IMG/VR virus record: IMGVR_UViG_3300048014_000057
Location: 32,001 to 96,000 of that record
DNA from: a virus
Length of the DNA: 64,000 bases
Strand: one strand, 5' to 3'
How positions within the stretch are numbered: the first letter of the stretch is position 1; every line of letters starts with the position of its first letter. Positions 1 to 64,000 of this stretch are shown in pieces. The position numbers were made by a program, and so were the translations under genes. The notes below the pieces were generated by a model. The model was not told where the DNA came from and made no database searches. It was given only the letters and a program-made list of their open reading frames with translations.

Positions 1-2
1 AA

Positions 3-515
3 GAATGGATTAAAGAAAATCAAGTTGCTATTGAATCTACTTTAAAAACTGAATTAACAGAAGAATTTATTTCTGGTCTTAAGAATTTATTTAATGAACA
101 TTATATTGAAATTCCAGAGGAAAGAGTTGATGTCTATGAAAATCTTGTTTCTAATTTTACAGAAGTAGAAAATAATTTAAATGTATCAGAAAATAAATTA
201 ATTGAATCTAAAAAAGAAATTAATAATTTAAGAAAAGAAATTATTATTTTAGAAAATTCTTCTTCATTAACTCTTCCACAGAAAGAAAAATTTAAAACTT
301 TAATCGAAGGTGTAGATTTTGATAATGAAGAAGAATACAAGAAAAAAATTCTTATAATTAAAGAAGGATTTTTAAATAAGAATAAAGATTCTAATATTAT
401 TTCAGAATCTTTTTCAGAAGAAAGTAATAATTCATTAACTTCTTCTGATCCTGCTATGTCATCCTATGTAAATGCTATCAGAAAAAATAAGAAATTTTCT
501 GATAATCCATTTTAA
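3..515 (+). CDS. gp22: prohead core scaffold protein gp22, C-terminal part (5' truncated by window)
   Basis: Frame from nt 3 reads EWIKENQVAIESTLKTELTEEFISGLKNLFNEHYIEIPEE... to TAA 513-515; lies directly upstream of gp23. Confidence 0.88.
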   Translation, partial: EWIKENQVAIESTLKTELTEEFISGLKNLFNEHYIEIPEERVDVYENLVSNFTEVENNLNVSENKLIESKKEINNLRKEIIILENSSSLTLPQKEKFKTLIEGVDFDNEEEYKKKILIIKEGFLNKNKDSNIISESFSEESNNSLTSSDPAMSSYVNAIRKNKKFSDNPF

Positions 516-534
516 TTCGTAAAAAATTCAAAAT

Positions 535-542
535 AATAAATA
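535..542 (+). promoter_or_regulatory. T4-type late promoter (AATAAATA variant of TATAAATA)
   Basis: Upstream of gp23; xATAAATA recurs before other genes and RNAs (e.g. 43935, 55384, 58453; minus strand 11851-11858, 19793-19800). Confidence 0.6.
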
Positions 543-579
543 AAAATAGAATATAAAAATTAGGGAGAAAAAACAATAT

Positions 580-1971
580 ATGAGTAATTTTAAAAATTCA
601 CCTTCTGAAATGCTTACAGAAAAATGGAAAGAAGTTCTAGAAGTTGATTCTTTACCTTCTATTAAATCTAATTATAGAAAAACTGTTACTGCACGTCTTT
701 TAGAAAATACTCGAAATGCACAGAGGGAAGCTCGTGCAATGGGTATGGGATTTGGTCTCTTAGCCGAAGAATTTCCAACAAACGTAATGGGTACTTCTTC
801 TTCTGTATCAGGAACGGGTAATATTGATACATTTGATCCTATTCTTATTTCCCTAATTAGACGAACAATGCCTAATCTTATTGCATATGATATTTGTGGG
901 GTACAGCCTATGACTGGTCCTACTGGATTAATCTTTGCACTTCGTTCACGTTATGGTTCACAGACTGGTACTGAAAACTTCTATAACGAAGTCAACACAG
1001 GATGGTCTTCATTCCCAGGTGCAAACATTTCTGCCAATGCTGCTGGTTATGCCAATACTACTGTTCCTGGTGGTGCCAATGGTAATCTTTCTGGTCTTCC
1101 TGGTATTTCCAATAACGCTGGTAACTCAACATATAACTACGCTGGTGGTATGTCAACTGCCGTAGCGGAAGGTCTTGGATTTGGTAACTCTGTATTCCCT
1201 GAAATTGCTATCTCCATTGAAAAAACCAATGTTAATGCCAAGGAAAGAGGATTAAAAGCAGAATATTCTATCGAACTTGCACAGGATTTACGTGCTGTTC
1301 ATGGTCTTGATGCTGAATCACTTCTTTCGGATTTCCTTTCTGCTGAATTACTTGCTGAAATTAATCGTGAAGTTGTTCGTACTATTAACGTTACTGCTTC
1401 TGTTGGTGCTCAGTTTGGTACTACTTCTGTTGGTGTATTTGATCTTGATCTTGATTCGGATGGTAGATGGATGATTGAGAAATTTAAAGGTCTCATGTTC
1501 CGTCTTGATCTTGAAGCTAATGCAATTGCCAAGAATACCCGACGTGGTAAAGGTAACTTCTTAATTTGTTCTTCTAACGTTGCTTCTGCACTACAGGCTG
1601 CTGGTGTTCTACAGTTTACTCCTAAGTTAGATGGAAATCAGTTAGAAGTTGATGATACTGGTAATACTTTTGCTGGTGTTCTTAATGGAAGATATAAAGT
1701 ATATATTGATCCATATTCAACTGGTGATTATATGACTATTGGATATAAAGGTCAAAATGCCTTCGATGCTGGTTTATTTTACTGTCCATATGTTCCTCTA
1801 CAATTATTAAAAGCTATTGATCCAAATACACTCCAACCTAAGATCGCCTTTAAGACTCGTTATGGCATGGTTGCTAATCCTTTTGCTCAGGGACTTACTG
1901 TTGGACAAGGTGCTCTTATCCAGGATTCCAATCTATTTTTTAATCGGCTGCAAATTAAAAATTTAATGTAA
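580..1971 (+). CDS. gp23: major capsid protein gp23
   Basis: FDPILISLIRR, CGVQPMTGPTGLIFALR, LKAEYSIELAQDL, DAGLFYCPYVPL, FKTRYG. Confidence 0.98.
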   Translation: MSNFKNSPSEMLTEKWKEVLEVDSLPSIKSNYRKTVTARLLENTRNAQREARAMGMGFGLLAEEFPTNVMGTSSSVSGTGNIDTFDPILISLIRRTMPNLIAYDICGVQPMTGPTGLIFALRSRYGSQTGTENFYNEVNTGWSSFPGANISANAAGYANTTVPGGANGNLSGLPGISNNAGNSTYNYAGGMSTAVAEGLGFGNSVFPEIAISIEKTNVNAKERGLKAEYSIELAQDLRAVHGLDAESLLSDFLSAELLAEINREVVRTINVTASVGAQFGTTSVGVFDLDLDSDGRWMIEKFKGLMFRLDLEANAIAKNTRRGKGNFLICSSNVASALQAAGVLQFTPKLDGNQLEVDDTGNTFAGVLNGRYKVYIDPYSTGDYMTIGYKGQNAFDAGLFYCPYVPLQLLKAIDPNTLQPKIAFKTRYGMVANPFAQGLTVGQGALIQDSNLFFNRLQIKNLM

Positions 1972-2000
1972 ATGCTATTTTCTTATGTAAAATAAGAATA

Positions 2001-2030
2001 AAAAAAAGAGCCTTAATTGGCTCTTTTTTT
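2001..2030. terminator. bidirectional intrinsic terminator
   Basis: AAAAAAAGAGCC-TTAATT-GGCTCTTTTTTT between convergent genes. Confidence 0.9.
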
Positions 2031-3444
2031 ATATCAATACCCATGTTATTTTTCCGGCATCCCATACTCTTTTATATCCTAATAATTTCATTGCTTCACT
2101 TTCTGTCATATTAGTCATATCTAAACCAAATTGTGATTGGATTATATCTTTTCTGAATCCTCTTTTGGACATTCTTTTTAAATTTTTATCTAAATACATA
2201 TAATCAGGTGAAGGTTCTCCAACTGATATAAATCCATGTAAAGAATATACCTTACCAGAAGCATATGATCTATCAGAATAAGATATTATAGAGCCTTTAT
2301 TATTTTTTTTAAAATGTTTAAGAAGTTTAGAAAATCCTCCTAAAACTATAGTATTTAGTTTATTTGCATATCTAATTAATTCCCAATCATAATTTTTATT
2401 AAATCTTGATATTGAAAATGACATACAAGCAACTAATTCGTTTTCAGAATATAATCCATATGAAATAGAAGCATTATCTTCTCCTTGTATATGATTATCT
2501 TCAAAAAATTTTTTTCTTAAATATTTAGGAACTTCTTGTATTATAGTTTTTCTTGCAAATATTTTTCTATCAATGAATCCTAATTTATTTTTTATCATAC
2601 TTTTAATAATTTCTGGTTTTTCTGCCCATATATCACTCCATACATGAAAAAGAAAAATTCCATCATTTTCACAAGCATTAGTTTTATTAAAATGATACCA
2701 TTTATCTTTTCCTTTTGCTTCTTCGTGATGAAAAATAAGACCATTATATTCAATGGCTATTTTTTTATCTGGCATATAAATATCTAGCTCTTTGTTTTTT
2801 TCATTAATTATTGTTGTTCTATCATTAATTTTAATTTCATTATTATAAAATGATTTAATAAAATCATATATTTCTTTTTGGGATTTAGAAACTTTTACAT
2901 GAGGTTTATCATAATCATTAGGATTTTTGGCGATAATATCATATTCTGAAAATAAAGTAGAAATAACACCTAAAGAAACATCAAATTTATCTGCTAATTG
3001 ACGCATAGTTAAACCAGAATTGTAGGCATTTTCTATTACTTCTTTTGTTAGAATTTCTCTAGAATACATACCAACACGAAAATTTTCTATTTGGTGTTTA
3101 ATTAAATATTGTTTTACTAAAACTTCAGAACAACCTAAAATCTCTCCTATATCCCACTGAGATTTTTTTTGATTAACTCTTATATCATATAACCATTCAT
3201 AGTCATTCAATTTTTCATGAGCTTCTAATTTATTATTTCTTTTCTTTCCAATTTGATTTTCTCCGACAATTTTAGATGCTTCCTCATGATCTCTTAGAGG
3301 AATATTAAAATTCCTCATCCACCTAAGAAAGGTAGGTCGAGAAACAGAGAATTGTGTAGAAATCTGAGTAGGCGATTTCTTTTCGACATTATAAAGATTT
3401 TCTAATTCTTCTTTAGTAATTGGACATTCGATTTTTCTAGACAT
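2029..3444 (-). CDS. Hef-like endonuclease: HTH repeats, PD-(D/E)xK domain, C-terminal GNAT-like domain
   Basis: ELDIYMPDKKIAIEYNG..H motif; start moved to ATG 3444 behind a GGAG SD. Confidence 0.75.
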   Translation of the reverse strand: MSRKIECPITKEELENLYNVEKKSPTQISTQFSVSRPTFLRWMRNFNIPLRDHEEASKIVGENQIGKKRNNKLEAHEKLNDYEWLYDIRVNQKKSQWDIGEILGCSEVLVKQYLIKHQIENFRVGMYSREILTKEVIENAYNSGLTMRQLADKFDVSLGVISTLFSEYDIIAKNPNDYDKPHVKVSKSQKEIYDFIKSFYNNEIKINDRTTIINEKNKELDIYMPDKKIAIEYNGLIFHHEEAKGKDKWYHFNKTNACENDGIFLFHVWSDIWAEKPEIIKSMIKNKLGFIDRKIFARKTIIQEVPKYLRKKFFEDNHIQGEDNASISYGLYSENELVACMSFSISRFNKNYDWELIRYANKLNTIVLGGFSKLLKHFKKNNKGSIISYSDRSYASGKVYSLHGFISVGEPSPDYMYLDKNLKRMSKRGFRKDIIQSQFGLDMTNMTESEAMKLLGYKRVWDAGKITWVLI

Positions 3445-4876
3445 TTTCATAACTCCATATGTTATTTCCACAGTCAAAAAATAACCTATAACCATTATTC
3501 AACATATTTTCTCTTTCAGATAGGGTTTCATCATATAATTTTAGATTTTGTAATTTATGTTTCTGAAATTCCATTCTATTGTAGGAAATATTACCATCTG
3601 TATATCTATAACCTATTTTTGTAGAACCCTTAAATTTTAACCCCATCCTTTCAAAAACCTCACCTTCTCCGTATTGTCTGTCGGAATAACATATCACTTT
3701 TTCTTCTATTTTTAAAGTCTTTTTAAATTGAGAAAATAATTTGGAAGCACCACCAACAATATTTTTAAATTTTAAAGTACATAATCTTACCAATTCCCAA
3801 TCATAATTCTTATTAAATCTTGGACGAGAAAATGACATTACTTGTACTAAAATATCTTCATAGAATAATCCATATCTGACAGAAGAAGATGCTGTTCCGT
3901 TAATATGATTTTCCTGACAAAATTCATCATGATCTTTCTTGGATATTTCTCTTACTTCACATTTTCTTCCCATTATCTTTTCTGATTTTCCAAGCGAATT
4001 TGATATAATGGATTCAACAATTTCCTTTTTATCTCTCCATTTTTCATCAGATATATGGAGAATCTTTATATTTTTATTCAAACATGCAAGAGTTTTATTA
4101 AACAATTTTTCCTGATTTTCTTTTTTAAAATCTACATAAGAATGCCAATAGAGCCCATTTATTTCTATGGCTAAGTTATGGGAAGGAATGTAAATATCCA
4201 ATTCCTTACCATCTAAAATTGATCTATTGGTGATTTCAGGAATAATACCCAAAGATTTTATATATTCTCCAATTTCTCTTTCATCCTTTGATTGATTACA
4301 ATAATATTTTATTTCTATATTATATTTCCTAAGATAATCAAGAACAGTTCCATAATAAACTCCTAGAAATTCTGCTATTTCTTCCGAGGTTTTTTCTTGA
4401 TATTCATTTTCTAACCATTCTTTATTTTGTAAATATTCTAAGGCTTGAGGATTATTTTTTTCTAGTTTACTCCTTCTCAAGATTTTTTTTATATCTTCTC
4501 TCTGGGAGTTATATTCAACACCATATTTTTTCAATAAAGTGTTACGTGCTTTTTCTTTTTTAACTTCTTGATCTATTCCCGACACTCTTTTTTTCATTAC
4601 CTCTTTATCTAAAAAATAACATTTTTTGGAACAATATAAAGAAATTTCTTTTTTATCTGTAAAGTGTTGATGTTCTTTATTACAAATTTTACATCTAGGT
4701 AATTCTGTAAATTCTAATTCTAAAAATTTAAGCCTTTCTGAGAGATTTGTATTTTCTCTCAGAAAGGCTGTATTTTCTATAACTTGATTATACAAATTTA
4801 TATTTTTATTTTTTAAAATTATTAACTTTCTTTGTTTTTCGGGAAGTAGATTTTTTATTTCTTCTAAAAGAGTCAT
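3437..4876 (-). CDS. Hef-like endonuclease, paralog of the adjacent gene
   Basis: ELDIYIPSHNLAIEINGLYWH; KYGVEYNSQ motif; CxxC/CSxxC zinc motifs. Confidence 0.75.
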   Translation of the reverse strand: MTLLEEIKNLLPEKQRKLIILKNKNINLYNQVIENTAFLRENTNLSERLKFLELEFTELPRCKICNKEHQHFTDKKEISLYCSKKCYFLDKEVMKKRVSGIDQEVKKEKARNTLLKKYGVEYNSQREDIKKILRRSKLEKNNPQALEYLQNKEWLENEYQEKTSEEIAEFLGVYYGTVLDYLRKYNIEIKYYCNQSKDEREIGEYIKSLGIIPEITNRSILDGKELDIYIPSHNLAIEINGLYWHSYVDFKKENQEKLFNKTLACLNKNIKILHISDEKWRDKKEIVESIISNSLGKSEKIMGRKCEVREISKKDHDEFCQENHINGTASSSVRYGLFYEDILVQVMSFSRPRFNKNYDWELVRLCTLKFKNIVGGASKLFSQFKKTLKIEEKVICYSDRQYGEGEVFERMGLKFKGSTKIGYRYTDGNISYNRMEFQKHKLQNLKLYDETLSERENMLNNGYRLFFDCGNNIWSYENV

Positions 4877-4882
4877 AATTTT

Positions 4883-6263
4883 TTATCTTTTAGGTTTAGA
4901 ACACCACAATTCAAAATATTCTTCGGGAGTTCTTGTCTTACCATTATCTGCTTCATTAAACCAATCACATTCTTGTTGTGCAAGTTCTTCATTAGGACAT
5001 TCAATTACAACATCACCATAATCATTAATAACAGCCCAATATTCTTTATCATCTTTACATTGTTCTATATGATATGTTCTCATTTAAAATTTTCCTATAA
5101 AAAATTAATATATTCTATTTCATCTGTCATATTATGATGATTATTTTCTAATAATCCTATTAGGTAGGAAATAATATCTTTTTTTATTTCTTTATTTGTT
5201 TCATAAATTTCCACTATCTCTACAGCTTCTCTTATAATTTGATAATGTGATAATTCTTTTTTTCTATATTTCCAAGGTATTTTATCATTATCCCAAGGAA
5301 ATGTAAACCTAAAAGCAATATCATTTTTATCGGCTAATTCTTGTGCTTCCAGTAAAATTTCATGAGCTTTATGGGAAAGTTCATTTAGTTTTTCTTTATC
5401 ATTCATTTTTATTCTCCTAAGATTTTCATAATATCTTCTTTATTATTTACTATAAAATCGGATATTTTTTTACGCCAATCACTACTAACGCTATTGATAT
5501 TATATTTTTGTATAAATAAATGTTCTATTTCATTTTTCTTAATTAAATTTTGTTCATATTCATTTGCATCTATTTTTTTTTCAAAAAAATTTCTATCTGA
5601 TGTTTTAAATCCTGCAACAATACCCATTTAATATTCTTTATTAATCTAACACCATCACATTTTTCGTCAACAACTTTCATATAACCATTAATATCATACT
5701 GACTTCCATATAATTTAATAAATGTACGTAATTTTTGATTAAATTGTCTAAGACATTTTTCTAAATCATCCAAATCTTTTTTCATATATTCATTTATATC
5801 ATTCATTCCCATACTTCCTCTAATGCAAAAACTTCATTTGTATCTATATAATAAGGACATTCTGAATATATTAATTCAGGTTTTTTTACTAAATCTTTTT
5901 CTGTTGATCCGAAATAATACTCTTTTTTTGTTTTAAAATTCCATTGATCTTTAATTATTATTTTATATTCCCATATTAAATTTCCATTAAAACATCTATA
6001 TTTTGATCTTTTTTTATTCATGGATCAAATCCCATATCAAAAATATCAAATGCAGTCATTTTTTTAATTTTATCTTCTGGAATTGATACAATTATTTTTG
6101 CATTCTTCCAATGATTCCCCCATGTAATAGGAACATCTAACTGAAGATAACAATATACCCACCAATGAGGATAATTATCTCTATAATAATTATCTAAATC
6201 ATCAGGAATTTTCATATCAGCTTCGATTGCTGCTTGTTTTAACATAGAAGAAATATACATCAT
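4883..6263 (-). other. run of six small hypothetical CDS (4883-5083, 5095-5406, 5409-5627, 5570-5812, 5803-6021, 6018-6263)
   Basis: Tightly packed co-directional ORFs; no family recognised. Confidence 0.6.
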
Positions 6264-6292
6264 TTAATAATATCCTTTTTTAATTATTTTAA

Positions 6293-7099
6293 TTAAAATT
6301 TATCTGCTTCATCTCTTGTCAAGAAAAAATGTATCCCCGAAGAACATTCGTCAAACCTATCTTCACAGAATGGCTTGGTAGGTCTAACGGTTTTTCCAAC
6401 TTCATATTTAAAATTAGGATCATGTCGAGAAAACCCTTCACCTTCTATAACAATGACATATTCGGCCCGGCATTTCCTAGTTGTGGCGTTACTTCTTTTA
6501 GAATCGGCCGGAATTTTAAGTGTACAAATTACACCACCTTTAAGTTGTTTATAACCGATAATTTCTCCTTCCGGACAAATATTGGTCATTTCTACTACAT
6601 GATCCGGTATATTCTTGGCTTTACCAAGATCAGCATCATAAAGATTGGTTTCACGAAGATTGGCCCCCCGAAGATCGGCTCCTGAAAAATTAGCAAAATA
6701 AAGATTGGCCCCTTGAAGATTGGCCCCTTGAAGATCAGCCCACCGAAGATTGACATCTTGAAGATCGGCCCCTTGAAGATTGGCCCCTTGAAGATCAGCC
6801 CATTGAAGATCAGCCCATTGAAGATCGACCCTCAGAAGATCAGCACCATAAAGATTGGCCCCCCGAAGATTGGCTCCTGAAAAATTAGCAAAATAAAGAT
6901 TGGCCCCTTGAAGATTGGCCCCCCGAAGATCGGTCCACCGAAGATTGGCTTCCCGAAGATCGGCTCCTTGAAGATTAGCCCCTTGAAGATTGGCTTCCCG
7001 AAGATCGGCTCCTTGAAGATCGGCTCCTTGAAGATTGGCTCCTTGAAGATCGGCCTTTGGTGCGATGTTATATTCTTTATCATTGATCAACATTTTCAT
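6293..7099 (-). CDS. pentapeptide-repeat protein with C-terminal DUF5758-like domain
   Basis: A(D/N)LxG repeats; C-terminal RKCRAE...CSSGIHFF. Confidence 0.9.
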   Translation of the reverse strand: MKMLINDKEYNIAPKADLQGANLQGADLQGADLREANLQGANLQGADLREANLRWTDLRGANLQGANLYFANFSGANLRGANLYGADLLRVDLQWADLQWADLQGANLQGADLQDVNLRWADLQGANLQGANLYFANFSGADLRGANLRETNLYDADLGKAKNIPDHVVEMTNICPEGEIIGYKQLKGGVICTLKIPADSKRSNATTRKCRAEYVIVIEGEGFSRHDPNFKYEVGKTVRPTKPFCEDRFDECSSGIHFFLTRDEADKF

Positions 7100-7106
7100 T
7101 TCTCCT

Positions 7107-8144
7107 TTATTTTACAGTTTTTAATATTAAAGTTACTTCATTACACATTACAATTGGACGATATTCTGTTTTATTTTTTATTTTTTCTCTAATAATTTCT
7201 GGATCAATTTCATCACATATCATTTTATATATTTCGTCAAAGTCTTTTTTTACAATTCTAGCCCAAGAAATTGATAAATCTTCTCCTTCTATACGAGAAC
7301 GAATTATTGAAAGATTATTTCCACGAATACAATGAAGATAATTATATTTTGTATTAAATGTCCATACAATTTTACTACCCATAATTTTTTGGGGTAGTTC
7401 TGAACTAATAGAATTCCATGATTTTAGAAATTTAAAATCATTAAAATTTGGAATTATTGTTTTTTCTTCTGTACGAGGTTTATTTTGTAAACTTAAAAAA
7501 TTTCTATATGTTTCTACATCTTTTAGAAACTTAGTATAAAAATTAATTCTATCCTGAATATCTTCTCTTGATAAATAAGAATATGCTTTGGCAGCAGCTT
7601 CATCTTCTTTAATACAAATTAATTCTTCTAAAAGACAAGAAAAATAATCCCAAATATACTTAGAAATAATATCGGAAATACTTTTCTCATATAAGAAATT
7701 ATAAATATTTATATCAATAAATTTATTATTTTCAATAATTTTTTCAATAATATCGATAGTTCCAAAAGCCTTTTCTTTGGCCTGTAAAGTTTTATTTTTT
7801 ATCATATTGTAATTCATTTTTACTTTCTTTTCATTATTATAACGATCTACTATTTCTTTAATTTTATTTTGTAAAAATTTATGGGAACTTTCAGGTAAAA
7901 TAATCCCACGAGAAAGCATACGTGCAATCCAACATGCAGTCAATGACAAAAATATATGATTTGATTTTTTAATAATTTCTGCAATATTTTCTTGATTTGT
8001 TTCTTTTAAATATTGCAACATAAATTTAAGACCATCTTTATCTGTAAAGTCATAATGATAGTCGTTAAATGCCTGTGTTATTTCGGAATCTGTAGGAGGA
8101 TGATCAAAAGTAGGTTCTTTAACCCTTAAATTTTGAGATTTCAT
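7107..8144 (-). CDS. conserved hypothetical protein of T4-like phages
   Basis: 345 aa ORF with SD and upstream TTGACA promoter; KIMGSKIVWTFNTKY segment. Confidence 0.65.
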   Translation of the reverse strand: MKSQNLRVKEPTFDHPPTDSEITQAFNDYHYDFTDKDGLKFMLQYLKETNQENIAEIIKKSNHIFLSLTACWIARMLSRGIILPESSHKFLQNKIKEIVDRYNNEKKVKMNYNMIKNKTLQAKEKAFGTIDIIEKIIENNKFIDINIYNFLYEKSISDIISKYIWDYFSCLLEELICIKEDEAAAKAYSYLSREDIQDRINFYTKFLKDVETYRNFLSLQNKPRTEEKTIIPNFNDFKFLKSWNSISSELPQKIMGSKIVWTFNTKYNYLHCIRGNNLSIIRSRIEGEDLSISWARIVKKDFDEIYKMICDEIDPEIIREKIKNKTEYRPIVMCNEVTLILKTVK

Positions 8145-8414
8145 AATATATATTCCTTGGAGATTAGAAGATTTCTATCTCTATCCTACATTTTATAGGA
8201 TGTCAATATCGTTTAGGACTTAAGTCCTAAAACATAATCTTCCGCAATATCCGATAATTCATTAATCGATAAATTATTAAAATAAGAACTTTTTATCCAT
8301 TTATTATTATAATAATAATCTATCCAATAAAGATTAATTTTATGCATTACATTAACAATCGCTTTTAAATTAAAATCATCTGAAAAATATTCTTTATACA
8401 TATTATCTCCTATT

Positions 8415-10433
8415 TTATAATACACCATAACGTCTTGCTGATACATAATTAACTTTTAATGTTACACCGGCTGAATTTGCGACTCCATTAGCATTAAATC
8501 CCATAACTAACGTAGTCTGAAAATCAACAATATTGGGAGGTAAAGTAACAGGACCGACTCTTAGATAAATTTTACCATTATTAGGCCAAGTTAAAGGATC
8601 ACCCGAAGTAGGAACAAGTTCTTCTCCTGCCCCACCAAGCGTTGAACCACAAACACAAGATATATTATTATCACCACCAGCACCCGAAAGATAAAGTTGA
8701 GTCATATTTACCATATTTGATACTTCTAATTCAGATTCAAACTCAAATTGAACATTATTCAATTCAGAAGATTGAATATTCATGGAAGTAACAGTATCAG
8801 AAAATGAAGTATATAATGCCCATTGTTCTGTAGTTGTTCCTCCACCTAATGAAAATACTAAATTTTGTCTTTGTCCTTTTTGTCCATTACTCCAAGGATT
8901 TTCTATAGAACAAACTATACTTCCATTGGAAGTTCCTCCATATCTAGTTAATGCCCATCCTGTCGCTATATTTCCGGATATAGCAACATTTCCCACATTA
9001 GAAGATAATGTAGAATTTGCAGAACCAAAAACTGATAATTTAGCAGTTTTCATATAGGACCAAGTTACAGTATTATCTGTTATACTTGCATTACTTCCCA
9101 AAGGACCACCAGAAGTATTAGATGTTCCATTTGCTGTACATCTATAAATAGAAGTACCATTAAAACATTGTTGACCAATAACATAAGGTGTTGCTGATTT
9201 CCAGGCAACTCCTTCAAAAATATTACCCGATGGATTTAAAGAAGAATCAAATCCATCGTCGGCAGAATAAGGTCTTGAAGAATATGGTATTAGAGAAGGA
9301 AAAAATTTTTGTAGTGCTAAAACAATAGAATAACCCCAATACATTGCGCCTCTATGAGATGGATGAAGCCCATCCTGAGTAACTGCATTGGCAACTCCAC
9401 CTGTTCCGCCAATAGGCCAATAAGTTCCGTTAGTTCCATCTGTCATATATCCTGATGGATCAGCAATCATTATTTGATTAAATCCTTTAGGATTAGCCCA
9501 AGTTTCTCCCCGACAATAAGCACGAATCCATCTATTTACTCTATGAATATAAGCTGATACTGTTCCTGTTAACAATGTAGCTCTTGGAGTAATAGGAGAA
9601 GCTATTACTCTTTTTCCTGCTAACATTAAAGTTTCATAACAAGTTTGAAGATTTGCTATTGTCGTGGCAACCGTAACAGAACCATTAGTTGCATCATTAG
9701 TTCCGCCATTAATTAAAAATATATCAATAGAAGATGCAAGACAATCTGGTAATCTGGCAACCATATCAGAAGTAAGACAACCCGGAACTCCAAATGTTCC
9801 TGTTCCACCATTTACAAGAGATAAAACTGCACCAGAACCACCAGAAGTATTAATTGTATAAGTAAAAGTATTTGTAGAAGAATATCCTATATTTGTAATA
9901 TTTACACCAGTTATTACACCCGAAGAAACAACTAATGTTCCTGTTGCACCATTACTTAGTGTAATTGTATCAGAATTAGAATAACCTGTTCCACCAGAAA
10001 TTACAATAATTTTTAATAAAGAAAGTCCATAACCACCGTACCCCTGTGACATATCCCAATTTAAGGAACCTAATGAAAAAATTTCAGCCCAAGTTAACAT
10101 GGAAGTTCCCTGTTTTATAACTTTAAGGGAAGGCTGATAGGCCCATGTAACGGTATTATCTGTTATACTACTTGTTACTCCCGAAGGACCACCAGAAGAA
10201 GCAGAAGTGCCGCCTGTAACGCATCTATAGGCATATCCACCATTTTTAACTACGGTATTTTGGGTATATGCCGTAGATGCAATCCATGCAGGAATATTAT
10301 TTGATAATTGTGATTGAGTTGCCGTGGCATTATAAATGGTATAAAGTGATTGTCCACCTATAATAGAATCTCCTAGGCCATTAATTTTTAAGACTGACCT
10401 ATTAAAATCTGAAAATGGCGGACTATTACTCAT
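8415..10433 (-). CDS. SGNH/GDSL hydrolase with two carbohydrate-binding-like repeats, probably virion-associated
   Basis: GLGDSI, GVPG, NGGTND, DGLHP blocks; repeated W...Y...YRC...GGP..SITDNTVTW module; late promoter upstream. Confidence 0.8.
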   Translation of the reverse strand: MSNSPPFSDFNRSVLKINGLGDSIIGGQSLYTIYNATATQSQLSNNIPAWIASTAYTQNTVVKNGGYAYRCVTGGTSASSGGPSGVTSSITDNTVTWAYQPSLKVIKQGTSMLTWAEIFSLGSLNWDMSQGYGGYGLSLLKIIVISGGTGYSNSDTITLSNGATGTLVVSSGVITGVNITNIGYSSTNTFTYTINTSGGSGAVLSLVNGGTGTFGVPGCLTSDMVARLPDCLASSIDIFLINGGTNDATNGSVTVATTIANLQTCYETLMLAGKRVIASPITPRATLLTGTVSAYIHRVNRWIRAYCRGETWANPKGFNQIMIADPSGYMTDGTNGTYWPIGGTGGVANAVTQDGLHPSHRGAMYWGYSIVLALQKFFPSLIPYSSRPYSADDGFDSSLNPSGNIFEGVAWKSATPYVIGQQCFNGTSIYRCTANGTSNTSGGPLGSNASITDNTVTWSYMKTAKLSVFGSANSTLSSNVGNVAISGNIATGWALTRYGGTSNGSIVCSIENPWSNGQKGQRQNLVFSLGGGTTTEQWALYTSFSDTVTSMNIQSSELNNVQFEFESELEVSNMVNMTQLYLSGAGGDNNISCVCGSTLGGAGEELVPTSGDPLTWPNNGKIYLRVGPVTLPPNIVDFQTTLVMGFNANGVANSAGVTLKVNYVSARRYGVL

Positions 10434-10467
10434 ATATAATTCCTTTTAAATAGTATTTTTTTACTAT

Positions 10468-10697
10468 TTATTCAGAATAAATTTTCCAATCTTCCGCCAA
10501 GATATCTTTATTAGTAAGTTCTGCGGAAGCCTCTATATTACCATAAAAAATAGATTTTATTTCATTTTCTTCTTGGGAATAAAATATATATACATTATAA
10601 TATACACAAGATTCTGTATCTCTTGTAATTTTTTTACCTTGTTTTAATAACATTAAAGCATCGGTTTTAATAACATTAAAGCATCGGAAAAATTCAT
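10468..10697 (-). pseudogene. DUF2829/Tad2-like protein frameshifted by a 23-bp tandem duplication
   Basis: Removing one copy gives MNFSDALMLLKQGKKITR...DILAEDW, the DUF2829 N- and C-terminal signatures. Confidence 0.7.
10641..10686. repeat. perfect 23-bp tandem duplication
   Basis: gttttaataacattaaagcatcg x2. Confidence 0.95.
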
Positions 10698-10701
10698 TTC
10701 A

Positions 10702-10860
10702 TTATCCTAAGTTTTTAACTGATTCTGCCGCAATAAATTGAATATCTTCTCTTCTAACTCCAATATCAGAAAGTTCTTTATCGGTTAAATAATTTAATTC
10801 TTTATAAATTCTTTGATACTCTTTATATTTCTTAATTTTAGAAATAATAAAATTCAACAT
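10702..10860 (-). CDS. DUF1127 (YjiS-like) small protein, 52 aa, absent from ORF track
   Basis: MLNFIISKIKKYKEYQRIYKELNYLTDKELSDIGVRREDIQFIAAESVKNLG; EL..L.D.EL.DIG..R.DI motif. Confidence 0.85.
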   Translation of the reverse strand: MLNFIISKIKKYKEYQRIYKELNYLTDKELSDIGVRREDIQFIAAESVKNLG

Positions 10861-10872
10861 TTTTTAACCTCT

Positions 10873-11160
10873 TTAAAATCCTCTTAATTCTTTTGTTACA
10901 TCTGATATTTCTTCAAGACGAAGAATTTTTATATTTTTTATATAAAAACTATACGCTTTTATGTATATATTATTTGTTAATTTAATAACAGGTGATAATT
11001 TATTTTTTAGATTATCTTCCGTGTAAAATACATTTTCTCCTAAATTTCTAGAAAAACCAGATAATATAATTTCTCTTTTAATTAACAATACAATATTTTC
11101 ATATTCTTTTTTATTTTTTTCTTTAAATTCTTCATTAAATTCTATATGAATACCATACAT
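10873..11160 (-). CDS. VapD-like (Cas2-fold) protein, divergent
   Basis: MYGIHIEF start, SGFSR..GENVFY, C-terminal NIKILRLEEISDVT resemble VapD. Confidence 0.5.
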   Translation of the reverse strand: MYGIHIEFNEEFKEKNKKEYENIVLLIKREIILSGFSRNLGENVFYTEDNLKNKLSPVIKLTNNIYIKAYSFYIKNIKILRLEEISDVTKELRGF

Positions 11161-11186
11161 TTAATAATTCCTTTTTTAAAAAGAGT

Positions 11187-11246
11187 TGGACCAAGGGAAG
11201 GATTCGAACCTCCGACATAAAGCTCTACCAACTGAGCTACCTTGGT
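11187..11246 (-). ncRNA. tRNA-like RNA lacking the anticodon arm (60 nt)
   Basis: ACCAAGG TA GCTC AGTTGGTA GAGC TTTATGTC GGAGG TTCGAAT CCTTC CCTTGGT CCA. Confidence 0.75.
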
Positions 11247-11253
11247 ATAAAAA

Positions 11254-11327
11254 TGGAGCGGAAAAAAGGACTTGAACCTTTTTCAACAGTTTGGAAGACT
11301 GTGGCACAACCTATATACCATTCCCGC
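11254..11327 (-). tRNA. tRNA-Gly(TCC)
   Basis: GCGGGAA...ACAGT CTTCCAA ACTGT...TTCAAGT...TTTCCGC T CCA. Confidence 0.92.
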
Positions 11328-11348
11328 AAATTTAATAATTTTATTCTG

Positions 11349-11572
11349 TTGTCAACTATTTATTCAGGTTATATTTATATTTGGTATGATATTAAATCTA
11401 AATTTTTTTATATTGGTGGCCATAAAGGAAAAGTTTCTGATTATTATATATGTTCAAATAAACCAATGTTAAGAGCTTATAAATTAAGACCAGAAACTTA
11501 GAAATTCTATAATAGGAAGAAAATTACAAACTAGAGAAGATGGAAGTAAATATTGGAAATATCCTGATAAAA
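11349..11572 (+). pseudogene. GIY-YIG (seg-like) homing endonuclease remnant
   Basis: GYIYIWYD...FYIGGHKG...YICS then stop at 11499-11501; downstream fragment TREDGSKYW suggests an internal deletion. Confidence 0.65.
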
Positions 11573-11845
11573 GTGGGGAGATTCTGTTACTAGGCTCTCC
11601 CCCTATGCCCTAGTTAGAGATTATGCACAGAGTGCAAAACCTTCAACAAATGCAACTTCATTATCATTTGCATTTACAGTTTTATTCCGTTAACGGAGGT
11701 TTCCCCCGATAGACTACTCATTTCCTTCATCTAGCAATCGATCCTGTTCGAGCCCATCAACAAAACACCTTAATGTACTCTTGGTGGACTCGCGGACATA
11801 CGCTAGTCCGGTCTTGCCAAGATTATCTAAATGTATCAACATCTA
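11571..11845 (-). ncRNA. ssrA: two-piece (circularly permuted) tmRNA, alphaproteobacterial type
   Basis: Acceptor piece ends CGAGTCC A CCA (11782); 26-nt spacer; coding piece starts GGGCTCG AACAGGATCGA (11755), giving G3-U70; tag ORF 11671-11621 ANDNEVAFVEGFALCA*; outer ends approximate. Confidence 0.9.
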
Positions 11846-11898
11846 TCCTTTATTTATCTCATAAAATCTTTTACAAGTCAAGAAAAAAATAAAAAAAA

Positions 11899-12261
11899 TT
11901 AAATATAAATTCCCCTATCAATTACATTATAATGGGAATAAACACCAATATCTCCAAAATATTTTTCTACACATTCAACAACAATTCTATGATCATAATC
12001 TTTACATGAAAAAATATCAAAATAAGCTGTATTGGTATCAGAAGAAAAATGTGCAGTTATATTACTTGTAACTATTTTTTGTAATAAAGTATATCCGGCT
12101 TTATTACCATGACCAAAATAAACAATTTCGGGTTCACCAAAGGCAACCATATCTATAGATTCAACCAATTCTTCTACAAATTTTTTTATATTTGTAGAAG
12201 AATTGATTTTTTTATTATTACAATTATAAACATCTATAGATAATGATTTTCCCCAAGCCAT
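11899..12261 (-). CDS. speD: S-adenosylmethionine decarboxylase
   Basis: WG...ID..NC; GYTLLQ.IVTSNITAHF self-cleavage region; DIFSCK. Confidence 0.88.
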   Translation of the reverse strand: MAWGKSLSIDVYNCNNKKINSSTNIKKFVEELVESIDMVAFGEPEIVYFGHGNKAGYTLLQKIVTSNITAHFSSDTNTAYFDIFSCKDYDHRIVVECVEKYFGDIGVYSHYNVIDRGIYI

Positions 12262-12463
12262 TTTAATTTCCTTACTAATTAAAAATGTATTTATTATATT
12301 TTATTATAAAATAAGAATACAATTTTAAAGTCTTTATAGTTATTTTATGTGCCATTTCAGGAGGTAAAAAAGATAAAATAAATCTGATAATACGATAACA
12401 TTTAATTATCATAAAATCAAAAATGTATAATATCATAAGAATTAAAAATTGTAATAAATTCAT

Positions 12464-13390
12464 TTATTCTATCAATTCATGAAATTCATCTGCATCATTG
12501 CCATCAAATACACGATTAATAGTCTCAAAAAGATATGTTCTGTTAATATTTTTATTACTAGATTTTTTAAGAATATTAATTAATTCATGAAAAAATGAGG
12601 CATCTACGCCTATTAATTGTTCATATAACACTTCCATAACATTTAAATCTAATTTAGAAATATCCCAGGCAATTTTTAACATTTCTCCTGCCGTAATAGT
12701 CCATCCACGATTAATAAATTTCTTAATCCTAAACATGGAACAAATAGGATACAAAGACCCTACATATTTTAATTCCTTGGCTAGAATACTTTCTAGAGCA
12801 TCCTCATTTAATACAAGTCCATCTTTTTCAGTGTACCAATTAGTAACATGAACAAAATCATAATTTTCATGAATTACATCTGGTCTACCAATAAATCTTG
12901 TAATAATTTGTACATCACCATGAAGAGAAATAGCATTGGAAGAAATCATAGAAACAGAAAATGGAGTTTTTGTTTTAAATGATTCTTTATCTAGATATGA
13001 TTCAATATTATCACCATTGGTCATTTCAAAATATTCATAATCTTTAAAATCTTCATCTTCTGATCGAATTATACCGGCAGATTTAATAAAAACAACTACT
13101 CTACTATTTTTAATTTCTGCAAAGATTCTACTTACTTTATCAGTTTTGGTTACTTTAGAAATATAATAATTGACCAAATTTAGTACAACTTCAGGTGTTT
13201 GAAAATAAACATCATAATCATTAGGATTTTCCCCTAATAACATTGATGCTATTGCTCCACCAGTTACAATATAATCATTTTTTACTTCTTTTCTCAAGAC
13301 TTCATCATCAATAGATTTAATCCATTTATCCATTTTATTTTGGATAGTCTGAACAATAGTTTTTCTCTTAAAACCTCTTTTATTATCCAC
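12464..13390 (-). CDS. Pol-beta superfamily nucleotidyltransferase-like protein
   Basis: IVTGGAIASML...NDYDVYF (hGG...DxD), YDFVH, RIKKFINRGW. Confidence 0.65.
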   Translation of the reverse strand: MDNKRGFKRKTIVQTIQNKMDKWIKSIDDEVLRKEVKNDYIVTGGAIASMLLGENPNDYDVYFQTPEVVLNLVNYYISKVTKTDKVSRIFAEIKNSRVVVFIKSAGIIRSEDEDFKDYEYFEMTNGDNIESYLDKESFKTKTPFSVSMISSNAISLHGDVQIITRFIGRPDVIHENYDFVHVTNWYTEKDGLVLNEDALESILAKELKYVGSLYPICSMFRIKKFINRGWTITAGEMLKIAWDISKLDLNVMEVLYEQLIGVDASFFHELINILKKSSNKNINRTYLFETINRVFDGNDADEFHELIE

Positions 13391-13959
13391 CTAAAATTTC
13401 CTTTACATTGATTGACATTTCTGTAATTTCAACACCCATATTTCTAAGAATATATTCTCTAATTTTATTAGCTTCTTCAAATTTTTTATTTACATTTTCT
13501 GCATTAATTTTATTTTTATCAAGAGAATCTTCCATAACAGCAAATTGTGATAATTTAGCACATTCATAAATTAACATTTTTGCAAATTTTTTATAATTAA
13601 AATCTTCTAAATCCCAACATTGAAAAGCAAAGTAATCTATTTTATCTTTATTCATTTTTTAAATCTTTTATTTCTAGATTTTGTTTTTTTAATTCTTCTA
13701 ATAAATTTTCTGCTCTTTTCCCCCAATCTCTCCATCCATAAGAATGTGGTTCATCGTTAATAATTTCATCACAAAATGCTTCCATTTCCTTTTCTTGAGA
13801 TAATTTTTCTACATCAATATTATATGGATTTGAATATACACCAATAAATTTTCTATCCTTGGAATCTTCCGAATTATAAAGAAGATATAAAGAAATAGCA
13901 ATTTTATCCACAAGAGTTAAATTATTAGGTTTAATAGAAACTTTCATTTTAACATTCAT
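13383..13959 (-). other. two small hypothetical CDS (13383-13655, 13648-13959)
   Basis: Overlapping stop/start arrangement. Confidence 0.55.
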
Positions 13960-14030
13960 TTATTATTCCTTAATTATAGTAATTTTCATGAATAAATATA
14001 CCATGTTGAGAAAAAATGTTCAAGGAAAAA

Positions 14031-14444
14031 ATGACATATTATAATCCATGGTTATATAATAATAAAATTTTAGAAGATGAAGACCTAGAAAATTATGTTG
14101 GTTTTGTATATAAAATTACCAATAAATTAAATGGAAAGTTTTATATAGGAAAAAAAAGTTCTATTTCAACTAAAACTAAAATTATTAAAGGTAAAAAGAA
14201 AAAAACAAAATCAATATCGGCATGGAAATCTTATTGGGGAAGTTCTTCTTACCTTAAAGAGGATATTGAAAAATTAGGAAAAGAAAATTTTAGCAGAGAA
14301 GTATTACATCTCTCTAAAACCAAAACTGACCTTTCCTATTTAGAATTAAAAGAACAAATCCTACAAGGTGTCATGGAAACAGATTTATCATACAATATAT
14401 GGATAATGGTAAGAATTAGAAAAAATAATGTAAAATTAATATGA
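14031..14444 (+). CDS. GIY-YIG endonuclease
   Basis: GFVYKITN...FYIGKK, WKSYWGSS, FSREVL; ATG 14031 follows an AGGA SD. Confidence 0.85.
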   Translation: MTYYNPWLYNNKILEDEDLENYVGFVYKITNKLNGKFYIGKKSSISTKTKIIKGKKKKTKSISAWKSYWGSSSYLKEDIEKLGKENFSREVLHLSKTKTDLSYLELKEQILQGVMETDLSYNIWIMVRIRKNNVKLI

Positions 14445-15110
14445 AGAAGCAATGAGCCATTCTTTAACTATATCATTTCTACAAATATCTTGAATTTCCA
14501 TTTCTACTTTAACAAAACTTTTCATTCTATCGATTATTTTATGAAGATTATTAATACAAGATATTTCTCTTGTATTTTTTAAATCTCCTTGTTTTTCATC
14601 TCCAAGAATTATTAATCTACAATCTTTACCTGTTCTGGTAATTACAGTATCTATTTCTTCCATTGTCATATTTTGAACTTCATCAATAATAATTACTGCA
14701 TTATCTATGGTTATTCCTCTAAGATAGGATGTAGAAATAAATTTAATTTTTTCTTTAAATTTTAATTCTTTATAGGAATTTGATTTACTGAATAATTCAT
14801 TACAAATTCCTATAAATGGAAGTTCAAATATTTCATTTTTTTCTTCTTCAGTACCAGGAAGATAACCTTGGGTTCTGCTCGGTACTGCTGATCTTACTAA
14901 TATTATTTTATCGTAAAATTCATCTTCCAGAACAGCTTCTAATGCAAGATAAAGAGAAATCATTGTTTTTCCTGTTCCTGCAAATCCATGTATAAATAAA
15001 TGTTTTCCTTTATCAAAATAATCAAATATTTTTTGTTGGTTTATCGTTTTCGGTTTTATAGGTAAAAGTGTTAAAGTATTGGATTCTTTGACTTTTACTT
15101 TAGATACCAT
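14436..15110 (-). CDS. phoH: PhoH-like ATPase
   Basis: HGFAGTGKT, RSAVP, GYLPG, YLRGITI, IIDEVQN, GDEKQGDL. Confidence 0.95.
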   Translation of the reverse strand: MVSKVKVKESNTLTLLPIKPKTINQQKIFDYFDKGKHLFIHGFAGTGKTMISLYLALEAVLEDEFYDKIILVRSAVPSRTQGYLPGTEEEKNEIFELPFIGICNELFSKSNSYKELKFKEKIKFISTSYLRGITIDNAVIIIDEVQNMTMEEIDTVITRTGKDCRLIILGDEKQGDLKNTREISCINNLHKIIDRMKSFVKVEMEIQDICRNDIVKEWLIASSY

Positions 15111-15166
15111 TAAATGATCCTTTTCTTTTTTTTTTGATCATTTCTATTTATCTTTTTTCTAAAAAT

Positions 15167-15391
15167 TTATGGAATTTGTATCGTGTTTCCCGGATTTGCC
15201 TTTTGCATGGCTTTCAATTTACTTCTCCATGCATCCGAAACAGGTAATTTTCCAATTCTATAGGCATAATTCATACACTTAAAAATCTGTTGAATATTAG
15301 GATTATTTTTTAGATAATCCTTAAATTCTTCGTAGGACATTTGAACATCATTTTCTTTTTCTGTATTTTTATCTAGAACTGTATAAATCAT
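15167..15391 (-). CDS. small hypothetical protein, phoH-adjacent
   Basis: MSYEEFKDYLKNNPNIQQ resembles the small phoH-linked gene of T4-like phages. Confidence 0.55.
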   Translation of the reverse strand: MIYTVLDKNTEKENDVQMSYEEFKDYLKNNPNIQQIFKCMNYAYRIGKLPVSDAWRSKLKAMQKANPGNTIQIP

Positions 15392-15393
15392 TA

Positions 15394-15819
15394 TTATTTT
15401 ATTTCTTCTACTTTTTTATATAATTTAGCTTCTTCTAAATTTTCTAGAAGAGAAAGAATAGAATGCGCCAATTTAATATCTAATTTAGCATCTCTATAAT
15501 CATATGTCATTTTTTCCTTTATATAAGCATTATACCTTTCAAAAATTTTATATGTATAATCTTCAATATCCTTACAAAGAGTTGTAAAATCTAAATTAAG
15601 AGTATTTTTTTCTTTTTGATTTTTTAATTCTATAAGTTCTTCTAATATTGTAGAAATATTAAATTCATCAAGATAATCATCTTTAAAATAAAAAGTAACA
15701 TTTCCTTCATAATCTATGTCAAATATATAATATTTTGTATTTTTTTCAAAAGCAAAGTTTTTTAAAATTCTCCATTCCATAATTTTATTCCAAAAATCAC
15801 TATTATAAGTTATAATCAT
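15394..15819 (-). CDS. hypothetical protein
   Basis: 141 aa ORF within the operon. Confidence 0.55.
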   Translation of the reverse strand: MIITYNSDFWNKIMEWRILKNFAFEKNTKYYIFDIDYEGNVTFYFKDDYLDEFNISTILEELIELKNQKEKNTLNLDFTTLCKDIEDYTYKIFERYNAYIKEKMTYDYRDAKLDIKLAHSILSLLENLEEAKLYKKVEEIK

Positions 15820-16492
15820 TTTTATTTTCCTTTGCTTTTTCTTTGGCTCTTTCTTTACCTTCTTTAAAAGGATTTAAAAGTCTACCTAAAACATATCCAT
15901 TTTTTTCAGCTTCTTCTAAAGAAACTAAAAAATCTTTGACTCCATTATTATACCATCTTTTTCCTTTATTTGGTTCAATAGGAACGAGAATTGGCCTTTC
16001 TTGATTAAATTTTTTAAGAAGTTCCTCTGTTTCATCTGGAATTACATCTTCTTTTTCTTCTCTTTTTTCAGGTAACATACCAGGATATGCATCACATATC
16101 AAGTCATATGTTATTCCAGGATAAGGTAAAGATTTATCTTTCATATAAATTAATAATTCTGCATCTTCCGAATGAAGAGATTCTAATAATTGAATAAAAA
16201 GATTTTCTCTTTTTTGTTGATTTAATTTATCATTTCCTCCTTTACAAAAAATATATAATTTTCTATATTCTCTATAAAGTTTTGAATCTAAATCCGCATT
16301 TTCATTAAAAGAAGTATAAATCATTGGACCTTTAGGAAGTAACCATTCTACTCCTGGGTGTAAAGCTCCCTGAATAATATATCTTAGAGGTTCGTTATAA
16401 ATTGTCCTAAGATATTCAATTTGAATAGGTTTTCCTCTAATTTGTAAATCTGAAGCAGTTTTTAATAATAATGAAATTCTGGTAGGTTGCAT
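15803..16492 (-). CDS. conserved T4-like hypothetical protein, usually next to rnh
   Basis: WLLPKG, KRENLFIQLLESLH.EDAELLI..KDK. Confidence 0.75.
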   Translation of the reverse strand: MQPTRISLLLKTASDLQIRGKPIQIEYLRTIYNEPLRYIIQGALHPGVEWLLPKGPMIYTSFNENADLDSKLYREYRKLYIFCKGGNDKLNQQKRENLFIQLLESLHSEDAELLIYMKDKSLPYPGITYDLICDAYPGMLPEKREEKEDVIPDETEELLKKFNQERPILVPIEPNKGKRWYNNGVKDFLVSLEEAEKNGYVLGRLLNPFKEGKERAKEKAKENKNDYNL

Positions 16493-16504
16493 TTTTTTCC
16501 TTTT

Positions 16505-17338
16505 TTAAAAATCTTGTATATTCGATAATTGCTCTTTTAAATTATGTTGTATAAAATAATTTATTAAATTTTTTTTCTTTTTATTTATTTGATTTTGGTA
16601 AGATTCTAATATATTTTCTTGGATATCTTTAGGAGTCATGGATAAATCAATTAATTTTCTATTAAAATTAAATCTTTCTTGATATTCTTCTGGAATATTT
16701 TTTTCTTTCCACCATAAATCAATTTTATTTTGAAAAACTGGTTTTTGTCTTTTACCCAAAGCAATTGAATCCAAAGAAGAAAATATATTAGGAATAGAGT
16801 CAGAAGTACAACCTTTTATAATATTTTCAAAAAGATACTTATTAGGATCATTTGTTTCATAATATTTTTTATCTACTGTAGAATATTGTTTTACATTAGG
16901 ATATTTTTGTAATGAAATAAAATCTTTATCTCGACTTATTATTAATATAGGTTCTTTATAAGATTTATTTACCAGAAATCCTATAATATCATCACTTTCA
17001 GCTTTATCAACTTCAATTACAGGATATTTAAAATTATCTGATATTTCCTTTTTAATTTTATCCATGTAAATATATAGATCAGACCAATTTACAGAAGATT
17101 TATCTCTGTCTTTTTTTCTTTTAATTTTATAATAGGGAAATAAATCTTTTCTCCAATAATCTCTAGAATCACAAGAAATAATTAATTGTCCATATTCTGA
17201 AAACTTTTGTTTTACTGATTTAATTGAATTTAAAACCATATGTCGAATTAGGTCTTCATTTAATTCGACAGTTTCATTCATAAACAAATATTGCATAATA
17301 TTTGCAATGAGTGTCCCGTTAAAATCCATAATTAACAA
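16505..17338 (-). CDS. rnh: T4-type RNase H / 5'-3' exonuclease
   Basis: DLIRHMVLNSI, YWRKDLFPYYK..R, AESDDII, SRDKDF.QL, SDSIPN. Confidence 0.93.
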   Translation of the reverse strand: MLIMDFNGTLIANIMQYLFMNETVELNEDLIRHMVLNSIKSVKQKFSEYGQLIISCDSRDYWRKDLFPYYKIKRKKDRDKSSVNWSDLYIYMDKIKKEISDNFKYPVIEVDKAESDDIIGFLVNKSYKEPILIISRDKDFISLQKYPNVKQYSTVDKKYYETNDPNKYLFENIIKGCTSDSIPNIFSSLDSIALGKRQKPVFQNKIDLWWKEKNIPEEYQERFNFNRKLIDLSMTPKDIQENILESYQNQINKKKKNLINYFIQHNLKEQLSNIQDF

Positions 17339-17519
17339 ATTAATTATACTCCATTAAAATCATATAAAATTTATTTTCCAAATCCAAATAATAAGCAAAA
17401 ATAAGCTAATACAATAAACATACAAAATAATTTATATTTTATTTTGTATGAATATAAACAATATAAAGAAACTGACATACAAAACATAAATAAAATAGAA
17501 CCACATAATTCTTTCATTT

Positions 17520-18479
17520 TTATCTCTTATAATCGAAAACTACTTCATTTTTTTCAAAGGCACGAGGTAAGTCCTTAAGTTGATTTAAAAGACCTTCCCA
17601 CTGAACTTTTCGAAAATTCCAATTATGAATTTGATCAACATAACCTTTTTGACCTTTTAAACGTAATTCTAAGTTTTTCTCATTTAGAAGAGAATCAATT
17701 GCTAATTTTGTAGCATTAAAAAAAGAAATTGCGTGTTTTTGTAAATCTTCCTGATATTGATATTGAAATGTCCAATTTGCAGAAGTTTCATAAAGAGCCC
17801 CATAATTAGAATGAACACAAAGTAAACCTGCCGACATTGCTTCTATTAGACATAAACAGCTACATTCTTGCCAAATAGAAGGATACACAAAAATATGGGA
17901 ATTTCGTAGGGCTTCTCTTACAACAGAATTTTCCTGACTTCCATGATAATTAATCGAAGGATGTTGTCTACAAAAATCAAATAATTGTTCATATTCTTTA
18001 TCTCTTTGATCCCAACCATAAAGTTTGAATGAAGAATAAACATCTAATTCAACATTAGGATAAAACTTTAATAATTCTGGAAATACAGAAACAAGAATAT
18101 TTAAACCTCTATGGGGAGTAGGGGTATAGATTAACCTAATCTTATCTGTTGGTTTATAATAAGAGACATTTTCAATAGGGATAATAGAATTTTCAATTAC
18201 CAAACATTTTGACCATGGAATTTTAAATTTATTAATAAAAGATTGCATTTGCCAATTTGATACGAATACAATAAGATGAAATTTCTTCCATCCTCCGTTA
18301 TCAAGATAATTTAGCTGAGGGTCTTCTGCTAAATCGTGAATATAAGCAATTCTTATTTTACTTTCATCTAAAGGTTCTGTAAGCCGAGTAGGAATAATTT
18401 GAAAATTTGATAATAATTCTTCTGATAATGATTCTTTTAATCTATTCATTAAAAGTTCTGTTCCACCTTTAGCCGTCAA
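17520..18479 (-). CDS. GT-B glycosyltransferase (GT4-like)
   Basis: KGGTE, P.RGL.IL, YPSIWQE.SCL.LIEAMSAG, GAL.ET. Confidence 0.88.
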   Translation of the reverse strand: MTAKGGTELLMNRLKESLSEELLSNFQIIPTRLTEPLDESKIRIAYIHDLAEDPQLNYLDNGGWKKFHLIVFVSNWQMQSFINKFKIPWSKCLVIENSIIPIENVSYYKPTDKIRLIYTPTPHRGLNILVSVFPELLKFYPNVELDVYSSFKLYGWDQRDKEYEQLFDFCRQHPSINYHGSQENSVVREALRNSHIFVYPSIWQECSCLCLIEAMSAGLLCVHSNYGALYETSANWTFQYQYQEDLQKHAISFFNATKLAIDSLLNEKNLELRLKGQKGYVDQIHNWNFRKVQWEGLLNQLKDLPRAFEKNEVVFDYKR

Positions 18480-18480
18480 T

Positions 18481-18642
18481 TTATTTCTCCCAACGATCTG
18501 CTGCTTGTTTAATTGTTAAATCCGGTACAATTTGATCAGAATATTTTCCTACGGTAGCATAAGTAACTACCCTAACAAAACACCAATAAACTAACCTTTT
18601 TGGAAGTTTATAAGCTATATTCATTATTAATTTATCTAACAT
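18481..18642 (-). CDS. small hypothetical protein, 53 aa, not in ORF track
   Basis: MLDKLIMNIAYKLPKRLVYWCFVRV...; fills the gap between neighbours exactly, with SD. Confidence 0.6.
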   Translation of the reverse strand: MLDKLIMNIAYKLPKRLVYWCFVRVVTYATVGKYSDQIVPDLTIKQAADRWEK

Positions 18643-19146
18643 TTATTCTCCTAAGTTTTTGATTGAATTAATAGTTAAGATTGTATGAAATCCTTCCGAA
18701 TGAGTAGGAAATTCAAAAGATTTCTTCATACTTTCTACAACAGAAGAAGGAATTGTTTTTCCAGAACGAGAATTAAGTCTTTTATTATATATTTCTTCAT
18801 CTGGGCATTCAATAACAATAGCTATTTTTTTATAATTTTTTGGAATTAGATCAAGAATTTTTTTTCTGGATTTTACGGTTAAATTTGTCCTATCAACAAG
18901 AATATTTTTATTTTCTAAAACTGACTTTTTAATTATATCAAAAAATATATTTGTTGCTTCTTTAATATTACTTTCAAAAATTTCATTATAAGTTTTACCT
19001 TCTAAAACAGCAATTCTTTCTAAAATTCCATCAGAAGAACAAATAACACCATTATTATGAAAATAATTTTGACTTATCCAAGTAGATTTTCCAGAGGCGG
19101 GAAAACCTACCATCATATAAAAATATGGTCCTAAAATTAAAGACAT
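18643..19146 (-). CDS. P-loop kinase (AAA_33 / polynucleotide kinase-like)
   Basis: MVGFPASGKSTW, SSD, VDRTNL...R, P..SEGF. Confidence 0.85.
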   Translation of the reverse strand: MSLILGPYFYMMVGFPASGKSTWISQNYFHNNGVICSSDGILERIAVLEGKTYNEIFESNIKEATNIFFDIIKKSVLENKNILVDRTNLTVKSRKKILDLIPKNYKKIAIVIECPDEEIYNKRLNSRSGKTIPSSVVESMKKSFEFPTHSEGFHTILTINSIKNLGE

Positions 19147-19544
19147 CGAAATCCTTCTTTATTTTCTTCTGTATAATAACAATTTTTAAATTCAAATGTA
19201 GAAATTGCCCTATAACAACCTAAGCATGGACGACATAAACCAGAAATATAAGAGCCACGAGGTTTAGTTTTTTTTACTCTACAAACAAAAATAGAACATT
19301 TCTTAAAATCTTCAATATCGATCTTTTTATAAATATTTTTAATAGCACAAACTTCTGCATGTAAAAAAATAGAATTAGAATTTCTAGAATATTTCTTTTG
19401 AAAAGGATGGGTTTTCAAAAAATTCTGTCCAAATGAAATAATATCGTTTTTGTAGGTAATGCAAGAAACTATTTTTGCATTACCTACACTTTCAATATCT
19501 GAAGCCATATTGAACAATAAATTAAAAATCTTAGATTGATCCAT
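19137..19544 (-). CDS. zinc-dependent nucleotide deaminase family protein
   Basis: HAE...PCLGC. Confidence 0.8.
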   Translation of the reverse strand: MDQSKIFNLLFNMASDIESVGNAKIVSCITYKNDIISFGQNFLKTHPFQKKYSRNSNSIFLHAEVCAIKNIYKKIDIEDFKKCSIFVCRVKKTKPRGSYISGLCRPCLGCYRAISTFEFKNCYYTEENKEGFRCL

Positions 19545-19613
19545 AATAATTAGTCCATTTCAGTTGCTACTTAAGAGCATAGATCAATTTTTTAGAAATG
19601 TCAAGAAAATATT

Positions 19614-19783
19614 TGGCTCCTAGTGTGGGTAACGATCCCACCTAAACATTGCTTAATTTTACAATACATTATTTTAGTATTGTTTAATCTTCCAATACAT
19701 TATTTCAGTATGGACCACTAACTTATAATATATTATAAGTCGTTAATCAGGCAAGTCCTTGCACCATGCTTGGATTCCTAGGA
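19614..19783 (-). tRNA. tRNA-Asn(GTT) interrupted by a 91-nt insertion (19657-19747) in the anticodon
   Basis: TCCTAGG...TTGC CTG|insert|TTAA GCAA...GTGGG ATCGTTA CCCAC ACTAGGA G CCA; TCC/GGA acceptor end and G73 fit Asn. Confidence 0.75.
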
Positions 19784-19857
19784 AAACTCTATTATTTATC
19801 TAATGTAGATAACCAAAAAGTATTAAAATTAAAATAATTATTATAACTAAAGTTATA

Positions 19858-20178
19858 TTATTCATTTAAATCTTCTCCCAAAGCTGTAAGATAAAGATCA
19901 AGTAATTCTTGTTCTTCTTCTCTTTCTTCCCGATCTTTTTTACGAAGTTTTAAAATAATTTTGACAATTTTTGCATCAAAACCAACACCTTTAACTTCTG
20001 TAAATACTTCTTTAATTTGTTCTGAAATATCTTTCTTTTGTTCTTCTAAGTTTTCAATTCTTTTGATAAAATCTAGAAGTGCCTCACTATTAAGTGTTGA
20101 TGCAGATTTAATTGTCTCTTCCTCCTTAATATCTTCCCTAAGAGCATTTTCTAAATCTGAGGATGTTGTATATGACAT
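19858..20178 (-). CDS. gapR: GapR-like nucleoid-associated protein (DUF2312)
   Basis: [44 protein letters not shown]...LLDLY..ALG. Confidence 0.93.
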
Positions 20179-20525
20179 TTTTTTTCTCCTTTATAATAAA
20201 TTTTAAAGTTTCTGGATAGATTTCAGAATATTCCCAATAATTTATAAAAGTGTCATTTATGTTATAGATATATTTTTTAAATATCCATTCTAACCAAATA
20301 TATTTTCCATTTTTTAATCTAACAGGATACCATGCAAACCAAATATATCCATTGGTATTTCTTGTATATTCTTCATAATAAGTTTTTCCAAATTTCATTT
20401 TATGTCTCTAACGTTGAGGTTTAACAAATACCAGAGAATTATCCTCAAGTCTATAAATATCCCATCCAGGATATTTTTTCTTAAATTCTGCAAAAAATTT
20501 AATATCTATTTGTGCTAAGACTTTT

Positions 20526-21527
20526 TTAATCATTTAATTGATATTCTTTCTTAATCCATTCATTAATATTTGTTTCTTTAAATAAAGTTGTCCAAAATAC
20601 ATCATCATTTTCTATTTCTTTTCTTTTAAAGTCAACTCCTAATTTATCAGAACGAGAAAATTTTTGTGCGGTAACTTTTGTTAGATATCCAGCTTCTAAG
20701 GCTAAATCAAACATACCCGACCATTTTTGAATTCCACCATCAAAATCTACTGTAATAGGTACTTTAGAACCTTCTCTAACAAATCTAGATTTTTCTATTC
20801 GAATGGTAAAATTATATCCTAATAATTCTTTATCGGCATCTTTATTTTGAGATTTTGAAATAATCCAAATTATATTTGCTCCATAAATTCCACCAGAACC
20901 TCCTGATACTATCTCTTTAGAATATAAATCTAAAGTATCATAGGTATGATTAATAGCAATTACATAAATATCTTTTAATGCTACTCTTGGTCCAATCATT
21001 CTAAATAATGATTTCATTTTTTTAGAACGTGTTAAATCGACTGTTCCTTTACCTTCTTTGGCATCTGTAATTTCTTTAATAGAGGCAAGATTACCCAAAG
21101 AATCAATAAGAATTAATAATTTATCACCCTTTTCAACAGAATCAATTTGATTAACAATGTCAGAATTTAATTGATCTAAATCAACTACAGGAGTATGAAC
21201 AATATTTTCCACATTTAATTTATTAAAATAACTTTCTGGTGTACCAAATTCAGAATCATAGAAAAGAACAGCCCCTTGTGGAAATTTAGAAATAAACGTA
21301 TTTGTTAATTCAATGGCAAATTTTGATTTAAAATGTTTAGATTTTGCAGCAATTTGTAATATACCAGGAGGCATTCCACCTTCCAAAGCATCACCAGTCA
21401 AAGCAATATTAAGGCAAGGATAAGGAGTTGTAAGTAATTTTTTTTGTTCAAACACTTTAGAATTTTTTAAAGTGGAAGTTTCTTTAATAGTTGAATTTTT
21501 TAATAAACGTTCTGATAGAGATACCAA
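20526..21527 (-). CDS. uvsX: RecA-like recombinase UvsX
   Basis: SKHFKS, LFYDSEFG, IDSLGNLAS.KE, KSLFR, NHTY, SGGSG, EKSRFVRE. Confidence 0.95.
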   Translation of the reverse strand: MVSLSERLLKNSTIKETSTLKNSKVFEQKKLLTTPYPCLNIALTGDALEGGMPPGILQIAAKSKHFKSKFAIELTNTFISKFPQGAVLFYDSEFGTPESYFNKLNVENIVHTPVVDLDQLNSDIVNQIDSVEKGDKLLILIDSLGNLASIKEITDAKEGKGTVDLTRSKKMKSLFRMIGPRVALKDIYVIAINHTYDTLDLYSKEIVSGGSGGIYGANIIWIISKSQNKDADKELLGYNFTIRIEKSRFVREGSKVPITVDFDGGIQKWSGMFDLALEAGYLTKVTAQKFSRSDKLGVDFKRKEIENDDVFWTTLFKETNINEWIKKEYQLND

Positions 21528-21545
21528 TTAATTTTCCTTTTCTTA

Positions 21546-22349
21546 TTATTCTAAAATTTTATCATCAAAAGTGAATGTATCATCTTTTCTAGGAATAAAC
21601 AAGTTTTTTTTCTTAATCTGAGAAAATGAAAATTGTGATGCTATCAATAATACAAGAGCAAGAGGATCAAAAACAAAAATAATAATAGAAATTATATATC
21701 TTACTGTTTCTTCTAATTGTTCTTTGTTAGAATTACCAAAAAACATTTTAGAGATATAAAGCAATGGTCCAAAACGAGAATCTATTACAGCATTAGAATT
21801 ATCTGTATTAATTTTATTAATTTTAAGATTTTCTATAATTTCCATATGTTTATTTTTTTCATCAAGTAAAGAATCTCTTGTTTTTTTTTGAATACTTCCT
21901 TGTTGGATAGAAGTTAAAACTTTACCTTGTTGTATTAATTTAGCAAGAGAATTATCTATTTGTAAAATTTGAGAATCAATATCTTTTATTATTGAATTTT
22001 CATTTTCTATTTTAGATTGTATAATTTCTATTTGTGATGTTTGAGAATTATTAATAATTTCTTGCTGAATATGAGCATTAGAAAGAAATCCGAAAATTCC
22101 AATAGAATTAACGAACATCAAAATAAGAATAGAAATTACAAGATATGTTTTAACAAGAAATGGAGAATGCCAATTTTTATGTAGAAAAATAACAGATGCA
22201 ACTTTTCCTAACTCTAAAATCACGCCCATGATAATAACAGGAATCACAGCACCAGGAAATATCGTGGTAAGACCAGTTATTGAAAAAAAGGCCGAAACAC
22301 AAGAAATAGAAAGAGCTATAATAAGTGTTAAAATTCCTATTAAAATTAT
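21546..22349 (-). CDS. conserved membrane/coiled-coil protein of T4-like phages
   Basis: LELGK, SIGIFGFLS.AH, IIFVFDPLA; frame stays open upstream of GTG 22247 (IILIGILTLIIALSISCVSAFFSITGL) to ATA/ATT at 22349/22346. Confidence 0.7.
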   Translation of the reverse strand: MILIGILTLIIALSISCVSAFFSITGLTTIFPGAVIPVIIMGVILELGKVASVIFLHKNWHSPFLVKTYLVISILILMFVNSIGIFGFLSNAHIQQEIINNSQTSQIEIIQSKIENENSIIKDIDSQILQIDNSLAKLIQQGKVLTSIQQGSIQKKTRDSLLDEKNKHMEIIENLKINKINTDNSNAVIDSRFGPLLYISKMFFGNSNKEQLEETVRYIISIIIFVFDPLALVLLIASQFSFSQIKKKNLFIPRKDDTFTFDDKILE

Positions 22350-22930
22350 TCTATACTCATATTTTTAATGGTTTCATACATATCTAATTTTAAATTTTCA
22401 TATTTTTCTTTTGCTTTTTTAATATCTTCAGCAGTAGGAAGTTTTTTCTTTACAATTTTTTCATTTTCTTTCAATTTTTGTTGTTCAATACAAGAAACAA
22501 TATTATTAATTTCTTCTTCTGGTATCTCTTCTTCTTCAGTAGGACTTCCAAAGGAAAATTCTAAATCTTTCATAGTTACTTTGGTAATTTCTTTAGTATC
22601 TTGATTATAAAAAGGAATTTCTGTTTCTGGTGTAAATCCAGAAGTCATAAACATAAACATATTTTGACGTAAAAATTCTTGTTTTACATTTATCAATAAT
22701 TCAATTAAATATAAATAATTATTTTTATTTTTTTCTTTTCTAAATTCATTTTCTTCTGTATCACCAATATTTTTAACTCTGGCAACAATAGCCTCAATTA
22801 AATTTTTTTGATCAGAACTTAAATCAATATTAAATTTAAGTTTAGGCGTTGTATTTTCTTCATAATTTTTTTCTTTTTGATATTCTTCTTGATAATCCTG
22901 AAGATCATTCATTATTCTATCAATATTCAT
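22346..22930 (-). CDS. hypothetical protein
   Basis: 194 aa acidic ORF in operon. Confidence 0.55.
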   Translation of the reverse strand: MNIDRIMNDLQDYQEEYQKEKNYEENTTPKLKFNIDLSSDQKNLIEAIVARVKNIGDTEENEFRKEKNKNNYLYLIELLINVKQEFLRQNMFMFMTSGFTPETEIPFYNQDTKEITKVTMKDLEFSFGSPTEEEEIPEEEINNIVSCIEQQKLKENEKIVKKKLPTAEDIKKAKEKYENLKLDMYETIKNMSIE

Positions 22931-23199
22931 TATTCCTCCATATATTTTTGTAATTTATTCATAAGATCAGTGACTTTTTCCGCTCTTGTTGGCCAATAAA
23001 GATAAGGTTTAAGAGGGTCTTGTCTTAAATGCTCAAATAAAGGCCAAAGCATTTTTTTAATACCAATAAGTTTTCTTTGAACATCAGTTAATTGATCTGT
23101 TTTTTTGTTAAGAGCTTCTTTTTCTGCTTTCTTAACATCATCTTCACTCATGGCGTTAAAACCAAAATCCCAAATTAATGTTTCTTCTGTATCGTCCAT
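22930..23199 (-). CDS. conserved T4-like hypothetical protein
   Basis: WDFGF.AMSED...P.K.YLYWP.R. Confidence 0.65.
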   Translation of the reverse strand: MDDTEETLIWDFGFNAMSEDDVKKAEKEALNKKTDQLTDVQRKLIGIKKMLWPLFEHLRQDPLKPYLYWPTRAEKVTDLMNKLQKYMEE

Positions 23200-23409
23200 T
23201 ATTTTTTTCCCTTAAGTTGTAATTTTATATAATCCAAATATCCATCTTTATAATATCTTTTACAATACATTTCATCTGGTAAAGATTTTAAAAATAATCC
23301 CATAAAATGTTCTTCTTCTTCATCCATTAATTCTTTAATATCCCGAAGAACATTTTTTTCTGTTGGTTCTATATAATAATCTTCTGATAATGCTTGGTCT
23401 GAAAAATGA

Positions 23410-23772
23410 TCATTCATTTAATTTATCTATAATCTCCTGAAATTCTTTTGAAAACTTACAATTTTTGGGAGCATCTTTAAACATAGGTGCAATTTGTTCT
23501 TTTGTAAAGCCCGCAAGTCCACATCCAATATCAACAACATTAAAAGTAAGTTCTGGATTATTTATTGCAAAACTAATAAAATTATCCACATAATATTTAA
23601 TTTGTTTTAATGACAAAGAATTTATATTAAAATCTTTGGTAGGAATGGCATAGGAATTTCCTTGTAATCCTACTCCTTGACCATAAATTGCACCATGATA
23701 TTTCCTTGCATGTAAAGCAGAGCCAGCTCCATGAATTCCGGCTTCGTTGCTACCAAATGTGAAGATGTCCAT
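23410..23772 (-). CDS. conserved phage protein with macro-domain-like fold
   Basis: IF.FGSN.AG.HG.G.A, GLQG.SYAIPTK, IGCGLAG. Confidence 0.75.
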   Translation of the reverse strand: MDIFTFGSNEAGIHGAGSALHARKYHGAIYGQGVGLQGNSYAIPTKDFNINSLSLKQIKYYVDNFISFAINNPELTFNVVDIGCGLAGFTKEQIAPMFKDAPKNCKFSKEFQEIIDKLNE

Positions 23773-23812
23773 TTCTATTTCTCCAATTATTACAGATAGT
23801 TACATTGTATTT

Positions 23813-24139
23813 TCATGCAAAATTATTATTAGTTGCAGATGAATTTTCTCTTTTTAATCTAAGATTTTTTAAATCTATAGAAGAATATTTTACAATAGAA
23901 GGGTAATCTTTAATATAAAATCCACTCTTTGTAAAGTCTTTTTTTATTAAATATTTATGAGGATGAATTATTTTTTCATAATTTTCCCCTAAAATAATCC
24001 CTATTTTATCATAGATGTAATCAGAAATTATAGCATCATCCATAATATAATAAAGATATGAATGAATAAGAAAATGCGGAACAGACATATTATGATTTTT
24101 TTCAACTAATTCTAGTACATGATTATCATGATACATCAT
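23813..24139 (-). CDS. stand-alone homolog of NAD-dependent DNA ligase domain Ia
   Basis: HSYLYY..DD.IISD..YD. Confidence 0.65.
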   Translation of the reverse strand: MMYHDNHVLELVEKNHNMSVPHFLIHSYLYYIMDDAIISDYIYDKIGIILGENYEKIIHPHKYLIKKDFTKSGFYIKDYPSIVKYSSIDLKNLRLKRENSSATNNNFA

Positions 24140-24151
24140 TTAGACTAATCC

Positions 24152-26806
24152 TTAAAAAATATCGTCTAAAGTATATTGTTCTTCTGTTGTCCATCCTATA
24201 ATTTTACATAAATCCTTAAGAGGTTTATAAAAAACAGCCTCAAATTGCTTATCATAATCTATGTATTTTTCTATTTCGAATTCTTCTGGTAAATCATCCT
24301 TAGCAGAAATTATAGTATCATGAAAAGGATTTTCTGGAATAAGATAACAATATTTAACTTTATCCGAGTCATATATAGGCTCAATCTTACCTTCCAATCC
24401 ATATTTTACCAAGAGGTTGTTAAATATTAAAGAACCCCTAACTTGGGCAGGAGTACCCTTTTTATATATTAATTTAGGATCGGAATATTCTTTTAGATCA
24501 TTTACAGAAGAAGGTTTACCTATTTCATTAAATTTTAATTTTTTAAATTCTTTACTAAAATTTTCCACAAGTTTATATAATTTTTCATTATCCTTATTCA
24601 TGATAATATTAAAACATTCTTCAAGTTTTTTTCTTGGTATTAGAGGAGTATTGGAACGAACTGTTTCCATACCAGTTACTTTTAATTTTGGTTCCTTATA
24701 AAATACACCTTCATTATAGAGAACATTAAGAATATATCTTTTTTTTCTTTTAAATAAGGCTTTAGGACATATTTTTTCAAGTTTTACGACTGTATTTAAT
24801 TCATATACATTAAGTCTATCACCAAGTTCTTTACAAGTATTATTAATAAAAGGTATAATATCTTTTTCCATTTCCTTTATTAAGAAATTAAGAATATCTT
24901 TTTCATTACTTAAACCTGATTTAATTACACATTCTTTCATATTTAACATTACAGAATCAGTATCACCATAACAAGCATAATCAATGTTTTTAGTATCATA
25001 TTTTTTATTAAGATAATAATTAATTTTTTCTACAATAAACATAGTCGTCATTTGACCAGATGAAGTAATACTTTCCCCAAGATAAGAAGCAAACCACCTA
25101 TTAAAAGGATTTAATAAAGCCCCATAACCTCCATTAGCACAAACTTTCAATGCATTTTGCATATTATTATACTTATTATATAAATTTCTTTTTTCTTTAT
25201 TTTCAGGGTCTTTTTCATATTCTTTTTCAGCTTCAATCATTTTTTTCTTATATATTTTTCTATCATCAAAAAATTTCTTAGTCAAATATGGGAAAAATCC
25301 TCTTTTGTCTTTTCTATAAAGACAACCATTAGGTGTCATAGTAAAATTTTTCTTTTTTAATTGTTCTGTATATTTTGAAATATCTCCAAACATAATATCC
25401 TGAAAAGAAGGTACATTAGAAAATTTTTTCACAAATGTATCAGGAGAAATATTATATTGCATTGCAAGAGAAGGATATAGAGAAGTAAAATCGACAGTAA
25501 CAATCCATTCATAAATACCCGGAACAGGTTCTTTTACATAACCACCAACAACAGTTTTTTCAATATCAGAAACTTTAAGAGGAGGAATAACAATATTTTG
25601 ATCTATAAGATAATTATGGATCATTACATCCCAAGGTTTTACTGTTGTAAGAGCATCCTGAATATTAACTCTTTGAACATAGGCAATAGAAACCATTTGT
25701 TCAATATAATGTAATTTCTCTTCTAATTGTCCAAGTAAAAGAGAATCAAGTATATTATAGTCCGTATATTTCTCAAAATTATTTCTATATAGTTGATCTA
25801 AAGATTTATATTCGGAATAATCTAATTTTTTTCTACCCAATTCAATTTCGGCAATAGTGTTTAATTTGTAATTTTCCTTTTCCCCCATGGAAAATTTCTT
25901 ATAAACTACCATATAATCAAGATGAACTATACCACCAATATCATATGTCTTAAAATTTTTACCATTTTTCCATGTAACTTCTTTTTCGGTAATAAACCCA
26001 AATGGAGAAAGTTTAAGCGCCCATTCTTCTCCCAATAATAAATTTATTCTATTAATAATATAAGGAAGATCATAAAATTCTGAATTATAACCAGTAAGAA
26101 TATCAGGAGACCATTCCTCTGAATTCAAAATTTTAATAAATTTTCTTAGTAATTCCTTTTCATCCTTACATTTAAAATAAATTCTATCCTGATTTACATT
26201 TTTATAATCAAAATATCCTAAAGTAATACTCTTACCTTTTTGAGTAAGAGTAATTTCCGTTATTTCTTTGTTGGCTTTTTGTGGATCACCATATGATTCT
26301 TCTGGATTTCTAAAATAATCAGAATTTTTTACATTTATCCATTCATCTTTTTCTTCATCATATACTTCATAATCTTTATATTTTCTCATTTCATTAATAG
26401 TTACATAAAACTCTTGTTCTTTTTTAATTTTTACTATTTTATGTTCTGAGAATCTAGTCCTTGAAGTCTCAATATCAAATTCAACAACTTTTATTAAAGA
26501 ATAATCAAAATCAAAACCTTCCTTAAAATTATCATAAAGATATACATATTCATAATTTTGCATACCATAAATTTTATGACCAACTATATTTTCATGTTTT
26601 TTTACATAATTATAAGCATTATTAATAGAAGAAAAATCAATTCTTCTTACATTTTCTCCATGAATAGTTTTATATTCAGAATCTTCATTACAAGAAACAA
26701 AAAGATATGGTTCATATTTAATTTCCTTTTCATAGCGTTCTCCATCCTTATAACCTCTTAGGTATAAGATATCTCCACGCTTTTTAATGTAGGTATAAAA
26801 ATTCAT
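24152..26806 (-). CDS. gp43: family B DNA polymerase gp43
   Basis: DIET exo I, GYNSEFYDLPY, DFTSLYPS, K...N..YG, YGDTDS, KKRY. Confidence 0.97.
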   Translation of the reverse strand: MNFYTYIKKRGDILYLRGYKDGERYEKEIKYEPYLFVSCNEDSEYKTIHGENVRRIDFSSINNAYNYVKKHENIVGHKIYGMQNYEYVYLYDNFKEGFDFDYSLIKVVEFDIETSRTRFSEHKIVKIKKEQEFYVTINEMRKYKDYEVYDEEKDEWINVKNSDYFRNPEESYGDPQKANKEITEITLTQKGKSITLGYFDYKNVNQDRIYFKCKDEKELLRKFIKILNSEEWSPDILTGYNSEFYDLPYIINRINLLLGEEWALKLSPFGFITEKEVTWKNGKNFKTYDIGGIVHLDYMVVYKKFSMGEKENYKLNTIAEIELGRKKLDYSEYKSLDQLYRNNFEKYTDYNILDSLLLGQLEEKLHYIEQMVSIAYVQRVNIQDALTTVKPWDVMIHNYLIDQNIVIPPLKVSDIEKTVVGGYVKEPVPGIYEWIVTVDFTSLYPSLAMQYNISPDTFVKKFSNVPSFQDIMFGDISKYTEQLKKKNFTMTPNGCLYRKDKRGFFPYLTKKFFDDRKIYKKKMIEAEKEYEKDPENKEKRNLYNKYNNMQNALKVCANGGYGALLNPFNRWFASYLGESITSSGQMTTMFIVEKINYYLNKKYDTKNIDYACYGDTDSVMLNMKECVIKSGLSNEKDILNFLIKEMEKDIIPFINNTCKELGDRLNVYELNTVVKLEKICPKALFKRKKRYILNVLYNEGVFYKEPKLKVTGMETVRSNTPLIPRKKLEECFNIIMNKDNEKLYKLVENFSKEFKKLKFNEIGKPSSVNDLKEYSDPKLIYKKGTPAQVRGSLIFNNLLVKYGLEGKIEPIYDSDKVKYCYLIPENPFHDTIISAKDDLPEEFEIEKYIDYDKQFEAVFYKPLKDLCKIIGWTTEEQYTLDDIF

Positions 26807-27331
26807 CTACAAACCTTTATATGGTAAATCTCTATAATCGTAACCCTTTTTATAGGCTTTTTTTATAGCCATATCAAATTTTAAACGTGATACAGAGGAC
26901 CAAAAAGGAATTCCATTTAAATGGTCCATTTCATGAAAAAATGTTCTGGCAGTAAGATTAGCAAATGTTTTGGTATAAATTTCTCCATCAGGGGCAGTAA
27001 ACCTTACTCTTACATGCCTTGGTCGTTTAATAGAAAAAATTAAATTGGAAAAAGAAAGACAACTTTCTTCTAATTCTATTATTTCTTCGGAAGGTTGTAC
27101 AATTTTTGGATTAATACAACAAAATGATTCCGGATCACCTTGCATACAAAAAACAGAATAATTTCCTTCTAAATCTAATTGATTGTAGGCTAATCCAATT
27201 CCCTTTTCTTTATACATAAAAGAAACCATGGATTCTGCTAAATCAACAATATCCATTGGAGGATTAGAAAAATCCCATTTCTCTGATTTTTGAAATAATT
27301 TTGTTTTATTTTTTGAATACTCTATTTTCAT
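26807..27331 (-). CDS. def: peptide deformylase
   Basis: GIGLA.NQ, ESCLS, HEMDHLNG. Confidence 0.93.
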   Translation of the reverse strand: MKIEYSKNKTKLFQKSEKWDFSNPPMDIVDLAESMVSFMYKEKGIGLAYNQLDLEGNYSVFCMQGDPESFCCINPKIVQPSEEIIELEESCLSFSNLIFSIKRPRHVRVRFTAPDGEIYTKTFANLTARTFFHEMDHLNGIPFWSSVSRLKFDMAIKKAYKKGYDYRDLPYKGL

Positions 27332-27348
27332 TTAATTCTCCTGTAATA

Positions 27349-27388
27349 AAAAAGGTAAGGAAAAGATTTCTCTCTATCCTTACCTTTT
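27349..27388 (-). terminator. intrinsic terminator upstream of def
   Basis: AAAAGGTAAGG...CCTTACCTTTT stem followed by a U tract on the minus strand. Confidence 0.7.
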
Positions 27389-27633
27389 AGGAGCTATTAA
27401 CTAGCCTCCACCACTCTTTTTTTCTAACTCATAATATTTAAAGAAAAGAGAAACTTTAAATATTAATTCCAATCATCATCACCATATTTACGAATATAGT
27501 CTTTATTTTTCTTTTTTTCTTTACGTTTACCTTTGACATCATCTTTTTTTAAATCTTCAATTTCTTCATAAGGATTTTTTGTTTTTTGTTTCTTTTCATA
27601 ATCTTCACGAGTCTTAAATGTCATAACTTAACC

Positions 27634-27810
27634 TTAATTTTTTCCATATTGGGAATAAACCCCTCTTCTAAGAGAAATATCATAAGCCGTAGACTTAGGA
27701 ATTCCATATTGTCTTTGAATGTCACCAAAAGACAATGGATTTTTCTTTCTTGTCAATACTCTTACTACCAAATCATCACGCTTCTTTTTTGGATCAACTT
27801 TCTTACTCAT
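27634..27810 (-). CDS. small HTH DNA-binding protein, 58 aa, not in ORF track
   Basis: LSFGDIQRQYGIPKSTAYDI helix-turn-helix pattern. Confidence 0.6.
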   Translation of the reverse strand: MSKKVDPKKKRDDLVVRVLTRKKNPLSFGDIQRQYGIPKSTAYDISLRRGVYSQYGKN

Positions 27811-28776
27811 TTTTTAATTATATTCCTTTCTATTATAGAATGTATCTACTAAATTTTTAATATCTTTATCTGCATAATTATATTTTACTATACTAACACA
27901 ACTTTCAAGAAAATCAAGATAATCTTCCTTGGATAAATTATTTTCTAACATTTTTAAAAATGCTGTATATTCATCATTTATTATTTTTTCATTAACTTTT
28001 TTTATATCTTTTATATTAATTATTTGTGCTGACATTATCATTTTTCTTAAAAGTATCTATAGAAGAATTTATCGCATTTTTAAATTCTTCAAATGTTCTA
28101 GAATTTACCATAAAAAAATAAAATATAAAACCCATAAAAATATCTGTACTTTTTTCCAGAATACGAAAAAATTCAACATCACTATTGGCATCTGAAAAAT
28201 CAGAAATAGCTTCGCCAATATCATCAGAAAATTTTAAAGATGATTCTAAATTTATTTTATTTTCCATTTGTTTGATTTCCTACAGTTTCAATTATTGGTT
28301 TAGTTACGGATAAACTTTTAATCGAATTAAAAAAATTACATGCAGCAGATACATTTTCAAATATTCTAATTTTTTCCACTAAATATTGTCCATCCTTAAT
28401 AGTATATATTACTTTATTTTTTTGCATTTTAATACCCTTTCTATATTAAAAAAGGTATATTATCATATTTTTATTAGAATGTCAAATGAAATTCTAGAAT
28501 TTTCCTAAAATATAGAAACAAGAAAAAATTGCAATGAGTATAATATGAGAAAAAAACTTTTTTAAATTATTTCCTTCTAAGAAGGCAACAACAAAATGAT
28601 GACTAATTATAATACCAATAATACATAAAAAAATAAAAATAATAGTTTCTAGCATTTTTTATATCCTTTTTTTTATTATTTTTTTCTCTTTTAATAAATA
28701 ATGGAACAAAAAATAAAATGGTATTACCAGATAATATAGAAAAAATATATTAACAATGGATACAAATTTGGAAAAG

Positions 28777-29340
28777 TTAAATTTTAGAAATAATTTTGTC
28801 ACATAATTTTAATTTTATACATTCATGTGGGGAAAGCCATTTATCTTCTGGTGGTAATAATTTTTCTTCAATTTCTTTTTTAGATAAACCAGTTGCATTT
28901 TCATATATATTATAAATTCTTTTGGTAATTAATTTATGTTCTTTAGATGCTGCTTTTATCTCATAATCTTTACCCTCTGAACCACTAGACCATTGATGCG
29001 AAAGAATAGAAGCATTTTTAAATATATATCTATTACCTTTATTACCCGAAAGAAATAATATCAAACCACAAGAAGCTACCAAACCTGCACCATAGGTATA
29101 AATTGGAATAGGATAGGCATTCATTATATCTATCATGGCAAAACAATCAGAAATTATTCCACCAGGAGAATTTATTATAACTTTTAAATGATTTGGTTTT
29201 GGTTTTCCATTATCATAACAATTTTTTTCTATTATAAATCTTATAAAATATTCCGCCATATTTGAATCTACAATACCATTAAGAAAGCAAATTGAAGAAT
29301 CTTCAATAATATATTGATTTATATCCGCTAAAGTTACCAA
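28777..29340 (-). CDS. clpP: ClpP-like protease
   Basis: INSPGG, G.VASCG (catalytic Ser), R....A.ILSHQ (His), DKWL...E. Confidence 0.88.
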   Translation of the reverse strand: MVTLADINQYIIEDSSICFLNGIVDSNMAEYFIRFIIEKNCYDNGKPKPNHLKVIINSPGGIISDCFAMIDIMNAYPIPIYTYGAGLVASCGLILFLSGNKGNRYIFKNASILSHQWSSGSEGKDYEIKAASKEHKLITKRIYNIYENATGLSKKEIEEKLLPPEDKWLSPHECIKLKLCDKIISKI

Positions 29341-29351
29341 ACATTATCCTT

Positions 29352-29948
29352 TCATTGTTGTAATGGTCCTATTCTTATTTTTTCTGCCCCTATATAATGT
29401 TGGGTTATTGTTTCATCTCCTACTTTTATAACAATAGGTTCTATAGAAGTTTCAATAGGAGTAGGAGTAGGAATAGGAGTTGAATTTACCGATTCTGTAA
29501 CATTATTTACAGATGGTGTTATAGTAACGGGAACTATAGGAACTGTAGTAATTTCGACATTTGAAATAGATACATTATTCGTATTTAAATTAGAAACCAC
29601 CACATTAGAAGTCACGGTAGAAGTTACATTTGTAGTATTTGAAATACTATTTAAAAATTCTTCAAAATCAGAAAAAGTATTGGTAAATCCAGAAGATATT
29701 GTAGAAACAGTAGAAACTACATTTGCAGAATTAATAACCTGATTAGTTACATTTGCAATTGTAGATTCATGTTCTTTAATTTTTAAAAGAAGAGAATTTA
29801 TAAATGTTTTTGACCTAGAAACTAGGGCAGTAGCTCTATTTAATTCTTGTTCTAACACAGAAGGGTCAAACATTTTTTCTCCTTTTATTTTTTCTATTAT
29901 AAAATCTAATTTAGAATTTATGGATTCTATTTCTTTTATTATATTCAA
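29352..29948 (-). CDS. Ser/Thr/Asn/Val-rich protein with possible dual start
   Basis: N-terminus similar to 56322-56714; internal SD plus ATG at 29873. Confidence 0.6.
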   Translation of the reverse strand: MNIIKEIESINSKLDFIIEKIKGEKMFDPSVLEQELNRATALVSRSKTFINSLLLKIKEHESTIANVTNQVINSANVVSTVSTISSGFTNTFSDFEEFLNSISNTTNVTSTVTSNVVVSNLNTNNVSISNVEITTVPIVPVTITPSVNNVTESVNSTPIPTPTPIETSIEPIVIKVGDETITQHYIGAEKIRIGPLQQ

Positions 29949-29977
29949 AATCCATATACCTTCTATTATTTATTATT

Positions 29978-30277
29978 TTACAATTCTGTTTCTACTGTTT
30001 CTTGATTAACATTTCTAATTTTAAATTCAAGAATTGTACTATCAATTCTAAATGACAAAATAAAAAAATTTAAATCAATATAATATTGATTATTATTAGT
30101 TTGGTCACAAAAAATAAAAATAGTACCATTATAGTCTAATTTACTAACAAATTTTTTAAAATGGTCTCTTACTTTTTTTCTTGTTTCTTCGTTATTATTT
30201 TCAAGAAAAACATCATCTGGAAAATACGATTTTACCTCACTTTTGATAAGATTAATTACATTATTTTTATTTAACAA
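29978..30277 (-). CDS. small protein resembling the tail sheath (gp18) C-terminal domain
   Basis: FLENNNEETR...FCDQTNN....ID.N.F compared with sheath FE.ND..TR...VCDETNNT..VIDRNEF. Confidence 0.5.
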   Translation of the reverse strand: MLNKNNVINLIKSEVKSYFPDDVFLENNNEETRKKVRDHFKKFVSKLDYNGTIFIFCDQTNNNQYYIDLNFFILSFRIDSTILEFKIRNVNQETVETEL

Positions 30278-33026
30278 TTTTACTAAATCCTTTCTCTTTT
30301 TTAAATTCGATTATATTTTCTATTCTATCCTTATTTTTTTCATTATGAGAAATAATAAACACATTTTCATCCTTTGTCAATCTTTTTAAAATATTAAGGT
30401 AAGAATCTATTCCATCTGCATCCATACTACCATCAAGAGTTTCATCAAAAATAAGTAAATTTGTATCGAGTGAATTTCTTCTTTTTGCCACTTCTCTGAA
30501 AGTAAAGAGAAGTGCCAAATTAATTCTCATTTTTTCTCCTTGACTAAAAGACTGAAAAATATGTTCATCACGATATCTAGATTTTATAACTTCATTAAAA
30601 TTTTCATCTACTGTAAATTGACAAATAAAATCCATTTCAAGAAGAAATTTATTTATTAATTCATTAATCACTTCAATATATTGTTTAATAATAGAAGCCT
30701 TGACTCCATCATCTCGAAGAAGTTTAAGTAATATATTCATATTTTCTTTTTGAATTACTAAATTATCATAATTTTTAATATAATTTTCAAGAGAATTTTG
30801 TAATTGTAAAATTTCTTCTGTTTTATCTTCCACATTTTCATTTTTAAAAGAATTAATTTTTATTTTTAATTCATTAGCAAGAGAAGTAATATTTTTTAAT
30901 TCATATAAAATTAAATCAATTTTAGAATTAACTTCTTTCATGGATTTAATAGAATCATTAAATTTATCAATTTCTAATTCTAATTTATCATATGTTCTTT
31001 GGTATATTTTTACCTGATCTAAATTATGAGTATGTTGTATCCTTTTTTCTTGTATAATAATATCCTTAAAAGTTTCATCAATATTTTGATTACATACATT
31101 ACAAACACACGTATTTTCATAATAATACATTTCTTTTTCTAGTTTTTTATTTTCAAGTTTTAAATTATTAATATCACTTCCAAGTTTATAATAAAGTGAT
31201 TCTTTAGTTTTTAATTCATCTTCTATTTTAGAAGTATCAAATTTTTCTGGTATATTCTTCTTTTTTAACAAATATGATTTTCTGTATTCCTCTAATTTTT
31301 CTTCCATTTCTAAAATTTGTTTTTGATTATCTTCTTTTCTTTTTTTATTATATTCTTCCAATAATTTGATTCTATTTTTTAAAGTATTTTGTTCGGTTCT
31401 TAATTCATAGATATTTTTTTCATTATCTTGAATTCTTTTTTTAAGTATTAAATTCATAGAAGAAAATATTTCAAGATCAAGTAAATTTTCTACTATTTTT
31501 CTTCTATCTGGTAAAGGAAGTTCTAAAAAAGGAACATACGAAGCCGAACCCAAAACACAAACTTGACAAAATGCCTTATGATTAATATGAAGAATATTTT
31601 CTTCTAAATATTTTTGATAATCATCTTGGTTTGTATTATTCAATAATACATTATTTTTATATATTTCAAATTTATTAGGTTTTATACCTCTAATAATCTT
31701 ATAAAAATCTTGTCCTATGGTAAATTCTATTTCCACCAGACAATTTTTCTTTGTCATTGAATTAACCAAAAGAGATAAAGTTACTTTTCTAAATGGTTTT
31801 TTAAACAAACAAAAACAAAGAGCATCAAGACAAGTCGAATTATGAGTTACAACATAATTATCAGTTACATATAACTGAGAAGGATGATCAATAGAAATAC
31901 ATTTAACAATTTCTTTTTCAATTTTTTCAATTTTTTCAATTCTTAAACGTAAAGAATCTTTATATTGATAATTTTTACATCTTTCTTTTTTTCTAGATAA
32001 TGAAAATAACTCAGATGGATTTTTATATCTAATATTTAATTGATATGATAATCTTCCTTTCTTTTTTATTCCTTTATTTGTAAAGGAAGGATTTTTTTCT
32101 GAAATTTTACAAATACCACCAATAGAAAATATTAATTCTTGTATATCTTTGGCTAATTCATAACTTGTTGTTGAATAAGAAATAGAACCGTTTCTATCAG
32201 CAGTTCCATCTGTATCCATTAAACCACGTAATAATTCTATTTTTTGATTAAAAGAAATATTTTTATATAATTCTGGAATATTTTTTTCCCAGGATCGTTT
32301 TCCATATAAATTTAATTTTTTTAATTCTTCTTTAAATATGTGTTTTTCATATTTAATACCATAATTAATTCTATAAGAACATCTTGTTTGAACTTTTGAT
32401 AAATGTAATTTTACAATCCTAGGACAAGTAAAATCAAGAATATTTCTTACTTTATTTAATAATTCTTCATCTGTATTTGTTATTGTTACATTACTACTAG
32501 TAAATGATCCATCACCAATTAAAACACCTAATAAATAAGGATTAATTGGTAAATCTACATCTTTTTTTATAAAATTTTCTGCTTCAAAAAGTTGAATAAA
32601 ATGATTATCAGTAAAATTACCTAATGAATTTTCTTTTTCTTTTAAAATTTCTAAAAGAGATAAAATTTTCCATTGCCATTTTGATTCAAAATATCCCCAT
32701 ACTCTAAAAAGATGGTTTTCCCCACATTTAACTTTTCTTCCATCTTTAAATGTAATTTCATATACATTTTCTTCTCCGATAAATGGAATATCAATTACTT
32801 TTGATATATCTCCATTAGCAGATACAATTTCATCTCCAATTTTTATATTACCAATAGTATTCCATCCTAAAGGTGTTAGGATTTTTGAATATAATGGTTG
32901 TGCTTTACCAGCACCATTTATACCAACAATAAGTGAAATAGAATTTTCGTTTAATTTTATTTCTGTCCATTGATTACCAGATGATAAAAAATTCTGGTAA
33001 CGAATAGTATTAAATATTATTTTCAT
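30267..33026 (-). CDS. gp46: recombination endonuclease subunit gp46 (Rad50-like), intein-containing
   Basis: NFLSSGN, G.NGAGK|S, CNVC zinc hook, SFSQGEK.RI.LAL, DETLD, ISH. Confidence 0.96.
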   Translation of the reverse strand: MKIIFNTIRYQNFLSSGNQWTEIKLNENSISLIVGINGAGKAQPLYSKILTPLGWNTIGNIKIGDEIVSANGDISKVIDIPFIGEENVYEITFKDGRKVKCGENHLFRVWGYFESKWQWKILSLLEILKEKENSLGNFTDNHFIQLFEAENFIKKDVDLPINPYLLGVLIGDGSFTSSNVTITNTDEELLNKVRNILDFTCPRIVKLHLSKVQTRCSYRINYGIKYEKHIFKEELKKLNLYGKRSWEKNIPELYKNISFNQKIELLRGLMDTDGTADRNGSISYSTTSYELAKDIQELIFSIGGICKISEKNPSFTNKGIKKKGRLSYQLNIRYKNPSELFSLSRKKERCKNYQYKDSLRLRIEKIEKIEKEIVKCISIDHPSQLYVTDNYVVTHNSTCLDALCFCLFKKPFRKVTLSLLVNSMTKKNCLVEIEFTIGQDFYKIIRGIKPNKFEIYKNNVLLNNTNQDDYQKYLEENILHINHKAFCQVCVLGSASYVPFLELPLPDRRKIVENLLDLEIFSSMNLILKKRIQDNEKNIYELRTEQNTLKNRIKLLEEYNKKRKEDNQKQILEMEEKLEEYRKSYLLKKKNIPEKFDTSKIEDELKTKESLYYKLGSDINNLKLENKKLEKEMYYYENTCVCNVCNQNIDETFKDIIIQEKRIQHTHNLDQVKIYQRTYDKLELEIDKFNDSIKSMKEVNSKIDLILYELKNITSLANELKIKINSFKNENVEDKTEEILQLQNSLENYIKNYDNLVIQKENMNILLKLLRDDGVKASIIKQYIEVINELINKFLLEMDFICQFTVDENFNEVIKSRYRDEHIFQSFSQGEKMRINLALLFTFREVAKRRNSLDTNLLIFDETLDGSMDADGIDSYLNILKRLTKDENVFIISHNEKNKDRIENIIEFKKEKGFSKIVK
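31839..32903 (-). mobile_element. intein (355 aa) with LAGLIDADG endonuclease, Ala1 start
   Basis: GK|AQPLYSKILTP...YLLGVLIGDG...LRGLMDTDG...VKCISID...VVTHN|S; inserted in Walker A. Confidence 0.93.
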
Positions 33027-33428
33027 TTATTAAAATTGACTCAATAATTCTCTTGTTTTAACCGGATCAAGTAAAAGTTCTGTTAAAAAATCTGCTAATT
33101 TTTCATAATCTAATTGTGTAGTCTGATACAGAGACCATTCAGAATGAATATGATCATAAATAAAATCATGATTAGTAATTTTTCCAATAATTAATCTTTT
33201 AATTTTTTCTTTGTCTTTTTTTCTATCTTTTTCTCTTTCCTCATAGAAATTCATTTATTTTTTTATCCTCTATGTTCATGAAAATATTTTTCCACAAAAA
33301 AATGAATATCAGTAATTAAAATATTAAATCTATCAAAATATTTTTCTATTCTATATAGAATAGTACCTAAATATCCTATAATTATTATTAATAATATTGT
33401 TATTAATATAAGAAAATAAAGTACATAA

Positions 33429-34463
33429 TCATTCATTTTGCATGGCCTCTTTATAAATTTCTTCGGTAAGTAATTGTAACTCAGCTTTATATTGAGTGTC
33501 AATAGTAGAAATTTGTTTTTTAAAAATTTCTAAAGTAGATTCAATATTTTGAACAACTTCAGGATTTACAATATCAATTTTTTCTTGTATATCATTAACT
33601 AAAAGATCAATCACTCCAAGATTATGAATTGAATCAATAAAATTTTTAAATTTAGTTTCTGATTTTTTAGAAATAACGTTTACTTTAACATAAGAATTTT
33701 TAGTATTTAAAATGTCTATTTCTTTATCTTCTTCATAATCGATTTTAACAAACATCTTATATGGATTTCTATGGTAATCCAATATTCCAGTATCAGTATC
33801 CAAAATACAAAAACCAGAATCATTGGTATAATCCCCCCAATTGAATTGAAAGCAAGAACCAATGTAATTAATATTGTTGTTATGATTACGAGTGTGATAA
33901 TGGCCGGATAAAACTTTATCAAACCTTTCAAAAATTTTTGGATCATCTCCATGAGTTGATATAATTCCTTTCTGTGTTTCAAAGCCTTTTAATTCCAAAT
34001 GTGCCATACAATATCGTGCCTGTGATTTTTCTATCACCTTTAATGATTCTTCTCTGTTTTCTTGAGAAATCCAAGGAAGGAAAAGAATATTTCCTATTTC
34101 TTGAGGATTATTATATAAGTTAATATTATATTTACCTTCTATTAATTCTTTTAAGGAATTAATATCATTAGTTTGACGATGAAAAACATCATGATTACCA
34201 CAAATAATATCTGCTTTTAATCCATTTTTAATTCGATATGAAAGTGGTTCAAAAAAATCTTCTCTTAATTTTTTTGCAGTTTGTATATTAATTTGTCTTC
34301 GATTATCAACAAGATCACCAAGATGTATAAAATGTTTAATATTATTTTTATCAATATATGGAAATACTACTTCTGAAAAAAAATTATGCATATAGGGATA
34401 AAATGCCTGTGAATCATTTCTACAACCCCAATGTGTATCTGCAATAATTAATATTTTACTCAA
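33429..34463 (-). CDS. gp47: recombination endonuclease subunit gp47 (Mre11-like)
   Basis: DTHWG, HLGDL.D.R, GNHD, SGHYH, YIGS. Confidence 0.95.
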   Translation of the reverse strand: MSKILIIADTHWGCRNDSQAFYPYMHNFFSEVVFPYIDKNNIKHFIHLGDLVDNRRQINIQTAKKLREDFFEPLSYRIKNGLKADIICGNHDVFHRQTNDINSLKELIEGKYNINLYNNPQEIGNILFLPWISQENREESLKVIEKSQARYCMAHLELKGFETQKGIISTHGDDPKIFERFDKVLSGHYHTRNHNNNINYIGSCFQFNWGDYTNDSGFCILDTDTGILDYHRNPYKMFVKIDYEEDKEIDILNTKNSYVKVNVISKKSETKFKNFIDSIHNLGVIDLLVNDIQEKIDIVNPEVVQNIESTLEIFKKQISTIDTQYKAELQLLTEEIYKEAMQNE

Positions 34464-34956
34464 TTAACTAAAAATCCATGTAAAAAACAAAAAAGTTAAA
34501 TTTAAAATACCTAAACATGCTAAAACAACTAATTCGATAATTACAAATGTAATAGTAGAATCTATTACACGTTTTAAAAACCGAAGTATAATTTCTTTAT
34601 AAGTCATATTAATTTCCTTAAAATCCTAATAAAATGGACGTAATTTTAAAAAATCCATATAAAAAAATGAACAAAAAAATAAAATATAGAATAATAACAA
34701 TGGCAAATTGCCACCATTTATACCTATAGTATAGTCTATATATTTTCCATGAAGAAATATAAGGCATTATTTTCTCTTTTTAAAATAAGAATTAGGATTT
34801 TTATTATCCATTTTTAAACTTTCCGAAATGTAATCTCTACATTTTTCAAGTCTAATTTGAAGATTTAATTTTTCATTTTCTGTCCTAGCATTTCTATAGG
34901 AATTAACCAATGAAATAATTAAATCTGGAATATCGTAATCAATTAAAGTAGCAGAA

Positions 34957-35538
34957 TCAACTAGCATTTTGTTCCTCTTTTTTTATTTTTTTAACTTTGT
35001 TTTTAGAGTAATCAAGATTTTTATGGGAAGAATATCCCTTTGAATTATTTTTATTTTTAATTTCAAACTTTTCAATAACTTTATTATGTTCTTCATTATT
35101 AAATGAATCTCCAAATTCATTTAAATCATCTAATGAAAATAATCTTTCAAAATTCTTGTGTTTTGTATAAGATTGTTTTTCTTCTTTGGATATTGTTTGT
35201 ATGAAAATATTCCAGGCTATTTGAGTAAAGTAGGCAAATGGATTAGGATTTTCTTTATTATAGTCTACATCATAACAATGTACCTTTTCCACCATTTTTT
35301 CAATAGCCGAGAGAACCATTTCTTCTTTAAAAGAATAATTAATGAAATTGAATTTATTGGATAATTTATTGGCAATTTGAAAAATACATTCTCCTATATA
35401 TCTAGGAATTTGTATATCTTTATTTTCATTTAATTTTTCATTATAATCTACCAAAGCCTTATAGAAATCAGGACCGTTAATATAATTCTTTTTTGATTTT
35501 GGTTTTCTTACAATACTTCCTGTTTTTTCCTCTGTCAA
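34957..35538 (-). CDS. gp55: late-transcription sigma factor gp55
   Basis: NYIN..DF, YIGECI..IA.KLS.K.NF.NY, NPFAYFTQIAW. Confidence 0.93.
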   Translation of the reverse strand: MTEEKTGSIVRKPKSKKNYINGPDFYKALVDYNEKLNENKDIQIPRYIGECIFQIANKLSNKFNFINYSFKEEMVLSAIEKMVEKVHCYDVDYNKENPNPFAYFTQIAWNIFIQTISKEEKQSYTKHKNFERLFSLDDLNEFGDSFNNEEHNKVIEKFEIKNKNNSKGYSSHKNLDYSKNKVKKIKKEEQNAS

Positions 35539-35645
35539 TTTTTTCCTTTCTTTTTATGAAAATTTTTTTTCTTATTATAATTAAACTTTAAATTTTGTCA
35601 AATGAAAAAATAAAAAAATAATTTCTTAAAGTTCTAAAATATCGC

Positions 35646-35674
35646 TTGACACACTTTTTTCGGGCTGGTATAAT
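35646..35674 (+). promoter_or_regulatory. consensus sigma70 promoter with no downstream ORF
   Basis: TTGACA-17 nt-TATAAT. Confidence 0.8.
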
Positions 35675-35824
35675 AGTAGTATATACTTCAACATATTATA
35701 GTTTGTATTCAACATGTTGAAGTTTATCTTTTCTAAGTCTTTAAATTCTAAATATATAAAGAAGTTATGTTGAAGTAACTTTAAAGTACCTTAGTATATA
35801 GGTTCCCAACGACTAAATGTAAAA

Positions 35825-37252
35825 CTAAATATTAACACTAATTTTTTGATAATTAAATTTTTCATCAAGATACATTTTTTCTCTTTCTTTCATATGGAGA
35901 AATGTGCTAGATTGTTTTTTGGATATTTTATCAGCAATGTCATAAACAGTTAAAAGTTTTTTATCAGGACTTTTTCTCAATCCTCTACCTATGGATTGTA
36001 AAGTCTTAATTCTGGATTTGGTAGGATGAACTAAAATTAAATTATGAAGATTATGAATATTGATTCCAGTGTTAAAAACTTTAGAACATAGTGTTATTGA
36101 ATTTTTTAGAATTTCAATTTCATTTATTATATTTTTTCTTTCCTTAGAATCATTATCACCATCTACATAAAAAACAGGAACTTTACTTTCTCTCTTGATT
36201 TTTTCATAAAGAACTTTTCCATGATCCTTATTATTAAACATAATAAATGTGTTTTCCTTTAATGAAAGTGCTAAGGTTTTTATAAATTGATTTCTTTCAT
36301 CGGAATTTAATAGATAAGAAATTTCATCTTCATAATTAACTCCATATGTATTTTCATAATATGGAGAATTTTTATGATTAAGAATTATAATTTTAAAATC
36401 TACAGGAGATGAAAATCCTCTATCGATTAATTCCTTGGTTGTTATGTATTTATGAATAGGACCAAAAAGGCTTCTAATAGTCATTAGAGATAATTGATCC
36501 TTTATATCTTGTAGAGTTCCTGTCATTCCAATTTTTATATTAGAATTTATTGTTTTTTCCATAAGTTTTTTCAGTGATTTTGATTGGAAAGTATGAACTT
36601 CATCGGCAAGAATGATTTCTTTATCTTCAAACCATGATTTCTTTTCATTGATTAACGATTGATAGGTGGAAATTATTAACTGTTTATCAGTGACTCGACT
36701 TTCACCTTCCATAATTAAATGGACATCCCCTAGGAACCCGTAGGACTTAAAATCTTCATACATCTGTGTCACAAGTGCTATCGTAGGAACTATTAAAACA
36801 GTACGTTTATTAAAATATCTAAAAAAAAGATATAAAATTAAAGATTTACCACTTGACGTACTACTAAGACAAATTATTTTTTTATTCTTGACACCTTCCA
36901 TAAAATATTTTAATTGGTAATCACGAATTTGATATTTTTCTGGAATATTAAGTGTTTTTATAAATTCTAATGCTTCTTTTTCGGTAAAATTATTTTTAGA
37001 AAAATCTCCTTCTAATTTATATTCATAATTTTGTTTTTTTAAAAATGTTTCTAATTCAGGTAATATTCCTAATCCTAGAATGCATGTATTTTTGTTGTAA
37101 AGGGAAACATAACCATCCCAAAATCTATTTTTAAATCTAGGATCAAATTTATAATTAACTGGTCTATATTTAAATTCTTCATAAATTTCTTGATGAATAG
37201 AAACATCGGAACTTATATGAAGATATACTTCATTTAATTTTTTTATTGTTAT
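35825..37252 (-). CDS. uvsW: SF2 helicase UvsW
   Basis: RDYQ, STSSGKS, DEVH, GMTGT, TGINI.NL, LQSIGR.LR. Confidence 0.95.
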   Translation of the reverse strand: MTIKKLNEVYLHISSDVSIHQEIYEEFKYRPVNYKFDPRFKNRFWDGYVSLYNKNTCILGLGILPELETFLKKQNYEYKLEGDFSKNNFTEKEALEFIKTLNIPEKYQIRDYQLKYFMEGVKNKKIICLSSTSSGKSLILYLFFRYFNKRTVLIVPTIALVTQMYEDFKSYGFLGDVHLIMEGESRVTDKQLIISTYQSLINEKKSWFEDKEIILADEVHTFQSKSLKKLMEKTINSNIKIGMTGTLQDIKDQLSLMTIRSLFGPIHKYITTKELIDRGFSSPVDFKIIILNHKNSPYYENTYGVNYEDEISYLLNSDERNQFIKTLALSLKENTFIMFNNKDHGKVLYEKIKRESKVPVFYVDGDNDSKERKNIINEIEILKNSITLCSKVFNTGINIHNLHNLILVHPTKSRIKTLQSIGRGLRKSPDKKLLTVYDIADKISKKQSSTFLHMKEREKMYLDEKFNYQKISVNI

Positions 37253-37686
37253 CATCCACCACTTTCCCATTTTTTAAAAGAAATACATTCTTTAATTTGA
37301 AAACCACGATTTTTTATCATATCCATAATAGCTTTAAGTGTATTAACTTTTTCCAATTGAAATGAAACTTTCAAAGTTGAATCAATAATATCCTGATCTC
37401 CTTCTATATAATCAGGTATTTCGGATTTTAAAATTTTCCCTTGGGGAGGAAGTTCCCATTTTTTTTCAAGTGTTTCTTTGGTTTGACCATATAGATAAAA
37501 ATCTCTTTTTTCTTGTTTTAATTTTTTTAATTCTGATAACATTTTCAAATATAATAAATTTTCATTGTTATAGAATTTAAGATATTTAAAATGTAATTTA
37601 GGAATTTTTAGAGATTCGTCATCAAGAATAATTTCATCAATAAAAGAATCTTTTTCCCATTCTTCATAAATTTCTTCTAATTTCAT
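37252..37686 (-). CDS. uvsY: recombination mediator UvsY
   Basis: W.KDS.ID...L..ESL.IPKLH.KY, RGFQIK..I. Confidence 0.9.
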   Translation of the reverse strand: MKLEEIYEEWEKDSFIDEIILDDESLKIPKLHFKYLKFYNNENLLYLKMLSELKKLKQEKRDFYLYGQTKETLEKKWELPPQGKILKSEIPDYIEGDQDIIDSTLKVSFQLEKVNTLKAIMDMIKNRGFQIKECISFKKWESGG

Positions 37687-37750
37687 TTTTTCTCCATTTG
37701 TCAGAATATTGTACTCATAAATCTGACAATATTATATCATATTATTAAAT

Positions 37751-38275
37751 TTAAGGAAGAGAAATATTATATTTTGTATAATTAAATTGCACAGAAGCTG
37801 TAATATAGGGTAAGGTTTCATCTGTAGTATTAAAATCTGGTCCTGAAAGAGCGGAAGGCCAACATTTTTCAAAAGTAAAAACATAAGATGGATTTTTTTG
37901 AGAATCTAGTGTAAATAATTGTAGAGAAGAATAAATTCCATAACCTAAAAATTCTGGATTGTTTTCTAAAGTTTTATATTTATTTCCAGAATTTAAAGGA
38001 TCACCAATGGCATCAAGCCAATTATTTATTTCAAGCCAATTTTGTAGATCATCTGTTACTTTGAACTTTAATTCGAGCGGATCGTAAATAACGTGATCTC
38101 CCACAGAAGGAATATTTAAGGAAGGACTTGGATATTTAGCTGGAGAAAGTGATTTATTGGGAATTTTTATTTCTTGAAGAAAATATGTAAGTGATGGTGC
38201 TCTTTGTAAAGTAAAGTAAAAATTTAATTTCGAAAGTAAATTTAAACTATTACTGTTGTATGATAATGCAGTCAT
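37751..38275 (-). CDS. gp3: tail completion / sheath stabilizer gp3
   Basis: N.LS...F.F...R.P, GD...Y.PL...F.V.DD..NW.EI.NW, WP..LS...F. Confidence 0.85.
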   Translation of the reverse strand: MTALSYNSNSLNLLSKLNFYFTLQRAPSLTYFLQEIKIPNKSLSPAKYPSPSLNIPSVGDHVIYDPLELKFKVTDDLQNWLEINNWLDAIGDPLNSGNKYKTLENNPEFLGYGIYSSLQLFTLDSQKNPSYVFTFEKCWPSALSGPDFNTTDETLPYITASVQFNYTKYNISLP

Positions 38276-38376
38276 TTTGTAAATATTCCTTTTTTATATA
38301 TTTATTTCTCGTTTTTAGACTTGACAAACAAATTCTTTCATGGGAAACTGAAATTGTTGATTTTTAGGAGAGAAAA

Positions 38377-38754
38377 ATGTCACATGATACGAATGGAAAA
38401 CCATATCTTAAATTCTCAGAAGGTAATCAAGGTGTTGTAGTTATTGTTGATAGTGGTTTTGATTGTATGGAACCATGGTCTGAAAAAATAATTAAATTTG
38501 ATAAAGAATTATTTGAGGACTCTAAAAATTGGAATACGGAATATAAATTAACGAAAGAAGATTGTTTATATATAGATTGTATTTGTACAGAAGATTGTAA
38601 TGAAGATGAAAAACAAAAACATTATATTGATGGACAATTTGAAATGAAAGTTGAAAATGGAGAAATTGTTGAATATTATATTGGCCTTTATTTAAAATCT
38701 TCTTTTACAGAAAAAGAATTAGTGGCTTTACGCCTTAAAGATTTAAGAAAATAA
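38377..38754 (+). CDS. hypothetical protein
   Basis: SD and TTGACA promoter at 38321. Confidence 0.6.
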   Translation: MSHDTNGKPYLKFSEGNQGVVVIVDSGFDCMEPWSEKIIKFDKELFEDSKNWNTEYKLTKEDCLYIDCICTEDCNEDEKQKHYIDGQFEMKVENGEIVEYYIGLYLKSSFTEKELVALRLKDLRK

Positions 38755-38772
38755 TTTTATAGGAGAAATAAA

Positions 38773-39234
38773 ATGTTTAAAGATGGTAATCAAATTCGCT
38801 GTATCAATAATATTGATAATAAATTTCTTGAATTAGGTAAAATCTATACATTTAAATCTTATGATATTTATATAGATTATAATATATTTTTATATCTTGA
38901 AGAAATACCAAATCATTACTTTTTTTCTTTTAGATTTGAATTGGTAAAAGAAAAAAATGTTAATGATCAATTTAATAATAAATATGTAGTAGATGAAATT
39001 TTAATACGTACTAAATATATTAATGAAAATGTTTCTCTAAAAAATTCTATTAATGCAGGATTTAGTGAAGGTTCTGGTTATTATATTGAATTTCCATATA
39101 ATTCTTATACAAAAATGATGATTAAAAGAAAATATTATCTTAATACTAAGACATATGCCCAAATTGGATATCTTTTAAATAGATATAAAGAATTATTTTT
39201 AAATGAAATGTTTGTTTTTGGTAAGGAAAATTAA
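38773..39234 (+). CDS. hypothetical protein; N-domain paralogous to 45552-45812
   Basis: CI.N.....L....IYT...L.EI....F...RF..V. Confidence 0.6.
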   Translation: MFKDGNQIRCINNIDNKFLELGKIYTFKSYDIYIDYNIFLYLEEIPNHYFFSFRFELVKEKNVNDQFNNKYVVDEILIRTKYINENVSLKNSINAGFSEGSGYYIEFPYNSYTKMMIKRKYYLNTKTYAQIGYLLNRYKELFLNEMFVFGKEN

Positions 39235-39235
39235 A

Positions 39236-39607
39236 ATGAACTTTAATTCAGAACAAGAATTATATGAATATATTGGTGAATTTCTAATCCAACAAGGAAA
39301 ACAATCTTACGATATTAATCATAATTCGTGTATGTATCGTGGTCCAAATAATACAAAATGTGCAGTAGGTTGTGTTATTCCAGATAAATTTTATCTTTCT
39401 GGTATGGAATTAATGAGTCTATTTGATATTATGAATTATAAACTTCCTCCATATATTATAGAATATGAATATTTTTTAGTAAGTATGCAAGAATTTCATG
39501 ATAATTCCAAAAATTGGAATGAAAATGGATTAATTATTGAAAAATTAATTAAATTTGGAAAAGAAAATAATTTAGATACAAGTAAATTTGAAATTTTATT
39601 AGAATAA
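39236..39607 (+). CDS. hypothetical protein, paralog of 41395-41760
   Basis: MNFNSEQELYEYIGEFLI.QG...C.YRGPNNTKCAVGCVI. Confidence 0.7.
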   Translation: MNFNSEQELYEYIGEFLIQQGKQSYDINHNSCMYRGPNNTKCAVGCVIPDKFYLSGMELMSLFDIMNYKLPPYIIEYEYFLVSMQEFHDNSKNWNENGLIIEKLIKFGKENNLDTSKFEILLE

Positions 39608-39619
39608 ATAATATATTAT

Positions 39620-39697
39620 TGCGTGGTGGACAAGTCTGGTTAAGTCGTTGGTCTCATAAGCCAAATATCAAAGGTTCAAATCCTTTCTACGCAACCA
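39620..39697 (+). tRNA. tRNA-Met(CAT), initiator-like acceptor stem
   Basis: TGCGTGG...TTGGT CTCATAA GCCAA...TTCAAAT...CTACGCA A CCA. Confidence 0.88.
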
Positions 39698-39701
39698 ATT
39701 T

Positions 39702-39777
39702 CAGGGTAGACGTAGGGTTAGAATACTGCCTCCCTTGGAAGGAGGTCAATCTGGGGCAGCGCCAGATACCCTGACCA
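39702..39777 (+). tRNA. tRNA-Pro(TGG) with atypical T-loop
   Basis: CAGGGTA...CCTCC CTTGGAA GGAGG...TCTGG GGCAGCG CCAGA TACCCTG A CCA. Confidence 0.82.
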
Positions 39778-39837
39778 TTTTAAAGAGGTAAGAGATTGTA
39801 GGTTGCTGTATTTTGATTGGAACCTTCAAAATTTTAT

Positions 39838-39913
39838 GGGCTCGCATGTTCCAAGGGGGCGAACTGCACTTGCAATGCGGTTGTGGTGAATTCGATTTTC
39901 ACCGAGTCCACCA
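39838..39913 (+). tRNA. tRNA-Ala(TGC)
   Basis: GGGCTCG/CGAGTCC with G3-U70; CTGCA CTTGCAA TGCGG; A CCA. Confidence 0.9.
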
Positions 39914-39923
39914 TATTTAATTT

Positions 39924-40016
39924 GGGAAGGCTGCTAAGATGGCGGTTTAGCAGCCGTCTATAAAACGGTTCCATTTGTGGTAAACATTGTAGGTTCGAAT
40001 CCTACCTTTCCCACCA
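39924..40016 (+). tRNA. tRNA-Tyr with anticodon ATA, long variable arm
   Basis: GCCGT CT ATA AA ACGGT; variable arm CCA TTTG TGG; GTAGG TTCGAAT CCTAC; A CCA. Confidence 0.85.
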
Positions 40017-40278
40017 AATTAAAGAATTATAATGAAAATATATTCTATATTAGAAGCTATTGATATGACAAAAAAATTATTATTAGATAAAAAATTTAAT
40101 ATAATAAGAAAAACAAAAACTTCAATTTATATGAGTAAAAATAAGAAAAAAATAAGAATTTCCGATCATTTTCTTTATGATTCAATTGACATTGTCCATC
40201 AAATAATATATAAAAAACCTACAATATTAGTTGATATAGAATATCATGTAGAACAAACTATAGTAAAGGTATTAAAAA

Positions 40279-40734
40279 ATGAATAATAAAAAATTATTTA
40301 AATTATGTGAACAAATTGCATTAAATTCTCCTGATTCTTCTAGAAAAATTGGTTGTATTATCTTAAATAGTGAAGATAATATTTTAAGTTTTGGTTGGAA
40401 TGACTTTCCTTTTAATGTGGATGTAAACGAACAAAGACTTTCCAAAGAAAATGGTGAAAAATATCACTGGATGTGTCATGCAGAAGAAAAAACAATCTTA
40501 TCATGTTTAAGAAGTGGTAAAGATTTATATCATTCTAAAATTTATACAACTTTATTTCCTTGTTCTTCTTGTGCAAGATTGATAATTGAGTCTGGAATAA
40601 AGGAAGTAAATACATTTGAGATTCCAGAAAATGACAAAACTTATTCTAGAAGTTTTGAAGTTTCCCAAATAATGTTTAATGAAGTTGGTATTAAGGTTAA
40701 TATTTTTAATAGAGAGGATATTTTAAATGGATAA
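40279..40734 (+). CDS. cd: dCMP deaminase
   Basis: S.D...KIG.II, GWN.FP, HAE, TLFPCSSCA..II..GI. Confidence 0.9.
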   Translation: MNNKKLFKLCEQIALNSPDSSRKIGCIILNSEDNILSFGWNDFPFNVDVNEQRLSKENGEKYHWMCHAEEKTILSCLRSGKDLYHSKIYTTLFPCSSCARLIIESGIKEVNTFEIPENDKTYSRSFEVSQIMFNEVGIKVNIFNREDILNG

Positions 40735-41056
40735 ACAATGTTATTTTGGAGATTTTAATTCTTGGTCTGATATTATGACAGAGTTTTGTGTTAAACCAGA
40801 ATTAGAAGAACCAAAATTTGTTTTTGCATTCTATGATATTGATAGTTATGGAGGGCATGCTTCTGTAGTTTATTCATATGATGGTATAAATTTTTATATT
40901 ATAGAAGCATTCCATTGTTCTTGCTATGGTTTTGAAAATCAATGGGATGAAGATGGTGAATATACACTAAAAGAAATAATTAAAATGAAAAATATATTTT
41001 CAAAATATTCTGATGAATATGAAGATTGGTTAAAATTATTTCAATTACAAAATTAA
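40727..41056 (+). CDS. hypothetical phage protein
   Basis: YD..SY.G.A, HCSCYG.E.QW motif. Confidence 0.6.
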   Translation: MDKQCYFGDFNSWSDIMTEFCVKPELEEPKFVFAFYDIDSYGGHASVVYSYDGINFYIIEAFHCSCYGFENQWDEDGEYTLKEIIKMKNIFSKYSDEYEDWLKLFQLQN

Positions 41057-41066
41057 GAGAAATAAA

Positions 41067-41387
41067 ATGAAAAAATATTGTTATATTTGGGTAGATCAAA
41101 ATAATATAGAACCTATTCACCAATTAATTCAGGTTGCTCATGTTGCCATGGTTATTGGTGACGCCATGTGTTTTACTAATAATCCTTATAAAACTAATAT
41201 TATTGTTTGTGAATTACCTGATTATTGTCAGGATATTGAATTATTTGCAAATTTATTAGAAACGGATGGGTTTGAGGTTGAACATTTTTATGAATCTGAT
41301 ATGGATAGAATAATAGCTATTGGAATTCTTCCCGTAAAAGAAAATCAAAGACAAAAATTACAACATTATAAATTATTAAAATTATGA
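41067..41387 (+). CDS. peptidyl-tRNA hydrolase II-like protein (divergent)
   Basis: Y..V......Q..Q.AH.A, F.E.D....AI...P pattern. Confidence 0.45.
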   Translation: MKKYCYIWVDQNNIEPIHQLIQVAHVAMVIGDAMCFTNNPYKTNIIVCELPDYCQDIELFANLLETDGFEVEHFYESDMDRIIAIGILPVKENQRQKLQHYKLLKL

Positions 41388-41394
41388 GGAAAAA

Positions 41395-41760
41395 ATGAAC
41401 TTTAATTCAGAACAAGAACTTTATGAATATATTGGTGAATTTTTAATTAAACAAGGTATTCAATCTAAATGTGCTAATCATTGTTTATATCGTGGTCCAA
41501 ATAATACAAAATGTGCAGTAGGTTGTGTTATTACAGATGAAGTATATAATATAGAATATGAAGGTTTAAGTATTTATGGTATTAAAAATTACAAAGAAGA
41601 AATTCCTCTATATATTATAGAATATGCATATTTTTTAGAAAAAATGCAAGAATTTCATGATAATGATGAAAATTGGAATGAAAATGGATTGATTATTGAA
41701 AAATTAATTAAATTTGGAAAAGAAAATAATTTAAATACAAGTAAATTTGAAAACCTATAA
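41395..41760 (+). CDS. hypothetical protein, paralog of 39236-39607
   Basis: Near-identical N- and C-terminal DNA to the paralog. Confidence 0.7.
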   Translation: MNFNSEQELYEYIGEFLIKQGIQSKCANHCLYRGPNNTKCAVGCVITDEVYNIEYEGLSIYGIKNYKEEIPLYIIEYAYFLEKMQEFHDNDENWNENGLIIEKLIKFGKENNLNTSKFENL

Positions 41761-41985
41761 AAGGAAAATAAGATGGAATCTAAAATTTTACATTATCCTA
41801 AAGACATTAAAATTAATTATCCTTATTTAGGTGTATTAAAAGGTGAAGAAGACATAATTATGTTAATTTATGGTCGTAATAAAGGAATTATTGTTCATGG
41901 AAAAGAAGTAGGAAAAAATTTTGATAATATAAATTTATTTTATTATGAATATTTTAATGGTGTTGTAGAATTGAGGAACTAAAAA

Positions 41986-42372
41986 ATGTTATGTCTTGGT
42001 GATTCAATTGCTACTTATCAGGGTCTTGGTGGGGTTCTACATTGTTCTGAAATTAGAGCTATAAAAGGTAAACCTTCTTCTTTTATTATAGAAGAAGCCA
42101 GGAAATCAGGAAATAATGAAATTTGTATTGTTTCTGCTGGTTCTAATGATCCCTTTAATATAGCTTTAGAAAAAAATTTAAAATCTATTAGATCAAATTT
42201 AAAATGTAAAATAATTGTTTGGGTACAGCCTGCAAATAATCGTGCCGGGAGTATTGTCAAAAAGGTGGCATTGGAATATGGTGACAAAACCGTGAAGGTT
42301 ATTCCCGGCAAAGATCATGTTCATCCTTTTAGTTATTCTGATCTTGCTAGGGATATTAAATCTAAACTCTGA
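41986..42372 (+). CDS. minimal SGNH hydrolase
   Basis: LGDSIA, SAGSND, DHVHP. Confidence 0.75.
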   Translation: MLCLGDSIATYQGLGGVLHCSEIRAIKGKPSSFIIEEARKSGNNEICIVSAGSNDPFNIALEKNLKSIRSNLKCKIIVWVQPANNRAGSIVKKVALEYGDKTVKVIPGKDHVHPFSYSDLARDIKSKL

Positions 42373-42385
42373 AAAGGAATTTAAT

Positions 42386-42613
42386 ATGTTCAAAAGAAAC
42401 ATATCAATGAAATTTAGAGACATAAAAAAAGAAATTACAATAAAAGGATGGATAGAACAAAGAATTAGTGGTGGTCATGCTATTTTTTATCATCCATTTA
42501 GAAATGATAAAATTGTTATTCCTGTACATTGCGGGGATATAAATTCTATTATTGTAAGAAAAATTTTAGAACAATTAAATGGACGTTCAACTGTTAATGG
42601 AAAATTAATTTAA
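42386..42613 (+). CDS. hicA: HicA-family toxin (dsRBD-fold RNase), no HicB seen
   Basis: K.RDI.K.....GW...R..GGH..F.HP.....IVIP.H..DI......KIL.Q. Confidence 0.8.
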   Translation: MFKRNISMKFRDIKKEITIKGWIEQRISGGHAIFYHPFRNDKIVIPVHCGDINSIIVRKILEQLNGRSTVNGKLI

Positions 42614-42784
42614 TGAAAATTTCAATTGTAAATATTAAAAATAATTATATTAGAAGAACTTTACTTATTTTATTAATGATTATTTTTATTCCTGTATATT
42701 TTTTATATTATTTCTCTTTTGCTTTACTTGAAACTTATGAAAGTATAAAAGACGATTTTAATTATGTATGGAAAGTAAAATAAA

Positions 42785-43933
42785 ATGTTTCCTAAAATTG
42801 AAACCATATTTGATATTCTACCTCATATTGAAGGAAAAGATAATTTTACAGTTAATTATAAAGATGATTATATTGTTGTAAATTATATTCTTAATACTCC
42901 GGAATATTTTAATAATCCATGGGAAAAAGAATGCCGTGGATTAATTTTTGATAAAGATGGCAATATCATGTCACGCCCTTTTCAGAAATTCTTTAATATT
43001 GGTGAACGTGAAGAAACAAAAATTGAAAATATTGATTTTTCTAAACCACATTGGATTTTAGAAAAGGTAGATGGAAGTTTTATAAGGTCAATTATTACTG
43101 ATGGTAAATTAACTTGGGCTTCCAAAGCAGGAATTACTTTCCTTACACCTATGGTTGAAGAATTTGTAGAAAAAAATAAGCAATATTATACTTTTGCTGC
43201 TGTAATGATGAATCATGGTTTAACTCCTATTTTTGAATTTTGTTCTAGAAAAAATAAAATTGTTATTGATCATCCTTTTGATAGATTAGTCCTTTTAGGA
43301 ATAAGAGATAATATTACAGGTAAATATCATGATTATGAATTATTGCAAGATTTTTCTAGAATGTATAATATTGAACTTGTTAAACAATATTATCTTAATG
43401 ATCTTTCTCTAACAGAATTATTAGAATTAGCAAAAAAATTAACAAATCAAGAAGGATTTGTTATAAGATTTGAAGATGGAAATATGATTAAGTTAAAAAG
43501 TGAAGAATACTGTCTTCTTCATAAATCTAAAGAAGAACTTCATTTTGAAAAAAATGTAGTTTCTATTATTATTGAAGATAAAGCAGATGACTTTCGAGTT
43601 CTTCTATCAAAAGAAGATAGAGAAAAATTTGAAGAATTTGAATATAAATTTTGGAAAAATTTCGAAGAATATGTAATGGATATTTATAATTTACATTACA
43701 TATATAATATTTCTAAAATTTCCAGAAAAGATTTTGCTTTGTTATCTAAAGATTGGAAATATAAATATCATAGATCAATTTTATTTACATTTTTTGATAA
43801 AATTGATTTTTCTATTGTTGAAAGTAAAAAAGAATTATTAAATATTCTTAGAAAAAATCTTGGAACACAAACATCAATAGATAAAGTAAGAGAAATTTGG
43901 GAAGGTAAAGAAAAATTAAAATGGAATTATTAG
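42785..43933 (+). CDS. rnlA: RNA ligase 1 (RnlA-like)
   Basis: ECRGLIFD, SRPFQKFFN.GE, EKVDGS, FEF...N.IV, EGFV, K.KS.EY. Confidence 0.93.
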   Translation: MFPKIETIFDILPHIEGKDNFTVNYKDDYIVVNYILNTPEYFNNPWEKECRGLIFDKDGNIMSRPFQKFFNIGEREETKIENIDFSKPHWILEKVDGSFIRSIITDGKLTWASKAGITFLTPMVEEFVEKNKQYYTFAAVMMNHGLTPIFEFCSRKNKIVIDHPFDRLVLLGIRDNITGKYHDYELLQDFSRMYNIELVKQYYLNDLSLTELLELAKKLTNQEGFVIRFEDGNMIKLKSEEYCLLHKSKEELHFEKNVVSIIIEDKADDFRVLLSKEDREKFEEFEYKFWKNFEEYVMDIYNLHYIYNISKISRKDFALLSKDWKYKYHRSILFTFFDKIDFSIVESKKELLNILRKNLGTQTSIDKVREIWEGKEKLKWNY

Positions 43934-43976
43934 AATAAATAGAAATATTTCTCTTTTAAAAATTATAAGGAAAAAA

Positions 43977-44432
43977 ATGACTAATTATACAAATACATTT
44001 AAACTTTTAATATTAAATATTTTTATAATTTCTTTACTTGTAGTTAATTATTTTTATGGATATATATCATCTTTTTTTACAGATGATATTACACATATTT
44101 CATATTTTCTTACATTTATTATGGGAATAAATGTTATTTTAGAAATTTACCAAACATATAGAAATGAAAAAAAATATTATGTTCTACAAAAATCAGAAAA
44201 TTTTATTACGAAATATCTCCAATATATTGTAGGACAACTTTTTTATATTGGGCTTTTAGGTACAGTCATTGGAATGGGTCATATGTTTAAATCCATTCAA
44301 AATATAAAAGATGTAGATCAAGTTCTTAAAATTGTTTCAGAAGGCGGACTTACATTATTTAATACAACTATTATTGCGTTATTTTCATATTTATGGACAA
44401 GATTTAATTCATTTATTGGAAATGGTGAGTAA
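43977..44432 (+). CDS. MotA/TolQ/ExbB proton-channel family membrane protein
   Basis: IGLLGTVIGM, G..T.FNTT; four hydrophobic segments. Confidence 0.75.
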   Translation: MTNYTNTFKLLILNIFIISLLVVNYFYGYISSFFTDDITHISYFLTFIMGINVILEIYQTYRNEKKYYVLQKSENFITKYLQYIVGQLFYIGLLGTVIGMGHMFKSIQNIKDVDQVLKIVSEGGLTLFNTTIIALFSYLWTRFNSFIGNGE

Positions 44433-45039
44433 TTTGAAAAAAATTAAAACAGATGAAATTCTTTTTGGTATAGCTTTTGCAGATGTTTTAATTTCTTTTT
44501 CTGCATTTTTATTCATGCTTTTTATTCTTTTTGCTATCCTTCCCCATAAAAAAATGGATACAGAAGCGGTTAATGATAATGATAAGTTAGGAAAAGTGTG
44601 TGCAGAATTAATATGGGATAATAACAGAGACGTAGATTTAGATTTATGGGGTCAATCTCCTGTTGATAAAAAACCCGTTGGTTATTCTAATATGCATGGA
44701 AATGGTTTAGATTTATATAAGGATGTTACTGGTTTTACTAATAATCTAGAACATTTAAATATGGAAGTTATGTGTGCCAATAAAACTTATCCAGGAGAAT
44801 GGACGTTTAATGTTTCTTATTTTTCTGATCATGGTAGATTAGACCCTAATAATAAACCCGATATCAATGCAACTTTATTTGTAAAGATTTTTAAAGAAGG
44901 TTCTTGGAAAGTTTTAAAATCACAACATTTATTTACCTATGAAAAAGAAGAAAAAACAATGTTTGATTTTTTTATTGGAGAGAATGGGCTTTTGGAAGAA
45001 AATTCTATTAATTCAGTAGATAAACCTCTTAGAAATTAA
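44422..45039 (+). CDS. MotB/ExbD-like single-TM protein with periplasmic W...DVDLDLW domain
   Basis: AFADVL in the TM segment (conserved Asp); WDNNRDVDLDLW; PGEW..NV. Confidence 0.6.
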   Translation: MVSNLKKIKTDEILFGIAFADVLISFSAFLFMLFILFAILPHKKMDTEAVNDNDKLGKVCAELIWDNNRDVDLDLWGQSPVDKKPVGYSNMHGNGLDLYKDVTGFTNNLEHLNMEVMCANKTYPGEWTFNVSYFSDHGRLDPNNKPDINATLFVKIFKEGSWKVLKSQHLFTYEKEEKTMFDFFIGENGLLEENSINSVDKPLRN

Positions 45040-45051
45040 AGAAAGAAAAGA

Positions 45052-45552
45052 ATGTTTTATTATCCTAATGTATCCTTTACTACTCTTCTTTTTGTGTTTT
45101 TAGGAGTTGCTTTTTTTTGTAGAAAAGAATTAAGATTATACATTTTATTAATTTGTATAGTATATACTTTTATTTTATATACATCCATAGCCGAATTATT
45201 AGGTAGGCCAAAACCAATTAATAATTATACTCCATTTTATTCTTTTCATTATACAAAAGATCAAAAAATACCACTTTTACATGCAGTAGTAAAAGATAAT
45301 ATTATATATCTATTATTACAAGAAGATACAATTAAATTATATTCAATTCCTTATAATCAAAATTTTGCAGATGAATTAAATAAAGCCTTGACAAAAACAA
45401 ATGGTAAATTTGATGGTTTATTTTTTGGAATGAGTGTATCTAGTATCGGTGGTGGTTCTCATGTTCTAATGGCGTCTCCACAAAAAGATTTATCTGTTCC
45501 TAAATTAGATACAAATACAGAAGGAAATATAACAGACTATGGAAATCATTAA
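45052..45552 (+). CDS. two-TM membrane protein, third gene of the cassette
   Basis: Two hydrophobic helices, then LLGRPKP, IYL, YSIPY. Confidence 0.6.
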   Translation: MFYYPNVSFTTLLFVFLGVAFFCRKELRLYILLICIVYTFILYTSIAELLGRPKPINNYTPFYSFHYTKDQKIPLLHAVVKDNIIYLLLQEDTIKLYSIPYNQNFADELNKALTKTNGKFDGLFFGMSVSSIGGGSHVLMASPQKDLSVPKLDTNTEGNITDYGNH

Positions 45553-45941
45553 TGTTTTTTAATAAGCATGTAAAATGTATAGATAATAAAAATAAACCTA
45601 TTTTAAAAATTAATTCAATTTATACAGTTATTTTATGTGTTTATATGGAAAATGTAGAATTTTATAAATTAAAAGAAATTAAAAATTTGCTTTTTGAATC
45701 TTGGAGATTTATGGAAGTGCCCAAACCAGGATATTCTATGTCTCCTTTTTTAGGAAAATCTGTGGATTGGAAAGCACAATATCATTCCGAAGAAATTAAA
45801 AAAATTGCCTAATTTATCTTAGGGTTAATGTAAATAGGTATATTCCGAGGGGTACTTTTAGGTTGACTAAATAGGACTTTATGATATGATCTTTCTCACG
45901 AAAGGAGATTTACACTCTCTTCGTAGAAACCTAAAAAAAGG

Positions 45942-46409
45942 ATGCGTGCTATGTTTAAAATCCAAAATGATAGGAATGATAGTATCTCTGCACAAGTAGC
46001 AGAAATTATTTCTAAATTAAAAGTTGGACATACAAGACATGAAGCTTTCCAAGAAATTAATAAGGCCAAAATAACAGATAAAAATGGAAATTTGGTCATA
46101 CCTTCTGTGTGGTATCATGCGCTTTGCTACAACACGAATAAGGAAGGCATGACATATATGGATGAACATTATCCTCATTTCATTCCTACCGAAACGCCTT
46201 ATCCTAGGAATGGTGAGAAAAGAGTAAACAATAATTCTCATTTGGATAGTGTTCTTGTAGATTTTAGGAAAAAAATTCTAAAAGAAAGTTTAGAGTTTCA
46301 TAAAAAAATCCAAGAAGAATTGGATGAATTGATCATGATACATTCTCCAAAAAATAATGTAAAAAATAATGTAAAAAATAATGTAAAAAAGCAAAATACG
46401 GCTGCCTAA
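45942..46409 (+). CDS. hypothetical early protein with KNNV x3 tail
   Basis: Own sigma70-like promoter (TTGACT 45863) and terminator 46422-46452. Confidence 0.6.
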   Translation: MRAMFKIQNDRNDSISAQVAEIISKLKVGHTRHEAFQEINKAKITDKNGNLVIPSVWYHALCYNTNKEGMTYMDEHYPHFIPTETPYPRNGEKRVNNNSHLDSVLVDFRKKILKESLEFHKKIQEELDELIMIHSPKNNVKNNVKNNVKKQNTAA

Positions 46410-46800
46410 AGAACTTAAGATAAAGGGAACATATAAAAATGTTCCCTTTTTTCCATCAAATTTTCTTGACATTCAACCTAAAGTTGATAATCTGAATGTC
46501 AAGAGAAATAGAAAAATGGGGAAATAAAATGTATTTAGTAATGACAGAAGAATACCAATTTATTGATATTAATGAAAATTTTATTGATGCCTGTGACATT
46601 GCAATAAAATATAAAAATAGTTATAATTTACAATGTAATGTTTATAATATTTCAGAATGTTGGACTACTAAATTTTTAGAGGAAGAAAAAAATACTACTT
46701 CTAATTATAGTAATATAATTACGTTAAATTCTATAAAAAATGTAAAAGAAAGAAAAATAGCCTAGCAAATGAAAAGAACGTTCTAGAAATTTTTAACTTT

Positions 46801-46830
46801 TTATCCACATATATAAAAATATGTGGATAA
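46801..46830. repeat. 12-bp perfect inverted repeat made of two consensus DnaA boxes
   Basis: TTATCCACAtat-ataaaa-ataTGTGGATAA. Confidence 0.8.
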
Positions 46831-46852
46831 ATCTAAAATAATAGGATAGAAA

Positions 46853-47206
46853 ATGAAAAAACGTATTTTGGTTTGTGGTGGAAGAGATTATAATCCTAAT
46901 AAAGTTTATAAATTCTTAGAGAATAAACTAGATCATCTTGCTATATCTGAAATTGTAATTATTCAAGGTGGTGCCTAAGGAGCAGATTTTGGTGCCAAGC
47001 AATTTGCCATTGATTATTCTATTGAAATGGAAGAATATAAAGCTAAATGGGATAAGTATGGTAAATCTGCTGGTCCTATAAGAAATAAAAAAATGTTGGA
47101 TGAAGGAAAACCTGATTTAGTTTTTGCATTTCCGGGCGGCCCTGGTACAAATAATATGATTAAACAAGCAAAAGAAAAAAACATTTTAATATACAATATT
47201 AAATAA
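46853..47206 (+). pseudogene. DUF2493/YspA (SLOG) protein with in-frame TAA at 46976
   Basis: RILVCGGRDY...IIQGGA*GAD...A.W..YGK.AGPIRN..ML...KPDLV.AFPGG.GT..M. Confidence 0.85.
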
Positions 47207-47212
47207 AAATTT

Positions 47213-47295
47213 GGCTTCGTAAACGAGGGGAGCTTCTAACTCCTTAGTCGTAACTGGATTTGAAAATGAAGGTTCGATTCCTTCCGAAGTCACCA
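47213..47295 (+). tRNA. atypical tRNA-Arg(TCT): no D-arm, extended variable region
   Basis: GGCTTCG TAAACGA GGGGAG CTTCTAA CTCCTT AGTC GTAACTG GATT TGAAAAT GAAGG TTCGATT CCTTC CGAAGTC A CCA. Confidence 0.75.
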
Positions 47296-47312
47296 AAATT
47301 TAAAGGAATTAT

Positions 47313-47537
47313 ATGATAAAAATTGAATTTGATATAGAAGGATTTAAGAAAAAAATAAATCATTTAATGGATAAAAATATTGACTTATTGGATGCAATCA
47401 TTACAATAGCCGATAGAGAAAATATAGAGTTAGAAACTTTAATTTTAGTCTTAAAAAAAGATCAAGAATTAAAAGGAAAATTAGAAAAAATAGGAAATAA
47501 TCTTAGAATGTTAAAAAATCCTGAAAAAAATAAATAA
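47313..47537 (+). CDS. gp33: late transcription coactivator gp33
   Basis: LDAI...D.ENIE.ET...LK.KLE....L.ML; directly upstream of gp32. Confidence 0.7.
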   Translation: MIKIEFDIEGFKKKINHLMDKNIDLLDAIITIADRENIELETLILVLKKDQELKGKLEKIGNNLRMLKNPEKNK

Positions 47538-47599
47538 ATAACTTTATATACTCTTATACTCACATACTTAAACACTTAAAAAAATCAAAAAGGAAAAAA

Positions 47600-48535
47600 A
47601 TGGTAGACTTTAAAAAATTAAAAAATAATCGTTTAGATAATCTTAAGAAATTACAAGAAGAAACTCAAAAGTTAAATGAAACTGGTTATGAAACCGATCC
47701 CGATGATTGGTATCCTGGTGTTGATAAAGTTGGTAATGGATACGCTTTAATTAGGTTTCTTCCAAGAATTAATGATGAAGACCTAGAATATTCTAGGTGG
47801 TGGAGTCATAATTTTCAAGACCCAAATACTAAAAAATGGTATATTGAAAATTGTCGATTTACTTTAGATAAATCTTCTGATCCTGTTATGGAATTCAATA
47901 AAAAGTTATGGGATTCCGTGGAAGATTCACCTTCTGCCAAATTTCATCCTAATCGAATTCAGGCTACTCGACAATCGAGAAAAATTAACTATAGAGCTAA
48001 TATTTTTGTTGTGGAAGATGGTGTAAATCCAGAAAATAATGGAAAAACAAAAAAGTTTAAATTTGGTAAATGGGCCTTCGATAAAATTGAAGGATTAATG
48101 TTTCCAAAATTTGCGGGTAAAAAGGCAATTAATCCATTTGATCTTTGGGATGGGGCTAATTTTAGAATTGAAATTATTTCTGAAACCAAGGATGGAAAGA
48201 AACAAAGAAACTATTCTACCTCTGCATTTGAGAAACCAGAACCATTAGCATCCGATGATGAAATGGAAAAAATCTTTGAATCAATTCAAGGATGGTCGGT
48301 TAAATCTTATTTGTCACCTTCTAATTTTAAAGAATATGATGTTTTAAAGAAAAGATTAGATGAAGTTGTGGGATATGATACTTCTCTTTGGACTTCCAAG
48401 GGATTAAAAAAAGAGGAAGTAAATTTACCTAAAAATACTAAAAAAGTAGAAGAAAAGGAAGATGTTAGTGTGGAAAGTGATGATTTCTTTAAATCTATTA
48501 GAGAAAATTCCGAGGAAGATACTATTCCTTTTTGA
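47600..48535 (+). CDS. gp32: single-stranded DNA-binding protein gp32
   Basis: DK.GNGYA.IRFLP, WYIEN, NPENNGK, NPFDLW.GANF, acidic tail. Confidence 0.96.
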   Translation: MVDFKKLKNNRLDNLKKLQEETQKLNETGYETDPDDWYPGVDKVGNGYALIRFLPRINDEDLEYSRWWSHNFQDPNTKKWYIENCRFTLDKSSDPVMEFNKKLWDSVEDSPSAKFHPNRIQATRQSRKINYRANIFVVEDGVNPENNGKTKKFKFGKWAFDKIEGLMFPKFAGKKAINPFDLWDGANFRIEIISETKDGKKQRNYSTSAFEKPEPLASDDEMEKIFESIQGWSVKSYLSPSNFKEYDVLKKRLDEVVGYDTSLWTSKGLKKEEVNLPKNTKKVEEKEDVSVESDDFFKSIRENSEEDTIPF

Positions 48536-48559
48536 TCTATAAAATATAAAATTTGTTAT

Positions 48560-48589
48560 AAAAAAGAGGGCCTTAAGTGCCCTTTTTTT
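48560..48589. terminator. bidirectional intrinsic terminator
   Basis: AAAAAAGAGGGC-CTTAAGT-GCCCTTTTTTT. Confidence 0.88.
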
Positions 48590-48592
48590 ATT

Positions 48593-48937
48593 TTAACCTC
48601 TAGGTATTCCTCTTTTATAATTTTGTATATCTATATTTCCTGTCTGAGTTTGATTTTGTACAATTTGTTCTCCACAAGTTGAAAAATCAGGTTGATTTTT
48701 TATATTTTCTACTTCTGCTAATCCTTTTGTATAACTTCCTGCACCTAGGATTGCTCCAAAACTAATATGAAAAAATCCACCGGCCTCAAGAGTAAGAGGA
48801 TTCCATTGTTTATATGGAATATTAAAATAATGAGATAAAATTATATGTCCTATGGGAGCAATTATAAAATCAAATAAAGAAATTGCGACATAAGTTATCG
48901 CAATTAAAGGTCTCCAATTTTCTTTCCAATTTTCCAT
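48593..48937 (-). CDS. holin-like membrane protein (3TM/GTA-holin-like)
   Basis: WRP.....Y..I..FDF...P, W.PLTL..GG.FH..FGAILG. Confidence 0.65.
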   Translation of the reverse strand: MENWKENWRPLIAITYVAISLFDFIIAPIGHIILSHYFNIPYKQWNPLTLEAGGFFHISFGAILGAGSYTKGLAEVENIKNQPDFSTCGEQIVQNQTQTGNIDIQNYKRGIPRG

Positions 48938-48983
48938 TTTTTCTTCTTTTTTAATAAATAATATAAATTATTTCTCATATTTA

Positions 48984-51929
48984 TTGGAAAAAATGGCAGA
49001 AGAAACAAAAACATCAACATTTCGACAGATATTAGCAGAACACGGCTCACAAATATTTGCAACAGCATTTCCAGGAGCTTCTAAATTATTAGAAATTGGT
49101 TCTCAATATATAAATTCTGGTGGTGATACTAGAGAAAAAGAAGAAAGGGAAATTTCTAGAGAAAGAGAAAAACAATCTCGTTCTAGTGCCGCAACTTCAA
49201 AACTCGCGACTATTATGGATGAAGGTTTTAATAAAATTGATGATAGATTAAATATGACTAATATTGTTTTAAATCAATCCAAAGAATTACAAATTATAAA
49301 TAATAAATTACTTGAAAAATTTCTTGAAAATGTTGGTTATGGTGGTGGATTTGGTGGTGGATTTGGTGGTGGATTTGGTGGTGGATTCGGGGGAATGGGT
49401 TTTGGTGGTGGATTTGGTGGAAATAATCTTCTTAGTAATCCTGCTGTAGATATTGGAATATGGGAAATAGGAAAAAAACTTCTAGGAAAATCAGGTGAAT
49501 TTTTAAAAAATTTATCAAGATTTTTAGGTCCTTTAGGTATAGCTGCTGAAATTATGGACCCTTCTCCTACAGGAATTGGTAAAGGAGAAGATATAGATTC
49601 TATAAAAAAAAATATGGAAAGAAATCAAAGAAAACTTTTTGGTGATCTTGATTTTGATAAAAATTCAGATGACGGTTCTTTAGAACAAAAAAGACAATTA
49701 GAAATAAAAGCAAAAGAAGATGCCTTAAAATTAACTATTGATAATTTAAATAATACAATTCTTATATTAAAAGATACAATAGAAAAAACCAAAAATAGTG
49801 GAGGAAATACTGATTCTCTTCAATTACAATTAAAACAAAATGAAAATACATTATCTCAATTAAATAAATCTTATAATGATCTAGAATCTTCTAAAAATAC
49901 ACCTTTAAAAAATTCTACTATTGAAGAAATAAAACCTAATTCTTTTAATAATCCAAATATACCTCCTGTTCTTTCAAATGGTAGAAGTATATTTGGTACT
50001 GCAACTCCTTCACCAACTTATCCCTCCGATCCAAATAATTTAGGAATTCCTCATTTTGGTCCGCCCGGTTATCGTAGTAATGCTCCCATTGTAAGAAATA
50101 GTGGATCAAGATTAGAAAGACATGCTGGTGGACAACCAACTATTGAAAATGAAAATTCTAAAACACCAGAATTAAATGGTGAAGATGTAGTTAAACATCT
50201 AGAAAAAATGAGAGATGCAGGATTTATCACTAATGAAGAATGTGTTACTTTAGGAATGGCTGCTGCTGGTATAAAATATGGAAGTGGAACGCCAGGATCA
50301 TTTACTACACAATGGAAAAAAGGTGGTACGGATTATGAAAAAATGGCTAATGGTTCTGTTGCTGCATCATTTTTAAATGTTGATGGAAGTCCTGCTAATA
50401 TATATGGTGGACCACAAGGAGGTAGACATGCAAAAGATGTAGAGGCTATGAATGGTGGTCAAGGAGGAACTGATCATGTTATTGTTAAAAAATCAAATCA
50501 TTATGATAAAGATGGAAAATTTGATGGTTGGAATGCTATAGAACAATATAGAGGACAACCTATGCATGAAAGATTTATGCCTTTAAATGGTGGTTTTGGT
50601 GAAAATTCTTTAAAGAATTATAATGAAGTATTAGGACCAGATGGTGAAGTTTTAGGTGGTCGTAAAAATTTTGATTATGCTCGTCTACATCCTAATCAAA
50701 ATTCTAATATTTCTGGTGATTATTCAAATGATGCAAGGCATAATGCAGAAACTTATTTGGGAAGAAAAATGTCAGATGATGAATATGATCAATTAATTAG
50801 AGCAACAAGTGCTGAAGCAGGGGGCGGAATAAAAGGAAAAGGTGATACTACAGAACAAGCTATGATTATGGCTTCCATTCTTAATAGAGCTAAAAAATTG
50901 GGACCTGATGGTGTAATTACAGCTTTACATGCCCGTAATCAATTTCAATCTGTTACAGGAAGAGATGGACGTACACCTTCTCCTAATTTTATTAATGGAC
51001 CAAGTGATACAAGAAAATTTAATATTGAAGAAGCTGCTGCCAAAAAATTACCATTTATATCAACAGAACAATTAAATTTTACTGCTGCATCTGATGCCGC
51101 ATATGGCCCAGGAAAAAATATAAGTTATAGAGATAAAATGTTAGCTGATGGTGGAAGTGTAATTGGGGGTTCTGTTTTTAACACATCACCACCAAATGAA
51201 TTTCCTGAAATAAAAAATTCTAATTCTAAAGCTGATCTTGCTTTTGGAGATTCTACCGTTCATGGTTTAGGACTTCCTGGGGATTCAAAAGATAAAAGAC
51301 ATACACGAGATAGTAAAGCAGCACTTGAAGAATATTTAAAAACTAATAGTGTAGAAGGAAAAAATGTTGTTATTTCTGGTGTATCTAATAATGCCGATGA
51401 AAATGGATTTAAAGATGTAAAAGATATGGCTAATATTTTAAAAAAAGCTGGTGCTCATGTTAATATTCTTGGAGAAGGAAAAAGAGCCGATCTTGCTAAA
51501 TGGAATCCTGAATTAGAAAAATTTGCCAAAGATAATGGTATGTTATTCACACCAATGATAGATAATCAAAGACCAGATAATGTACATCCGGCCAATTATA
51601 AAGAACAATTAACAGAAATAAATAAAAAATTTACAGAAACAAATAAGAATCAACTTTCAGCAACACAAATATCAGCACAACAAAAACAACAAATGTTATT
51701 TCATACTCAACAAAATATGGATGCTGCACGAATTTCCAAGGCTGCAATCGAAAGAAGTACAAAATCAGGATTTACACCAAATGTTAATACTTTATATGAT
51801 GGAAATAAAGAAAAATCTTTTTTTGAAAGAAATCCTGCCAAAGAAAAGAAAGAAGTTGGTGATCCAAAAGCTGCTTCTACAAGAGTGAGTCAATTATTTA
51901 CTGGATATGGTGGCATAGGACATAATTAG
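48984..51929 (+). CDS. large virion protein (tape-measure/hub-like) with SleB-type cell-wall hydrolase and SGNH domains
   Basis: AEAGG...ILNR...NQFQSV; AFGDS...SNN...DNVHP; GGGF repeats; coiled coil. Confidence 0.7.
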   Translation: MEKMAEETKTSTFRQILAEHGSQIFATAFPGASKLLEIGSQYINSGGDTREKEEREISREREKQSRSSAATSKLATIMDEGFNKIDDRLNMTNIVLNQSKELQIINNKLLEKFLENVGYGGGFGGGFGGGFGGGFGGMGFGGGFGGNNLLSNPAVDIGIWEIGKKLLGKSGEFLKNLSRFLGPLGIAAEIMDPSPTGIGKGEDIDSIKKNMERNQRKLFGDLDFDKNSDDGSLEQKRQLEIKAKEDALKLTIDNLNNTILILKDTIEKTKNSGGNTDSLQLQLKQNENTLSQLNKSYNDLESSKNTPLKNSTIEEIKPNSFNNPNIPPVLSNGRSIFGTATPSPTYPSDPNNLGIPHFGPPGYRSNAPIVRNSGSRLERHAGGQPTIENENSKTPELNGEDVVKHLEKMRDAGFITNEECVTLGMAAAGIKYGSGTPGSFTTQWKKGGTDYEKMANGSVAASFLNVDGSPANIYGGPQGGRHAKDVEAMNGGQGGTDHVIVKKSNHYDKDGKFDGWNAIEQYRGQPMHERFMPLNGGFGENSLKNYNEVLGPDGEVLGGRKNFDYARLHPNQNSNISGDYSNDARHNAETYLGRKMSDDEYDQLIRATSAEAGGGIKGKGDTTEQAMIMASILNRAKKLGPDGVITALHARNQFQSVTGRDGRTPSPNFINGPSDTRKFNIEEAAAKKLPFISTEQLNFTAASDAAYGPGKNISYRDKMLADGGSVIGGSVFNTSPPNEFPEIKNSNSKADLAFGDSTVHGLGLPGDSKDKRHTRDSKAALEEYLKTNSVEGKNVVISGVSNNADENGFKDVKDMANILKKAGAHVNILGEGKRADLAKWNPELEKFAKDNGMLFTPMIDNQRPDNVHPANYKEQLTEINKKFTETNKNQLSATQISAQQKQQMLFHTQQNMDAARISKAAIERSTKSGFTPNVNTLYDGNKEKSFFERNPAKEKKEVGDPKAASTRVSQLFTGYGGIGHN
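49341..49420 (+). repeat. GGTGGTGGATTT tandem repeats encoding (GGGF)n
   Basis: Seen directly in the sequence. Confidence 0.9.
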
Positions 51930-51941
51930 GAGAATATAAAA

Positions 51942-52544
51942 ATGAAAATTAGATTTATTGGCGATATCCACGGTGATATAGAAACTTGGAAAAAGATAAC
52001 TTCTGATTGTGATAATTCAATTCAATTAGGAGATTTTGGTGCAGGATTTATTGAAATTCCACTAGAAAATGATGTTTGTTTATCTCACAAATTTATAAGA
52101 GGAAATCATGATAATCCAGAAATTTGTAGAAAAAATTCTAGATGGATTGAGGATGGTTACTATGATGAAAAACATAGAATAATGTTTGTTGGTGGGGCTT
52201 TATCTATCGACAAAAATTTAAGAACACCTTATAAAGATTGGTGGCCTGATGAAGAATTATCTTACGTAGAATTTCAGAATTTAATTGATAAATATGTAAA
52301 TTTAAAACCAGAAGTCATGGTAACGCATGATTGTCCAAAATCTATTTACTCAATATTTCCATATAAAAATTATTTTCCTTCTATTACTATCGAAGCTTTC
52401 GAATATATGTTTTTTTATCATAAACCTAAATTATGGTTATTTGGACATCATCATGAAAATAAAAATAAAATAGTAGAAGGAACACAATTTATTTGTGTAG
52501 ATATTAATAATTATGTTGATGTTGACTTTCCAGAATATGTATGA
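51942..52544 (+). CDS. calcineurin-like metallophosphoesterase
   Basis: GDIHG, LGDFG, GNHD, THD.P, FGHHH. Confidence 0.9.
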   Translation: MKIRFIGDIHGDIETWKKITSDCDNSIQLGDFGAGFIEIPLENDVCLSHKFIRGNHDNPEICRKNSRWIEDGYYDEKHRIMFVGGALSIDKNLRTPYKDWWPDEELSYVEFQNLIDKYVNLKPEVMVTHDCPKSIYSIFPYKNYFPSITIEAFEYMFFYHKPKLWLFGHHHENKNKIVEGTQFICVDINNYVDVDFPEYV

Positions 52545-52582
52545 TATTATAAGAAATAACACAAGCAAGGGAAAATAAAAAT

Positions 52583-52716
52583 GGAAAAAGATAACAGTAT
52601 TCATGCATCAATCCATCATTCCGATAGAGATATTGGAAAAGAAAAGGAAAAAGATAACAGTATTCATACATCAATCCATCATTCCGATAGAGATATTGGA
52701 AAAGAAAAGGAAAAAG
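52583..52716 (+). repeat. 63-bp tandem duplication inside small ORF 52581-52766
   Basis: EKDNSIH(A/T)SIHHSDRDIGKEK x2, one mismatch. Confidence 0.9.
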
Positions 52717-52760
52717 TATCAAAATTGTCGGATAAAATTAAAAAAGTTCTTAAACCAAAA

Positions 52761-52937
52761 TCATAAAGGATTATTTCTTCTATTGGCTTCTTCAATTTCT
52801 TTATTAATTTTATTAACCATTTGAATGTAAATTGTGCGTTCAAATGGTATCATATTTTCTAATTCTTCAAGAGAATATCCATGATGATGTTGTAGAGAAA
52901 AATTTGTAGAATAATAAGAAGATAGATTATTATGTAT
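52761..52937 (-). CDS. gp51: baseplate hub assembly protein gp51 (no ATG start; probably a frameshift product)
   Basis: HNNLSSYYSTNFSLQHHHGYSLEELENMIPFERTIYI; lies in the -1 frame of gp26. Confidence 0.8.
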   Translation of the reverse strand: MHNNLSSYYSTNFSLQHHHGYSLEELENMIPFERTIYIQMVNKINKEIEEANRRNNPL

Positions 52938-53641
52938 TAAAGATATAAAAAAAAATCCATAAGAGAATTAAAAGTAAGACTTCTTATAGTACCTAATTTA
53001 TTAGTATATTGAACCGTATATTTGACGGAAGGAGTCGAAAGAAGAAATTCTTCTATTTTTCTAAAGGTTTTAATATCTAAATTATCCATGAATTCTCTTT
53101 TTTCGTCCATTGTTAATTCTAATAATTCATCTTTATTGTAAATATTTTCAATACATCTAACAACTAATTCAAACAAACCATCCTTTTTAAGTCTTGCCTG
53201 AAAATCATCAGAATCATAAATAGAGGCTTCTGGATATTTCATTACAATAGTAATATTATTATCTACTTTAATGTTATTATCTGGGGGATTGTCTTGAAAA
53301 TTAACTTTAATATCATCAAAATTAATTTTTAAAGAATATTTTTCTTTATCCTGATCGTCCTGAATCTCTATTGTTTCTATTGAATTTACTGATTTTGATC
53401 TTAGTTGTAAAAATAGATATTCAAGATCAAACATAGGAATAGAGTTAATATTAAAATCTGGTTCTTGACAACAAACCTTAACAACATCTTTAATGGCTTT
53501 AAAAATATCATTAATATTTTTAGATTCTTTGGCAAATAAAAGAATTTTTTCTTCTTTAACGAGAAATCGACGAAAATATAAATCTTTTTTATTAGAAGGT
53601 TGATTAATTAAAAATGTTGGGTAAATTAATTGTGGTATTAT
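52937..53641 (-). CDS. gp26: baseplate hub subunit gp26
   Basis: Frame extends upstream of ATG 53434: IIPQLIYPTF...PS.KK...FR.FLVKEEKILL; FDLEYLFLQLRSKSV; MKYP; ATA at 53641 behind AGGAG. Confidence 0.88.
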   Translation of the reverse strand: MIPQLIYPTFLINQPSNKKDLYFRRFLVKEEKILLFAKESKNINDIFKAIKDVVKVCCQEPDFNINSIPMFDLEYLFLQLRSKSVNSIETIEIQDDQDKEKYSLKINFDDIKVNFQDNPPDNNIKVDNNITIVMKYPEASIYDSDDFQARLKKDGLFELVVRCIENIYNKDELLELTMDEKREFMDNLDIKTFRKIEEFLLSTPSVKYTVQYTNKLGTIRSLTFNSLMDFFLYL

Positions 53642-53652
53642 TTTAAAATCTC

Positions 53653-54273
53653 CTAATTCTGAAATTCTACTGCAAATTCTCTATAAGTAAATGTAATATC
53701 TAATTTTAAAAGATTATCAGTTTTATCCCATGATAAAGGAGTTTCTGAAAATAATATTGGTTTGGCTCTATAGGCATTGACGATTTTAATCAGATTTCCC
53801 GAAAGGTCATATGTATTTATATTTATTACCTGAGAACAAATATCATCTTCATAGGCGGAAGTATAATTTGGAACAGAATAATTTAAAGCTCCATTTTGTG
53901 TGGTTTGAGAATTATTATATATTTCTGCAAAATTATATATGGAATTTATCCATTCATAAAAAAACTGATATATTAATCCATATTTATCTGTTAGAAATGA
54001 CATTTCCAAATTACCAAATACAGCATTATAAGGTTGTTTAATTATTGGACCCATACCATATCTTCTTGATTCTGTAGATTGTAATCCTATTGCAGGCGAT
54101 GTAACACTTTGGGCTCGCATTTGTAGAATTTGCGGTAATCCTGCTAAATTTCCATTGGTTATAGTTTGATTGCCTAAAATATTAGGAAGTGAAATTAAAA
54201 TATCAAATTTATTAGAAGAAGAATATCCATAAGTTTTTAAATTTGAAAGAAACTGATTTACATCAAAAGCCAT
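53653..54273 (-). CDS. tail tube initiator gp54-like protein
   Basis: F.V..F......G....NKF, PY...F..L...F..D, F..W...I, A.P......LSW. Confidence 0.7.
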   Translation of the reverse strand: MAFDVNQFLSNLKTYGYSSSNKFDILISLPNILGNQTITNGNLAGLPQILQMRAQSVTSPAIGLQSTESRRYGMGPIIKQPYNAVFGNLEMSFLTDKYGLIYQFFYEWINSIYNFAEIYNNSQTTQNGALNYSVPNYTSAYEDDICSQVININTYDLSGNLIKIVNAYRAKPILFSETPLSWDKTDNLLKLDITFTYREFAVEFQN

Positions 54274-54292
54274 TAGAAATTATCCTTATATA

Positions 54293-54892
54293 TCATATAC
54301 TTAATAAACTCATGGCCCAGACATAATCGGAGGATTTCTTTTTGAATTTTTCTGTTGGTAAAAGTGCTGTATAATACCAATTAACAGGTTTTATATATTG
54401 AAAAGAACTTCTAACATGAGAAAATAAATATCTATGAACACAAGGTTTAAATAATTTAAATCGAGAAGCACTTGTAAGAATAGAATAATTTATTTTTAAT
54501 TTACTTGTATTGTCATATTTTTGATTATTTAATGTTTCTGAAATTCTGGTCATTAATATTGATCTCATTCCTGGTGGAAGATAATGAATATTTATTCCTA
54601 AAAATCCATCTTTATATAATTCAATAGGAAAAACGAGTGGAAAAATGTCATAATATTTAAGAGTTCCTTTATGTTTAGGATCATAGGCATAAAAATACAT
54701 TTTTCCTATTGAATTAATAGATAAATTATCCATATTTTCAAATGGACCAGCATTTTTTTGTAAATTTTTGCCAGTAGCCTTTTTGGTGTTATAGGCTTGA
54801 TTATAAAACCAATCACGAGCTTTTTTACTATCTTTTCTTAAATCGATATTATTAATACCGGCTTCTTTTGCAAGTTTTTCAAATGACCACAC
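54293..54892 (-). CDS. gp2: DNA end protector protein gp2
   Basis: G.MYF..YDPK.K.TL.YYD.FPL, GF.G.N.HYLP, PC..RYL..HV.S. Confidence 0.93.
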   Translation of the reverse strand: MWSFEKLAKEAGINNIDLRKDSKKARDWFYNQAYNTKKATGKNLQKNAGPFENMDNLSINSIGKMYFYAYDPKHKGTLKYYDIFPLVFPIELYKDGFLGINIHYLPPGMRSILMTRISETLNNQKYDNTSKLKINYSILTSASRFKLFKPCVHRYLFSHVRSSFQYIKPVNWYYTALLPTEKFKKKSSDYVWAMSLLSI

Positions 54893-55019
54893 TGAAAATT
54901 TTCCTTTTTCTATATTTATTATTTTTTTGAAAAAGGATTTGACAACTTTCTCATAGAAGAGTAAGAAATAGGAAATGGAGACAAAATATGGAAAATGATA
55001 AAAAATTAGGAGATAAAAA

Positions 55020-55388
55020 ATGGATAAGTCTTTAAAAGAAAAGTGGATTAAAAAACTTACTTCTGGTAAATATCGTCAATGTCAAAATAGTTTAAAGAAA
55101 GAAACTCGTGATGGTGGAGTTAGTTTTTGTTGTTTAGGAATTTTAGCAGAATGTATTGATCCTGACTATTTTACAGAAGAAAAATTTAAATATCAAAATA
55201 ATAGAACTAAAGCATTTGTTCCAAATTCTAAATATTTCCCATCTTTTGTAAATATTGGTATGTTACCTGATTTTATTTTAAATAAAATTAGGTTAATCTC
55301 AGAACAACAAAATATATTAATAGAAATGAATGATAATAAGGGTAAAAAATTTAAAACAATTGCTAAATGGATTGAAGAAAATCTATAA
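55020..55388 (+). CDS. hypothetical phage protein
   Basis: W...L.SGKY.Q....L, FCCLG.L, ND...F..IA.WIE. Confidence 0.65.
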   Translation: MDKSLKEKWIKKLTSGKYRQCQNSLKKETRDGGVSFCCLGILAECIDPDYFTEEKFKYQNNRTKAFVPNSKYFPSFVNIGMLPDFILNKIRLISEQQNILIEMNDNKGKKFKTIAKWIEENL

Positions 55389-55398
55389 ATAAAATAAT

Positions 55399-55490
55399 GC
55401 GGGATTAGTGTAATGGTAGCACACGGTCCTTATAAGGCCGCATCGCCAGATTAGCGAGTAGTAAAAGTTCGAATCTTTTATCCCGTACCA
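55399..55490 (+). tRNA. tRNA-Ile(TAT) with long variable arm
   Basis: CGGTC CT TAT AA GGCCG; variable arm TCGC CAGATTA GCGA; TTCGAAT; A CCA; TATAAATA at 55384. Confidence 0.85.
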
Positions 55491-55514
55491 ATTAAAAAAA
55501 TTAAGGAGATTTAT

Positions 55515-55946
55515 ATGGAAGATTATATTTTACCAGCAGGAAAATATTTAATAGGTGATCCTTGTTATTTTTTTTCTGATAAACCACATGAAGATTGGTT
55601 AAATTTTTTAGAACAAAATGATTTTCTTGATAATGAAGGAAAAGGGGTATTAACAGGAACCGATTTATCTGTAGTTGTTTTTGGAACAAAATATGGTGAT
55701 GGACTTTATAAAGATGAATATAACAATGAATATGGTGTAGATTCTGGATTAATTGGTATTATTCCTTATACAGAGGAAAGTGATATTCCTTCTTTAATGC
55801 ATTTAATACAATTTGATAAGGATTTTGAATGTATTAATAATAATGGATATTTACATTTTGGTGACATTGTTATTGACACAGTTCAAGACTATCATTATGA
55901 TTATACCGATGAAACCGAAGATGAAGGAGTATGGGATGAACCATGA
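55515..55946 (+). CDS. hypothetical phage protein
   Basis: Y.IGDPCY, T.YGDG.Y, VDSG.IG. Confidence 0.65.
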   Translation: MEDYILPAGKYLIGDPCYFFSDKPHEDWLNFLEQNDFLDNEGKGVLTGTDLSVVVFGTKYGDGLYKDEYNNEYGVDSGLIGIIPYTEESDIPSLMHLIQFDKDFECINNNGYLHFGDIVIDTVQDYHYDYTDETEDEGVWDEP

Positions 55947-56321
55947 AATTATTGGTCGTTATGACTCACTTTTTAATGCCTTTTTTTATGGTTATTATGA
56001 AGGAACAAAATTCGTAATTCTCTATGCAATAATATTTTGAAAGGATTTAGAATGTTAAATTTTGGGGAATGTTTTCTCATTTTATCTAAAGAAAATAATG
56101 ATTATAAAATTTTAAATACTATTTATCCTCATAATATGGTATATGAGGATAAAAAACTTCTTGGTCTTCTTATACAAGTTAGAAGAAATGTTACACAATG
56201 GTATGATAACTATTTTAAAAATAAGAATGATCAACTTTGTGTTGGTATTGGGGAAAAAGATTTATCTGATGGGCAATATAAAATTTTAAGACTTATTTAA
56301 AATAAATAGGAGACAAGGAAA

Positions 56322-56714
56322 TTGAATATAATTAAAGAAATAGAAAATATTAACAAAAAAATAAATTTCCTTGTTTCTTTATTTTCAAACAATTCCGGAG
56401 GAAATACAATGATAGATTTATCACAATTAGAAAAAGAAGTAGAAAATGCAATTAATCTTGCAAAATTAGCAGGAGATAAAATCCTTTCTAATATAGAAAC
56501 AAAGGCAAGTGAAGATGCTGCTACTATTGCTAAAATTGCAAATTTACATATTACATTAAGTTCTGCCATGGCTAATTTAAATTTTATTATTTCTAATAAT
56601 GTTATTCATGGAGAAGGTGTATTATTAAATGTTGTAGATTTTACAAAACAAATTCCTCACGATATCGAAGTAGGAGTAGAAAATCTAGTTGATGAAGTTA
56701 AAAAGATAATTTAA
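56322..56714 (+). CDS. hypothetical protein with possible dual start
   Basis: TTG start plus internal GGAGG-ATG at 56409. Confidence 0.6.
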   Translation: MNIIKEIENINKKINFLVSLFSNNSGGNTMIDLSQLEKEVENAINLAKLAGDKILSNIETKASEDAATIAKIANLHITLSSAMANLNFIISNNVIHGEGVLLNVVDFTKQIPHDIEVGVENLVDEVKKII

Positions 56715-56767
56715 TTTATAACATTGGGTGACATATACGAAAAAAGAATAGAACATATTCTTTCGAA

Positions 56768-57067
56768 TTGTTATTTAAACATGGTGAAACTTGTCCTTAT
56801 TGTAATAAAATTATAAAAATTAATTTTAATAATAAAAATGCACATAATGAAAAAAATTTTCCCACAAGAGATCATGTTATTCCTAAATCTGTAATGCCTG
56901 GACAACCCAGAATAATTGTATGTAGAGAATGTAATCAAAATAAAGATAAAAAAACATTATTAGAATGGTATCATAAATTAAAAAATAATAATGATATTAG
57001 AAAAGATATTATCAAAGAACATTTAAAAAGAAGTGGTTATAAAAAGGAAGATATAGAAAATGAATGA
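56768..57067 (+). CDS. HNH endonuclease
   Basis: CPYC, TRDHVIPKS, C.ECN..K. Confidence 0.8.
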   Translation: MLFKHGETCPYCNKIIKINFNNKNAHNEKNFPTRDHVIPKSVMPGQPRIIVCRECNQNKDKKTLLEWYHKLKNNNDIRKDIIKEHLKRSGYKKEDIENE

Positions 57068-58118
57068 TATAGTAAGAAAACTAGCAAGTATTCGTCGTAT
57101 TGCAGAAATTAAACCAATCGAAGGTGCTGATAAAATTGTTGCTTATAGAGTTGACGGATGGTGGGTAGTTTCACAAAAAGATGCTTTTAATGTTGGAGAC
57201 CTAGTTTTATATTTTGAGATTGATTCGTTTTTAAATGTAAGACCAGAATTCGAATTTCTTAGGAAAAATTCTTTTAAATCTACTAAAAATTTAGGAGATG
57301 GTTTTAGAATTAAAACTATTAAACTTAAAGGTCAAATTTCCCAAGGATTAATTCTTCCTATAACTGATTTTCAAGAATTTTTACAAACAAATCAAGACGG
57401 ACAAAAATTAATTGAATTTCTTAATGAAGGTGATAATGTTACTGAAATTCTTGGAATTCAAAAATATGAAAAGCCAATTCCATCTTGTCTTCAAGGAACA
57501 GTAAAAGGTAATTTTCCTTCATTTATTAGAAAAACTGATCAAGAACGATATCAAAATCTATCAGAAAAAGAAAAAAATTGTTATAAAAATATTCCATTTG
57601 AAGTTACTGTTAAAATGGATGGTTCTTCTATGACTGTTTATTATAAAGATGGAGATTTTGGTGTATGTTCCAGAAATCTTGATCTTAAAGATGATACAGA
57701 AAATCTTTATTGGAAAATTGCTAAAGAATTAAAACTAAAAGAAAAATTAGAAAAACTGCAATATAATATTGCATTACAAATGGAACTTTGTGGACCAGGA
57801 ATTCAAGGAAATCCACAAAAATTAGATACACATAAAGTTTTTATATTTGATATCTATGATATTAATTGTCAAAGATACTTTTCTCCATATGAAAGATATA
57901 TAATTTTAGAAAAATTAAATCTTTTATTTAATATTGTTCCTATATTAGGAATAAATTATTTTGGAGAAAATATTTTCGATCATGAAAAAATTCATATGAT
58001 AGCAGATAACACTAGATATAATAATATTCCTGCAGAAGGAGTTGTATTTAAATCAATGCGTGGCAGATATTCATTTAAAATGATAAGTAATGTATATTTG
58101 TTAAAAGAGAAAGATTAA
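57060..58118 (+). CDS. RNA ligase, DRB0094 family
   Basis: RKLASIRRI..I.PI.GAD.I, YFEIDS, GQISQG, KTD.ER.QN, KMDGSS, GIQGN, EGVV.K, SFK.ISN.YLL. Confidence 0.92.
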   Translation: MNDIVRKLASIRRIAEIKPIEGADKIVAYRVDGWWVVSQKDAFNVGDLVLYFEIDSFLNVRPEFEFLRKNSFKSTKNLGDGFRIKTIKLKGQISQGLILPITDFQEFLQTNQDGQKLIEFLNEGDNVTEILGIQKYEKPIPSCLQGTVKGNFPSFIRKTDQERYQNLSEKEKNCYKNIPFEVTVKMDGSSMTVYYKDGDFGVCSRNLDLKDDTENLYWKIAKELKLKEKLEKLQYNIALQMELCGPGIQGNPQKLDTHKVFIFDIYDINCQRYFSPYERYIILEKLNLLFNIVPILGINYFGENIFDHEKIHMIADNTRYNNIPAEGVVFKSMRGRYSFKMISNVYLLKEKD

Positions 58119-58120
58119 AA

Positions 58121-58375
58121 ATGATTACTATTTATACTAAAAAATATTGTGAATGGTGTGATAAAGCCAAAGAATTATTAAATTCTCTTTCTATTCCTTT
58201 TTCCGAATACAAAATTGGAGAAGACATTCCTCGTGAATGGATATTAAATACTTTTCCTACCATGCATACAGTTCCTATTATTCTATATAAAAATCAATTA
58301 ATAGGAGGATATCAGGATTTACTACATGAAATAAATACTAATATACATTTTGGAAAAACATTATTATTAGAATAA
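58121..58375 (+). CDS. glutaredoxin
   Basis: CEWC, TVP.I, IGGY. Confidence 0.92.
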   Translation: MITIYTKKYCEWCDKAKELLNSLSIPFSEYKIGEDIPREWILNTFPTMHTVPIILYKNQLIGGYQDLLHEINTNIHFGKTLLLE

Positions 58376-58405
58376 AAATTTAATAAGAACGTAATTTTTA
58401 TACTT

Positions 58406-58440
58406 AAAAGACCTAGGAGAAATCTTAGGTCTTTTTTTTT
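58406..58440 (+). terminator. intrinsic terminator
   Basis: AAAAGACCTAGGA-GAAA-TCTTAGGTCTTTTTTTTT. Confidence 0.9.
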
Positions 58441-58834
58441 ATTTTATATTATAATAAATATATTAAAAAATGGAGTTTAAATTGGAAGTTCAAAATCAAA
58501 AATCAAATACAAATACTAAAGATACTTTAAAAAAAAGAATAACTCGTGTGATCATAAATCCACAAATTAAAGAAAAAATAAATGATAATTGTATAAAAAT
58601 AATAGAAAGTTATTTAAAAAAAGAAGATTTTAATCCTTTAGATTCTGATAAAAATTTAGATTCTGATCCTGATAATGCTGTATCCGATCCATATAAAGTT
58701 TTGGGTAATCCAAAAGCGTCTTTAGAATTAAAAGATTTGGCATATAAAATAATAACAATTCGTTCTTGTAATGATTTAGGATAATTATACCAAAATAATA
58801 AATAGAATAAATAATTAAAAGGAAAAAAAAATAA

Positions 58835-59428
58835 ATGAGTCGTTGGGGAACATCAGATTATTCAAATAATACTTCTAAACAATATGCATTAGATACTTTT
58901 AATAAAGGTAATAATGCAATTGCAAATGGGAGTGCTCTTTATCATAATACTACCCCATCAGCCTTTACTAATGGAATGGTTCAAGGTTTATATGGTGTTA
59001 CTAATACAATGGTACAAGCCGCACAGGCAAATCATGCTACTCTTTTAAGTCAACCGGGATGGACTTTAGTTAGACAAGGTACTGGTCCTGTTCTAACAAT
59101 TACAGCTTCTCCTGGTGGTACTTCCTATAATAATACTGATGTTCTTACAATTTCAGGTAATGGTTGTGTAAATTGTACTTCTAATCCTGTTACTAATTCT
59201 ACTGGTGGTATTCTTTCATTTACAAATATTGTTCCTGGATTTGGATTTCCTAATACAGCCTATGTAACCAAAGCATTTGCAAATTCTACTGGTGGGGCTT
59301 CTTCTGGTTCTGGTGCTACCGTAGTTATTACTTTAGGTGGACGTGCAGGAAGAATTAATAGAGAAGTTTTAGTTGCTACAGGATCAATGATAAATGGAAA
59401 TGCTAGTTCACTTTTTCCAACTTCATAG
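58835..59428 (+). CDS. probable virion structural protein (G/T/N-rich)
   Basis: MS.WG..D start, PGW, GGRAGR...EVLVA end; late promoter upstream. Confidence 0.65.
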   Translation: MSRWGTSDYSNNTSKQYALDTFNKGNNAIANGSALYHNTTPSAFTNGMVQGLYGVTNTMVQAAQANHATLLSQPGWTLVRQGTGPVLTITASPGGTSYNNTDVLTISGNGCVNCTSNPVTNSTGGILSFTNIVPGFGFPNTAYVTKAFANSTGGASSGSGATVVITLGGRAGRINREVLVATGSMINGNASSLFPTS

Positions 59429-59453
59429 TTTTCTTTATAATTGAAAGAATCTA

Positions 59454-59747
59454 ATGTCTGGTAATAATTCAACAAGATTATCACAATTACAACCAAAATT
59501 ATATGCAGATGCTTCTGATCAATTAGTAGCATATTCAAATATTTCGTCTAATGACGTTTTAATTTCAGTTTCTAATTTATATTATAATACTACTTTATAT
59601 GTTAATAAAGTAGTATTACTTCAAAATAATACTCCTGCTAATTCATCTATAAATTCAATTACTAACAATATTTGGTCTGATGGTAATTATATATATGTTG
59701 CCACTGGAAATAATTCGGTTAAACGTGTTGCTCTAACTTCTTTCTAA
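59454..59747 (+). CDS. probable small virion protein
   Basis: TPANS....I.SD.NYIYVA...N..KRVAL..F, a tail-fibre-like end. Confidence 0.55.
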   Translation: MSGNNSTRLSQLQPKLYADASDQLVAYSNISSNDVLISVSNLYYNTTLYVNKVVLLQNNTPANSSINSITNNIWSDGNYIYVATGNNSVKRVALTSF

Positions 59748-60164
59748 TTTATAAAGGAAAAATAAATGTTACTTTCAGAAATTGAAAAATTAAATAAAAT
59801 ATCTCTTAAAATGTTACAAGATGAACCTCTTAACGAAGCCTATCATAAAGATGATCGATCTGCTTTAGATGAAATTAAAAAATTAATGAATCATCATACT
59901 GAAATGCAGATGCGTCATAAAGCCATGATGAATGGTTCCAAAGATAAAGACATGAGTAAACATGATCTTTGTTGTATGGCTCATTCTTTTGCCTGTAAAC
60001 ATTATGGAAATTTAGGAGCAAATGCTTATAATTATGGTGAATATGGTAATGGATTGCCACAAGATTATCATATAAATAAAGAATTTTATGATAAATTAAA
60101 TACAATGGTTTCTAAAAATGCTGATCAAAAATCAAAAGAATGTGGTGTAAATTGTGAATAATGA

Positions 60165-60560
60165 ATGGAAAATTTAACAGAAGAAAATTTTTTAGTATTA
60201 TGTGCCAAAAATTATAAAAATACTCAATGTTATTCTACTGAAGAATTTTTAGATGATATAAAAAGATTTAAATACTTAAAAAAAATATTTACTAGATATT
60301 CAAAAACAAACATTATAGATGAAAGGCTTGTTTTAAATCATATAATCATCTTAAATAATGTTTTTTATTCAAAATTTTTATGTCGTATATTTTTTCTAAA
60401 AATGCCTGATCAAATAAAATATATAAAACCATTTCTTTTATATTTAAATATTCTTCCTGAAGATGTTGAAAATGTCAATGGTATAAATTATAATACTATT
60501 GACATACCCATGGATGAAAAAATAATAAAAAAACTTAGGGAATTTAACAAAAAAATTTAA
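60165..60560 (+). CDS. conserved T4-like hypothetical protein
   Basis: LTEENF.....KNY...QC...EEF.DD.KRFKY.K, ERL.LNHIIIL.NVF. Confidence 0.8.
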   Translation: MENLTEENFLVLCAKNYKNTQCYSTEEFLDDIKRFKYLKKIFTRYSKTNIIDERLVLNHIIILNNVFYSKFLCRIFFLKMPDQIKYIKPFLLYLNILPEDVENVNGINYNTIDIPMDEKIIKKLREFNKKI

Positions 60561-60588
60561 ATAAATAATATAAAAGAAAGATGAAAAA

Positions 60589-60894
60589 ATGTTTTCTATA
60601 AATGAAATTAGTAAAGAAATACTAGATAAATTTATTAAAGATGCTCTTGAAAAGCATATGAAAACTTATATTGATGGACATACAAAAAAATCTTTATTAA
60701 TTAAACATATAAAAGATCAAAAAAAAGTTAAAGAAAAAAAATTATTTGATGAATCTGTAATAAAAGAAGAAGAACCTACAAATGTTATGGGTAATTCTTC
60801 TTCTAGTCAAGGTCCAATACAAACATTTGATCCTTTATTAGGAAATATAAAAAAAATAATTAAAAGAAAAATTAAAAAGAAAGATGTTATATAA
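60589..60894 (+). CDS. small basic protein carrying a copy of the gp23 mature N-terminal arm
   Basis: EEPTNVMGNSSSSQGPIQTFDPLL versus gp23 EEFPTNVMGTSSSVSGTGNIDTFDPIL. Confidence 0.7.
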   Translation: MFSINEISKEILDKFIKDALEKHMKTYIDGHTKKSLLIKHIKDQKKVKEKKLFDESVIKEEEPTNVMGNSSSSQGPIQTFDPLLGNIKKIIKRKIKKKDVI

Positions 60895-61307
60895 TGGATA
60901 TGACTTCTACTGTAAGTACATCTTTTTTAGGAATGAAATCATTTTTTACAATGATTGGTGGATTTCTTCTCATGATTGGTTCTACCTTAGAGCCTAATGT
61001 TGCAATATGGATAATTTCACTTGGTGGTTCTTTGTTATATATAGCTATTGGTCAAGATCAATCACTTAAAAATATCTTTTTTAATTTGATTATTGGATTG
61101 TTTTTTGGTATATTTGGTTCCCAATTGATGCATATTTGGGAACCTTTATTACCACAAATTGCTGTATCATTTTTTCTTTCAATGTTCGGAGTATCCACAA
61201 CACAATATATATTAAGAAATCTTAAAACAACTTCTTTTGTTGATATTATTTCTGCAATAATTTCTAAAATCATTCCTTGGTCATCGGAAAAATCAGGAAA
61301 AAAATAA
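60894..61307 (+). CDS. multi-TM membrane protein, holin candidate
   Basis: About four hydrophobic segments and a basic C-terminus. Confidence 0.5.
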   Translation: MDMTSTVSTSFLGMKSFFTMIGGFLLMIGSTLEPNVAIWIISLGGSLLYIAIGQDQSLKNIFFNLIIGLFFGIFGSQLMHIWEPLLPQIAVSFFLSMFGVSTTQYILRNLKTTSFVDIISAIISKIIPWSSEKSGKK

Positions 61308-61310
61308 AAA

Positions 61311-61673
61311 ATGACTTTTATACAATCCTTAAATCATTTTGCTTTATATATAATGCCATTAGATATCTGGAATTTTATTGAATCTACTTTTAGTATATTA
61401 TTAGTCATTGCTTGTATTATGCAAAGATCAAAATTAGATATATTTTCTTCATGTTCAACAAGATTATCTAAAACTTCTGTTAAAATTGGACAATTTGCCT
61501 TATATATTCAAATGATGCTAGGGATTTTGACTGCCGTAGATGGTTATTATAATTCTATCGATAATAAAGTTCATATATTACTTGCATTATTTGTTCTTTC
61601 TTCTTCTCTTACAAAATTTTCCGTATATTTAAACTTATTTGAAAAAACTGTTAAAATGGATACAATAGGATAA
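61311..61673 (+). CDS. three-TM membrane protein
   Basis: Three hydrophobic segments. Confidence 0.5.
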   Translation: MTFIQSLNHFALYIMPLDIWNFIESTFSILLVIACIMQRSKLDIFSSCSTRLSKTSVKIGQFALYIQMMLGILTAVDGYYNSIDNKVHILLALFVLSSSLTKFSVYLNLFEKTVKMDTIG

Positions 61674-61736
61674 TTTTTCTTGTTTTTCTATCTAAAATAG
61701 TATAGAATTACCCTCCGATCAAGAAAGGATTATTTT

Positions 61737-62729
61737 GTGAATCATTTACATCATAAATATATTTCATTATTATCTTCTTCTCTCAGAAATTTTCAGAAAA
61801 AATCAGAATCGTTATATAATTTTTCATGTCTATTTTGTGGAGATTCTAAAAAAAATACAAAGCGAGCAAGAGGTTATATATATGAAAAAGATGGAAATGT
61901 TGCATATTTTTGTCAGAAATGTAAAATATCAAAATCATTATCTAACTTTATTAAAGAAATAAACAATTCTTTATATGAAGAATATATAAAAGAATTATAT
62001 TTTGAAAAATATTATGAAGAAGAAAAAATAATTACCAAAAAACCTATTTTTTATGATACTAATATTTTTCAAAATTTGGTCTCAATAAAAAATATAAGTG
62101 AAAATGATCCATATAAAAAATATGTTATTAAAAGAAAAATACCAGAAAAATATTATAATTTATTATTTAAATGTGAAAATTTTAAAAATTTTACTAATAA
62201 TATAATACCAAATCTTTTTAATAAAGAATCTTTGAAAAAAGATGAATCTCGTTTATTAATACTATTCTTCTCAGAAAATAAAAAATTAATAGGTTATACA
62301 GGACGTGCTCTTGGTAATTCTGATATAAGATATATTAATATTGTTATAGATGAATCTCAACCAAAATTATATGGTTTGGAAAGATGGGAAAAAAATAAAA
62401 AAACTTATGTTGTAGAAGGTCCAATAGATTCTTTATTTTTAGATAATTGTCTTGCAACATCGGGTAATGATATGGTATCATCTTTATCCGGTTTTGATAA
62501 AGAAAATTTTGTTATAATTTATGATAATGAACGACGTTCAGAATTTACCAGAAAAAAAATAGAAAGAGCAATTCAGGCTGGTTATAAAGTTTGTATATGG
62601 CCTACCTATATACAAGAAAAAGACATAAATGATATGATAATTTCGGGTAAAACAAAAGAAGAAATAACAAATATTATTGAAGAAAATACTTTTCAAAATA
62701 TTAAAGCTCTTGCTAGATTGATAGTCTAA
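61737..62729 (+). CDS. gp61: DNA primase gp61
   Basis: C.FCGDS.K...ARG, C.KC, GR, VEGPIDSLF..N, DNE.R, KDIND. Confidence 0.96.
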   Translation: MNHLHHKYISLLSSSLRNFQKKSESLYNFSCLFCGDSKKNTKRARGYIYEKDGNVAYFCQKCKISKSLSNFIKEINNSLYEEYIKELYFEKYYEEEKIITKKPIFYDTNIFQNLVSIKNISENDPYKKYVIKRKIPEKYYNLLFKCENFKNFTNNIIPNLFNKESLKKDESRLLILFFSENKKLIGYTGRALGNSDIRYINIVIDESQPKLYGLERWEKNKKTYVVEGPIDSLFLDNCLATSGNDMVSSLSGFDKENFVIIYDNERRSEFTRKKIERAIQAGYKVCIWPTYIQEKDINDMIISGKTKEEITNIIEENTFQNIKALARLIV

Positions 62730-62772
62730 AAGAGATAAATACAAATTCCATACTAACTTAATTGGAGAAATA

Positions 62773-63609
62773 ATGAAACCTGATGATTTTCAGGCTAAAG
62801 TAATTTTAGCTTCTTGTACCTATAATTCTTATGATCCTCCAATATTTACAATACAAGCTCGTTATCCTCGTATGATACATTCAGAAGTAATAACACATAG
62901 AGTATTTTCGCGTAATGCTAGATCATCTAGGGCTGTTCCTGTATCTAAATTACTTCAAGAGGAAATTTATGTTCCTCATTTTATGAAGAATCAAGCTGGA
63001 ATGCAATCTTTTGAAGAATTTGATTTAGATGAATTAAAAGAAATTGAAAATAAATGGATTAGATTTGCCGAGGAAACACAAAAATTTTCCAAATGGTTAT
63101 CAGATAAAGGTGTCCATAAACAATGGGCTAATCGTCCTGTTGAATGGTTTGGGTATATTGATACTATTATAACTTCAACAGAATGGGATAATTTTTTTTC
63201 TCTTAGACTCCATAAAGATGCCATGCCAGAAATTAAAGAATTGGCTCTCTCTATGGATAAAGAAATTAGAAAAGTAATTGATGAATGTAAATTACAAAAA
63301 TTAAAAAATGGGGAATGGCATATTCCCTATGTATCATTACAAGAAGATTTTGAATTAGAAACAATATTAAAATTATCTGTTGCTCGTTGTGCTAGAATTT
63401 CATATTCTCCTTTTGATGGGAATGCTAGTTTAGAAAAAGAATTTAAAAGATATGAATTATTAAAACAACAAAAACATTGGAGCCCTTTTGAGCATCAAGC
63501 AAAGGTAGCAGATAAAAATGATATATGGACATATGATTTTGGATTAGAATCAAATTTATCCTATCCATGGGTTCAATATCGTAAATTAGTAGAATTAGAG
63601 GAAAAATGA
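62773..63609 (+). CDS. thyX: flavin-dependent thymidylate synthase
   Basis: HSE..THR.FSRN..SSRA.P, HKQ.ANR, NFF.LR, ARCAR.SY, H.SPFEH.A. Confidence 0.9.
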   Translation: MKPDDFQAKVILASCTYNSYDPPIFTIQARYPRMIHSEVITHRVFSRNARSSRAVPVSKLLQEEIYVPHFMKNQAGMQSFEEFDLDELKEIENKWIRFAEETQKFSKWLSDKGVHKQWANRPVEWFGYIDTIITSTEWDNFFSLRLHKDAMPEIKELALSMDKEIRKVIDECKLQKLKNGEWHIPYVSLQEDFELETILKLSVARCARISYSPFDGNASLEKEFKRYELLKQQKHWSPFEHQAKVADKNDIWTYDFGLESNLSYPWVQYRKLVELEEK

Positions 63610-64000
63610 ATATTCCATTTTATTTTGATGTTTTGATGGATGATATAAAAATTTATAGAAATCAAAGAATAGGAACAATTAGTTATGGTTCTAACTTAGA
63701 ATATAAAAAAACATGGGTAGAATATTTTAAATATTATTTTTATAATTATGAAAAAGAATCTTTTAATAGATTTAACTGGTTTCCTAATTTTAACTATATT
63801 ATAATTCATAAAGAATGTAATCCTAGTTTTAGTATTTTAGAAAAAGATATTTTTATTTCACATGAATATATTTTTGGTAAAGATTTTGATGAAGAAGAAT
63901 ATAGAATTAAAAAATTAAATTATTCTGCATGGTATGAAATGCAGAATAGATTAAAATTTCAAATTTAAGGGAGAAAAAAAATTGTTTAAAAATAGTTTAT

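Follow-up and report, generated by a model that had tools for sequence, protein, structure and literature searches.

Among the closest described systems is the two-piece ssrA of Caulobacter (Keiler, Shapiro and Williams 2000, as cited in PMC9004378). In phages, tmRNAs were described by Hudson, Lau and Williams (2014) in mycobacteriophages of the Bxz1 group and in Bacillus phage G (PMC4131195), and Buchholz et al. (2022) reported that the OM43 myophage Melnitz carries a complete two-piece ssrA of the alpha type and described such tmRNAs in pelagimyophages as well (PMC9004378). In 18,146 phage genomes the same work counted 53 two-piece tmRNAs, of which 50 came from aquatic samples, and 17 among 47 Melnitz-like contigs; its authors proposed that the phage thereby maintains the hijacked translation machinery or tags proteins, and they described a glutamine riboswitch in the ssrA 3' domain of Melnitz and Mosig that they state is not a defining feature (PMC9004378). 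An alpha-type two-piece tmRNA in a phage is as such already published, and only the end of the tag, -LCA, is unusual at the locus presented here.

Results

A T4-like phage record with a complete permuted tmRNA gene

The window analyzed here is a stretch of 64,000 nucleotides, bases 32001-96000 of a 144,859-base IMG/VR record for which CheckV gives 84% completeness. Judged by its gene content, the source is an uncultured, very AT-rich T4-like phage: the major capsid protein gp23 is encoded at 580-1971 of the window and the prohead protease gp21 directly upstream of it, and the gp43 DNA polymerase, PhoH, SpeD, homing endonucleases and a gp46-like protein are encoded as well. Its G+C content runs from 23 to 31% (26% overall), with 40% at the tmRNA locus, and its capsid protein is less than 60% identical to that of every isolate phage, the top match being Stenotrophomonas phage DLP_6 at 59%, so that close kinship with Melnitz or HTVC008M is not seen.

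Several further features of the window were recorded alongside. Two homing-endonuclease genes stand in tandem at 2029-4876, and the gp46/SbcC-like recombination nuclease gene (30267-33026, minus strand) has a LAGLIDADG domain, probably an intein. A peptide deformylase gene (26807-27331, minus strand) adjoins the DNA polymerase gene; the genome with this translation-related auxiliary gene also holds the tmRNA and several tRNAs. Seven nucleotides past a tRNA-Gly gene lies a tRNA-like gene (11187-11246, minus strand) with a perfect 7-bp acceptor stem, a D arm, a T arm and CCA, in which the anticodon arm is replaced by only 8 nt (UUUAUGUC); it scores 46.6 bits with the Rfam tRNA model and is missed by ARAGORN. 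The pattern GGTAGAGC-N8-16-GGTTCGAATCC retrieves 24 further IMG/VR loci, most with complementary acceptor strands, and the anticodon-arm-less gene seems to be an element that recurs among phages, not a single deletion event.

At 11885-11572 (minus strand) the Rfam alpha_tmRNA model (RF01849, gathering score 50) matches over its full length, positions 1-355, with 88.6 bits and an E value of 1.2e-22, the only such match in the whole 145-kb record, and the tmRNA_permuted model (RF04321, gathering score 47) matches at 11840-11621 (minus strand) over model positions 1-213 with 76.3 bits. An earlier, sequence-only reading of this DNA had proposed a permuted tmRNA in two pieces, of the kind typical of Alphaproteobacteria and encoded by the phage, and had named alpha_tmRNA and ARAGORN searches as checks. 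The covariance-model matches, both over the full model and above the gathering score, bear out the call and cannot be put down to chance, as the fold and the covariation described below also show; ARAGORN makes no call at the locus. The features, with the basis of each assignment in brackets, are as follows.

11876-11881, minus strand: -35 box, TTGACT (sequence)
11851-11861, minus strand: extended -10-like box, TGA followed by GATAAATA at 11858-11851 (sequence)
11782-11840, minus strand: acceptor piece, 5' end approximate (Rfam alignments and sequence)
11823-11814 with 11737-11729, minus strand: inter-piece helix, AUCUUGGCAA with UUGCUAGAU (sequence)
11793-11810, minus strand: T arm, stem CGGAC/GUCCG with the 8-nt loop UAGCGUAU (Rfam, sequence and fold)
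11792-11786, minus strand: 3' acceptor strand, CGAGUCC (sequence)
11785, minus strand: discriminator A, followed by CCA at 11784-11782 (sequence)
11756-11781, minus strand: intervening segment, 26 nt between CCA and G1 (sequence)
11572-11755, minus strand: coding piece (Rfam alignments and sequence)
11755-11749, minus strand: 5' acceptor strand, GGGCUCG, the start of the coding piece (sequence)
11694-11708, minus strand: hairpin CGGGG-GAAAC-CUCCG, upstream of the tag in the region of the first pseudoknot (tmRNA_permuted alignment and minimum-energy fold)
11621-11671, minus strand: tag frame, resume codon GCA at 11671-11669, 16 codons giving ANDNEVAFVEGFALCA, stop UAA at 11623-11621 (translation)
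11614-11647, minus strand: interrupted helix around the last tag codons and the stop, with the top stem UGCAC-UCU-GUGCA (minimum-energy folds)
11575-11613, minus strand: 3' pseudoknot, CUAGG 11613-11609 with CCUAG 11594-11590 and GGGGAGA 11602-11596 with UCUCCCC 11581-11575 (sequence)

Read along the minus strand, CCA (11784-11782) precedes G1 (11755) with 26 nt between them, which is the circular permutation expected of the family. The acceptor piece contributes the 5' strands of the long P2 helices, a T arm whose loop has 8 nt instead of 7, the 3' acceptor strand, the discriminator A and the encoded CCA, and the 26-nt segment that follows is presumably cut out during maturation, by analogy with the Caulobacter two-piece tmRNA. 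The acceptor stem has 7 bp, with G3 (11753) paired to U70 (11788), the identity pair of alanyl-tRNA synthetase (AlaRS), and the inter-piece helix consists of eight Watson-Crick pairs, one U-U mismatch and one bulge. The UAAAUGCAAAUGAUAAU context at the resume codon agrees with both Rfam consensus sequences, the tag opens with ANDN at the GCA resume codon and closes at a stop, and the 3' pseudoknot is followed by ACU and UUUUAU. Thus the CCA-ending acceptor piece ahead of the coding piece, the G3-U70 pair, the pairing between the pieces and the tag, all of which the sequence-only reading had listed, are present in the sequence; that reading had left the strand, minus, unstated, and the span it assigned does not include the promoter boxes it named. 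No glnA-type match indicative of a glutamine riboswitch was found, either at the gathering score across the whole window or at E <= 1 within 10800-12400.

A probable promoter and a neighborhood shared with related phages

The TTGACT box and the late-type box that had been noticed upstream are both there, at 11881-11876 and 11858-11851 (minus strand). They are separated by 17 nt, the spacer ends in TGA, and the -10-like box resembles the T4 late box TATAAATA. In an alignment with three related phage tmRNA loci CTTGAC and TAAATA are invariant, and the Melnitz promoter has TTGACA at the same distance, 17 nt, and then TGG-TATAAATA. Within the window the promoter pattern has one match against 1.1 expected, and TATAAATA occurs 18 times against 27 expected; neither is enriched, so the promoter claim rests on conservation across phages and not on counts. 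The boxes most likely act as a conserved promoter for the host RNA polymerase, an activity that we infer from this conservation. On the far side of the promoter, directly upstream of it, the SpeD (AdoMet decarboxylase) frame contains a perfect 16-bp palindrome with an 8-nt loop (window 12166-12205), with a T run after it on the plus strand.

Relatives were anchored on the gene for a 308-residue protein just upstream of the tmRNA (12464-13390, minus strand), a search that returned 64 related viral loci. In the closest of these a tmRNA lies 0.5-1.5 kb downstream of the anchor gene, and at the loci designated L105/L106, L110 and L111 it is of the alpha type. These share with the present locus the neighborhood, the promoter boxes and helices kept by compensatory changes; their tags are VNDNVAFSEELRLAA (L105/L106), ANDNSPMVEEYRLAA (L110) and DNDYVAPLWDFASLREPALVA (L111), and their contigs have a G+C content of 35-43% compared with 26% here. 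In the L105 and L106 tmRNAs (L105:3453-3836 and L106:5115-5498) the intervening segment measures about 100 nt compared with 26 nt here, and the resume codon is GUC (Val) instead of GCA. A further locus, L113, carries a two-piece tmRNA of the beta type 3.8 kb downstream of the anchor gene (L113:9722-10084, plus strand; RF01850, 131 bits; tag ANDEKFALAA). At this locus the tmRNA type appears to be exchangeable, perhaps in step with the class of the host.

The type of the RNA suggests an alphaproteobacterial source for it, and Melnitz shows that the type need not match the present host (PMC9004378). Blastn in its "distant" setting found no match to the locus in 50,697 isolate phage genomes, since the RNA is too divergent for BLAST: even the Melnitz gene was reached only by covariance model. 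The 16-mer TGAGTAGTCTATCGGG has 15 chance matches in 185,579 species genomes, none of them in a tmRNA, and does not identify a donor or host lineage. With nhmmer, the best of 30 sampled bacterial alpha tmRNAs reached 34 bits; no sampled bacterial tmRNA is close to this one, and the score is uninformative on the host.

These observations also bear on whether the locus is a working phage gene at all. A host fragment, an attP-type remnant of ssrA integration or an assembly chimera would fit a local G+C content above the 26% of the phage, although structured RNA genes are usually higher in G+C. Such origins would also be in keeping with the role of ssrA as a common integration site, fragments of which occur in prophages (PMC9004378, PMC4131195). 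The gene, however, is complete from promoter to 3' end and is flanked by phage genes of the same strand, its relatives carry a tmRNA in the same neighborhood, and its characteristic 16-mer appears in no tmRNA of the sampled bacterial genomes. Since no integrase was found in the whole record and the gene is complete, it is not an attP remnant; an attP or ssrA fragment and host contamination are largely refuted by the complete gene, the phage neighbors and the conserved locus, and we find a nonfunctional origin barely credible.

Compensatory changes across four phage tmRNAs

Folded without constraints, the locus reaches z = -3.08 against shuffles and returns the T arm, the acceptor stem closing the intervening segment, the inter-piece helix and the tag-end helix. 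Covariation was scored on a MAFFT alignment of four alpha-type phage sequences (this one, the L105 type, L110 and L111) with a structure written from the sequence of this window, one of the four, which gives it some advantage, though one that has no bearing on the compensatory changes. Over the four sequences 86% of cells are paired, with changes on both sides in 19 of 38 pairs; none of 500 shuffles reaches the observed pairing, and partners slid by 1-3 columns fare far worse. Compensatory changes occur in 8 of 9 pairs of the inter-piece helix and in 3 of 5 pairs of the T arm (89.5% of cells paired), while the acceptor stem is 100% paired in the four sequences, with three compensatory pairs and an invariant G3-U70. 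The two helices of the 3' pseudoknot are paired at 80% and 89%, the second with five compensatory pairs, and the hairpin at 11694-11708 at only 70% of cells in the MAFFT alignment. At the tag end, L105 has a comparable hairpin at the same place in the fold, and L110 shows a complementary CCGC/GCGG stretch by eye, the hairpin being absent from its minimum-energy fold. The compensatory changes in half of the pairs show that the tmRNA is under selection.

Selection could in principle act on an RNA that merely competes for host SmpB, AlaRS or stalled ribosomes and so damps host trans-translation with no productive tagging. Such a decoy has a parallel in mycobacteriophage DS6A, which has a TLD-only tmRNA, TLD-like molecules being inhibitors of tmRNA (PMC4131195), and would fit a phage that encodes no SmpB. 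Against it, the coding piece persists in full in the relatives, with compensatory changes, and so do the context of the resume codon, the 3' pseudoknot and an open tag frame with its hydrophobic end and its stop, all of which would be needless for a decoy. We therefore regard this role as highly improbable.

The tag ends in Leu-Cys-Ala

The tag ANDNEVAFVEGFALCA ends in Leu-Cys-Ala, with the Cys codon UGU at 11629-11627. For comparison, the seed TAAATGCAAATGATAAT gave more than 102 matches in IMG/VR, only 24 of which are tmRNAs, none of them close to this one, and one seed locus is truncated by its contig end; a second set came from an even sample of 151 Pseudomonadota genomes, where 29 of 30 sampled bacterial loci have ANDN tags. 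All 24 ANDN-type tags from viral contigs and all 29 bacterial alpha tags end in -AA, and none contains a cysteine. With -CA in none of the 53 other ANDN-type tags, the claim of the sequence-only reading that the tag end is unusual holds, and -LCA is atypical by this measure. Searches for a second case gave none: the tag-end 18-mer has no other match in IMG/VR, the clade pattern GTAGTCTATCGGG-N8-CCGTTA retrieves only the three known relatives there, and in metagenomes it yields two more L105-type copies and three chance matches; the variants recovered are of the -RLAA kind only, with no second -LCA in either. Among the IMG/VR and metagenome records searched, from which those closest to this genome may be missing, -LCA is a singleton. 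An Ala-Ala ending, the ClpX degron, is absent here; it is typical of the family and not strictly defining, since L111 ends in -LVA. The four clade tags end in -RLAA (L105), -RLAA (L110), -LVA (L111) and -LCA (here), so the penultimate position is loose within the clade.

An error of sequencing at this codon was considered and rejected: UGU differs from any Ala codon at two positions, so two changes would be needed, and the G and the final U of the codon are paired in the UGCAC/GUGCA stem that tops the tag-end helix. Because of this pairing, RNA structure may itself have helped to shape the codon.

How would a ClpX-type machine read such an end? Cysteine lies between alanine and valine in size. 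For E. coli ClpXP, replacing the penultimate or the last Ala increases KM but leaves Vmax nearly unaffected (PMC7652416), and tags ending in -LVA are degraded fast, fastest of the common variants (PMC11003136). The most economical expectation is that -LCA would be a somewhat weaker but working degron. The suggestion in the sequence-only reading that it may reroute or slow degradation is based on one sequence; to call it a neutral variant is an assumption, given the absence of -CA from the 53 other tags.

The penultimate cysteine might instead be an adaptive change of the degron in a functional tmRNA, bringing weaker ClpX binding, another protease or a redox-dependent fate, and so uncoupling rescue from proteolysis, or re-timing the two, during infection. 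This would be consistent with the uniform -AA of the viral-contig and bacterial tags, with the departure of two of the four distinct clade tags at the penultimate residue (-LCA here, -LVA in L111), with the raised KM of such substitutions in E. coli (PMC7652416), and with the presence of a ClpP-like gene and a peptide deformylase in the same phage. It has to contend, however, with a singleton whose nearest relatives keep -LAA, with a residue of intermediate size next to a -LVA end that makes a strong degron, with a codon partly paired in the tag-end helix, and with a record in which no ClpX or adaptor was found; on balance we consider it rather unlikely. A broader form of the idea, in which -LCA is selected and phage tmRNAs more generally tend to change the final two residues of the tag, with lower ClpX affinity or redirected proteins as the outcome, appears decidedly unlikely. 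Were it true, ribosomes would be recycled, and the truncated proteins would be spared or delayed, or else handed to the short ClpP-like peptidase of the phage, which in such a scheme would possibly be open-gated and independent of an unfoldase.

SmpB, an unfoldase and the ClpP-like protein

No smpB had been seen in the window, and none was found in the 144,859-base record as a whole, at its completeness of 84%. That the phage supplies ribosome rescue would be the standard expectation for a gene of this kind, with the phage contributing the RNA only; as no SmpB is encoded in the record, function of the tmRNA depends on its compatibility with the host.

The ClpP-like open reading frame (window 28777-29340, minus strand) lies in the replication module, matches the Pfam CLP_protease family nearly end to end and retains the Ser-His-Asp triad when aligned with solved ClpP structures; as gp21 is present, the protein is not the head protease. 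In ClpP the axial gate is formed by the N-terminal region, which also takes part in docking ClpX or ClpA, and ClpP itself does not read the tag. Compared with mature ClpP the phage protein lacks about 12 residues at its N terminus, and an in-frame stop precedes its TTG start by two codons; no ClpX/ClpA-type (AAA_2-type) unfoldase or adaptor was found in the record. Judging by its short N terminus, the protein may be a peptidase that lacks the gate and needs no unfoldase. ClpP is absent from Melnitz, from DLP_6 and from a complete 181-kb relative with an -LVA tag (G153), all of which carry a tmRNA, and SmpB is absent from the same three; the co-occurrence of tmRNA and ClpP in this record is thus a single case. 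The proposed cooperation between the tmRNA and the phage ClpP finds no backing in a record that lacks an unfoldase and whose ClpP is short at the N terminus, next to three tmRNA phages without ClpP, and such a partnership is speculation.

Discussion

In light of the anatomy, the family membership and the conservation described above, we regard it as probable, though well short of certain, that the locus encodes a functional phage two-piece alpha-type tmRNA of the Melnitz/pelagimyophage class, in which -LCA is a tolerated, lineage-private variant of the -LAA degron. For such a gene we infer how it is transcribed, processed and alanylated, how it uses SmpB, and how proteins are tagged and then handled, along the following lines. 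Starting at the promoter TTGAC, 17 nt, TGn-GATAAATA, the host RNA polymerase would make a precursor, which host RNases would divide into the acceptor and coding pieces, these remaining paired; host AlaRS would charge the RNA via G3-U70; and host SmpB would bring the charged tmRNA to stalled ribosomes, which would be freed once (A)ANDNEVAFVEGFALCA has been added. The benefit to the phage would be a host ribosome pool kept free during infection.

Together, these results extend alpha-type two-piece tmRNAs in T4-like phages past the marine Melnitz and pelagimyophages to a distant lineage of 26% G+C. Across these phages the position and the promoter of the gene stay constant even as its sequence diverges, and in L113 its type has switched from alpha to beta, making the phage tmRNA a possible marker of host class. 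The penultimate cysteine offers a cheap, testable natural variant of the ssrA degron, and if it changed ClpXP handling, the phage would be tuning host protein quality control; as it stands -LCA is one sequence, and the ordinary explanation is more likely.

Comparison with known systems

Alphaproteobacterial tmRNA (RF01849) shares with the phage gene the order of acceptor piece, intervening segment and coding piece, together with G3-U70, CCA, an ANDN tag and the 3' pseudoknot. The phage RNA departs from it in its 8-nt T loop, in ending the tag with -CA rather than -AA and in being phage-borne without the partner gene smpB, and it is divergent, scoring 88.6 bits where the alpha tmRNAs of 37 sampled bacteria mostly score 200-316. 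The tmRNAs of Bxz1-group mycobacteriophages and Bacillus phage G are likewise phage-borne ssrA genes without smpB, but they are one-piece, not permuted, and belong with hosts of other phyla (PMC4131195). In DLP_6, whose capsid is the most similar among isolates, a permuted tmRNA-like gene is found at about 102831-103060 (L228, KU682439.2), with the tag ANDDSFAPMAIAA and 54 bits over part of the alpha_tmRNA model.

The closest match in kind is Melnitz. Its tmRNA scores 106.7 bits on the alpha_tmRNA model, similar to the 88.6 bits here, with the tag ANDNYVPVDYALAA, and both are complete, permuted alpha-type genes with an ANDN tag start, in T4-like myophages without SmpB, behind a TTGAC(A/T)-17-TGn(G/T)ATAAATA promoter. 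The differences lie in a capsid identity of 55.7%, in the G+C content of 26% and the absence of a glutamine riboswitch here, and, on the side of Melnitz, in an intervening segment much longer than 26 nt, a tag end of -ALAA compared with -ALCA, and the lack of a ClpP gene. As a complete ssrA in a T4-like genome (gp23, gp21 and gp43 present) with neither smpB nor integrase, the locus is, by its sequence, the same kind of gene as Melnitz ssrA, carried in a distant T4-like lineage.

Follow-up and report, generated by a model that had tools for sequence, protein, structure and literature searches.

The only tRNA-Asn(GUU) gene of the phage studied here is split by a 91-nt insert between anticodon bases 34 and 35. 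The gene lies within the window, a stretch of 64,000 nt taken from an IMG/VR record of 144,859 bp (26% G+C, estimated to be 84% complete), and covers 170 nt on the minus strand (19783..19614), where its sequence and the top matches of a covariance model of its family (R1) place it. No second tRNA-Asn was found in the 144.9-kb record. The 5′ exon (19783..19748, minus strand; 36 nt, ending in CTTGCCTG) matches the uninterrupted family column for column and contains the 5′ strand of the acceptor stem, A8A9, the D hairpin (GCA-TGG-TGC), the 5′ strand of the anticodon stem and the loop bases C32, U33 and G34. Family alignment and R1 delimit the 3′ exon (19656..19614, minus strand; 43 nt), which begins with TTAAGCAATG and ends in GGAGCCA. 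It carries U35, U36, A37 and A38, the 3′ strand of the anticodon stem, the variable loop, the T arm with the loop ATCGTTA and the 3′ strand of the acceptor stem, followed by G73 and an encoded CCA. The insert itself (19747..19657, minus strand; 16% G+C), whose limits were set by aligning 16 uninterrupted homologues, starts with ATTAAC and ends with GTAAAA.

The junction was set by these homologues, every one of which reads CTG|TTAA at this point. Only a cut at 34/35 restores the family sequence, and the insert therefore sits between the wobble base 34 and base 35. The initial annotation, made from the letters of the sequence, had already recognized a split tRNA-Asn with both halves, G73 and encoded CCA, and had pointed out that excision at 34/35 yields the Asn anticodon GTT; the homologues and R1 bear out both statements. 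The ATTAA motif that it reported at both junctions is likewise present, at the start of the insert and across the 3′ junction, with a third copy within the insert. Taken together, the exons are identical to one relative (L032) at 75 of 79 positions. Both halves were also checked for decay, which the initial annotation had named as a sign against its interpretation, and none was seen: not one of 42 invariant positions is altered, no state occurs that is unseen in the family, and the only mismatched pairs are 7:69 and 13:25, both typical of the family. When R1 was run over the window, the two tRNA halves were its two best matches (31.2 and 31.1 bits, E ~1.5e-7). The gene was called neither by ARAGORN, with or without introns, nor by the Rfam tRNA model RF00005, and ARAGORN called none of 99 variants spliced in silico. 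Because the uninterrupted relatives are missed as well, these failures of standard tools are no argument against tRNA identity.

The family to which the split gene belongs is non-canonical yet strongly covarying. It was recovered from phage contigs by an exact scan, first with the 18-nt T arm and then with the 5′ half, and the 16 uninterrupted relatives come from IMG/VR phage contigs and cultured T4-like Acinetobacter phages. In the resulting alignment (A1), these 16 members are gapless over 79 nt with 42 invariant columns. All 16 are contiguous and the window gene alone carries an insert, its two halves fitting the non-canonical cloverleaf column for column. Across the cloverleaf, 94.7% of the cells are paired, compared to 32-44% when the pairing partners are slid by one to three columns; changes on both sides were observed in 13 of 20 pairs, and none of 500 shuffles reached the observed values. 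Departures from the canonical tRNA include A8A9 in place of U8, an invariant D hairpin GCA-TGG-TGC (GCATGGTGC), a spacer between the D arm and the anticodon stem that is 1 nt shorter, a C.U/A mismatch atop a 4-bp anticodon stem, a 7:66 pair that is usually mismatched and a T loop that often reads ATCGTTA. Further family features are the loop CUGUUAA, G73 and, in most members, an encoded CCA. As judged by the identity elements of the E. coli asparaginyl-tRNA synthetase, U1-A72, G73 and the loop CUGUUAA, which is invariant, agree with a tRNA specific for asparagine.

A canonical tRNA was defined here by the Rfam gathering threshold of 29 bits or by an ARAGORN call. Owing to the non-canonical nature of the family, ARAGORN misses 14 of 15 uninterrupted members, and RF00005 called none of the ten members tested. 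R1 separates the two groups clearly, with 95-105 bits for members and at most 45 bits for ordinary tRNAs. Members sit within arrays of 10-32 ordinary tRNAs. Among the 15 family-bearing loci with ARAGORN tRNA calls, 14 have no other Asn tRNA called by this program, and the family therefore fills the Asn slot. Cultured T4-like Acinetobacter phages, among them Lazarus, KARL-1 and AM101, carry the gene too: it is present in 25 of their GenBank entries, and a tRNA annotation for it is missing from every one of these. Thus, a widespread phage tRNA-Asn family escapes ARAGORN and Rfam and goes without tRNA annotation in the GenBank records checked, so that phage tRNA inventories, and codon-usage arguments built on these tools, are incomplete. 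This result is independent of the fate of the insert. In the phage studied here, asparagine is the most frequent amino acid, accounting for 9.1% of the codons, of which 94% are AAT.

The insert occurs once in the genome. Its first third holds a perfect 20-nt palindrome with an 8-bp stem and a TATA loop (19721..19740, minus strand), which is followed by a 31-nt tandem repeat of 2.1 copies and 87% identity (19648..19711, minus strand), identified with TRF and by local alignment at a score that none of 500 shuffles reached. The two repeat units (19711..19681 and 19680..19650) differ at 4 of 31 positions, and each forms one hairpin with the 9-nt loop T(G/A)AAATAAT. Unit 1 closes with TTAAACA, while unit 2 closes with TTAAGCA, the 7 nt with which the 3′ exon begins, and the duplication as a whole extends 7-9 nt into this exon. 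The two related hairpins described in the initial annotation are this tandem repeat, a point that was absent from it. Apart from the repeat, the insert shows no significant similarity to either exon.

In the minimum-energy fold of the 170-mer, all four tRNA stems are kept and the two ends of the insert are brought together, which lengthens the anticodon stem by 5 bp of AU and GU pairs. All three hairpins of the initial annotation are possible as folds, but this structure differs from them: the palindrome region and hairpin 2 pair with each other to give a single long, imperfect hairpin, and the 7-bp hairpin 3 is kept. The predicted folds place both junctions within one continuous AU helix. The insert was also compared with an acceptor/T-like minihelix that begins at the first base and ends in CCA. 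Insert nucleotides 1-31 could form a helix of 6+6 bp followed by GGTCCA, which 34 of 20,000 shuffles equalled in a post-hoc test; the corresponding fold is less favourable than the best one by 3 kcal/mol, its CCA is shifted from the register by 3 nt, and another 54 nt follow.

Since the tandem duplication crosses the boundary between the insert and the 3′ exon, the insert acquired its present form at the DNA level, an origin that the initial annotation had not considered. An insert of about 60 nt came first, followed by the 31-bp duplication across the 3′ junction and then by divergence of the copies. The duplication cuts both ways: it is a typical lesion of a dead locus, yet it also serves as a rough clock. 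The repeat copies have drifted by ~6.5% each, and over the same time the 79-nt tRNA body has undergone no change at the 42 invariant positions and lost no pair beyond the family-typical mismatches. Provided that the repeat copies evolve neutrally, as this estimate presupposes, the probability of intact invariant positions without selection is ~0.06 or less, rising to ~0.3-0.5 if the rate is set at its lower bound. We take this as moderate evidence for continuing selection on the RNA body.

We compared the insert with the known classes of introns. A group I intron, which the initial annotation had dismissed, is indeed not at hand: the insert has 91 nt and not the at least ~200 of a conserved P3-P8 core, the 5′ exon ends in G and not U, and the insert ends in A and not G. 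At the locus, Rfam searches at the gathering threshold and at E values up to 10 gave no tRNA, intron or ribozyme match, and no self-cleaving ribozyme (hammerhead, twister, pistol, hatchet, hairpin or HDV-like) was found at E ≤ 10 on either strand of 19400-20000. A bulge-helix-bulge intron, defined by two 3-nt bulges around a 4-bp helix at the splice sites, was rejected as well, in agreement with the initial annotation, as both junctions lie in the continuous AU helix of the predicted fold and the record was found to contain neither EndA (PF01974) nor RtcB; RNase III was not found in it either. A 4-bp UUAA/UUAA helix could form, but the bulges do not fit. Based on these comparisons, the insert is predicted to be incapable of self-splicing. 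What the locus does present is a phage tRNA gene that is intact apart from a short, apparently non-self-splicing insert in its anticodon loop.

A second case was identified in a tRNA-Lys(UUU) of 123 nt, found in identical form at two loci (L016 and L027) and called by the full Rfam model at 56.9 bits. According to ARAGORN, a 50-nt insert follows base 34 of this tRNA, and the exons join uniquely as CTT|TTAA. This insert contains a T-arm-like hairpin and is likewise a singleton. All other 'intron' calls made by ARAGORN in the tRNA arrays of the remaining loci were rejected as fusions of neighbouring tRNAs, L016 being the sole exception. By random insertion, the chance of hitting the shared 34/35 site is about 1 in 76 positions, and two unrelated inserts at one bond, improbable as random hits, suggest that the process is site-specific, whether on the DNA or on the RNA. 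The group I intron of tRNA-Leu also splits its gene at 34/35.

The surrounding genes are those of a T4-like phage. The record contains a T4-type RNase H and a UvsX-like recombinase, and the window holds a GapR gene and a two-piece tmRNA of the alpha type, from which we presume an alphaproteobacterial host. The late-promoter motif noted just upstream of the tRNA in the initial annotation was located as the box GATAAATA (19800..19793, minus strand), which resembles a T4-type late promoter and lies 9 nt before tRNA position 1. The motif TATAAATA stands at the same 9-nt spacing upstream of two uninterrupted relatives (L009 and L045). In the AT-rich window it is not enriched, with 18 occurrences against 27 expected; a case for a late promoter from TATAAATA alone was thus rejected, and what remains is the conserved 9-nt spacing. 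Downstream of the tRNA, a sigma-70-like promoter (TTGACA-17-TATGCT; 19576..19604, minus strand) matches 10 of 12 consensus positions and faces the deaminase gene.

The next two genes on this strand were read in the initial annotation as a deaminase and a Pnk-like kinase, and both assignments hold. The former (19137..19544, minus strand) belongs to the cytidine/dCMP deaminase family (Pfam PF00383; PHROG dCMP deaminase); most likely it encodes a dCMP deaminase and would thus have no part in an RNA pathway. The latter (18643..19146, minus strand) encodes a 167-aa P-loop kinase related to polynucleotide kinase domains (Pfam AAA_33; PHROG 505, E 6e-14), which stands alone without a phosphatase domain. 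The two RNA ligases that had been announced for the window were also recovered: an Rnl1-type domain within a 384-aa ORF (42929..43510, plus strand; PF09511, 120.5 bits) and, in a 353-aa ORF, the domain of a second RNA ligase (57594..58082, plus strand; PF09414, 99.8 bits).

The search for other carriers indicates that the insert is probably lineage-specific and one of a kind. With the 5′-half pattern, no insert-bearing relative was found in IMG/VR, and in JGI metagenome contigs the 5′ half followed by a non-T base gave seven matches, all of them chance hits in GC-rich genes. Patterns of the 3′ half with both T-loop types revealed no insert at 34/35 in other family members within IMG/VR and the JGI metagenome contigs. 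Neither the insert hairpin nor the palindrome has an exact match in IMG/VR, blastn of the insert against GenBank phages returned nothing, and the nine exact matches of the hairpin in prokaryote genomes correspond to the number expected by chance and have dissimilar flanks. The next relatives of the deaminase share no more than 50% identity with it and lack synteny, and the phage therefore has no known close kin. In a Logan assembly of run ERR9963779, the GapR and deaminase proteins are identical to those of the window and the spacer likewise measures 313 nt; proteins identical to these neighbours occur in this one Logan contig only. Given the equal spacer length in a second assembly, compared by flanking proteins and length, the insert is unlikely to be a quirk of a single assembly.

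We tentatively favour the view, held with somewhat less than even confidence, that the insert is a protein-dependent intron and would count among the 'enigmatic' short introns of phage tRNA genes as an atypical, apparently young example. Transcription would be driven by the late-type box that precedes the gene by 9 nt, and the ends of the transcript would be processed as in the uninterrupted relatives, with the insert folded as a separate domain atop an anticodon stem that is longer by about 5 AU/GU pairs. As the insert would not splice itself, we propose that proteins excise it. An endonuclease of the host or the phage would cut G34|A and A|U35, the Pnk-like kinase would heal the ends if healing is needed, and the Rnl1-type ligase of the phage, an enzyme of the kind that seals anticodon loops, would rejoin the halves into a decoding tRNA-Asn. 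A broader version of this proposal, which we advance with greater reserve as a possibility, is that phage-infected bacteria possess an as yet undemonstrated protein-based route of tRNA splicing, in which an endonuclease excises short structured inserts at 34/35 and a phage ligase of the Rnl1 type joins the tRNA halves again, the 91-nt insert being a young, evolving member of the class. The AUUAA motif, present three times, might also be regarded as an RNase E-type site; this is speculation, and both junctions fit trivially in such an AU-rich sequence. Such sites carry a uridine two nucleotides 3′ of the cut (PMC5222698).

Several observations speak for the protein-dependent intron: the exons stayed intact while the repeat copies diverged, the gene is the sole tRNA-Asn, the 9-nt promoter spacing is kept, the tRNA-Lys of L016 is interrupted at the same 34/35 bond, and the phage has genes for an Rnl1-like ligase, a second ligase and a kinase. 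The enzymes are weak evidence, since T4-like phages without split tRNAs commonly encode RNA ligases and Pnk-like kinases, too. On the other side, the singleton insert offers no conservation or covariation to mark a selected RNA, and the record, lacking EndA, RtcB and RNase III, provides no endonuclease candidate to go with a fold that has no bulge-helix-bulge. The gene may instead be dead or dying, a scenario that we rate as unlikely but consider seriously: a DNA insertion, either microhomology-mediated or as filler at a break, followed by a slippage duplication would have inactivated the tRNA-Asn, any transcript would go unprocessed to a tRNA, and the phage would use the tRNA-Asn of the host. 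In agreement with this, the insert is single-copy and confined to one genome, 16 of 16 other family members are uninterrupted, and neither Rfam at the locus nor the search of the record revealed a known splicing signal or enzyme. The TTAA on both sides is what microhomology-mediated DNA insertion would also leave behind, and the 31-nt tandem duplication straddling the junction, which is equally expected of a decaying locus, creates a second, slightly degenerate copy of the 3′ junction. A dead gene would, however, hardly be expected to retain exons flawless at 42 invariant positions and in the stems next to repeat units that are 13% diverged, nor to be the sole tRNA-Asn of a phage whose most frequent amino acid is asparagine. 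The insertion point identical to that in L016 (about 1 in 76 at random) and the equal spacer length in a second assembly also argue against it.

The intact body, pointing to a selected RNA, would equally suit a 170-nt transcript that is end-processed via its acceptor/T-arm module and kept whole as a scaffold for the AU-rich hairpins, which could act as an anticodon nuclease decoy, a protein sponge or a small regulatory RNA. The acceptor, D and T arms are preserved, as is the encoded CCA, the insert is predicted to lengthen the anticodon stem and to fold apart from the body, and the 34/35 bond is the cut site of colicin E5-type nucleases, which cleave the Asn, Asp, His and Tyr tRNAs there. We nevertheless consider such an unspliced RNA rather improbable, for its cargo is conserved nowhere in IMG/VR or the GenBank phages and the phage would forfeit its sole tRNA-Asn, which its relatives retain; the preservation of all anticodon-loop bases flanking the insert, though dispensable in such an RNA, points in the same direction, weakly so with 7 nt. 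Still less probable is the transposition of a miniature mobile element, a MITE or an IS200/IS605-type palindrome-associated element, into the TTAA of the anticodon loop. TTAA flanks the insert on both sides and hairpins lie close to its two ends. Read on the plus strand, TTAA immediately precedes the insert; IS200/IS605 elements insert 3′ of a fixed tetra- or pentanucleotide without duplicating it, with a Y1 transposase acting in trans. However, the lack of any second copy refutes a mobile-element family: the insert is single-copy and not found elsewhere, the nine prokaryote matches being at chance level, and it did not qualify as a MITE or IS derivative, having no terminal inverted repeats and an extra A before the first TTAA that spoils a target duplication. 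The two end hairpins are unrelated to each other, neither Y1 transposase (Y1_Tnp) nor TnpB was found in the record, and a mobile element would in any case speak to the origin of the insert only and stay silent on the fate of the RNA. An assembly artefact, through a chimeric join or a collapsed or expanded repeat, would be conceivable in a metagenome assembly with a tandem repeat in the region. We hold this to be very improbable, given repeat copies distinguishable at 4 positions, junctions that are both clean to the base and the separate Logan assembly with identical flanking proteins and 313-nt spacer.

Comparing the protein-dependent intron proposed here to known systems, the closest resemblance is to the 'enigmatic introns' in tRNA genes of Lak megaphages, which could not be classified by Rfam (Devoto et al. 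2019, PMC6784885). As in Lak, a short insert without Rfam class lies in a phage tRNA gene and occurs in some genomes but not in relatives. Unlike the Lak introns, which are identical across cohorts and recurrent, the insert of the window is longer (91 nt), a singleton with no recurrence in related phages, composed of AU-rich hairpins with an internal tandem repeat, and located in a T4-like phage of ~145 kb. Group I introns likewise interrupt the anticodon loop of bacterial-type tRNAs; examples from bacteria and plastids are those of tRNA-Leu(UAA) and of Azoarcus tRNA-Ile, the latter with 205 nt (PMC3984707, PMC13168695). They differ from the 91-nt insert in their size of at least ~200 nt, their P1-P9 core and their end bases, which are G and A here, and the insert has no Rfam match. 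Archaeal and eukaryal tRNA introns are spliced by proteins, with a bulge-helix-bulge, EndA/TSEN, and RtcB or Trl1 (PMC4090602). These introns are small and non-catalytic and are cut and rejoined by proteins, as is proposed here, and in archaea non-canonical positions occur, including within the anticodon; the predicted fold of the window gene has no bulge-helix-bulge, however, the phage lacks EndA and RtcB, and the host is presumably bacterial.

In T4, Rnl1 and Pnkp reseal anticodon-loop breaks made by PrrC. The phage studied here also encodes an Rnl1-type ligase and a Pnk-like kinase, and the bond to be made would lie in the anticodon loop, one position off the PrrC site. T4, by contrast, mends one nick and removes nothing, whereas two cuts 91 nt apart would be needed here, and the kinase of the window lacks the phosphatase domain. 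With the T4 species 1 / rnaC RNA and engineered tRNA scaffolds, the gene shares an acceptor/T-arm module with CCA around a folded domain in place of the anticodon loop; in contrast to these, the body is otherwise a perfect member of a decoding family and the cargo occurs in one genome only. Should the insert be removed from the RNA, bacteria or phages would own a protein-dependent, non-ribozyme form of tRNA splicing, which to our knowledge textbooks restrict to archaea and eukaryotes, and phage RNA ligases and kinases would have a routine task beyond the repair of nuclease damage. As the 16 relatives provide the exact uninterrupted sequence, the expected spliced junction, G34-U35, is unambiguous.

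Non-canonical tRNA-Asn(GUU) genes homologous to the split tRNA-Asn of the window are also found in cultured phages. A member of this family lies at positions 74670-74748 of the Acinetobacter phage Lazarus genome (MN782535; L063:1501-1579 in our locus numbering), and the gene is likewise present in 24 more GenBank entries from T4-like phages of Acinetobacter. A tRNA annotation of the gene was absent from all GenBank records checked: most carry no feature at this site, and a few list a hypothetical protein. For the Lazarus member, Rfam returned no tRNA match, even when E-values up to 1 were allowed. Across phage tRNA arrays the family is widespread and fills the Asn slot.

Directly upstream of the Lazarus gene lie an unannotated tRNA (L063:1324-1394; Rfam, 50 bits) and, after it, a second tRNA-like segment whose T loop reads TTCGATT (L063:1409-1490). 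In a phage tRNA array at L036, one family member occurs together with a GOLLD RNA inside the array (L036:2601-3063; RF02032, 222.8 bits).

The T arm GGTGGGATCGTTACCCAC, in which A54 and U58 are exchanged compared to the usual T54-A58, is shared, letter for letter, by phage tRNAs with several anticodons (loci L010, L013, L015, L019-L024 and others). This recurrence across anticodons suggests that its T loop is a phage-typical variant.

At L016:7555-7680, a tRNA-Lys(UUU) gene of a phage carries an insert of 50 nt; locus L027 has the identical gene. The insert splits the gene between anticodon bases 34 and 35, the same site as in the split tRNA-Asn, and contains a T-arm-like hairpin (GGAG-TTCAAAC-CTCC). 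A search of IMG/VR with the 3'-exon pattern found no further carriers.

The phage of the window itself seems to encode several non-canonical tRNAs. On the plus strand, the interval from tRNA-Met to tRNA-Tyr holds two GC-rich tRNA-like genes that neither ARAGORN nor Rfam calls. Inspected by eye, the one at 39702-39777 has the loop CTTGGAA (Pro, UGG) and an odd T loop, and the one at 39838-39913 has the loop CTTGCAA (Ala, UGC), an odd D arm and G3.T70. The covariance model built on the tRNA-Asn family also matched, each with a low score, a weak tRNA at 47213-47295 (+; Rfam, 33.7 bits) and a tRNA-like gene of 58-60 nt, apparently without an anticodon arm, at 11186-11246 (-). The sequence TATAAATA (55384-55391, +) is located 7 nt before tRNA-Ile(UAU) at 55399. 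This gap is similar to the 9-nt spacing before the split tRNA-Asn and its homologues, and the arrangement suggests that late-type promoters drive single tRNA genes.

Follow-up and report, generated by a model that had tools for sequence, protein, structure and literature searches.

Background

Ion-driven motors with a 5:2 stoichiometry power flagella, Ton uptake, Tol-Pal, gliding, type 9 secretion and Zorya defence, and each new output module of such a motor has shown a use of membrane energy outside the cytoplasm. Tol-Pal and Ton are proton-driven 5:2 motors. Their transducers, TolA and TonB, have one N-terminal helix with a conserved histidine (SHLS-type), a long linker that spans the periplasm and a C-terminal TonB/TolA domain. 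In Zorya systems, ZorA has a long C-terminal tail, ZorB has a peptidoglycan-binding domain, and the effectors ZorC/D, E or F/G are encoded adjacently.

A further set of motors has been predicted from TolQ-like proteins and TPH-vWA proteins, in which the head is a vWA domain, the partners occur in heterologous pairs and an ordinary tolR/exbD gene is lacking (Mol Biol Evol 2025, PMC12204202). That paper mentions neither TerD nor DUF2135, and uses the word 'phage' twice, both times for Zorya defence. The literature was searched for phage-encoded motors of the MotA/ExbB type and for the three-gene set (the trio) described here, and no description was found. We report that the trio probably encodes a proton-driven inner-membrane complex of the MotA/ExbB/TolQ stator type, with an unusual periplasmic head and an accessory partner.

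Results

Layout of the locus

The window, that is, the whole stretch of DNA analysed, is 64,000 nucleotides long, has 26% G+C and comes from an uncultured T4-like phage. The trio spans positions 43977-45552 of the window as three genes in one direction, with the following features:

43934..43941, plus strand: AATAAATA, an octamer resembling a T4-type late promoter, 35 nt 5' of the gene-1 ATG
43977..44432, plus strand: gene 1 (P0001, 151 aa), predicted minimal channel (A) subunit of the MotA/TolQ/ExbB type
44422..45039, plus strand: gene 2 (P0002, 205 aa), predicted B-subunit-like axle protein with a membrane helix bearing Asp21, a short linker and a TerD/DUF2135-like beta-sandwich head
45052..45552, plus strand: gene 3 (P0003, 166 aa), predicted accessory third subunit with a hairpin of two helices, then a small domain and a disordered tail
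45552..45812, plus strand: an 86-aa soluble ORF whose ATG shares one base with the gene-3 stop (TAATG)

The gene-2 ATG at 44422 gives an 11-nt overlap with gene 1. The original prediction had described a late-promoter motif, GLLGTVIG and NTT in gene 1, AFAD within a transmembrane segment and W..DVDLDLW in gene 2, and two transmembrane segments in gene 3; all are present where it had placed them.

AATAAATA recurs 37 nt ahead of gp23, the major capsid gene, and positions 47313-47537 code for a gp33-like late-transcription coactivator. The ATAAATA core occurs 68 times in the window against about 95 expected. Because this core is not enriched, AATAAATA is no more than a plausible late promoter for the trio. 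In our reading the phage trio is probably transcribed late.

The 86-aa ORF may be a phage-specific fourth gene of the cassette. It has no Pfam family and was not found when conserved neighbours were sought around the bacterial cassettes; in several related viral contigs, gene 3 is followed by a comparable ORF of some 88 aa that bears the motif FYRLKEI.

Gene 1 and the MotA/TolQ/ExbB family

Gene 1 had been predicted to be MotA/ExbB-like, and the profile searches bore this out. P0001 scored 29.7 bits against the Pfam family MotA_ExbB (PF01618), above its gathering score of 22.9, and 29.4 bits in a whole-genome Pfam scan, while homologues from cells and Rhizobium phages scored 35.2, 45.5 and 23.0 bits. 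Weak NCBIfam matches were to TolQ and ExbB, including the 138-position exbB2 model; PHROGs gave zero matches for P0001, P0002 and P0003. A profile of the gene-1 family aligned with Escherichia coli TolQ in hhalign (88% probability, P 3e-6, 58 columns, 33% identity), the match being limited to the last two helices. T96 was paired with TolQ T145 and T131 with TolQ T178, which we take to be the threonines of the pore-lining helices, corresponding to T148 and T181 of ExbB.

The motif IGLLGTVIG occupies residues 90-98 and NTT residues 129-131. Twelve homologues all keep G92, G95, T96, G99 and T131; across phage and cellular copies, the three glycines were found in 94/94 and T96 in 89/94. Four hydrophobic segments were read from the sequence, together with a cytoplasmic loop of only about 20 residues, and the length of the protein across the family is 151-260 aa. 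By these sequence criteria, gene 1 is a member of the MotA/TolQ/ExbB family and its product the predicted channel subunit.

Gene 2 carries a conserved Asp helix and a periplasmic head

In gene 2, AFAD (residues 18-21) lies within the single strongly hydrophobic segment and is followed by WDNNRDVDLDLW at residues 65-76. Asp21 is invariant in 14 close homologues, and among 150 family representatives 133 have D and 5 have E at its position, so the aspartate that had been likened to that of a B subunit is indeed conserved. It pairs with TolR D23 and ExbD D25 in hhalign, weakly, over 18-19 helix columns (P ~0.009), and the membrane helix alone matches when the gene-2 profile is set against TolR and ExbD. 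Against the PDB, the only helix-segment matches of the 150-sequence profile were to MotB-like (E 0.13) and ZorB (E 0.31) chains, neither of them above threshold, and a profile of 14 sequences matched no PDB sequence. P0002 matched nothing in Pfam, PHROG, PADLOC or NCBIfam; P0002 and 13 close homologues together matched no Pfam or NCBIfam family at E<=1, and no ExbD, TolR, MotB or OmpA model. The position and conservation of Asp21 support gene 2 as a probable B-subunit-like partner of gene 1.

The AlphaFold2 model of gene 2 (pLDDT 92.9) has a helix at 10-39 and a beta-sandwich at 59-185. Its best fold match by VIA-align was TerD chain 2qz7_B (Z 9.2, rmsd 4.0, 133 residues aligned), followed by TerD 2kxt (Z 8.2, 130 aligned), with the next match at Z 6.3; Foldseek returned TerD entries at E 3.5e-3 to 1.5e-2. 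This likeness to TerD is at the level of the fold, with 15-16% identity. Distant family members matched Pfam DUF2135 at 22.4 (P0040), 20.1 and 16.1 bits (cut-off 22), P0002 itself giving no match, and a sub-threshold PDB match of the family profile was to the Ca2+-binding jelly-roll domain of Tk-SP protease. The head is thus confidently modelled as a TerD/DUF2135-like beta-sandwich and not as a domain of the ExbD, TolR or OmpA type, in agreement with the expectation that it would not be OmpA-like. Within it, D72, D74, D101 and E115 are invariant, which suggests a putative Ca2+ site. Because the linker between helix and head is short, the head alone would be unable to reach the wall or the outer membrane.

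Gene 3 encodes a two-helix membrane protein

Homologues of gene 3 were gathered by position and with a local HMM; a word-based homologue search with gene 3 returned only itself. In the model (pLDDT 80.5), residues 3-21 and 28-51 form helices, residues 73-126 form strands and a helix, and pLDDT drops to the 50s in the tail, which fits the predicted two transmembrane segments and C-terminal domain. The loop of the helical hairpin is positively charged and placed inside; the LLGRPKP motif, a beta-beta-beta-alpha domain and a disordered, proline-containing tail complete the protein. Positional homologues bearing LLGRPKP follow gene 2 in phage and alphaproteobacterial loci. Fold searches matched the hairpin alone and found no match for the small domain. 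Gene 3 matched none of the listed Pfam or NCBIfam families and no PADLOC model, and neither the alignment nor the model showed a conserved histidine or SHLS-type motif.

Distribution and evolution

The pair of genes 1 and 2, or the whole trio, was found with its order kept in 12/12 related viral contigs and in two Rhizobium phages, at p038-p042 of 16-3 and at gp145-gp147 of RHph_N34. Bacterial genomes contributed no fewer than 584 further loci; the 80 best of these come from Alphaproteobacteria, Azospirillum isolates among them. A survey of gene neighbourhoods had been proposed as a check: genes 1 and 2 were adjacent on the same strand in 102 of the 109 loci fetched, and gene 3 was detected in 84. 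The family is a large one, with 1277 clusters at E<=1e-3, and it occurs in phages and in Pseudomonadota. Its metagenomic clusters are small and lie on short contigs. Full-length gene 2 was present in about 13-15 of 401 genomes sampled from Pseudomonadota, and some Azospirillum genomes hold two copies of the trio.

Clustering of the ORFs that flank 80 bacterial loci revealed no further conserved neighbour, so the trio appears self-contained; beyond it there was local synteny, such as YajQ and hemerythrin in Azospirillum. The trio is not phage-specific: in many Alphaproteobacteria it is a self-contained chromosomal cassette, and the original view of it as a phage invention does not hold. In a quick tree, copies from aquatic phages formed one clade (SH-aLRT 95); they have a common synteny in which the trio always follows rnlA, and the phage copy is an old gene set that has been vertically kept. 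Phage copies as a whole branch at several positions of the tree, and the carriers are lytic phages, one temperate phage and chromosomes.

Cultured phage records gave nothing when searched with the cassette (blastn) or P0002 (tblastn), and a tblastn match of P0001 in a dCMP deaminase was rejected as chance. Cultured phage relatives were found only when P0040, a more typical family member, was used as the query.

Discussion

A probable proton-driven stator-type complex

Three things observed directly underlie our reading: that gene 1 belongs to its family, that gene 2 has a conserved Asp helix and the modelled fold, and that the three genes keep a conserved order in phages and bacteria alike. 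From these we infer the stoichiometry, the proton coupling, the binding of Ca2+ and the contacts of gene 3. By analogy with known motors, gene 1 would form a ring of channel subunits, presumably a pentamer, around central helices provided by gene 2, presumably a dimer; the 5:2 stoichiometry and the geometry between the aspartate and the threonines are both taken over from those motors. Protons flowing inward past T96 and T131 of gene 1 would protonate Asp21, which would then be deprotonated, and gene 2 would be driven by this flow to turn or rock against the gene-1 ring. Mechanical work would reach the periplasm, near the membrane, through the TerD/DUF2135-like head acting together with the gene-3 periplasmic domain and its flexible tail, while the gene-3 hairpin probably docks on the gene-1 ring.

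The leading alternative, although we regard it as unlikely, is that the trio works in the manner of Zorya, in anti-phage defence or superinfection exclusion. A MotAB-like sensor in the inner membrane would detect envelope damage by an incoming phage and block that phage, for example by depolarisation or a block to DNA entry, and phages would carry it against competitors. Patchiness in Pseudomonadota (full-length gene 2 in about 13-15/401 genomes), carriage by chromosomes, lytic phages and one temperate phage, the scatter of phage copies in the tree, and the doubled copies in some Azospirillum genomes would all suit such a system, and the only defence-library matches were to the channel motifs of ZorA, with ZorB among the sub-threshold PDB matches. 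These ZorA matches, however, span only the channel motif of about 60 residues: P0001 matched PADLOC ZorA below threshold (E 0.15-0.53), and cellular copies of gene 1 reached 10-29 bits, far below the family cut-offs. At 151-260 aa, gene 1 is without the long cytoplasmic tail of ZorA, and there is no ZorB match, because genes 2 and 3 matched no PADLOC model. No nuclease or effector gene is conserved beside the trio, the syntenic Azospirillum locus has a housekeeping look (hemerythrin, CBS protein, YajQ) with no obvious defence island, and a late-promoter-like motif is a poor fit to exclusion.

An auxiliary energiser for Ton or Tol is an improbable reading. Genes 1 and 2 would then replace or boost the host ExbBD/TolQR, with gene 3 as TonB/TolA, and outer-membrane transport or integrity would be sustained during infection. 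The order of A gene, B gene and third membrane protein does mirror tolQ-tolR-tolA and exbB-exbD-tonB, TolQ is the best profile match of gene 1 (with weak NCBIfam matches to TolQ/ExbB, including exbB2), and gene 3 has a periplasmic domain with a proline-containing tail. Yet gene 3 has two helices instead of one, with no conserved histidine or SHLS-type motif and no Pfam or NCBIfam match, and the gene-2 head is a modelled TerD-like sandwich, not the ExbD/TolR fold.

We give very little credence to a passive permeabilising or lysis-control set (holin, antiholin or pinholin-like) that is no motor and has nothing but a channel-helix motif in common with MotA/ExbB: three small, translationally coupled membrane proteins do follow a late-promoter-like motif, and one cellular gene 3 faintly matches a phage holin family (E 0.063, far below cut-off), but the gene-2 aspartate and the gene-1 threonines and glycines are conserved, as a coupled proton path predicts, stable chromosomal copies occur without lysis genes, the periplasmic head is large and well folded with invariant acidic residues, and no endolysin or spanin gene lies next to the trio in the window. 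A link to MotA and MotB of phage T4 was rejected, as these are unrelated transcription and DNA-binding proteins with names alone in common.

Possible roles and significance

For the proton-driven complex that we favour, two roles are rated alike, each as a real possibility short of an even chance: action on the envelope that excludes other phages or defends, and a part in envelope integrity and lysis, holding or timing it. Energising of uptake is quite unlikely, and other roles take up the rest. Exclusion, lysis timing and envelope maintenance are guesses as to what the trio does in infection, and nothing in the analysis favours interference with host motors, which had also been proposed. It is tentatively conceivable that the trio represents a distinct class of ion-driven envelope machine, in which the rotating axle itself has a Ca2+-binding TerD-like head and a two-helix partner stands in place of TonB/TolA, that it has moved repeatedly between Alphaproteobacteria and their phages, and that it serves lytic phages late in infection as a means of controlling the host envelope, for instance to exclude competitors or set the moment of lysis.

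The trio would be a very small version of such a motor, with a channel subunit of 151 aa, a differently headed axle and a third partner, and it is conserved in several kinds of phage and in hundreds of bacterial species. It would offer a compact model of the core motor mechanism, and would show viruses to carry a proton-powered envelope device of their own into the host. Cultured carriers exist for its study: Sinorhizobium phage 16-3, Rhizobium phage RHph_N34 and Azospirillum brasilense.

Comparison with known systems

The trio resembles TolQRA and ExbBD-TonB in that its A subunit belongs to PF01618, with GLLGT and T motifs that align to T145 and T178 of TolQ, its B-like protein has one helix with a conserved aspartate and is encoded by a gene overlapping the A gene, and the third gene of the operon encodes a membrane protein with a periplasmic part. 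It differs from them in that the A subunit, at only 151 aa, has almost no cytoplasmic domain, the B head is modelled as a TerD/DUF2135-like beta-sandwich in place of the ExbD/TolR fold, the third protein is two-helical, with neither an SHLS-type motif nor a detected TonB/TolA-like domain, and the trio is phage-borne. With ZorAB it shares the standing of a non-flagellar MotAB-like pair tied to phage biology, whereas it is without the long ZorA tail, the peptidoglycan-binding domain of the ZorB type and the ZorC/D/E effector genes.

The head of gene 2 resembles the Ca2+-binding domains of TerD and DUF2135 (YfaP-like), its best fold matches being TerD 2qz7 and 2kxt. TerD proteins are soluble and cytoplasmic, whereas the gene-2 head is predicted to be periplasmic and is tethered to an Asp-bearing membrane helix.

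The predicted TPH-vWA motors share with the trio a TolQ-like gene, an Asp-bearing 'transpore helix' joined to a non-canonical periplasmic domain, and the lack of an ordinary tolR/exbD (PMC12204202). The trio differs in its TerD-like sandwich head, its single B-like gene and its conserved two-helix third gene. Of the systems compared, this predicted TPH-vWA/TolQ-like motor is the nearest published analogue of the trio.

Results

Layout of the cassette and its genomic context

The source record in IMG/VR is 144,859 bp long. The window, its bases 32001-96000, has a G+C content of 26% and carries T4-type genes for the gp23 major capsid protein, a family B DNA polymerase, gp32, UvsW and the RnlA RNA ligase. 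No cultured phage has a capsid protein more than 59% identical to this gp23, the nearest belonging to a Stenotrophomonas phage, cyanophages, Methylophilales phages and Sinorhizobium phiM phages. Three co-directional genes lie directly 3' of rnlA, and all motifs quoted for them in the original prediction were found.

Features of the locus (window positions)
42785-43933: RnlA RNA ligase, T4-type gene
43977-44432, + strand: gene 1, channel subunit, 151 aa
44422-45039, + strand: gene 2, B-like subunit, 205 aa; 11-nt overlap with gene 1 from its ATG
45052-45552, + strand: gene 3, third subunit, 166 aa
45552-45812, + strand: soluble ORF, 86 aa; start codon overlaps the gene-3 stop (TAATG), with coupling to gene 3 in translation
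47313-47537, + strand: gp33-like late-transcription coactivator, T4-type gene (Pfam Trans_coact, 25.4 bits), just before gp32

A counterpart of the 86-aa ORF, sharing the FYRLKEI motif, follows the cassette on related viral contigs; the ORF matched no family, and none was seen beside bacterial cassettes. A late-promoter motif had been proposed upstream of gene 1. The octamer AATAAATA occurs 35 nt 5' of gene 1 and again 37 nt 5' of gp23, and the gp33-like gene before gp32 fits late transcription of the T4 type, but the core of the motif shows no overall enrichment in the window. Late expression of the cassette is plausible on these sequence features.

Other ORFs in the window were also recorded. 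A HicA-toxin-like ORF (42317-42613, + strand; Pfam HicA_toxin, 39.3 bits) lies just 5' of rnlA in this lytic T4-like phage, adjoined by a small hydrophobic ORF (42613-42783). A 919-aa ORF (30267-33026, - strand) has SMC_N-type (gp46/Rad50-like) ends and two LAGLIDADG_3 matches near residues 261-313, and looks like a gene with an intein or in-frame homing endonuclease insertion. At 46853-47206 (+ strand), two short ORFs (41 and 59 aa) with a stop or frame change between them jointly resemble one small protein (…VIIQGGA / …GKSAGPIRNKKML…PGGPGTNNM…) and may represent a split or frameshifted gene; a similar ORF is present in related phage loci.

Gene 1 encodes a MotA/TolQ/ExbB family protein

Gene 1 belongs to the MotA/TolQ/ExbB family, as had been predicted. 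Residues 78-122 match Pfam MotA_ExbB at 29.7 bits (gathering score 22.9), and a profile of 12 homologues aligned with E. coli TolQ over 58 columns (33% identity; probability 88%, P 3e-6). This alignment pairs IGLLGTVIG of gene 1 with IGLFGTVWG, and the second T of NTT with the T of IATA; we take the TolQ residues aligned to the gene-1 threonines to be the two pore threonines. Close homologues keep G92, G95, T96, G99 and T131 without exception, and across phage and cellular copies the three glycines are found in 94/94 and T96 in 89/94. Four hydrophobic segments can be read from the sequence, with a cytoplasmic loop of only ~20 residues; gene 1 thus lacks the cytoplasmic domain of MotA, ExbB, TolQ or ZorA.

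Gene 2 combines an Asp-bearing helix with a modelled beta-sandwich

Neither gene 2 nor its close homologues matched Pfam, PHROG, PADLOC, NCBIfam or PDB sequences. An exhaustive profile search placed 1277 representative clusters in the family at E<=1e-3, of which 669 reach E<=1e-10; the members listed are ~180-260 aa long, and most match over nearly their full length. The Asp of the AFAD motif (Asp21), compared in the original prediction with the proton-binding Asp of MotB, proved conserved: it is invariant in 14 close homologues, and among 150 representatives 133 have D and 5 have E at this position. In hhalign comparisons with E. coli TolR and ExbD the helix alone aligns (18-19 columns, P 0.009), and these short alignments set the Asp on TolR D23 and ExbD D25. 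In a PDB search with the 150-sequence profile the helix segment had only two matches, both sub-threshold: 8vvi_A, a "MotB-like N-terminal domain" chain (E 0.13), and 8qyd_F, deposited as "Membrane protein" (E 0.31) and presumably ZorB of the Zorya ZorAB structure.

The AlphaFold2 model built from the 150-sequence alignment (pLDDT 92.9) comprises a helix (10-39) and a beta-sandwich (59-185), connected by a short linker of low confidence. The best fold matches of the sandwich by VIA-align were to TerD (2qz7_B, Z 9.2; 2kxt, Z 8.2; next match 6.3), with Foldseek E values of 3.5e-3 to 1.5e-2 to TerD entries, and distant family members reach Pfam DUF2135 (22.4 bits; cut-off 22). On this evidence gene 2 appears to be an axle helix of B type that carries a TerD/DUF2135-like head, in agreement with the prediction of a periplasmic domain that is not OmpA-like; ExbD- and TolR-type domains were likewise rejected for this modelled sandwich. 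The W-x6-D-x-D-L-W stretch resembles a Ca2+-binding jelly-roll domain of the Tk-SP protease (E 0.03; Z 5.7), and the head is probably metal-binding.

Gene 3 is fast-evolving with a constant architecture

Positional homologues of gene 3 are only 18-36% identical, with a constant architecture of two helices joined by a positively charged loop, an LLG(R/K)PKP motif, a small domain and a disordered tail containing proline. The two membrane helices described in the original prediction, together with a C-terminal domain, are present in both the model (pLDDT 80.5) and the alignment. Fold searches returned matches for the hairpin alone. TonB and TolA were rejected as identities because gene 3 has two helices rather than one and the conserved His is absent.

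Distribution in phages and bacteria

Among 12 related viral contigs, the trio or an end-truncated remainder lies 3' of rnlA wherever the upstream flank extends to that gene. In one viral lineage a NUMOD3 homing endonuclease gene stands between genes 1 and 2:

L003:3319-4017 (contig IMGVR_UViG_3300050010_000458): 232-aa ORF at the exact junction of genes 1 and 2; GIY-YIG-like N-terminus, NUMOD3 motif present three times

By its sequence, this ORF is a predicted Seg-type homing endonuclease, splitting an otherwise overlapping gene pair. A search with a typical family member found 21 cultured Rhizobium and Sinorhizobium phage records. In RHph_N34, gp145 matches MotA_ExbB (23.0 bits), gp146 is gene 2 and gp147 has the gene-3 architecture; in temperate phage 16-3, p038, p040 and p042 are genes 1-3, interspersed with small additional ORFs.

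The original prediction was of a phage device, but the cassette is not restricted to phages. A scan of one genome per species yielded at least 584 loci, and the best 80 are all from Alphaproteobacteria, including Azospirillum isolates, Skermanella, Arenibaculum and MAGs of Stellaceae, Xanthobacteraceae and Geminicoccaceae. In bacterial cassettes gene 1 (MotA_ExbB, 21.6-45.5 bits) is overlapped by gene 2 and followed by gene 3. Local HMMs found genes 1 and 2 adjacent in 102/109 loci and gene 3 in 84/109, the exceptions being mostly at contig ends; no further conserved gene was found around the cassette. Several Azospirillaceae genomes hold two paralogous cassettes:

L062 and L088: Azospirillum tabaci, same scaffold
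L043 and L073: A. isscasi
G001, G002: further two-copy entries

Of 401 Pseudomonadota genomes sampled evenly, 13-15 had gene 2 at full length, and 7 further matches (6 genomes) were to the head domain alone, in open frames of ~1000 aa or more. In these larger frames (~960-1300 aa; G244, G201, G256, G154, G364, G314) the head domain lacks the Asp-helix.

In a quick-search tree with a midpoint root, copies from aquatic T4-like phages form one clade (SH-aLRT 95) apart from the alphaproteobacterial clade, and the 16-3 and N34 copies fall elsewhere, beside cellular rows. This placement suggests long retention in the aquatic T4-like group and more than one phage-host transfer.

Discussion

The Asp-helix of gene 2 is conserved, as is the operon, and the gene-2 fold is modelled. 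The stoichiometry, ion coupling, Ca2+ binding and gene-3 contacts we infer. By analogy with the solved MotAB, ExbBD and TolQR complexes, gene 1 would form a ring around a central pair of gene-2 helices, and protons passing via Asp21 and T96/T131 would move gene 2 against it. Output would be periplasmic and near the membrane: gene 1 lacks a cytoplasmic domain, and only a short linker separates the gene-2 helix from its head. Gene 3 would be the obvious partner for handing work onward.

Two roles in infection appear the better candidates. An exclusion or defence-type action is favored by the patchy and mobile distribution; envelope maintenance or lysis timing is favored by the late-promoter-like motif and by cassettes stably kept on chromosomes. 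Substitution for Ton/Tol is less likely than either, and so is a passive lysis channel.

The cassette has its A subunit and the logic of its Asp-helix in common with Ton, Tol, Mot and Zorya, but shows the defining B-head and third-component features of none of them. A survey of MotAB relatives describes "generic ion transporters" with assorted DUF appendages, and the terms TerD, DUF2135 and Azospirillum are absent from it; other literature searches returned no description of the trio. The nearest published idea is that of the predicted TPH-vWA/TolQ-like motors, which join a transpore helix bearing an Asp to a non-canonical head (PMC12204202); neither TerD nor DUF2135 features among the cases in that paper, and "phage" appears there only in connection with Zorya defence. 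The cassette is real, and is a variant of a known machine type that is new to the literature searched.

What the first reader, a model, noticed from the sequence alone, without database searches (positions are those of the whole stretch)
47213..47295. D-arm-less tRNA-Arg(TCT) with a D-loop-like sequence in the variable-arm position
Seen: the acceptor stem, a 6-bp anticodon stem, the T-arm and CCA are all paired or intact, but only 7 nt (TAAACGA) stand where the D-arm should be. After the anticodon arm comes AGTC-GTAACTG-GATT, containing AACTGGAT, which resembles the tRNA-Arg D-loop (G18 G19 A20; A20 is the ArgRS determinant). Known: D-armless tRNAs are mainly mitochondrial. Inference: an arm-transposed architecture that rebuilds the elbow from the other side, decodes AGA, and may evade tRNA nucleases.
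Basis: partly seen in the sequence, partly recalled or inferred. Interest (0 to 1): 0.78.

Follow-up and report, generated by a model that had tools for sequence, protein, structure and literature searches.

The report
Phage arginine tRNA with rewired D-arm
This 83-base gene in a T4-like phage is very probably a working arginine tRNA whose D-arm pieces are strung in a different order from the textbook cloverleaf; many phages share this design, gene finders miss it, and I found no paper describing it.

Summary
At 47213-47295 (+) there is a tRNA-like gene with a 7-bp acceptor stem, an anticodon arm (UCU), a T-arm and CCA. No D hairpin stands in the usual place, and a D-loop-like AACUGGAU follows the anticodon arm.

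It is not truly D-armless. In 86 distinct relatives from viral contigs, the strand right after U8-A9 pairs with the strand just 5' of the D-loop-like motif. The two central pairs form in 83/86 and 85/86 sequences, with 13 and 47 double changes.

U8, A14, G18-G19, the A20 equivalent and an A15-U48 / G15-C48 covarying pair are kept. So the normal tRNA core appears to be rebuilt with two segments swapped.

All members carry arginine anticodons. They sit in phage tRNA arrays and are unannotated in cultured phages such as Caulobacter phage Ccr10. AGA makes up 71% of this phage's arginine codons, and the record holds no canonical tRNA-Arg.

Charging, the 3D fold and any anti-defence role are inferred, not shown. 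The scan has found this family before on other DNA. My searches found no published description.

The parts
47213..47295 (+). Whole gene: rewired tRNA-Arg(UCU), 80 nt plus encoded CCA
   Evidence: RF00005 33.7 bits. Family model R1 70.8 bits. Sequence.
47213..47219 (+). Acceptor stem, 5' strand (pairs with 47285-47291)
   Evidence: 7/7 pairs here. 99.3% of cells paired, and all 7 pairs covary across 86 sequences.
47220..47222 (+). U8 A9 plus one extra A (the extra A is specific to this subtype)
   Evidence: U8 and A9 are invariant in 86/86 sequences. The extra nucleotide is present in 8/86.
47223..47226 (+). ACGA: 5' strand of the long-range D-stem equivalent (plays the role of positions 22-25)
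   Evidence: Four Watson-Crick pairs with 47248-47251. Family covariation. The helix is also in the MFE fold.
47227..47245 (+). Anticodon arm. G47227-U47245 closing wobble pair (26-44 equivalent); stem 47228-47232 with 47240-47244; loop 47233-47239; anticodon UCU at 47235-47237
   Evidence: 98.3% of cells paired and all pairs covary. C35 is invariant.
47246..47247 (+). AG: 2-nt bulge/connector between the anticodon arm and the returning D-stem strand
   Evidence: The connector is 2-6 nt in most of the family, longest 14 nt in one member (alignment A1).
47248..47251 (+). UCGU: 3' strand of the D-stem equivalent (role of positions 10-13)
   Evidence: Central pairs form in 83/86 and 85/86 sequences, with 13 and 47 double changes.
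47252..47259 (+). AACUGGAU: D-loop equivalent (A14 A15 C16 U17 G18 G19 A20 U20a)
   Evidence: Same letters as the D-loop of canonical phage tRNA-Arg(UCU), e.g. L057. Conservation figures.
47260..47267 (+). UUGAAAAU: linker ending in A-U (U = position 48 equivalent)
   Evidence: 'AU' precedes the T stem in 36/40 sequences. Columns for positions 15 and 48 read A-U 82, G-C 3, U-G 1.
47268..47284 (+). T-arm: GAAGG, UUCGAUU, CCUUC
   Evidence: 99.8% of cells paired.
47285..47295 (+). Acceptor stem 3' strand, discriminator A (47292), CCA (47293-47295)
   Evidence: CCA is encoded in 66/86 family members.

Best explanation
The gene encodes a functional elongator tRNA-Arg(UCU) of a T4-like myovirus. 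It belongs to a widespread family of phage tRNA-Arg genes in which two internal segments are swapped.

A canonical tRNA runs: 8-9, [10-13 + D-loop 14-21], [22-25, 26, anticodon arm 27-43, 44], variable loop, T-arm. This gene runs: U8-A9, [22-25-like strand, 26, anticodon arm, 44], a short connector, [10-13-like strand + D-loop-like A14 A15 C16 U17 G18 G19 A20], a linker ending in A-U48, T-arm.

The two D-stem strands therefore flank the anticodon arm and pair across it. This gives a continuous stack of about 10 layers: 5-bp anticodon stem, one 26-44-like pair and a 4-bp D-stem. That is the same length as in a normal tRNA.

The D-loop-like strand is then placed to make the usual core contacts: U8-A14, A15-U48, and G18 G19 with the T-loop. 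It would also present A20 to arginyl-tRNA synthetase.

Shown here: the secondary structure (by covariation), conservation of the core and identity nucleotides, restriction to arginine anticodons, position in tRNA arrays, and the phage's heavy use of AGA.

Inferred: transcription and processing, the L-shaped fold, charging by the host ArgRS, and decoding of AGA on the ribosome.
For: Family and structure
- Pattern scans of viral contigs found the same architecture in 84 loci. This gave 86 distinct sequences, aligned as A1.
- On A1, the acceptor, anticodon and T helices are paired in 98-100% of cells and covary strongly.
- The long-range helix has two near-invariantly paired positions. Pair 12-46 is paired in 83/86 (CG 70, UA 8, GC 4, AU 1). 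Pair 13-45 is paired in 85/86 (CG 38, GC 34, UA 12, AU 1). A third pair forms in 43/86, with 21 double changes.
- The covariation score is 0.523. Shuffled controls give 0.126 (0/500 reach the observed value) and slid controls give 0.01-0.14.

Core and identity nucleotides
- In 40 relatives picked only by anticodon loop plus T-loop: U-A precedes the motif in 40/40, GG followed by A in 39/40, A15 in 36/40, and 'AU' before the T stem in 36/40.
- The 15-48 equivalent covaries: A-U 82, G-C 3, U-G 1.
- The bacterial Arg identity set is A20, C35, U/G36, A/G73 (PMC9976931). Equivalents of all four are present here.

Restriction to arginine
- A scan for the bare architecture, with no constraint on D-loop motif or anticodon, over 3.2 Mb of held loci gave 76 hits. 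73 carry Arg anticodons; the other 3 are canonical tRNAs parsed wrongly.

Genomic setting
- Members lie on the same strand inside phage tRNA arrays. In the 35 loci checked, a canonical tRNA of the same anticodon occurs in the held stretch in only 2.
- This phage record has one family copy and no canonical tRNA-Arg among its 7 tRNA hits.
- AGA is 771 of 1090 Arg codons in this phage.

This sequence
- The proposed fold of the window's gene is -22.2 kcal/mol against an MFE of -23.6. The MFE contains the same long-range helix.
Against: - No expression, processing, modification or aminoacylation data exist for this gene or any relative that I could find.
- The long-range helix is short. Only 2 pairs are near-universal; the outer pairs are unpaired in 50-67% of members. 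RNAalifold's energy-based consensus does not predict it.
- Single-sequence folding is only weakly better than shuffles (z -1.74).
- The relatives were collected with patterns that fix the T-loop and either the D-loop motif or the anticodon loop. Conservation of those parts, and the restriction to Arg, are therefore partly built into the sample. The helix covariation and the 15-48 covariation are not.
- The L-shaped 3D equivalence is an argument from sequence, not a model or a structure.
- No promoter or terminator signal stands out near the gene.
Confidence: 0.8

Rival explanations
1. It is a tRNA-like decoy or regulator, not an adaptor in translation. The conserved RNA would mimic tRNA-Arg to soak up or mislead a host factor (a tRNA-Arg-directed nuclease, ArgRS, or a modification enzyme), or would act as a processing signal in the operon.
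For: The non-canonical topology and exclusive link to one amino acid would also fit a molecule tuned to one protein partner. The same phage carries other odd tRNA-like genes, including one with no anticodon arm. No data on charging exist.
Against: - Everything translation needs is conserved: a 7+5 bp acceptor/T stack, encoded CCA in 66/86, U33 and A37, and a 7-nt anticodon loop.
- Four to six different Arg anticodons occur.
- In tRNA arrays, members usually supply an Arg anticodon that the held stretch otherwise lacks. A decoy would not need that.
Confidence: 0.1
2. It is a truly D-armless tRNA. The 5' connector is unpaired and the region after the anticodon arm folds on itself into a variable-arm hairpin (AGUC-GUAACUG-GAUU) that substitutes for the D-arm.
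For: In this one sequence the hairpin can form. The fold with it scores -19.9 kcal/mol, better than no helix at all at -18.2.
Against: - Across 86 relatives these four pairs are paired in only 35.7% of cells: 80/86 and 54/86 unpaired at the two inner pairs, with almost no double changes.
- The competing long-range helix covaries and is more stable here, at -22.2 kcal/mol.
Confidence: 0.04
3. It is a decayed tRNA pseudogene, or a chance tRNA-like match in AT-rich DNA.
For: It is missed by ARAGORN and scores only 33.7 bits with RF00005. The neighbouring gene carries an in-frame stop, so some decay occurs locally.
Against: All four helices are fully paired in this copy. The gene scores 70.8 bits against the family model. 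86 distinct relatives show compensatory changes in every helix. At 45% G+C it stands out in a 27% G+C genome.
Confidence: 0.02

Closest known systems
Canonical bacterial and phage class I tRNA-Arg(UCU) (Rfam RF00005; E. coli argU type; e.g. the canonical phage gene in locus L057)
   Same: 7-bp acceptor stem, 5-bp anticodon stem with loop CUUCUAA, 5-bp T stem with UUCGANU loop. Same D-loop letters (AACUGGAU). Same Arg identity nucleotides (A20, C35, U36, A/G73). Same number of stacked layers between the anticodon loop and the elbow.
   Different: The order of segments along the chain differs. The 10-13 strand plus the D-loop lie after the anticodon arm instead of before it, so the D-stem closes around the anticodon arm and there is no D hairpin. 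The variable loop is replaced by a linker that starts from the D-loop.
D-armless mitochondrial tRNAs of animals (e.g. tRNA-Ser(AGY/UCU); review PMC7609411)
   Same: No hairpin between the acceptor stem and the anticodon arm. Standard gene finders have trouble with them.
   Different: Those tRNAs have lost the D-stem and the G18 G19 elbow contacts. They are flexible and need adapted partner proteins. Here the D-stem pairing, G18 G19, A14, and A15-U48 are all kept, and the setting is a bacterial virus that uses bacterial translation factors.
allo-tRNAs with 8/4 or 9/3 acceptor/T branches (PMC5389517)
   Same: Naturally occurring non-standard tRNA designs, found in bacteria and their phages by metagenome mining.
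   Different: allo-tRNAs redistribute base pairs between the acceptor and T stems and carry long variable arms, but keep the D-arm in its normal place. Here the 7/5 branch is normal and the D/anticodon domain is rewired.
Circularly permuted tRNA genes of the red alga Cyanidioschyzon merolae (from my own knowledge; not checked here)
   Same: The order of tRNA segments in the gene differs from the cloverleaf order.
   Different: There the 3' half precedes the 5' half, and processing through a circular intermediate restores a normal mature tRNA. Here the 5' and 3' acceptor strands are at the normal ends, so the mature RNA itself must keep the swapped order.

Membership tests
tRNA, canonical cloverleaf (Rfam RF00005) | Covariance-model score at or above the gathering score (29 bits) | tested here: met
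   33.7 bits, model positions 1-71
tRNA, canonical cloverleaf (Rfam RF00005) | 7-bp acceptor stem, anticodon arm with 7-nt loop (U33, purine 37), 5-bp T stem with UUCRANY loop | tested here: met
   Sequence. Family covariation: 98-100% of cells paired.
tRNA, canonical cloverleaf (Rfam RF00005) | D hairpin (10-13 / D-loop / 22-25) lying between position 9 and the anticodon arm | tested here: not met
   15 model positions replaced by 5 nt. ARAGORN makes no call.
   70.8 bits. Canonical tRNAs score 40 bits or less; another member, L226, scores 80.7.
   4/4 Watson-Crick pairs here (47223-47226 with 47248-47251). Family covariation.
   UAACUGGAU and ...AAAAU here. Family frequencies.
   UCU here. 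86/86 in A1 and 73/73 true hits of the motif-free scan.
D-armless tRNA (animal mitochondrial type) | No D-stem pairing, and loss of the G18 G19 / T-loop elbow elements | tested here: not met
   A D-stem equivalent covaries. GG-A is kept in 39/40.
Substrate of bacterial arginyl-tRNA synthetase | Identity nucleotides A20, C35, U/G36, A/G73 (PMC9976931) | tested here: met
   A47258 (A20 equivalent), C47236, U47237 and A47292 are present. This is a sequence-level test only.
Substrate of bacterial arginyl-tRNA synthetase | Actual arginylation | not testable with these tools
   Needs an in vitro or in vivo charging assay.
Circularly permuted tRNA gene | 3' half of the tRNA encoded upstream of the 5' half | tested here: not met
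   The acceptor 5' strand is at the start and the 3' strand plus CCA at the end of the gene.

The most novel reading that the evidence does not exclude
The rewiring is adaptive rather than neutral. Moving half of the D-arm behind the anticodon arm would give phages an arginine tRNA that bacterial ArgRS, EF-Tu and the ribosome still accept. The same change would hide it from host (or phage-encoded) tRNA-directed nucleases or other defence factors that read the canonical D-arm/core. That would explain why the design is common in phage tRNA arrays and was found in only 1 of 151 sampled bacterial genomes, and there inside a tRNA-plus-tmRNA array. As a by-product, it would be the first natural non-cloverleaf elongator tRNA shown to work in bacterial translation.
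Probability: 0.2. Interest if true: 0.9.

Novelty: new variant of a known kind. Interest (0 to 1): 0.8.

Why it matters
The cloverleaf is treated as universal for bacterial tRNAs. [quoted passage not shown]

A natural tRNA family that keeps the core contacts but changes the strand connectivity would matter in several ways:
- It would show that the L-shape can be reached by another topology.
- It would show which contacts ArgRS, EF-Tu, RNase P and the ribosome really need.
- It would give a ready scaffold for orthogonal tRNA engineering.
- It would reveal a systematic gap in phage annotation. Members are unannotated in cultured phage genomes and missed by ARAGORN.

It can be tested directly, because cultured phages with known hosts carry it.

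Tried and rejected
- Chance match or pseudogene: rejected by covariation and the family model.
- Searching for close relatives of this phage through its gp33-like and gp32 proteins in viral contigs gave one distant locus and none. Synteny of the gene could therefore not be examined.
- blastn of the 1-kb region against cultured phages matched only the neighbouring SLOG gene, in Campylobacter phages.
- RNAalifold did not recover the short long-range helix.
- Sigma-70-type promoter and terminator scans, and the T4 late-promoter word TATAAATA, gave nothing near the gene.
- I considered a link between the in-frame TAA of the upstream gene and this tRNA. I rejected it because anticodon UCU cannot read UAA; the stop is most simply a nonsense change or a sequence error.
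- Eight literature searches and two reviews gave no description of this topology. Subscription-only papers were not searchable.
- A model search of 150 further genomes from the phylum of the one bacterial carrier found no other member. This means 'not found in those searched', not 'absent'.

Full report
**Where the window lies.** The window is bases 32001-96000 of a 144,859-base viral record of 27% G+C, estimated 84% complete. The record encodes T4-type replication and transcription proteins: family B DNA polymerase, UvsW, gp32, a gp33-like late-transcription coactivator and an Rnl1-type RNA ligase. It also carries an alphaproteobacterial-type two-piece tmRNA. It is therefore a T4-like myovirus, possibly of an alphaproteobacterial host.

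The gene in question lies 6 nt after the stop of a small SLOG-family gene and 17 nt before the gp33-like gene. All three are on the + strand, and gp32 follows.

**The observation.**
- Acceptor stem of 7 bp.
- UAAACGA where the D-arm should be.
- A 5-bp anticodon stem plus a G-U pair, loop CUUCUAA, anticodon UCU.
- A 23-nt stretch containing AACUGGAU.
- A canonical T-arm, discriminator A, and an encoded CCA.

Rfam's tRNA model passes its threshold (33.7 against 29 bits), but only by deleting the D-arm and inserting 20 nt. ARAGORN does not report the gene.

**Relatives.** Three pattern scans of viral contigs were run. Two required the D-loop-like word plus a T-loop. The third required only the loop CTTCTAA, a 24-36 nt gap and a T-loop.

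After parsing, these gave 86 distinct sequences of the same architecture from 84 loci. They are aligned as A1. All 86 carry arginine anticodons: UCU 52, ACG 24, UCG 6, CCU 4.

**Secondary structure.** On A1 the acceptor, anticodon and T helices are paired in 99.3, 98.3 and 99.8% of cells, with abundant double changes.

The new element is a helix between the strand that follows U8-A9 and the strand immediately 5' of the D-loop-like motif.
- One central pair forms in 83/86 sequences (CG 70, UA 8, GC 4, AU 1).
- The other central pair forms in 85/86 (CG 38, GC 34, UA 12, AU 1).
- A third pair forms in 43/86, with 21 double changes.
- The outermost pair forms in 28/86.

For this helix alone the covariation score is 0.523. 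Column shuffles give 0.126 (0/500 reach the observed value). Sliding the partner by 1-3 columns, a control that keeps relatedness, gives 0.01-0.14.

In the window's copy the helix is four Watson-Crick pairs: ACGA 47223-47226 with UCGU 47248-47251. It is part of the minimum-free-energy fold.

One caveat: RNAalifold's energy-driven consensus does not propose the short long-range helix. Its support is covariation, not energy.

**Reading the helix as a D-stem.** Several observations fit.
- The 3' strand of the helix is followed directly by U-A-A-C-U-G-G-A-U. These are the same letters as positions 13-20a of canonical phage tRNA-Arg(UCU), for example L057 with GCUC-AACUGGAUA-GAGC.
- In 78/86 members the 5' side has exactly 10 nt between A9 and the anticodon loop. 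This equals positions 22-31 of a normal tRNA. The window's subtype (8/86) has one extra A.
- In the 40 sequences chosen without reference to the motif, U-A precedes it in 40/40, GG followed by A occurs in 39/40, position 15 is A in 36/40, and the linker ends in A-U in 36/40.
- The 15 and 48 equivalents covary: A-U 82, G-C 3, U-G 1. This is the expected behaviour of the Levitt pair.
- The nucleotides flanking the anticodon stem are mostly non-Watson-Crick pairs (C-A, C-U, G-U, G-A), as at 26-44.

The simplest reading is that segments [10-21] and [22-44] have changed places along the chain while the core contacts are kept. I reached this reading before consulting earlier notes (note). Earlier agents of this scan reached the same reading on other DNA.

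**Evidence that it works as tRNA-Arg.**
- The bacterial arginine identity set is A20, C35, U/G36 and A/G73, with A20 the main determinant (PMC9976931). The equivalents are all present here.
- A scan for the bare architecture, with no constraint on D-loop motif or anticodon, over 3.2 Mb of held loci gave 76 hits. Of these, 73 have Arg anticodons and 3 are mis-parsed canonical tRNAs.
- In 35 loci examined with ARAGORN, members lie in gaps of phage tRNA arrays on the same strand. ARAGORN misses them except for two calls with wrong boundaries. A canonical tRNA with the same anticodon occurs in the held stretch in only two loci.
- This phage record has a single family copy and no canonical tRNA-Arg among seven tRNA-model hits.
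- AGA makes up 771 of 1090 Arg codons in 122 long ORFs.

**Distribution.**
- Among 100 loci returned by the same pattern from one-genome-per-species bacterial contigs, only one (L226) is a member. It sits in an array of at least 12 tRNA genes plus a tmRNA.
- None was found in 150 further genomes of that bacterium's phylum.
- Cultured phages carry unannotated members: Caulobacter phages Ccr10, Ccr2 and Ccr29; Mesorhizobium phage Cp1R7A-A1; Xanthomonas phages XacN1 and Xoo-sp13; Microbacterium phage Zooman; and Stenotrophomonas phages CM1 and RAS14.
- The Ccr10 copy is of the window's subtype and has anticodon ACG. It lies between the annotated tRNA-Gln and tRNA-Arg(TCT) genes.

**What is not shown.** Transcription, processing, modification, the 3D fold, arginylation and decoding are all inferred. 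The reason for the rewiring is unknown. It could be neutral drift tolerated by ArgRS, or an advantage such as escape from tRNA-directed defence. I give the adaptive reading about 20%.

**Literature.** Eight full-text searches and two reviews gave no description of this topology. The 2020 review of non-canonical tRNAs never uses the word 'phage'.

Noticed in passing
window 46853-47206 (+): The gene just upstream is a SLOG-family gene (Pfam PF10686 YAcAr, E 2.1e-9; phrog_289, E 4.5e-27, matched across the break). It is interrupted by one in-frame TAA at 46976-46978, inside the GGAxGAD motif. The Campylobacter phage F207 homologue has Arg at that position. This could be a nonsense mutation, a sequence error or read-through. 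UCU cannot read UAA, so I see no link to the tRNA.
   Followed up: partly
window 55399-55490 (+): A 92-nt tRNA-Ile(UAU) carries an extra 19-nt hairpin in the variable region. The hairpin loop (CAGAUUA) contains GAU, the anticodon of ordinary tRNA-Ile. A TATAAATA word sits at 55384-55391 just upstream. Similar 90-95-nt tRNA-Ile(tat) calls recur in many of the phage tRNA arrays that hold the rewired tRNA-Arg.
   Followed up: partly
window 39924-40016 (+): A class II tRNA-Tyr-like gene has anticodon AUA (A at position 34), which is unusual for bacteria and phages. 94% of this phage's Tyr codons are UAU.
   Followed up: no
window 11189-11246 (-): A 58-nt tRNA-like gene has acceptor, D and T arms but no anticodon arm (RF00005 46.6 bits, with 17 model positions replaced by 3 nt). 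It lies next to tRNA-Gly(UCC) and about 330 nt from the tmRNA gene.
   Followed up: no
window 11572-11885 (-): The phage encodes an alphaproteobacterial-type two-piece (permuted) tmRNA: RF01849 88.6 bits, RF04321 76.3 bits. This hints at an alphaproteobacterial host.
   Followed up: no
loci L350, L267, L315, L306, L302, L368, L319, L370, L374, L328, L307, L313 (viral contigs): A second odd tRNA-Arg(UCU) design of 85-88 nt. A 5' strand such as CCCAC pairs with GUGGG placed after the anticodon arm, and this is followed by AAGGA/AUGGA. Compensatory variants are visible by eye (CCCGA/UCGGG, CCUCU/AGAGG, CCUAC/GUAGG). There is a 4-bp T stem and a further possible pairing that would cross the first one (listing).
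   Followed up: partly
loci L263, L277, L285, L305 (viral contigs): Canonical tRNA-Arg(UCU) genes with a normal D-arm but a long extra arm in the variable region (90-93 nt), which is unusual for class I tRNA-Arg.
   Followed up: no
window 30267-33026 (-): A 919-aa SMC_N/gp46-like protein carries LAGLIDADG domains inserted around residues 261-313, suggesting an intein or a homing-endonuclease insertion.
   Followed up: no
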